Source of the DNA: an uncultured virus (IMG/VR IMGVR_UViG_3300042691_027194)
Taxonomy: Duplodnaviria > Heunggongvirae > Uroviricota > Caudoviricetes
Length of the DNA stretch: 20,000 nt
Virus record (IMG/VR): IMGVR_UViG_3300042691_027194
Direction: 5' to 3' (one strand)
Part shown: piece after piece, positions 1 to 20,000 of the stretch
Numbering within the stretch: position 1 is the stretch's first letter
Layout of the letters: every line of letters begins with the position of its first letter
The notes under the pieces: generated by a model
Database searches by the model: none
Seen by the model: only the letters and a program-made list of their open reading frames with translations
Told to the model about the DNA's origin: nothing
Program-made: the position numbers and the translations under genes

Positions 1-1623
1 GCAAAAACCTTTGGACAATACTCACACGCCGAAGGACGTGAAACTCAAGCAAAGGGTGATGGATCACATGCGGAAGGCTACTTAACGATATCTAGCGGAA
101 GTTTTTCACATGCTGAAGGACGAACTACTACAGCCAACGGAATCTATTCTCACGCTGAAGGCGTGGATACAACAGCAGCTGGATATGCATCACACGCTGA
201 AGGCGAGGGCACAACATCCAACGGCCAGGCCTCTCACGCTGAAGGATTTTATGCAACGGCGAGCGGATCCAATTCACATGCTGAAGGTAATACTACAACG
301 GCAACCGGACAATTCTCTCATGCAGAGGGATATTACACAACAGCTAATGGATATGCATCACACGTAGAAGGCACTAATACAACATCCAACGGCCAGGCCT
401 CTCACGCTGAAGGTAATAGTACAGCAGCAGGTAGTCAGTATGGTTATCTAGCAACTATGCCAACATCTGGAGTGATTGTGGTAAATGCATCATACGGAGA
501 CTTAACGGGAACGGGTACCGGTCTTTTTACAGCAGGTACCACGTTAGGTATAGATGATTCTGCTTATGATAATTCTTTTACATTTACTAGTCAAATAATA
601 CTATCAAGTTCTTTCAATGGAACAAATACCACAATCAACTTAGTCGAGACCGGTACATCAACCACTTCTGCATCTATTGGAAGTATATCTAATTTTGGTT
701 CTAATACGGGAGACCAGTACTGGGGCGGCTGGTCAGCTCATGCCGAAGGAAATGGCACCTTCGCAATAGGATTCAGCGCTCATGCAGAAGGCAGTGGCTA
801 TGCATATGGTAACTACTCTCACGCAGAAGGTGGTGGCTATGCATATGGTAACTACTCCCACGCAGAAGGCGACGGACAGGCGTTTGGTGGTACTTCTCAC
901 GCAGAAGGTGGTGGCTATGCATATGGTAACTACTCCCACGCAGAAGGCTCAGGAATAGCTGGTGTGTTAGGATTTGCCATGGCAATCCCAATCACATCCG
1001 GTGTTATTGAACTAGATGCAATATATGGAGACCAAACTGCACAATTTGTTGCTGGCGGGTTTGTAATAGTTGATGACTACAACGGAGAAATTGTACCTGG
1101 GGTTAAAACAACATATATCTATGAAATTTCATCATCGGCATTCAATGGTACGCCTGCTACAGAAATAACATTAGTTGACACTAGCGTTAATACTGCTAGC
1201 AACAAAGCTCGTATTGGAATTTACGGAGTAGTAGCACCAACAGCAGCTAACGTGTCAATTGGGGGTTATTCTCACGCAGAAGGTTTAGAAACGCAAGCAC
1301 TTGGCGAATTTTCGCATGCGGCTGGTAATAACAATCGTGCATTAGGATACTATCAATCCGTAGTTGGCCAATGGAATCAACCTATATCTCAACCTAGTGC
1401 ATTCATTGTAGGAGATGGTGTTGATGATTCAACACGTCATAATCTACTAGTAGCAGCATCAGGAAGTGTTACAATTTCTGGCTCACTTATTTTGACCCCT
1501 ACTGCGTCAGGCGCACCTACAAGTCCTGGTACAGATGGACAAATCATATTTGGGCAAGCCGGCGGAAATTATAAAATATATGTTTGGTTAGGTGGAGCCT
1601 GGAGATCTGGATCATTGTCTTAA
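1..1623 (+). CDS. Phage fibre/adhesin-like protein with SHAEG (YadA-head/Hep_Hag-like beta-roll) repeats; 5' end lies outside the window
   Basis: The frame is open from base 1 (AKTFGQYSHAEGRETQAKGDGSHAEG...), so the track start at 163 is internal. There are 18 (S/A)H(A/V)(E/A)G repeats with 14- or 13-aa period, then a YQSVVGQWN...AFIVGDG neck-like segment and a C-terminal YKIYVWLGGAWRS. It lies just upstream of the tail module. Confidence 0.75.
   Translation, partial: AKTFGQYSHAEGRETQAKGDGSHAEGYLTISSGSFSHAEGRTTTANGIYSHAEGVDTTAAGYASHAEGEGTTSNGQASHAEGFYATASGSNSHAEGNTTTATGQFSHAEGYYTTANGYASHVEGTNTTSNGQASHAEGNSTAAGSQYGYLATMPTSGVIVVNASYGDLTGTGTGLFTAGTTLGIDDSAYDNSFTFTSQIILSSSFNGTNTTINLVETGTSTTSASIGSISNFGSNTGDQYWGGWSAHAEGNGTFAIGFSAHAEGSGYAYGNYSHAEGGGYAYGNYSHAEGDGQAFGGTSHAEGGGYAYGNYSHAEGSGIAGVLGFAMAIPITSGVIELDAIYGDQTAQFVAGGFVIVDDYNGEIVPGVKTTYIYEISSSAFNGTPATEITLVDTSVNTASNKARIGIYGVVAPTAANVSIGGYSHAEGLETQALGEFSHAAGNNNRALGYYQSVVGQWNQPISQPSAFIVGDGVDDSTRHNLLVAASGSVTISGSLILTPTASGAPTSPGTDGQIIFGQAGGNYKIYVWLGGAWRSGSLS
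22..414 (+). repeat. Ten tandem 42-nt (14-aa) SHAEG coding repeats
   Basis: SH(A/V)EG starts at 22, 64, 106, 148, 190, 232, 274, 316, 358 and 400. 211-245 and 379-413 are identical over 35 nt; 180-196 and 348-364 are identical over 17 nt (offset 168 = 4 units). Confidence 0.9.
736..948 (+). repeat. Second SHAEG repeat block, mainly 39-nt (13-aa) period
   Basis: Repeats start at 736, 778, 817, 856, 895 and 934. 817-870 and 895-948 are a perfect 54-nt direct repeat. Confidence 0.9.
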
Positions 1624-1624
1624 C

Positions 1625-1632
1625 ATATTTAT
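1625..1632 (+). promoter_or_regulatory. Putative late promoter motif ATATTTAT
   Basis: Intergenic, 28 nt before ATG 1661; the same motif recurs upstream of six other genes. Confidence 0.6.
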
Positions 1633-1660
1633 TAGAAACAATTATTGTAGAAATAAAATC

Positions 1661-1975
1661 ATGGCTTTAATCATTACACCAACCACCGAAAAAAAGATTC
1701 ATGTGCAAGGTACACAAATCGAACTCGAAAGCGTATACAACCGTTTAGAAATTGGATGCAGACCAAATGGTACAACAATTGAAATTGCATTCTACACTTA
1801 CGCTGATCACGCCAGCTTCATAGCAGGAAACTCTGTACCAACTGATTTACCTACCGAAAATCTTAACGGTGACATTGATCCACAAACTCAGTCTCAAGGT
1901 TTAACAGCAGCCCACGAACTAGCAAAAACTTGGTATGAGTCATTAGGATACAACGTAACTATTGATTTGGTTTGA
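1661..1975 (+). CDS. Hypothetical protein (104 aa), possibly fibre-associated
   Basis: ATG 1661 (MALIITPTTEKK...) follows the ATATTTAT motif. The track start at 1592 overlaps the previous gene and is unlikely. Confidence 0.7.
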   Translation: MALIITPTTEKKIHVQGTQIELESVYNRLEIGCRPNGTTIEIAFYTYADHASFIAGNSVPTDLPTENLNGDIDPQTQSQGLTAAHELAKTWYESLGYNVTIDLV

Positions 1976-2001
1976 TTTTAACATAATTCTTCTTATTATA
2001 T
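1971..2001 (+). promoter_or_regulatory. Putative early/host-type promoter TTTG-N19-TATTATAT
   Basis: TTTG 1971-1974 and TATTATAT 1994-2001 have the same 19-nt spacing as the elements at 13181 and 17978. Confidence 0.4.
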
Positions 2002-2017
2002 CTAGAAAAGGTTACCA

Positions 2018-2287
2018 ATGACAAAAAAATTAGACAAAGAACATCTAGACGCAATACAGGATCTACAAAATCGTTTTGCGCAGAATGCATCATGGCTTGG
2101 TAGTGTTGCAATCGATTTAAAAATGATTGAACGCCAACAAGCCCAATTAGAATCACAACAAGAAGAATTAATGCAACAATTTGATTCGCTTCGAGAAGAT
2201 GAACAGCAACTTATTGCAACGCTTAAAGAACGTTACGGCGATGGAGAAATCAATATCGCTCAAGGTACATTTACTCCAACCGAGTAA
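2018..2287 (+). CDS. Small coiled-coil hypothetical protein (89 aa)
   Basis: ORF with a Q/E/L-rich heptad pattern and C-terminal LKERYGDGEINIAQGTFTP; AAAGG lies upstream of the ATG. Confidence 0.75.
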   Translation: MTKKLDKEHLDAIQDLQNRFAQNASWLGSVAIDLKMIERQQAQLESQQEELMQQFDSLREDEQQLIATLKERYGDGEINIAQGTFTPTE

Positions 2288-2307
2288 TGGTCAGCACAGA
2301 GCTTACC

Positions 2308-2316
2308 ATATTTATA
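2308..2316 (+). promoter_or_regulatory. Putative late promoter ATATTTATA (tail sheath)
   Basis: Intergenic, upstream of SD-like AAGGAG (2329-2334) and ATG 2342. Confidence 0.65.
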
Positions 2317-2341
2317 TTAAACAAATCAAAGGAGTAATTTA

Positions 2342-4804
2342 ATGGCAGAAAGAATTGTATCAGCTGGGGTATTTACGAATGAAGTAGATCAGTCGTTTTT
2401 ACCTAGAGCAATCGGTCAAATCGGTGCTGCAATTGTTGGACCAACAGTAAAAGGTCCTGCATTAGTACCGACACAAATTTCATCTTTCTCAGAATTTCAA
2501 CAATTGTTCGGATCATATACAGATGATTCATATGTACCTTTCACAGTTGAAGAATATCTAAGAAACGGAAATTCAATGACTGTAACTCGTCTTTTATATG
2601 AAGATGGTTACGGATTAAGAAACGGTGCATTAGCCGTTATCGCAAAATCAGCATCAGTGCAAGTAGTAACACACTTGTTGCACCCAACCCAACCAGTAAC
2701 ATATGTTGATTCCACAACAAATGTATTTGCTGATTCCGTTATTAACAGCGGCCCATCAGGTAGTTTTGTTATTAATGTGTCTGGATCATATGGTATTACA
2801 TTGGTACCAGGATTTAGTTCATTCTTAACTGCAACCGGATCAGCAATTTCAGCATCGATTGATTCAAGCAAAAATAACTATGTAACCAAGATATTTGGTA
2901 ATTCTCCAAAATCTTTGGATTATCCGGTTTATGTGCAATATGAAAATCAAAATGCAACAAGCTTGTTTAATAATCTAGGTGCAGTTACTGTTGAATTAGG
3001 TTTAATAAATAATTACTATTTCTTGAATGATTATTCAACAGCAGGAACACCGTGGATTACATCGCAAAAAATTGGTAGCACTGTTAAGAACTTGTTCAAG
3101 TTCCATACATTGAGTCATGGTACAGCAGTTAACTATGAAGTTAAAGTCGGTATTCGCGACATTAAAACTGCAGCAGAAGTATCAGATCCAAACGGATATG
3201 GTTCATTCACAGTAGAAGTTCGTCGTGTTAATACATCAAACATTCCAACATCTCCATATGCATCTACTGATACTGATCAGACACCGGATATCGTTGAAAC
3301 ATATTTAAATTGTAATCTAGATCCAGATTCCCAAAACTATATTGCAAGAAAAATTGGTAATCGTTATCAAACAGTAACTGATGCTGGTAATATTCTTGTT
3401 AATGGTGATTATCCAAATCTTTCAAGCTATATTCGTATCGAAGTGACAGATGGTGTTGCAAATAAAACCAATGAACGAACTTTGATTCCATTTGGATTCC
3501 GTGCACCTAATGCACCTATGCCATTAGTATCTGGTTCATTGAATTTATCGGCTGTGTCTTATAACACATCACAAGTAGTATCAAGTAACTTTAGTTCAAA
3601 CAACTATTTAGGATTTGATTTTACTGCAACAAACAACTTGAACTATTTAGCACCATTACCATCATCGGGTTCAAACACAGGTAGCAACGCAGATTTCTAT
3701 CTAGGTAATGTCACACAAGATGCACAAGCAGCATTCCCGTCATTATCTGCTCCATATACTGGATCTTTAGAAACTGCATTGACAACTGGTACAACTTACT
3801 TCACATCGAATGTAGCTAGCACAACCAGAAAGTTCATGGTACCATTCCAAGGTGGATTTGATGGAGCTCGTCCAAACTTACCTAAATATTCTGGAGGTAA
3901 TATTGCGTCTACAAACACATTTGGGTTTGATTGTAGCACATCTACATCCACAGGAACAAAAGCATATAACAAAGCATTCACATTGTTATCAAACACAGAT
4001 TACTATGACATAAACATGTTATTGACTCCAGGTATCTTGCAAAGCAAACATAGCGCTGTAACAACATTGGCAAGAAACTTGGTAACATCTCGTCAAGATA
4101 CATTCTATGTGATGGATTCAAATGCATTGTCGGATAGTATTTCCACAGTTGTTAGTGATGTTACTACACTTGATAACAATTACACAGCAACATATTGGCC
4201 ATGGGTTCGTATTGTGAATCCAGCAAAAAATGTTCCATTATGGGTTCCACCAAGTGTTGTAGTGCCAGGAGCATTGTCATTCAATGATACAGTGGCGGCA
4301 CCATGGTATGCACCTGCAGGATTGAATCGAGGCGGATTAACATCAGTTTCTGATACATATCAAACTCTTTCACAAGCAGATCGTAATACATTGTATGATG
4401 CTCGTATTAACCCTATTGCCAACTTCCCTAACGATGGAATAGTAATTTGGGGGCAAAAGACATTGCAGGCTCGACCAAGTGCATTAGACCGCGTCAATGT
4501 GCGTCGTTTACTTATCACGGTTAAGAAGTTTATTGCTTCTGCAACACGTTACCTAGTATTCGAGCAAAACACGTCTCAGACGCGTGACAGATTCTTATCA
4601 ATTGTTAATCCATACCTAGAGCAAGTGCGCGCACAGCAAGGTTTATCTGCATTCCGTGTAGTAATGGATTCAACAAATAACACTCCAGATTTGATTGACC
4701 GAAACATCCTTTACGGACAAATTTTCCTTCAGCCAACTCGCACAGCAGAATTTATTATTCTTGATTTCAATATTCAACCAACGGGAGCAGCATTCCCTGA
4801 ATAG
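2342..4804 (+). CDS. Contractile tail sheath protein (T4 gp18-like), 820 aa
   Basis: N-terminal S(A/P)GVFTNEVD...AAIVGPTVKGP and C-terminal WYAPAGLNRG, INPIANFPNDGIVIWGQKTL, ALDRVNVRRLL and IFLQPTRTAEFIILDF are typical sheath motifs. Confidence 0.95.
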   Translation: MAERIVSAGVFTNEVDQSFLPRAIGQIGAAIVGPTVKGPALVPTQISSFSEFQQLFGSYTDDSYVPFTVEEYLRNGNSMTVTRLLYEDGYGLRNGALAVIAKSASVQVVTHLLHPTQPVTYVDSTTNVFADSVINSGPSGSFVINVSGSYGITLVPGFSSFLTATGSAISASIDSSKNNYVTKIFGNSPKSLDYPVYVQYENQNATSLFNNLGAVTVELGLINNYYFLNDYSTAGTPWITSQKIGSTVKNLFKFHTLSHGTAVNYEVKVGIRDIKTAAEVSDPNGYGSFTVEVRRVNTSNIPTSPYASTDTDQTPDIVETYLNCNLDPDSQNYIARKIGNRYQTVTDAGNILVNGDYPNLSSYIRIEVTDGVANKTNERTLIPFGFRAPNAPMPLVSGSLNLSAVSYNTSQVVSSNFSSNNYLGFDFTATNNLNYLAPLPSSGSNTGSNADFYLGNVTQDAQAAFPSLSAPYTGSLETALTTGTTYFTSNVASTTRKFMVPFQGGFDGARPNLPKYSGGNIASTNTFGFDCSTSTSTGTKAYNKAFTLLSNTDYYDINMLLTPGILQSKHSAVTTLARNLVTSRQDTFYVMDSNALSDSISTVVSDVTTLDNNYTATYWPWVRIVNPAKNVPLWVPPSVVVPGALSFNDTVAAPWYAPAGLNRGGLTSVSDTYQTLSQADRNTLYDARINPIANFPNDGIVIWGQKTLQARPSALDRVNVRRLLITVKKFIASATRYLVFEQNTSQTRDRFLSIVNPYLEQVRAQQGLSAFRVVMDSTNNTPDLIDRNILYGQIFLQPTRTAEFIILDFNIQPTGAAFPE

Positions 4805-4826
4805 TAATTCAAAATAAAATTCTAGG

Positions 4827-4860
4827 AAAGGCAGGACTTCGGTTCTGCCTTTTTTACTTT
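4827..4860 (+). terminator. Rho-independent terminator with C(UUCG)G tetraloop
   Basis: AAAGGCAGGAC-TTCG-GTTCTGCCTTT stem-loop followed by a T-tract, directly after the sheath stop. Confidence 0.9.
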
Positions 4861-4864
4861 GTTG

Positions 4865-4873
4865 ATATTTATA
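4865..4873 (+). promoter_or_regulatory. Putative late promoter ATATTTATA (tail tube)
   Basis: Immediately after the terminator and upstream of AAGGA and ATG 4895. Confidence 0.65.
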
Positions 4874-4894
4874 TAAAAATAACAAGGATAAAAA

Positions 4895-5425
4895 ATGGCA
4901 CTACAAGATCAAGTGAATAATAATCTAACGGATTATGCTGGCGACCAACCGGATAATTTTTATTACAATGCATATTCTTGGGAACCAAAAAAAGCGCATC
5001 AATTTATTATGTCAGTAGATGGCATACCTGCATATTTAATTAAAGCATCATCAAAACCATCTGTAGCAAACGGTGAAATCACATTGGATCATATCAATGT
5101 TCAGCGTTACGTTAAAGGTAAAACGGTTTGGAACACAATTTCAGTGACATTGTATGATGCAATTGTTCCGTCGGGAGCACAAGCAGTAATGGAATGGGTA
5201 CGCTTACACCACGAATCTGCAACAGGACGCGACGGATATTCATCATACTACAAAAAAGAAGTTCGATTAAAATCATTGTCGCCATTAGGTGAAGTGATTG
5301 AAGAATGGACATTGAATGGTACATACATCGTTGATGCAAACTTTGGTTCATTGGATTGGTCAACAGAAGATGTAGTTAACATTGAATTGACTCTTCGCTA
5401 CGATTGGGCAAGATTAGAATTCTAA
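4895..5425 (+). CDS. Tail tube protein (T4 gp19-like), 176 aa
   Basis: Follows the sheath; carries EPKKAHQF..., YVKGKTVWNTISVTLYD, VMEWV, EEWTLNG, FGSLDWS and IELTLRYDW, the gp19-family pattern. Confidence 0.92.
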   Translation: MALQDQVNNNLTDYAGDQPDNFYYNAYSWEPKKAHQFIMSVDGIPAYLIKASSKPSVANGEITLDHINVQRYVKGKTVWNTISVTLYDAIVPSGAQAVMEWVRLHHESATGRDGYSSYYKKEVRLKSLSPLGEVIEEWTLNGTYIVDANFGSLDWSTEDVVNIELTLRYDWARLEF

Positions 5426-5442
5426 TAAACACACTAGTATCT

Positions 5443-5470
5443 AGAATGGGAGTTTCGGCTCCCATTTTCT
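5443..5470 (+). terminator. Rho-independent terminator with UUCG loop
   Basis: AATGGGAGT-TTCG-GCTCCCATT stem-loop followed by TTCT, after the tube stop. Confidence 0.8.
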
Positions 5471-5480
5471 GTGTTCTTAC

Positions 5481-5489
5481 ATATTTATA
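5481..5489 (+). promoter_or_regulatory. Putative late promoter ATATTTATA (chaperone gene)
   Basis: After the terminator and upstream of AAAGGA and ATG 5512. Confidence 0.65.
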
Positions 5490-5511
5490 TTAAAGGTTAT
5501 AAAGGATCATT

Positions 5512-6288
5512 ATGTCACAACTTACAAATCGAATTGACAAACAAAACATCATCAATATTGCTAAACAGCAATTTGAATCTGAACAAAGAAAATCTATTCC
5601 AACTGAGTTGGTAAGATTACCATCACAAGGAAAATTGTATGCTACTAGTAGCCCTCTTCGAAGCGGGGTGTTAGAAATGCGTTACATGACTGCATATGAT
5701 GAAGATATTCTAACTAATATGTCTTATGCCCGAGAAGGTGTAATATTGGATCGTTTATTAGAAAGTATTATTGTAACACCAGATGTCAACATTGATGAAA
5801 TTGCACAATGCGATCGCGATGCACTTATCATACAATCCAGAATAATGTCATATGGTCCAGAATATCCTGTAATCATAACTGACCCTACAAGTAAAACACA
5901 ATTAGAACGTACGGTTGATTTGCGTAAATTAAAACATAAACCATTTGATTTAGAGTCAGATGAAAACGGGGAGTTTACATACATTGTTAATGATTCGGTT
6001 ACACTTAAATTTAAGTTTTTATCGAATGCACAAATAAAAAGTATATCACCAGAACACACAATTTCTGATATATTAACAATGATGATACAACAAGTTAATG
6101 ATACCAGAAAATCAGCAGATATTACACAGTATATTAAATATTCATTCTTAGCAGTAGATTCACGCAAATTTCGAGGCTTTGTTGAAGAAAATACTCCAGC
6201 TGTAGATTTACTTGTAGAATTCGAAGGTGAAAAAGGGAGCACCTTCAGTTCAGTGTTTCAAATTGGATCAGACCTTCTTTGGGTTTAA
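5512..6288 (+). CDS. T4 gp26-like baseplate hub / tail assembly chaperone, 258 aa
   Basis: Motifs VRLPSQGKLY, LEMRYMTAYDEDIL, DRDALIIQSRIMSYG and DSRKFRGFV resemble gp26-family proteins; located between tube and tape measure. Confidence 0.7.
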   Translation: MSQLTNRIDKQNIINIAKQQFESEQRKSIPTELVRLPSQGKLYATSSPLRSGVLEMRYMTAYDEDILTNMSYAREGVILDRLLESIIVTPDVNIDEIAQCDRDALIIQSRIMSYGPEYPVIITDPTSKTQLERTVDLRKLKHKPFDLESDENGEFTYIVNDSVTLKFKFLSNAQIKSISPEHTISDILTMMIQQVNDTRKSADITQYIKYSFLAVDSRKFRGFVEENTPAVDLLVEFEGEKGSTFSSVFQIGSDLLWV

Positions 6289-6502
6289 GCCCCAAGACCG
6301 TGTAGCATTACACTCAACGTTATTTGATTTAGTGTGGCAAGGTGAAGGTCGTTGGAGCTGGGAAACTGTTTATAATTTGCCGGTTAACACCCGAAAGTTT
6401 TGGATAAACAAAATTAATGATAAATTAACGCCAACAGAACCAACAACCAACGTTACTAAAGATCTACCACAAATGCCAACAGTATCGAAATCTAAAAAAT
6501 AG
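6227..6502 (+). CDS. Small tail assembly protein (gp51-like / 'T'-type), probably expressed by frameshift from the upstream gene
   Basis: +1 frame relative to 5512..6288 and overlaps its end. Only a GTG inside the upstream gene is available as a start. WSWETVYNLPVNTRKFW resembles (from recall) gp51/GT-type helix motifs. Confidence 0.55.
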   Translation: MKKGAPSVQCFKLDQTFFGFKPQDRVALHSTLFDLVWQGEGRWSWETVYNLPVNTRKFWINKINDKLTPTEPTTNVTKDLPQMPTVSKSKK

Positions 6503-6510
6503 ATATTTAT
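6503..6510 (+). promoter_or_regulatory. Putative late promoter ATATTTAT (tape measure operon)
   Basis: Directly after the TAG at 6500-6502 and 7 nt before ATG 6518. Confidence 0.55.
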
Positions 6511-6517
6511 TATTAAG

Positions 6518-8506
6518 ATGATAGATAACACTAAACATATTATAGCTCGATTAAAACTTCAGCCCCGCTATGGAGCAACCCCAAAGAAAGTTTCTGATAT
6601 TCCAGCTGATGCTGCAGATGCTCTAGGAGAATTTGATACTGCATTTACTCGGATGACAACATCGGGTTTAAGTTTAACAAGTGTATTAAGCGATGTATAT
6701 GATTCATTAAATAATTTACAAACAGGTACTGTTGCAGCTGTTACCGGAGTACAAAAATTAATAGGTGTATATCAGCAATTTTCTAAAATTATAACAGATC
6801 AAACTGATCAGGTAACAAAATTATTTCAGAGAAACAATGAATTAGGAAAATCATTTGGATTATCCACAAAAGCCGCTCAAAGATATGGATTTCAACTAGA
6901 TCAAATTGCCGGAAGTTTAGAGTACGGTCGTGCCAATACAGAACAGTATATTAAAAGCCTTAAAGGATTACTTGGAGTACAGGCACTAAATATTAAAAAT
7001 GACGGAAAATTTGGTACTAGTTTACTAAAAACCCAACGATACCTGACTGATATTATTGGTATATCTGAAGAAGCCGCTGAAGAAATGCGTTATTATAATG
7101 CACAAGCAGCCGGCGGAACAGACAATAAGGGCAAGGGCATCGAAACTAGATTAAACCAAGAACGCGAATCTGCAAAATTAATTGGTACGCAATTAGGTTT
7201 AACCATGGACATGAATGAGCAAACAACTCTTCAAAGAGAAATCATGGAAGAAATTGGAGGGTTGGGTGCAGAAGTACAAATGCAATACGGTCGATATCCT
7301 GCAACCTTAGGTCTCGCAGTAATGAAAGCTAAACAGTTAGGTGTCTCAATGGCCCAACTAAATAAAACAGGTGAAACATTATTAAGCATTGAATCAAGTG
7401 TAGGGGATGAATTAGAATATCAATTATTATCCGGTAAACGTTTAGTGGATGAAGTATCTGGTAAAAGTTTAACCAACATGTATCGAGAAGCTGCATTACA
7501 AGGAGATGCAAATAAGCAAGCTGATGTAATGAACACTATTTTAGATACCCAGGGTGATACTATTAAAGATAACATGTTAGCTCGTAAACAACTTGCTAAA
7601 ACATTGGGGCTTGAAGAAGAGACATTGGCACGTATGCTTCAGAAGAGAAAATTGCTGTCAGATATTGGAGCAAAATCACTGTTTGGCAAAACCGGAGCAG
7701 ACTTAAAAACAGAATTAGAAAAATTACAAAAACAAGGCGAAGTTTCTACAACCCAAATCGATGAAATCATGAAAGCTGATGACACACGGGATGTACAAAC
7801 AAGAATGGCAGAAGCATTAGAGTCAATTCAAACTCGAGGTATTGTAGCACAGTTCCCAGATTCAAAAGGATTTACCGATGCATTTCAAGGAGTCTCTGAT
7901 AGTTTAGAGAACACATTGAACACATTTAAAACGGCAATGCTTAAAGGCCCAGACGCAGCCGGTGTTGGAGGTGGCTATTTTAAAGTTGTTGAAACCATGA
8001 AAGAAGCTGTTGGAACAATGTCGACATTCAGAACAACCGTTAACGGATTAGGTAGCGTAATCACTACAATGACTGAACAAATTCCAATCTGGGGTAACAA
8101 ATTAGCCGGTTTAGGTACTACCATAACAGACGCATTAGCAACAGGCCTGGGTACTAATTTAACAGACATGACTATTGAATCAGCTGAAACTGTAACTGTC
8201 CCAGCAGCCGGTGGAACGGGTGCAAATGACGCAATCATAATGAATGATGGTCTTATAAGATTTAACCCACGTGATAAATTTACACAGGTAAATGACGGTA
8301 CCATGATTGCCGGCACTAATGTGGATGGTAACCGTCGTTTAGCACGGCAATTATCCGGTGGAGGTGGAATTAGTGATAATCAAATTAGTCGATTAGCTGC
8401 AGCGATCGCATCCACACTTAAAGAAACATTACCAACCATTAAAATGTCAGTTATGTCCGATCCATTATACGCAGCAAACAAATTAAATCGAGGGAGATAT
8501 AGCTAA
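6518..8506 (+). CDS. Putative tape measure protein, 662 aa
   Basis: Long A/G/L/Q/K-rich helical protein right after the chaperone pair; includes LLSIESSVGDELEYQLLSGK and RKQLAKTLGLEEETLARM segments. Confidence 0.75.
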   Translation: MIDNTKHIIARLKLQPRYGATPKKVSDIPADAADALGEFDTAFTRMTTSGLSLTSVLSDVYDSLNNLQTGTVAAVTGVQKLIGVYQQFSKIITDQTDQVTKLFQRNNELGKSFGLSTKAAQRYGFQLDQIAGSLEYGRANTEQYIKSLKGLLGVQALNIKNDGKFGTSLLKTQRYLTDIIGISEEAAEEMRYYNAQAAGGTDNKGKGIETRLNQERESAKLIGTQLGLTMDMNEQTTLQREIMEEIGGLGAEVQMQYGRYPATLGLAVMKAKQLGVSMAQLNKTGETLLSIESSVGDELEYQLLSGKRLVDEVSGKSLTNMYREAALQGDANKQADVMNTILDTQGDTIKDNMLARKQLAKTLGLEEETLARMLQKRKLLSDIGAKSLFGKTGADLKTELEKLQKQGEVSTTQIDEIMKADDTRDVQTRMAEALESIQTRGIVAQFPDSKGFTDAFQGVSDSLENTLNTFKTAMLKGPDAAGVGGGYFKVVETMKEAVGTMSTFRTTVNGLGSVITTMTEQIPIWGNKLAGLGTTITDALATGLGTNLTDMTIESAETVTVPAAGGTGANDAIIMNDGLIRFNPRDKFTQVNDGTMIAGTNVDGNRRLARQLSGGGGISDNQISRLAAAIASTLKETLPTIKMSVMSDPLYAANKLNRGRYS

Positions 8507-10083
8507 TGCAAACCAATCCAACAAAGGGGTACGAAAGCCAGTTCACTCCCTATAGCATTTCAATACCACCTGTACCAGGCGGAATATATGCATTTAGCAA
8601 CACGCCAGCAGGAACATTAACTATTAATTCTGCTGATGGTAAATTAACACAGAATTCATTGTTTTCTAGTAACACACAGGCCGGCACTAACAACACAAAT
8701 ATTGCTGGCAATGCCTTATCCCGATTGGCTGGTAAAGCAGTTGGTGCTATAGGCGCATTAGGAATTCCGTCAATATCTCAATTCGGCGCCGGCGTAGCTG
8801 GTGCATTGGGCGGCGATGCTATATATGCAACTGCACCATATGATAATTTAAACGCCTTTATTAGTACCGGAGTTAAATTTCCATTACCAAATCCAGATTT
8901 CCGTACTAAAAAAATTAGTTTACTTAGTTCTATAAATTCCATCAAAACAAAAGCAAAACCAGGTGCAGAATTAGCAACTGAAATTGCTGCATTAACTTTA
9001 GCAAAACGCAGAGATGGATTAAGTGCTGCACTCCGAGGTTCTGTCACAGCAGCAACATATGCAGCACAGAGCGCTACTATAGGTGCATATACTGTATTTA
9101 ATTTAGATTCTAAATATGGTTGGGGAAATCACAGTGACCCAATGGCAGATCGAAATGACTTTACCTTAAGATCTCATGTATCTACAAAATGGCCAAAAGG
9201 TAAATTAAAAGATGTTCCAAAGGGTAAAGAACGTCGTACTGCCTTTTGGAACAAAACGGTTAAAGGATTAGAAGCATTAACACCGTTCCGCGGAGATCGT
9301 GTAACTGTTATTGATTTTGGTCAAAGAAATTGGGAGAACATTTATCGATGGGTACCTAACTCAGTTTTAAGTAGCGATACTGGGTTTACCAACCTAGTGC
9401 AAGGAGCAAGCACAGTATTAGGCGCAAACCCATATGGTCTTACTAAGGACTTTATTAAATTCTTCTTTACCGGTCCAAAATTATCCTTAGGATCTAAAGA
9501 TGTAGAAGATGATGTAATTGTGTTTCGTGCAGCATTAACATCATTTGGTGACCAATTTTCGCCTAGTTGGAGTCCGGTGAATATATTAGGCCGACCTGAT
9601 CCTAATTATCATTATTCAGGATACAGTCGCGATATTGATGTATCATTCACAGTATATGCAACAGACCGTGATGAGTTAAAATTCATATACAGAAAATTAA
9701 ATGCATTAGCTGGTTATACAGCTCCAGCATATAACGCAGATTCATTTTCATTGAAAGCTCCATGGCTTCGAATCACAATTGGTGACCTGTTAGTATCTCA
9801 ACCTGTGCTAATTAACAGCTTAGGGTATACATTTGTAGATTCTGACACAACATGGGAAATTAACATTGAAGACGATCCAGAAATGATGCAGGTACCACAT
9901 AAAATTGACGTGCAGATGAGCATGTATTTAATTACGGATGCATTGCCAGAATTTGGCGGGTCAATGTACACATTAGCTAAGCAAGCCGATCAATTCGGAA
10001 CATTGACCGGAAATGATAACTGGTTAAGTGATACTAATACACCATTAACTCAACAGTCAATTCGAGATAAAGCACCAAAATAG
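8506..10083 (+). CDS. Putative baseplate / tail-tube initiator protein (gp48/gp54-like C-terminal tube-fold domain), 525 aa
   Basis: C-terminal FRAALTSFGDQFSPSW...GRPDPNYHYSGYSRDIDVSFTVYA...APWLRITIGDL...TWEI pattern; TAATG overlap with the tape measure stop. Confidence 0.6.
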   Translation: MQTNPTKGYESQFTPYSISIPPVPGGIYAFSNTPAGTLTINSADGKLTQNSLFSSNTQAGTNNTNIAGNALSRLAGKAVGAIGALGIPSISQFGAGVAGALGGDAIYATAPYDNLNAFISTGVKFPLPNPDFRTKKISLLSSINSIKTKAKPGAELATEIAALTLAKRRDGLSAALRGSVTAATYAAQSATIGAYTVFNLDSKYGWGNHSDPMADRNDFTLRSHVSTKWPKGKLKDVPKGKERRTAFWNKTVKGLEALTPFRGDRVTVIDFGQRNWENIYRWVPNSVLSSDTGFTNLVQGASTVLGANPYGLTKDFIKFFFTGPKLSLGSKDVEDDVIVFRAALTSFGDQFSPSWSPVNILGRPDPNYHYSGYSRDIDVSFTVYATDRDELKFIYRKLNALAGYTAPAYNADSFSLKAPWLRITIGDLLVSQPVLINSLGYTFVDSDTTWEINIEDDPEMMQVPHKIDVQMSMYLITDALPEFGGSMYTLAKQADQFGTLTGNDNWLSDTNTPLTQQSIRDKAPK

Positions 10084-10091
10084 ATTATATT

Positions 10092-10394
10092 ATGAGCAGT
10101 AGATATCAAACAACATTGCAAATAAAAGACGAAAAAGGTACTCGTCGTGCAGAAACTACCATAATACCGCCAACCGCGGTTACCGGCAATGATTTATATA
10201 TTCGCACTGTTAGCATGGAACGATTAGATAAATTAGCATTGGATTTTTATGATGATGCATCAATGTGGTGGGTTATCGCCGCGGCAAATGGTTTAGGCAA
10301 AGGCACATTGGTAGTACCACCAAATACCAGAGTTAGAATACCTAGAGATACCGGAATTCAAGATCGTATATCGCAGATTAACAAACAACGATGA
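10092..10394 (+). CDS. LysM-like baseplate wedge protein (gp53 / tail X-like), 100 aa
   Basis: ERLDKLALDFYDDASMWWVIAAANGL...VPPNTRVRIP is a LysM/tail-X signature. Confidence 0.85.
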   Translation: MSSRYQTTLQIKDEKGTRRAETTIIPPTAVTGNDLYIRTVSMERLDKLALDFYDDASMWWVIAAANGLGKGTLVVPPNTRVRIPRDTGIQDRISQINKQR

Positions 10395-12565
10395 GTGAAA
10401 TATTTTACACGCAATTGGACAAAAATCTAGCATCCGAACTAGATACTCGAGCGTTAGCAGGACGTACACGAGATAATAAATCTATTGACTATATGGTTGG
10501 CAAAGTTGCTAATGTTAAAATTACTGCATATGAAGGTAATGGGTCTACGGGTAAAGAATTATTTACCTTAGGCGGAGAAACCGTACGCGGAGCTAGTTAT
10601 CAGCCTGGCGGGGTAGAAGGATTTTTAACTGACGGTGCAACTAGAACACTTAAAGAACTATCATGGGTAGCTGATGGAGTTGGAGATAAAGCAACATTCG
10701 TGCCTACATTAAAAGATACCGTTCGTCAAAATTCAAATAATCGTGTACCACCTTATATTTCTAGTGCAAATATATCAGTTGGTGACCATTCGATGGGTTT
10801 ATTAAACACTGCTACATTTGTTATTGAAATTTCAAATCCAGAACGCGATTTAGATTTCATTGAAGAAATATTCTTTCGTGCTGGTCGATATGTTAAAATG
10901 CAGTTTGAATATCCACCATCTGCTGTGATTACCGGATTAAGTTTAGAACCAACAACTATTCCGAATGCTGAAAAACTACAATCTTTATACGGTAAGGATA
11001 TTAATATCGTAGACAAACAAAAAGAAATATCCCGATTAAACAATATTTCATTTGAAGGATTGATAACATCATTCACGTTTAGTTATAATACCGATTATTC
11101 AGTTCAAGCAACTATTAGTATGCGAGGAACTAGCAATGTATATACCGATGTTTCAATGTTCATTAATGCAAATGCAACCACAAAAGCTGGTACTAATGCA
11201 ACAGCAACACCTAGCCCAATAACATCACCTGACACATACACCGCAACAGTTGAGCAAAAAGCAGCCGCAGCAAATGCACCTGCAGATAAATCATTTTACT
11301 CAAAATTATATGATGAAGTAGATCAAAAATTCCAACGAATTAACATGCTCAAAGGTGATGTTAGAAATCAGTTAGAAGGAAATGAAGACATTTGGTATTT
11401 AATTGGGGATGCTTGGTCACAAACAGAAAAGCCAACAACAAAAGAACAAAAAACATTCTCTCGTTACATAACACTAGGTTATTTAATAGATTATATTAAT
11501 CGCATCGTTACGATCAAAGTTAAAGATGCGGTACCATTCCCTGCAGTTATATGTAGCAGTTTTATTTGCTATAGCAACTATTATGAGCATTTATGTTCTA
11601 GTGACCCACATAACGTGTTATTACTGCCAAAAGACACAGACCGCGGCACAACTGAACGTTATGGTAGTAAAATTTATTTTGAAAATACTAAAAATGCCAA
11701 TTGGTTAGGATACCAAGGTCGTGAAGTAGGATATCCTGCTCGTATTTTTTTAAATTTAGAAAAAATTGAATCCGTACTAACATCATTAACAAGTGCCGGA
11801 TCATTTAAGGTTTCTGATTTTTTATCTGGCATTAGTGGAGTAATTTCATCTGCAACCGGCGGGGCAATCAGTTTAAAATTAATAACACACCCTAAGAATG
11901 ATACGTTGTTAGCATTTTATGATGAAAATTTTCTAGGTACTCCGAGCGAAACAGATAAGGTACAACCGTATCATGTCCCGATGAGTGCACAATATCCATC
12001 TGGCGTAACTAATGGGGCAATTGGTAGCATTGTGCAAGACTTTAAACTGTCAGCTAAGATCCCAGATAGCGTATCTACATTGTCATATGTGTTAAATCAG
12101 AATCCAGATGAAATTTCTGAAGACCAAATTGCGCCATATTTAAATTACATGTATAATTCATCTGATCCAGAAAAAATAAAAACGGCAGATGCAATTTATA
12201 AAAAAAATAATGCAAAGTTTTTAGAAGAATTAACTAGACATCGAGAAGATTACGGTAAAAGTATGAGTGATGTTACTAAACAACAAGCATTAAATGAAGC
12301 ATTAGTGAAATATTTACAGTATCCAAAACCAGAACTCAAACAAGCTCAGCAAATAACTGCCCCAATATTTCCATTTGAAGCAGAATTTACAATTGATGGT
12401 GTTAATGGATTTCGTTATGGTGATGTTGTTACATTTGATATATTACCATACCGATATCGAATCAACACGGTATTTAGTGTTATAGGAATTGAACATGATG
12501 TGACACAAGACGGTCAATGGACTACTGTGGTTAGATGTATAATGAGACCTAGAATTGGACAATAA
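10391..12565 (+). CDS. Putative baseplate hub protein (gp27 / late control D-like), 724 aa
   Basis: FEGLITSFTFSYNTD and C-terminal PFEAEFTIDGVNGFRYGD...FSVIGIEHDVTQDGQWTT resemble hub proteins; ATGA overlap with the LysM gene. Confidence 0.55.
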   Translation: MSEIFYTQLDKNLASELDTRALAGRTRDNKSIDYMVGKVANVKITAYEGNGSTGKELFTLGGETVRGASYQPGGVEGFLTDGATRTLKELSWVADGVGDKATFVPTLKDTVRQNSNNRVPPYISSANISVGDHSMGLLNTATFVIEISNPERDLDFIEEIFFRAGRYVKMQFEYPPSAVITGLSLEPTTIPNAEKLQSLYGKDINIVDKQKEISRLNNISFEGLITSFTFSYNTDYSVQATISMRGTSNVYTDVSMFINANATTKAGTNATATPSPITSPDTYTATVEQKAAAANAPADKSFYSKLYDEVDQKFQRINMLKGDVRNQLEGNEDIWYLIGDAWSQTEKPTTKEQKTFSRYITLGYLIDYINRIVTIKVKDAVPFPAVICSSFICYSNYYEHLCSSDPHNVLLLPKDTDRGTTERYGSKIYFENTKNANWLGYQGREVGYPARIFLNLEKIESVLTSLTSAGSFKVSDFLSGISGVISSATGGAISLKLITHPKNDTLLAFYDENFLGTPSETDKVQPYHVPMSAQYPSGVTNGAIGSIVQDFKLSAKIPDSVSTLSYVLNQNPDEISEDQIAPYLNYMYNSSDPEKIKTADAIYKKNNAKFLEELTRHREDYGKSMSDVTKQQALNEALVKYLQYPKPELKQAQQITAPIFPFEAEFTIDGVNGFRYGDVVTFDILPYRYRINTVFSVIGIEHDVTQDGQWTTVVRCIMRPRIGQ

Positions 12566-13179
12566 TGAGAACTAAATTATATTATTCGCCAGATGAGATA
12601 ACAGAGTATTTGTATACTACCGGATCTGAGTGGATGATTGAGTCAGATTTTGCAGAATACTTTGGATTTTATCATACATATACTAATGGCGATGCATTCA
12701 CATTAGGAACATATGACGCAACTCTATCAAAAAAGTTGATACCATATGAAGATATGACAGCCACTGAAATAGTGTATAGCAATCTGAAGCCTAGTCAACA
12801 AACTAGATATAAAACATCACTTACTTCATACGTCCCATCGCCTACACAGCAAGAAATACGAGTTGGATATTTGACAAGATACTTTGCACAAAAACACAAT
12901 GAATACGGAATTACTGAAATTGATGTAAAACAATACACGGATATATCACAGCAAGTAATCGATCCTAACATGTATCGCACAGTTACAATGCGTTGGTATA
13001 TTACAGGCACATTGGTACCATCTACAACTGGCACGGTGCAAACATTGAGTGTGCAACAACGTAATCTGCAGCAAATTGAATTTGCAAAACAAAGTATACC
13101 AAACATTCAAACTAAGCTAGCAAATCTAGTAGAATTATATACAGATACCACATACATAATTCCAGAAGATATCAATTAA
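12565..13179 (+). CDS. Hypothetical protein in tail operon, 204 aa
   Basis: TAATG-coupled ORF with LYTTGSEWM, YFGFYH and PSPTQQEIRVGYLTRYFAQK motifs; function not recognised. Confidence 0.75.
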   Translation: MRTKLYYSPDEITEYLYTTGSEWMIESDFAEYFGFYHTYTNGDAFTLGTYDATLSKKLIPYEDMTATEIVYSNLKPSQQTRYKTSLTSYVPSPTQQEIRVGYLTRYFAQKHNEYGITEIDVKQYTDISQQVIDPNMYRTVTMRWYITGTLVPSTTGTVQTLSVQQRNLQQIEFAKQSIPNIQTKLANLVELYTDTTYIIPEDIN

Positions 13180-13180
13180 C

Positions 13181-13211
13181 TTGGATTTCTGCATTTTTTT
13201 CCATATATTTA
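13181..13211 (+). promoter_or_regulatory. Putative early/host-type promoter TTGG-N19-TATATTTA
   Basis: Fills the 36-nt intergenic gap before the polymerase; resembles Bacteroidota -33 TTTG / -7 TAnnTTTG. Confidence 0.5.
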
Positions 13212-13215
13212 ATGT

Positions 13216-14538
13216 ATGGTACTGGATCATGTAGAAGAAATTGACGCGTTATTACAATGTGTGGCAGATAAACGCACCCTAGTAGTACCTATTTTTTCTA
13301 GTCCAGCATTGCACCCTACTCAGAATCCAGTAATTGCTTTATATGTTTATACCGAAGATGATGTAGAACGTATTGTGCCATTCCGACATACTGAACAACT
13401 AAGGGGCTTTCCTGAACATCTGCCGAGGTTTCTTGCATTGCAGAATATCTTTGTTCATGATAAAAAGGCCTGGCTTCAAATCGGAGGAAACGCTGCCGTA
13501 TGGGATGTAAAAACTTTGTGGTGGTACACTTACGGCGAAGCATATGATGAGTCTTATTATCCTACCGCGGCACATACATTTTATTGGCGCCGACATTCGT
13601 CATTGGCACAAGTAAATGCAGTAGTGCCATTGCAACAACATTTAGCAATGTGTCAGAAAATTCGACATTATGCCTGGCCAATGTGTATGAACGCAAAGTT
13701 AACGGATTCGTATTTACAATTCAATGCAACATATCCAGAAACATTTGCTGCAATTGAATCTGCAGGGTTGTCAGTAACCGACACGTTCAGAATGCCAGAT
13801 TTAATAACACAGAACAAAGTGTACTCAAGTTACAATTATCATACTGTAACAGGACGACCTAGCAATGCATATCGAGGATTTAATTTTGCTGCAATGAACA
13901 AAGAAGATGGTACCCGCGATGCATTTTGTAGTCGATTTGATAATGGTGCTTTGGTAGAAATGGACTTTGATGCATACCACGTTAGATTAATAGCCCGATT
14001 AATTGGATATGCATTGCCTGCGGGATCTGTGCATGAATACTTTGGGCGATTTTATTTTAGCACGACAGAATTGACTGAGGAACAATATGAACAAAGCAAG
14101 CAGATAACTTTTCGATTGTTGTATGGAGGTATTGATACTGAGTTTTTATCTATACCATTCTTTCAGCAAGTAAACACGTTTGTGTATGATTTGTGGAGAC
14201 AATGGAAAGCTAAAGGACGTATAAAAACACCCATACTGCAAAGACCAATAACATCAGACACAGTGAAAAACATGACAGCAAACAAGCTGTTTAATTATTA
14301 TTTGCAAGCCGTTGAAACTGAGGTATCGGTGCAAAAGTTACGGCAATGTCAAACACTGCTAGAAGGACATGAAACCTGCATGGTATTGTATACTTATGAT
14401 TCCGTGTTGTTCGATGTTCCCACTGCAGAAGCACAACACATAATACCTGCAATCAAGCACGTATTAGAACAAGGCAATTTCCCGGTAAAAACAAAAGCCG
14501 GACATATTTATAGTAAAATGAAAACTATCACGTTATGA
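13216..14538 (+). CDS. polA: Compact, divergent family A DNA polymerase-like protein, 440 aa
   Basis: T-x-TGR-x-S (HTVTGRPSN), motif A-like VEMDFDAYHVRL, motif B-like SKQITFRLLYGG, FNYYLQA and motif C-like LYTYDSVLFD, in PolA order. Confidence 0.8.
   Translation: MVLDHVEEIDALLQCVADKRTLVVPIFSSPALHPTQNPVIALYVYTEDDVERIVPFRHTEQLRGFPEHLPRFLALQNIFVHDKKAWLQIGGNAAVWDVKTLWWYTYGEAYDESYYPTAAHTFYWRRHSSLAQVNAVVPLQQHLAMCQKIRHYAWPMCMNAKLTDSYLQFNATYPETFAAIESAGLSVTDTFRMPDLITQNKVYSSYNYHTVTGRPSNAYRGFNFAAMNKEDGTRDAFCSRFDNGALVEMDFDAYHVRLIARLIGYALPAGSVHEYFGRFYFSTTELTEEQYEQSKQITFRLLYGGIDTEFLSIPFFQQVNTFVYDLWRQWKAKGRIKTPILQRPITSDTVKNMTANKLFNYYLQAVETEVSVQKLRQCQTLLEGHETCMVLYTYDSVLFDVPTAEAQHIIPAIKHVLEQGNFPVKTKAGHIYSKMKTITL
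14504..14512 (+). promoter_or_regulatory. Putative late promoter ATATTTATA inside the 3' end of the polymerase gene
   Basis: Perfect motif 22 nt before ATG 14535, matching the spacing at the intergenic copies. Confidence 0.5.
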
Positions 14539-15779
14539 ACATTGATTTAATTTTAACAGAATGGTGTTATCGATTACCGAAAGGTTATCCTACTAATGCT
14601 AAGGATTATGAAATACTATATCATGTTCTTTTAGAAGTAGCCAATATATCAGCCGATGACGCACGCCAAATTGTTGAGCGAGCACAAGGTTCTAACAAAC
14701 AAGTTATTGCAGAAGCCATACAATTTGATTCTATTGAAAATAAAATGTTGGAAGCTGCAGTTGTTCGAGCAGGTAAAATTGATGAATTTCGAGAATTTTT
14801 AGGATTATTGCCTACAGAAGCAAATGATATTACTTTAAAGTTTTTAAATAATTTGCGTTATGATCAATGTATGCAATTTGCATCATTATTATATTCTCAA
14901 AACGGCGTTTCTGAAGAAGCATTGAATACTATAGACTTTAGAAATGGATTAAGCCATGATTTATTCAAGCTTGAACCAAAAGGATTAGGAAAAGGTGAAA
15001 TTTTATTAGCTACTATAATTAATACTTCACAAATTAATGGTGGTACTACATCTTTTGATATGACAGCAAATGGTCAATCTTATGAAATAAAAGATTATAC
15101 CGGAGGAAAAGGCAACGCAAAATCAATCAGATTAGGAACTAAAGGCAGTGTTACTCGATTTAAATTTTGGGATGAAATTGTAACCACCCTGAAACGATTA
15201 GATCAGCTAAGAGGCACAATGGAAAATCCAAAATTTGATTTCCATAAATATTTTAATGAAGAATTACTAAGTTCAATTGCATATTTAGATGACCGTCGTG
15301 CTTTTATTTTAGCAGGTAACTTGAACATGAAAGACAAACAGTTTTTAATGCAGTTTTATCGAGAAGCAAACGCATTAAATTCAGACATACAAGGTTATAC
15401 CAATGTCATTCTACGAGGACCAAATGCAACACCAATTGAAATGTCAATTGAACCATTAACTAAAACACCCGATGGTAATATTGTAATAAAACCAATTGGC
15501 GACGGCAGTCAAGATATAACATATATCAATGCAGAATTGCGACGTTTAAAATACGTACGCGTCCCAGAAGCATTGGAAACAGATTTGCAAGAAGCAGTTG
15601 ATTCTATCGTAGGCAATGATTTACAATTCATTGTGTTTAGAAAAGACAGAATACGAGTTACTAGAGATTTTCGATATGTTGTGATAGATGCAGGTAAAAT
15701 ACGAATAATTGAAAAGGCTATTGGCGCTGATAAAATTGACTTAAGTGACGTCGACATAAATGAGGAAAATGAATGGTAA
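14535..15779 (+). CDS. Hypothetical protein with PD-(D/E)xK nuclease-like motif, 414 aa
   Basis: GLGKGE155ILL...SFD175MTANGQSYE184IK186D arrangement; ATGA overlap with the polymerase stop. Confidence 0.6.
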   Translation: MNIDLILTEWCYRLPKGYPTNAKDYEILYHVLLEVANISADDARQIVERAQGSNKQVIAEAIQFDSIENKMLEAAVVRAGKIDEFREFLGLLPTEANDITLKFLNNLRYDQCMQFASLLYSQNGVSEEALNTIDFRNGLSHDLFKLEPKGLGKGEILLATIINTSQINGGTTSFDMTANGQSYEIKDYTGGKGNAKSIRLGTKGSVTRFKFWDEIVTTLKRLDQLRGTMENPKFDFHKYFNEELLSSIAYLDDRRAFILAGNLNMKDKQFLMQFYREANALNSDIQGYTNVILRGPNATPIEMSIEPLTKTPDGNIVIKPIGDGSQDITYINAELRRLKYVRVPEALETDLQEAVDSIVGNDLQFIVFRKDRIRVTRDFRYVVIDAGKIRIIEKAIGADKIDLSDVDINEENEW

Positions 15780-16162
15780 AGACTCAGCTACTTTGCACCT
15801 TTGCGCACCGTACAGATTTAAACATAATCACAGAATACATACAAACAAACTACCAAATTCCGGAACGCAGAATATTTGTGTTTTCCAATGCAGAAGTATC
15901 TGATAACTTGTATTGCACATACAATGCTATTGACTCAGGACGCAGAGGACAAAATACTATTAGCATCCACCGTAAAAAAGAAACAAACACGCTGTACACG
16001 GTAAATGCTTTAAATGAAGTGATTCGAGCAGTGAATAATGGTGTATTAGATAAGACATATCAATTAGATTGGTCAGCATATCAGAATTCATTCATTTTAA
16101 CGGATGATGATGGATATCGTGTTATTAATCTGGTATTTTTCAAGAAATTTTCTTGGCATTGA
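15773..16162 (+). CDS. Hypothetical phage protein, 129 aa
   Basis: Overlapping ORF with TQLLCTF...YCTYN...ISIHRKKETNTLYTVNALN; function not recognised. Confidence 0.75.
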   Translation: MVKTQLLCTFAHRTDLNIITEYIQTNYQIPERRIFVFSNAEVSDNLYCTYNAIDSGRRGQNTISIHRKKETNTLYTVNALNEVIRAVNNGVLDKTYQLDWSAYQNSFILTDDDGYRVINLVFFKKFSWH

Positions 16163-16170
16163 TATTTATA
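16162..16170 (+). promoter_or_regulatory. Putative late promoter ATATTTATA
   Basis: Overlaps the TGA of the previous gene; upstream of AGGA and ATG 16189. Confidence 0.6.
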
Positions 16171-16188
16171 TAAGTAATAGGAATAACT

Positions 16189-16593
16189 ATGTTAAAATTA
16201 AAACATTTATTAAACGAAGACGAATATCAAACCCCATTTCAACGAGGTGAAACAGATGGGTTAGATGCCGAAGCAGATCAAAAAATACAAGATAGTTTTC
16301 TAACTAAACTAGAACAAAACTATTCTAGAATAAAACGAGCTCGTATTGATATGGCTGAGTTTAAAAATGATGTGATGGATTTGTTATCGATCTATAAAGA
16401 TAAAACGCCCGGAAGTGCGACTACCATGGATTTTATAGATGCATTTTTAGAATTATATCCATATTCAAAAACATATAGCGGATGGCAAGGAACTTATCGA
16501 GATGTAAGAAATAATCTTAATCGTATGTTGCAACACGCACATTCAATCCAAGCCGGAGATACCAGCAATTACGGATACCGTTTTTCTAAATAA
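16189..16593 (+). CDS. Hypothetical protein with leader-like N-terminus (MLKLKHLLNE), 134 aa
   Basis: ORF track entry with promoter motif and SD-like AGGA upstream. Confidence 0.75.
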   Translation: MLKLKHLLNEDEYQTPFQRGETDGLDAEADQKIQDSFLTKLEQNYSRIKRARIDMAEFKNDVMDLLSIYKDKTPGSATTMDFIDAFLELYPYSKTYSGWQGTYRDVRNNLNRMLQHAHSIQAGDTSNYGYRFSK

Positions 16594-16605
16594 GTAAAGT
16601 AAATT

Positions 16606-16671
16606 ATGAAAAAACTAGAAAATATACTAGCAGAAAATATGCGTCGCTTCGGTACCAAGAATCTACACGAA
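16606..16671 (+). repeat. Dispersed 66-nt repeat, copy 1 (shared N-terminal leader)
   Basis: 59/66 nt identical to 17456-17521. Confidence 0.95.
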
Positions 16672-17448
16672 GCCGAAAACAACCCATCAGATACAACAAC
16701 CCAAGATAATTCGATTAATCCATTTCTAGTAAAAGTTGCAATGTTATTCAAAACATTTAAAACTTATTTTTCTAAACCGGAATATGTGTGGTTGCGTGAA
16801 TTCAACATTAACATGGCTGATCGAGGAGATTGGGAAAAGAAACAAGATGCTGAACATAATATACAGGCATTATTTATCGAGCCAGCATTTCATTTAGATA
16901 ATTCAGCAGGATATCAACGACAATGCATTGTCGATATTAACGGCAATGTGCAAGTTAAAACTATTACTGACACTGACACCAACATCTATAGGGGCAAATT
17001 AGATCCAAATCTATCATCAGGTACGATTTATAATACAAATAACGCTGGAGCACAAAAATTTTCAGTGAAGGATATATTAGTCAATCGAATGCAATTTAAA
17101 GATCAATCAATGAGTACCATTTCTACACAAAAAGCAATGGAAATGGCTGATAAGTTTAAGAAATCATTTGAAACCCCAGGAAACTTTCCTGATTTTAGTA
17201 CCAATGTTCCATTATTATGGGGACTAATCACACAAATAAAAACAACCAAAGATTTAATCACAGTCAATGAAGCATTTTATTCAAAATACAAAAAAAGTGT
17301 GATGTGGTGGATTAAAGAAGAAGGCCAGATGGTTGACTTATGGAATCATGCGTTTGCTAAAGGTATGATTACAACTACACAATATATCAAATCGCGACAG
17401 AATGAAGAACAACAGTATGCAGCATTAAAGAATATTAAACTAAGTTAA
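16606..17448 (+). CDS. Hypothetical protein with shared 22-aa leader and possible annexin-like C-terminal repeat, 280 aa
   Basis: Begins MKKLENILAENMRRFGTKNLHE; residues ~178-240 resemble an annexin repeat. Confidence 0.75.
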   Translation: MKKLENILAENMRRFGTKNLHEAENNPSDTTTQDNSINPFLVKVAMLFKTFKTYFSKPEYVWLREFNINMADRGDWEKKQDAEHNIQALFIEPAFHLDNSAGYQRQCIVDINGNVQVKTITDTDTNIYRGKLDPNLSSGTIYNTNNAGAQKFSVKDILVNRMQFKDQSMSTISTQKAMEMADKFKKSFETPGNFPDFSTNVPLLWGLITQIKTTKDLITVNEAFYSKYKKSVMWWIKEEGQMVDLWNHAFAKGMITTTQYIKSRQNEEQQYAALKNIKLS

Positions 17449-17455
17449 GATACCT

Positions 17456-17521
17456 ATGAAAAAACTAGAAAACATCCTAGCAGAAAATATGCGTCGATTT
17501 GGTACTAAGAATCTGCGCGAA
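17456..17521 (+). repeat. Dispersed 66-nt repeat, copy 2 (shared N-terminal leader)
   Basis: 59/66 nt identical to 16606-16671. Confidence 0.95.
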
Positions 17522-17959
17522 GTTGATTTAAATGACTTAGAAAATAAATTAGGATTTGATAGTGGAGCTAACCGCGATCCTAGAACAGGTAACTTGCGAG
17601 TAGATCCTAACAACTTTAAACTTCACATTAACCGTGCTGATTATGATACTAATATTGCTGGTATTGTTAGTTTGACATTTCAAGGTTCCACTCCGGACAC
17701 AAAAGATACATTTCGAGACATCATCAATGACATCAAACAAGATGTTGCCAGTCAAAATGATCCAACTGGTGCATATGATCAAACACGCTTAGTGTCTGAC
17801 ATTGAATTTGATTGTGATTTGAAAGTGGGTTCTGACACAATTAATTTTACAGTAGTATTTGAAGAAGACGGTGATTTAAAAACCGTGGATATTCAGGATG
17901 AAGCATTAGCACAAAAACATGGTATAACTACCGAAACAATATACGATTTTTTATTTTAA
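17456..17959 (+). CDS. Acidic hypothetical protein with shared 22-aa leader, 167 aa
   Basis: Begins MKKLENILAENMRRFGTKNLRE; the remainder is D-rich and looks unrelated to 16606..17448. Confidence 0.75.
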   Translation: MKKLENILAENMRRFGTKNLREVDLNDLENKLGFDSGANRDPRTGNLRVDPNNFKLHINRADYDTNIAGIVSLTFQGSTPDTKDTFRDIINDIKQDVASQNDPTGAYDQTRLVSDIEFDCDLKVGSDTINFTVVFEEDGDLKTVDIQDEALAQKHGITTETIYDFLF

Positions 17960-17977
17960 AAAAATTTAACTAATTAC

Positions 17978-18008
17978 TTTGAATTAACGTTTTAATTACT
18001 TATATTGT
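17978..18008 (+). promoter_or_regulatory. Putative early/host-type promoter TTTG-N19-TATATTGT for SSB-RecA
   Basis: TTTG 17978-17981 and TATATTGT 18001-18008; same spacing as the sites at 13181 and 1971. Confidence 0.5.
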
Positions 18009-18054
18009 AATTATATTTTTATATTTTATTAACTAATTAACAAAGGAAAGACTT

Positions 18055-18831
18055 ATGGCACTTAACTTAGATGCAATTAAGGCGAAACTAAATCAGTTGA
18101 ACAAATCTGATGACAAAAAACAAAATTTGTGGAAACCTGAAGCAGGTAAAACTAGAATCCGAATCGTACCTTATGTACATCGCAAAGACAATCCGTTCTT
18201 GGAATTGTATTTTCACTACGATATCGGTAAGCGTTCAATGCTATCTCCAATCACTTTCGGAAACGCAGATCCAATTGTTGAATTTTCTGACAAGCTCAAG
18301 AAAACAGGCGACAAAGATGAATGGATCATGGGTCGTAAAATCGAGCCTAAAATGAGAACTTATGTTCCTGTTATCGTGCGAGGAAAAGAGTCAGAAGGAG
18401 TTAAGTTTTGGGGCTTTGGAAAACAAATCTACACTGAACTTCTTTCTATCATCTCAGATCCAGATTATGGTGACATTACGGATTTGATGAATGGTCGTGA
18501 TATCGATGTAGAATTCACACCAGCAGAAGGTGCTGCATTTCCTAAGACAGCAATTCGTGTTAAGCCAAACACTCAACCTGCAACTGAAGACAAAGCAATT
18601 GCAGAGAAAATCATGAATCAACCGCAAATCACGGATATCTTTCCTGAGCCAACTTATGAAGAATTAGAACAAGCATTAACAGAATGGATGAATCCAGAAA
18701 ATGCAGATTCTGATGTAGCTTCAGATGACGAAGAAGAAACACCAGCAGTTGCACCAGCTAAATCAGCTTCGAAGCCTACGGCGACAAAAGTAGATGATGT
18801 TTCGTCTGCATTCAATGATCTTTTCAATTAA
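18055..18831 (+). CDS. Single-stranded DNA-binding protein (T4 gp32-like), 258 aa
   Basis: LWKPEAGKTRIRIVPY, PFLELYFHY, VKFWGFGKQIY and DITDLMNGRDIDVE motifs, an acidic tail ending AFNDLFN, adjacency to RecA, and SD-like AAAGGA. Confidence 0.85.
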   Translation: MALNLDAIKAKLNQLNKSDDKKQNLWKPEAGKTRIRIVPYVHRKDNPFLELYFHYDIGKRSMLSPITFGNADPIVEFSDKLKKTGDKDEWIMGRKIEPKMRTYVPVIVRGKESEGVKFWGFGKQIYTELLSIISDPDYGDITDLMNGRDIDVEFTPAEGAAFPKTAIRVKPNTQPATEDKAIAEKIMNQPQITDIFPEPTYEELEQALTEWMNPENADSDVASDDEEETPAVAPAKSASKPTATKVDDVSSAFNDLFN

Positions 18832-18841
18832 GGAGTTATAA

Positions 18842-20000
18842 ATGGCAAAGAGTAAAAGCAAACTAGAACTGGAAGATGCGTTAGCAAACACCTTAGCAGA
18901 TAGCATTAACAAGCAATTCAAAGGTCAAGCATTAAAAACTGCATTCTTCCTGGATGGCGATGACGACGCACCAAGCAATGTTAAAGATTGGATTTCGTCA
19001 GGTTGCGATTCACTCGATTTGGCAATTTCAAACCGACCGAACGGAGGCTTCCCAGTAGGTCGGATAACTGAAATTACCGGGCTAGAAGCATCAGGAAAAT
19101 CATTGTTAGCATCACACGCATTAGCAGAAACTCAGAAGAAAGGTGGATTGGCAGTGTATATTGATACAGAGTCAGCTACTAGCACAGAGTTTTTACAAGC
19201 AATTGGTTGTGATTTAAAAACAATGCTGTATGTTCCATTAGAGACTATCGAAGAGATTTTCGAAACCATTGAGACAATTGTAGAAGGTGTTCGCAAATCC
19301 AACAAAGATCGTTTAGTTACGATTGTAGTGGATTCAGTAATGGGTGCTTCCACAAAAATTGAAATGGCAGCCGAATACGACAAGGATGGTTATGCAACTA
19401 GCAAATCAATCATTTTATCAAAAGCAATGCGTAAGGTTACTAACTGGATTGCTCGAGAAAATATTTGTTTGATTTTCACCAATCAGTTGAGAACTAAATT
19501 AGGTGTTTCATTTGGAGATGCTTGGACCACATCAGGTGGTAAAGCTATTCCATTCCATGCATCAGTTAGATTGCGACTAAAGAACACCGGAATGATCAAA
19601 GCAAAGATTAACGGAGTAGAACAAGTAGTTGGAAGTAAAACTGAAGTGCAGGTTGTGAAGAATCGTATGGGACCACCACACCGCAAAGTGAATTATGATA
19701 TCTATTATGATTCAGGAATTGACAATTATGGTGGTTGGTTAGAAATCATGAAGAAGTTTGATTTGGTTAAACAGGCCGGAGCACATTACACGTTAGAAGA
19801 CGTTGATGCTGATACAGGTGAAGTGTTTGGCGAAATTAAATTTCAATCAAAAAACTTTGTTGAGAAAGTAATCGAAAACAAAGAAGTACGAGATCGATTG
19901 TATAACAGAATCTGTGATGCATACATTTTCAAATACCAAGCAGGTATTGATGGCGGAATTGATGATGTGATAATTGATGAAACAGTTATAGACGAAGAAG
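18842..20000 (+). CDS. recA: RecA/UvsX-like recombinase, 3' end outside the window (absent from the ORF track)
   Basis: My translation from ATG 18842 (after AAGGAG): ...LDLAISNRPNGGFPVGRITEITGLEASGKS (Walker A), AVYIDTE, IVVDSV (Walker B), LIFTNQLR, TTSGGKAIPFHASVRL, VVKNRMGPP. The frame is open to the window end. Confidence 0.95.
   Translation, partial: MAKSKSKLELEDALANTLADSINKQFKGQALKTAFFLDGDDDAPSNVKDWISSGCDSLDLAISNRPNGGFPVGRITEITGLEASGKSLLASHALAETQKKGGLAVYIDTESATSTEFLQAIGCDLKTMLYVPLETIEEIFETIETIVEGVRKSNKDRLVTIVVDSVMGASTKIEMAAEYDKDGYATSKSIILSKAMRKVTNWIARENICLIFTNQLRTKLGVSFGDAWTTSGGKAIPFHASVRLRLKNTGMIKAKINGVEQVVGSKTEVQVVKNRMGPPHRKVNYDIYYDSGIDNYGGWLEIMKKFDLVKQAGAHYTLEDVDADTGEVFGEIKFQSKNFVEKVIENKEVRDRLYNRICDAYIFKYQAGIDGGIDDVIIDETVIDEE

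Follow-up and report, generated by a model that had tools for sequence, protein, structure and literature searches.

The window, the whole stretch of 20,000 nucleotides that was analysed, carries a cassette of three open reading frames, here called ORFs A, B and C. All three open, at the extreme N-terminus, with a short peptide that we call the leader; the remainder of each protein is its body. The features are as follows.

16162..16175, + strand: promoter-like motif ATATTTAT(A t T A A A), the 8-mer lying at 16162-16169, 27 nt upstream of ORF A
16189-16593, + strand: ORF A, 134 aa, small acidic body (pI 5.3), candidate cargo 1
16189..16218, + strand: short leader of ORF A, MLKLKHLLNE, 10 residues, ending L-N-E
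16606-17448, + strand: ORF B, 280 aa, body pI 8.4, candidate cargo 2
16606..16671, + strand: long leader of ORF B, MKKLENILAENMRRFGTKNLHE, 22 residues, with two L-x-E sites ending at residues 10 and 22
17456-17959, + strand: ORF C, 167 aa, acidic body (pI 4.2, net charge -16), candidate cargo 3
17456..17521, + strand: long leader of ORF C, MKKLENILAENMRRFGTKNLRE
14535-15779, + strand: 414-aa ORF, possible further member, start MNIDLILTE, motif ATATTTAT at 14504-14511

Only 12 nt separate A from B and 7 nt separate B from C, and neither B nor C has a ATATTTAT motif of its own; the copy before ORF A likely marks the start of a joint A-B-C transcript. The 414-aa ORF gave no match in family searches and is a weak candidate for membership, the short-leader pattern fitting its start in a relaxed register only. 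The neighbours of the cassette are replication genes (a family A polymerase fragment, gp32 and UvsX), and this location, rather than one in a head module, counts against the interpretation favoured below. Head genes are absent from the window's own 24.8-kb record; a complete 169-kb relative, G001, carries the identical cassette together with head genes.

The first 22 residues of ORFs B and C have the common form MKKLENILAENMRRFGTKNL(H/R)E. A codon-by-codon comparison of the two leaders finds differences at seven of 66 bases, six of them synonymous (codons 6, 7, 14, 15, 17 and 20), the sole nonsynonymous change being H21R. Beyond codon 22 the encoded residues differ at seven of the next eight codons and identity ends at L-x-E. 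With leaders removed the bodies are unrelated by BLASTP (best E 0.10 for B against C, 2.8 for A against B); a 33% match of full-length B and C over residues 1-123 (30.5 bits) is due to the common leader. ORF A has the terminal motif LNE; ORFs B and C have LAE at residue 10 and, at residue 22, LHE or LRE. The earlier note had described a 22-aa start shared by unrelated bodies, mostly synonymous base changes, a boundary at L-x-E and a shorter, similar start on ORF A, and each of these observations was reproduced. The leader repeat in the window lies far beyond chance, hundreds of other proteins being found with the same leader. A Sec, Tat or lipoprotein signal peptide was considered and rejected: as read from its sequence MKKLENILAENMRRFGTKNL is amphipathic, charged (net +2) and free of any hydrophobic run, in contrast to neighbouring G001 genes that start MKKLFLVFSVAVSSFAFSQ.

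The earlier note proposed following the leader into related phages, counting the bodies behind it, and looking for an association with ATATTTAT and for a gp21-like protease gene. Leader-sharing proteins number 113, with lengths of 154-490 aa. In a first sample, 127 unique bodies fall into 38 BLASTP-unrelated clusters, giving at least 38 bodies; the largest clusters have 42 members, ORF C among them, and 15 members. A 30-position profile of the long leader identifies 1197 representatives of 50%-identity protein clusters at E <= 0.001, the match beginning at residues 1-5 in 144 of 150 among the matches listed, and 215 of 225 leader cores begin 6-11 residues past the called start. A degenerate DNA pattern for the leader matches 117 stretches in IMG/VR and none of 185,579 cellular genomes; the leader is restricted to viruses. 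The short form found on ORF A is widespread as well, the pattern M..h..hh.E opening 11 of 223 genes in G001 compared with 0.42 expected. There are about 15 tagged genes per genome in this clade, as against a handful in T4. The start of the G001 primase, MKNIKLLQLLE, was treated as a chance match to the short leader.

The two forms of the leader are exchanged between related proteins. Three bodies are known in both a short-leader and a long-leader version, whose L-x-E sites line up with each other. Four homologues of the ORF B body (45-96% identity) have short leaders, with the starts MIKLKNILTENLRE, MIKLKNLFNE and MIKLKNLLKE, and the 96%-identical orthologue lacks NMRRFGTK altogether. P0209, a homologue of the ORF A body (E 5e-19), bears a long leader. 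The earlier note had suggested that the repeated DNA might promote the swapping of cargo genes. Homologous bodies do carry differing leader forms, which makes recombination through leader DNA plausible, and the suggestion stands at that strength.

Is the leader simply the part of one old paralogous family that is still recognisable, the bodies having drifted apart? The two large body clusters could be taken as remnants of such a family, as could the short motifs, DQNNNGYPD and LENKLGFDSGANRDP, that several bodies have in common right behind the leader. We regard this as very unlikely given 38 BLASTP-unrelated clusters, body lengths that range from 32 to 361 residues, predicted folds that differ between B and C, the occurrence of a short leader on a lysozyme and a long leader on a LysM protein, and the pairing of the same body with different leader forms. 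Is the conserved unit instead DNA or RNA, for example a recombination site, translation signal or regulatory element, with the peptide as a by-product? The window copies are identical at 59 of 66 bases, and conserved flanks are said to mediate gene exchange at T-even internal-protein loci; both would fit. However, 56 canonical leader genes encode the same 16-residue core in 55 distinct DNA versions, with synonymous codons well mixed (four to six codons each for Leu, Arg and Gly), and the sequences upstream of B and C are unrelated. We therefore give a nucleic acid unit hardly any credence: on account of these 55 versions, and of the six synonymous differences out of seven in the window pair, the conserved unit is the peptide and not the DNA.

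PHROGs and Pfam searches assign no family to ORFs A, B and C, and tblastn of B and C against 50,697 named phage records gave no match. The AlphaFold2 model of ORF C has a mean pLDDT of 74.3, with a helix at residues 2-14, values mostly below 50 for residues 22-37 and mostly above 80 for residues 50-167; it predicts a compact alpha/beta domain behind a low-confidence linker. The ORF B model is weak (pLDDT 63). Both models place the leader in a helix of its own (residues 2-14), set off from the body by a low-confidence linker. A Foldseek comparison of the two models with the PDB returned nothing at E <= 0.001 (TM <= 0.28), and the ESM Atlas offered sub-threshold leads only for B and nothing for C. 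Of 147 leader proteins scanned, one reached the Pfam cut-off, a LysM domain behind a long leader. A 589-aa short-leader protein contains a phage tail lysozyme domain (PF18013, 115.5 bits) and is plausibly an ejected enzyme. A 128-aa short-leader protein of G001 scores 23.2 against a 25-bit Pfam cut-off for DRAT (ADP-ribosyltransferase), a lead only, which recalls T4 Alt. Bodies are mostly acidic, with pI below 6 in 152 of 233. The bodies, which the earlier note put forward as effectors, are without recognisable function and are candidate cargo only.

The boundary between leader and body is strongly constrained. In 225 leaders matched by a regular expression P1 is always Glu, P3 is Leu in 223 and Ile in two, and P2 is variable. 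By eye the same boundary motif is present in the 18 leaders that the expression missed, so Glu is invariant in all 243 leaders inspected, a set biased towards the profile. In a second G001 cluster two of three divergent leaders end NLDQ and NLNN, without L-x-E. A gp21-like protease gene, as had been sought, is present: the G001 protein matches PF03420 with 110.9 bits and T4 gp21 (chain 5jbl) with E 6.7e-21. PF03420 is found in eight of 11 leader-bearing records, including all three with >=90% completeness, the misses being fragments 46%, 17% and 13% complete. We caution that this co-occurrence is not independent evidence, since all testable leader-bearing records belong to one broad clade of T4-like phages.

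G001 also encodes a gp23-like capsid protein and a scaffold, and both contain the boundary motif. (L/I)-x-E is a short motif, with a chance expectation of about one per 100 residues, which tells against the interpretation favoured below. In 61 unique scaffold homologues it stands at ten columns; eight of these retain it in 61/61, another in 59 and the last in 47, and P2 is variable. The capsid protein keeps two sites, LLE followed by G and LLE followed by N, the second within about three residues of the T4 gp23 maturation site. The scaffold resembles the leader in another respect. Its tail, RWKKLAGLL, comes directly after a conserved L-x-E site followed by G, and its last residues, WKKLAGLL, are like the leader helix. 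Across the 51,588 positions of the G001 proteome, [KIL][KR]L..[IL]L has 14 matches: ten at residue 2 (nine leaders and one signal peptide), one at the very end of the scaffold and three elsewhere. A complex prediction from the leader alignment and the scaffold alignment (61 rows) scored 0.00, below the mark, and is uninformative either way.

The promoter-like motif links the cassette with structural genes. The 8-mer ATATTTAT occurs seven times on the + strand of the window, and eight times on both strands compared with 3.3 expected. It stands 15-36 nt before the sheath (2308), tube (4865) and baseplate hub (5481) genes and at the same range of distances before the 6518 gene, the 14535 gene and a gene near 1661; the statement in the earlier note that the trio sits behind the same motif as the tail genes thus holds. 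In G001 the 8-mer lies <=60 nt upstream of 41 of 223 genes as against 2.1 expected, and an extended consensus was built from 37 sites. The genes so preceded include sheath, tube, baseplate hub, portal and adaptor, and none of the 41 is a recognisable replication gene. The leader itself is associated with the motif, which is found 22-41 nt before the ATG in 66 of 102 distinct leader genes. The exact 8-mer is not found before the capsid, scaffold and protease genes. The T4 late promoter is TATAAATA, from which ATATTTAT differs. Late expression of the leader genes is at most suggested, since ATATTTAT is not the T4 late promoter and also precedes GroEL, a Dps-like gene, an ATPase and a glycosyltransferase. 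Between 15700 and 18100, sigma-70 promoters and terminators were not detected above shuffled expectation. A gp55-like late sigma factor was not established, the 235-aa candidate being without a family match.

Comparison with T4 informs on what the leader might do. The T4 capsid-targeting sequence (CTS), carried by IPI, IPII, IPIII and the Alt propeptide and removed by gp21, likewise occupies the very start of otherwise unrelated proteins, from residue 1 up to a terminal (L/I)-x-E. Residues 4 and 7 serve targeting and residues 8 and 10 processing, in propeptides of 10-19 residues, and the first ten residues alone are enough for packaging (PMC9026906). The conserved positions of the leader, L4, I/L7, L8 and E10, are these functional positions, and the short leader equals the CTS in length (10) and in the spacing of positions 4, 7, 8 and 10. 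T4 IPIII and IPII start MKTYQEFIAE followed by A; the leader start MKKLENILAE has four of ten residues identical to this (M1, K2, A9 and E10), over a length too short for a statistical test. The second L-x-E site of the long leader has a parallel in IPII, with a second site, KLE, at residue 19, and IPI ends ITE at residue 19. Genes of the gp21, gp22 and gp23 types are present in T4 and in G001 alike. In T4 as in this clade, the tag is similar to the way the phage's own scaffold protein begins, MLKEQLIAE in T4 gp22 and MAKSDLLKE here.

There are also differences. At 22 residues the long leader is three over the published range, although it contains a ten-residue unit ending L-A-E, and it has an extra invariant module, NMRRFGTKN, that T4 is without. 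The bodies are mostly acidic, whereas T4 internal proteins are basic, and the 1197 clusters spread over a large uncultured clade compare with few internal proteins in T4. The copying of the scaffold's C-terminal tail by the leader helix goes beyond the T4 likeness. The likeness to the T4 CTS could be convergent and homology is not claimable.

Two further systems are relevant. Encapsulin cargo-loading peptides are short, portable peptides that send unrelated cargo inside an HK97-fold shell; unlike the leader they are usually C-terminal, bind the shell protein directly and remain uncut, with neither protease nor scaffold. In phiKZ-like giant phages (201phi2-1, phiKZ and SPN3US, with a diverged gp21 homologue) the motif is S/A-x-E as opposed to L/I-x-E here, and the propeptides are long and differ from protein to protein rather than being a single portable short tag. 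Many head proteins of these phages are cut after Glu at a three-residue motif, and their propeptides have redundant cleavage sites (PMC9026906). Six leader strings had no match in the papers covered, and searches on CTS terms returned work on T4, P1 and giant phages only, in a coverage that excludes older papers on T-even internal-protein loci.

On these comparisons we consider that the leader is probably a capsid-targeting propeptide of the T4 type in a new, two-part form. This retains much of the earlier note's proposal of a portable tag cut at (I/L)-x-E by a gp21-like protease: how widely the tag is spread, the motif at its boundary, the presence of the protease, the conserved scaffold and capsid-protein sites, the CTS match, the promoter association and the swapping of leader forms all agree with it, while binding, packaging, cleavage, injection and the role of the cargo are what we infer.

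A contrary view is that the leader is a short helix whose binding partner is not the prohead but, for instance, a host factor or one of the phage's replication or transcription complexes. The proteins would then do their work in the infected cell without ever being packaged, and the terminal L-x-E would be part of the binding motif instead of a cut site. This would suit a cassette placed between polymerase and gp32/UvsX genes and bodies that are small, mostly acidic and without known family, as is typical of phage anti-host proteins; the conservation of NMRRFGTKN far above the needs of a spacer and the two divergent leaders lacking the terminal Glu are also in its favour. We nevertheless think it unlikely. 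An invariant Glu and Leu at the boundary with a free middle residue is a protease-site signature, (L/I)-x-E is kept at ten scaffold sites, the helix copies the scaffold's own tail, the promoter motif is common to tail and portal genes but is not that of gp32, and an ORF B orthologue of 96% identity does without NMRRFGTK. A second possibility is that the leader is a propeptide for the prohead protease but not an address, keeping a harmful protein inactive until head maturation or serving as a cleavage handle only, with packaging left to another feature of the protein. The evidence on cleavage fits this equally well, and the redundant sites of phiKZ-like propeptides (PMC9026906) lend it some support. 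Yet the bodies have no other common feature usable as an address, ten residues are enough for packaging in T4 (PMC9026906) and the likeness to the scaffold ends points to binding, and we hold this version to be improbable.

How would a capsid-targeting propeptide of this kind work? The first module, ten residues of the form M-K/I-K/R-L-x-x-I/L-L-x-E, would make an amphipathic helix that copies the scaffold end W-K-K-L-A-G-L-L and resembles the scaffold N-terminus MAKSDLLKE. This helix may bind where the scaffold ends bind in the assembling prohead core, so that the protein behind it is incorporated into the head. To this helix the long form adds the second, nearly invariant module N-M-R-R-F-G-T-K-N-L-x-E. 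Once activated, the gp21-type prohead protease would cut after the Glu of (L/I)-x-E, at residue 22 and possibly also at residue 10, and release the body within the capsid, from which it would exit together with the DNA when the next cell is infected. On this scheme each of ORFs A, B and C would encode cargo, and the three genes would be co-transcribed from a promoter of the structural-gene type. We offer a more specific version tentatively, as a possibility that we do not favour: a two-module address used across a large uncultured clade of T4-like lake phages, in which module 1 mimics the terminal helix of the scaffold and module 2 (NMRRFGTKNL) is a separable signal removed by the second cut. 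The role of module 2 might be to direct cargo to a particular location, to fix how many copies are loaded or to govern when the cargo is released.

Phage proteins carried in the head and injected with the DNA are the first weapons against host defences and are almost unrecognisable from sequence; those of T4 include a restriction-enzyme inhibitor (PMC3012670). The likeness between tag and scaffold ends provides a testable answer to the question of how a capsid-targeting sequence is recognised, and a statement of this mechanism was not found in the literature examined, a scope that stops short of the older T4 literature. Scaffold mimicry, if true, would explain any T4-type CTS, the cargo posing as a scaffold end. 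If the two-module reading is true, the leader profile would by itself read out the entire repertoire of injected proteins, over 1000 families, in phages beyond the reach of culture. The leader could also be used to load proteins into engineered phages of this kind, a purpose that the T4 CTS already serves. If the leader is a head address, one short profile marks more than 1000 candidate injected proteins of uncultured freshwater phages, nearly all without a known family, and this would provide a concrete list for anti-defence screening.

The 20-kb window comes from a T4-like myovirus; its source record is a 24.8-kb IMG/VR fragment with an estimated completeness of about 15%. Three neighbouring genes, ORFs A, B and C, lie between polymerase and gp32, outside the head module, with intergenic gaps of 12 nt (A/B) and 7 nt (B/C).

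Features of the window
2342-4804, sheath
4895-5425, tube
5512-6288, T4-type baseplate protein
13216-14538, family A polymerase fragment
16189-16593, plus strand, ORF A, 134 aa
16606-17448, plus strand, ORF B, 280 aa
17456-17959, plus strand, ORF C, 167 aa
18055-18831, gp32
from 18842, UvsX

The family A DNA polymerase match is below cut-off (27.7 against 34.3 bits) and covers part of the Pfam model; the gene may be split or highly diverged.

As an earlier note had described, correctly in every detail, ORFs B and C begin with a common 22-residue start, MKKLENILAENMRRFGTKNL(H/R)E. The leader DNA of the two differs at seven bases in 66 nt, six of them synonymous, similarity stops at codon 22 and, once leaders are removed, the bodies of A, B and C are mutually unrelated. 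Sequence-family searches found no family or function for any of the three, nor did named-phage and structure searches for B and C.

The leader is a real feature, a chance repeat being ruled out, and the peptide is widespread, portable and confined to the N-terminus. A query with residues 1-40 of ORF B (E ≤ 1) retrieved 113 proteins of 154-490 aa, from 156 candidates, with the leader at the start and different sequences afterwards. Together with the leader ORFs of 35 viral loci these gave 153 proteins, a set that excludes three with an AANM variant missed by the pattern. They represent 127 unique bodies in 38 single-linkage BLASTP clusters, a count that bears out the proposed portability across unrelated bodies; the ORF B body is a singleton, whereas the ORF C body is one of 42 in the largest cluster. 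A 30-position profile built from 19 leaders matched 1197 of 1.84 billion cluster representatives at E ≤ 0.001, 27 of them at E ≤ 1e-10, and of the 150 profile matches listed, 144 start within residues 1-5. Only one of 147 leader proteins scored above cut-off in a Pfam scan (LysM domain). A degenerate DNA pattern for ENMRRFGTKNL gave 117 matches in IMG/VR and none in 185,579 bacterial and archaeal species, one genome each. Fifty-six canonical leader genes carry 55 different DNA versions with synonymous codons well mixed; selection therefore acts on the peptide rather than the DNA, as had been proposed.

Two motifs recur behind the leader. D-x-D-Q-N-N-N-G-Y-P-D directly follows it in many otherwise different proteins (for example P0030, P0049, P0137, P0160, L016 and L022) and resembles a thrombospondin type-3-like calcium-binding loop. 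The other, LENKLGFDSGANRDP(R/K)TGN, is present in ORF C.

A near-identical genome, G001 (169,328 bp, 100% complete by CheckV, 223 genes called), places the cassette in context.

Features of G001
46178-47179 (L050:8178-9179), minus strand, scaffold gene
85268-89470 (L049:5268-9470), second leader cluster (334, 102 and 506 aa)
94545-96314 (L177), 589-aa short-leader protein with a phage tail lysozyme domain (PF18013, 115.5 bits)

It has five long-type leaders, two in the window cassette and three, more divergent (MKNTLAENLLRFGAKNLDQ, MKHSLQENMRRFGTKNLKE and MKLEKLLAENMLRFGVKNLNN), in the second cluster at 85-89 kb. This cluster is interleaved with two opposite-strand genes that encode secreted CAP/SCP-like proteins (PF00188, 43.1 bits), whose signal peptides end in FSQ, a style that we associate with Bacteroidota hosts.

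The similar, shorter start that had been pointed out in ORF A, MLKLKHLLNE, proves to be a genuine second form of the leader. Starts in the exact register M-x-x-h-x-x-h-h-x-E occur in 11 of the 223 G001 genes against 0.42 expected from the internal-position rate in that genome (84/44,229); at internal Met positions the pattern occurs in 6 of 963. Four further genes fit if the register is relaxed or an internal Met is taken as the start. Characteristic examples of the short start are MIRLKQLLKE, MIRLKSLLFE, MIKLKSILNE, MIRLKHILAE and MIRLKDLLKE. An ORF B orthologue of 96% identity starts MIKLKNILTENLRE, the long leader without its NMRRFGTK segment, and three homologues of ORF B (45-49% identity) start MIKLKNLFNE or MIKLKNLLKE. 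Conversely, the long-leader protein P0209 matches the ORF A body (E 5e-19), and P0023, also with a long leader, matches a short-leader protein of G001 with LAE|AYAWER aligned to LNE|GYAWER. Judged from these alignments, short and long leaders are interchangeable on the same body. On this basis ORFs A, B and C are all read as tagged. The long leader can be described as a short one, MKKLENILAE, followed by an extra module that closes with a second L-x-E.

The conserved block ends in N-(L/I)-x-E in all 243 leaders inspected, a set enriched for profile-like leaders. Among the pattern-matched leaders Glu is present in 225 of 225, P3 is Leu in 223 and Ile in two, and the middle residue is free; the other 18 share the ending as judged by eye. 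Glu is absent from two divergent G001 leaders. A prohead protease of the T4 gp21 type, which the proposed processing called for, is encoded in G001 (PF03420, 110.9 bits; PDB chain 5jbl, E 6.7e-21) within a T4-like head module of terminase, portal, scaffold and gp23-like capsid protein. Where the crystallised 5jbl chain carries Ala, the G001 protease carries His and Ser, which would presumably fit the catalytic pair. PF03420 occurs in 8 of 11 leader-bearing records and in all three that are at least 90% complete; the three lacking it are fragments (46%, 17% and 13% complete). This co-occurrence is a weak test because the leader-bearing records are related.

The presumed substrates of the protease, scaffold and capsid protein, appear to obey the same (L/I)-x-E rule as the leaders. 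Scaffold ORFs were taken from 77 of 80 loci with a filter requiring the tail motif, giving 61 unique homologues of 56-100% identity. Ten alignment columns carry (L/I)-x-E, eight in 61/61, one in 59/61 and one in 47/61, with P2 varying (ILNE, VLSE, IITE, VLGE). In the capsid protein, TGLLE|G and QLLE|NQ are conserved in 40 of 40 listed N-terminal variants (72 loci); the latter site is no more than about 3 residues away from where the N-terminus of mature T4 gp23 aligns. Within the head module, between protease and scaffold, lies an 81-aa ORF (G001 47375-47620, L050:9375-9620), conserved in relatives L179-L181, with a weak match to ribosomal protein S21 (phrog_21469, E 6.6e-4).

The leaders also resemble the scaffold ends. 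A scan of the G001 proteome (51,588 positions) for [KIL][KR]L..[IL]L gives only 14 hits. Ten lie at residue 2, nine of them in leaders and one in a signal peptide; three more are internal, and the remaining one forms the scaffold end, whose last residues read RWKKLAGLL. This comparison of tag and scaffold is post hoc. RWKKLAGLL is invariant in the 61 scaffolds (from relatives L182-L261), part of the tail being required by the selection filter itself. Before it, 15 residues from the end, is a conserved L-x-E|G site, so that maturation would remove the scaffold tail. At its N-terminus, too, the scaffold (consensus MAKSDLLKEA) is similar to a short leader, MIRLKDLLKE. On this likeness the tag may pose as a scaffold end. 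The idea may hold in T4 itself, since gp22 (gene 22, L262:7118-7927) starts MLKEQLIAE|A, much like the capsid targeting sequence (CTS) of the same phage, MKTYQEFIAE|A (ipII and ipIII, L059). The middle of the scaffold is a long acidic low-complexity stretch.

The leader genes share an upstream motif with structural genes. ATATTTAT, extended consensus ATATTTATAtTAAA, occurs in the 60 nt before 41 of the 223 G001 genes, where 2.1 would be expected. The 41 include sheath, tube, baseplate hub, portal, head-tail adaptor and a virion structural protein, and also GroEL, a Dps-like gene, an ATPase and a glycosyltransferase; no replication gene is recognisable in this G001 set. In the window it precedes the tail genes and ORF A. 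Across many contigs it stands 22-41 nt before the ATG in 66 of 102 distinct leader genes, in line with the association suspected in the earlier note. We take the motif to differ from the T4 late promoter. The exact 8-mer is absent from the capsid, scaffold and protease genes, so that 'late' would be judged from the company the motif keeps. GroEL, vWA/CobT-like, MoxR-like ATPase and Dps-like genes follow the motif at G001 126391-131448 and 94142-94516. A second upstream motif, CTTATATT / TTATATTA (window 17985-18030), stands before gp32 and some 17-21 further genes of G001, a set largely distinct from the first with overlap at some sites, and may mark another promoter class.

In AlphaFold2 models the leader is predicted as a separate helix, residues 2-14 in ORF C and 2-13 in ORF B, followed by a low-confidence stretch containing the putative cut site. 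The ORF C model has a compact body (overall pLDDT 74.3); that of ORF B is poor (pLDDT 63). Bodies have a median length of 138 aa and a pI below 6 in 152 of 233, above 8 in 63. Wall-degrading enzymes, such as the 589-aa lysozyme-domain protein would be, are the kind of protein that phages eject. A 128-aa short-leader protein (G001 97669-98088, L177) matches DRAT ADP-ribosyltransferase below threshold (23.2 bits; cut-off 25), a likeness that brings T4 Alt to mind.

T4 provides the natural comparison. IPIII and IPII start MKTYQEFIAE|A, IPII has a second site, RVGAGKLE|A, and IPI has a 19-residue leader ending ITE. According to PMC9026906, T4 propeptides are 10-19 residues long and cleaved after Glu, residues 1-10 of IPIII are enough for packaging, and residues 4 and 7 serve targeting, 8 and 10 processing. 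The conserved leader positions here are exactly 4, 7, 8 and 10, and the function would match as read from sequence. Most of the computationally testable defining features of the T4 CTS are present, though 10 residues are too few for homology to be established.

There are also four differences. The long leader is a two-module peptide of 22 residues, beyond the published range; tagged genes number about 15 per genome, with 1197 clusters in the public data; most bodies are acidic, whereas T4 internal proteins are basic; and the leader holds an explicit copy of the scaffold tail. The invariant NMRRFGTKN module lacks a T4 counterpart and seems too conserved for a simple spacer, yet a near-identical orthologue does without it. 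The leader strings were not found in the literature searched, and the CTS literature found covers T4, P1 and phiKZ-like phages only, older subscription-journal work, including that on T-even internal-protein loci, lying outside the search.

The leaders most probably constitute a capsid-targeting propeptide system. The core interpretation of the earlier note is supported: the leader would be a portable head address, removed by the protease, and the bodies behind it candidate injected cargo.
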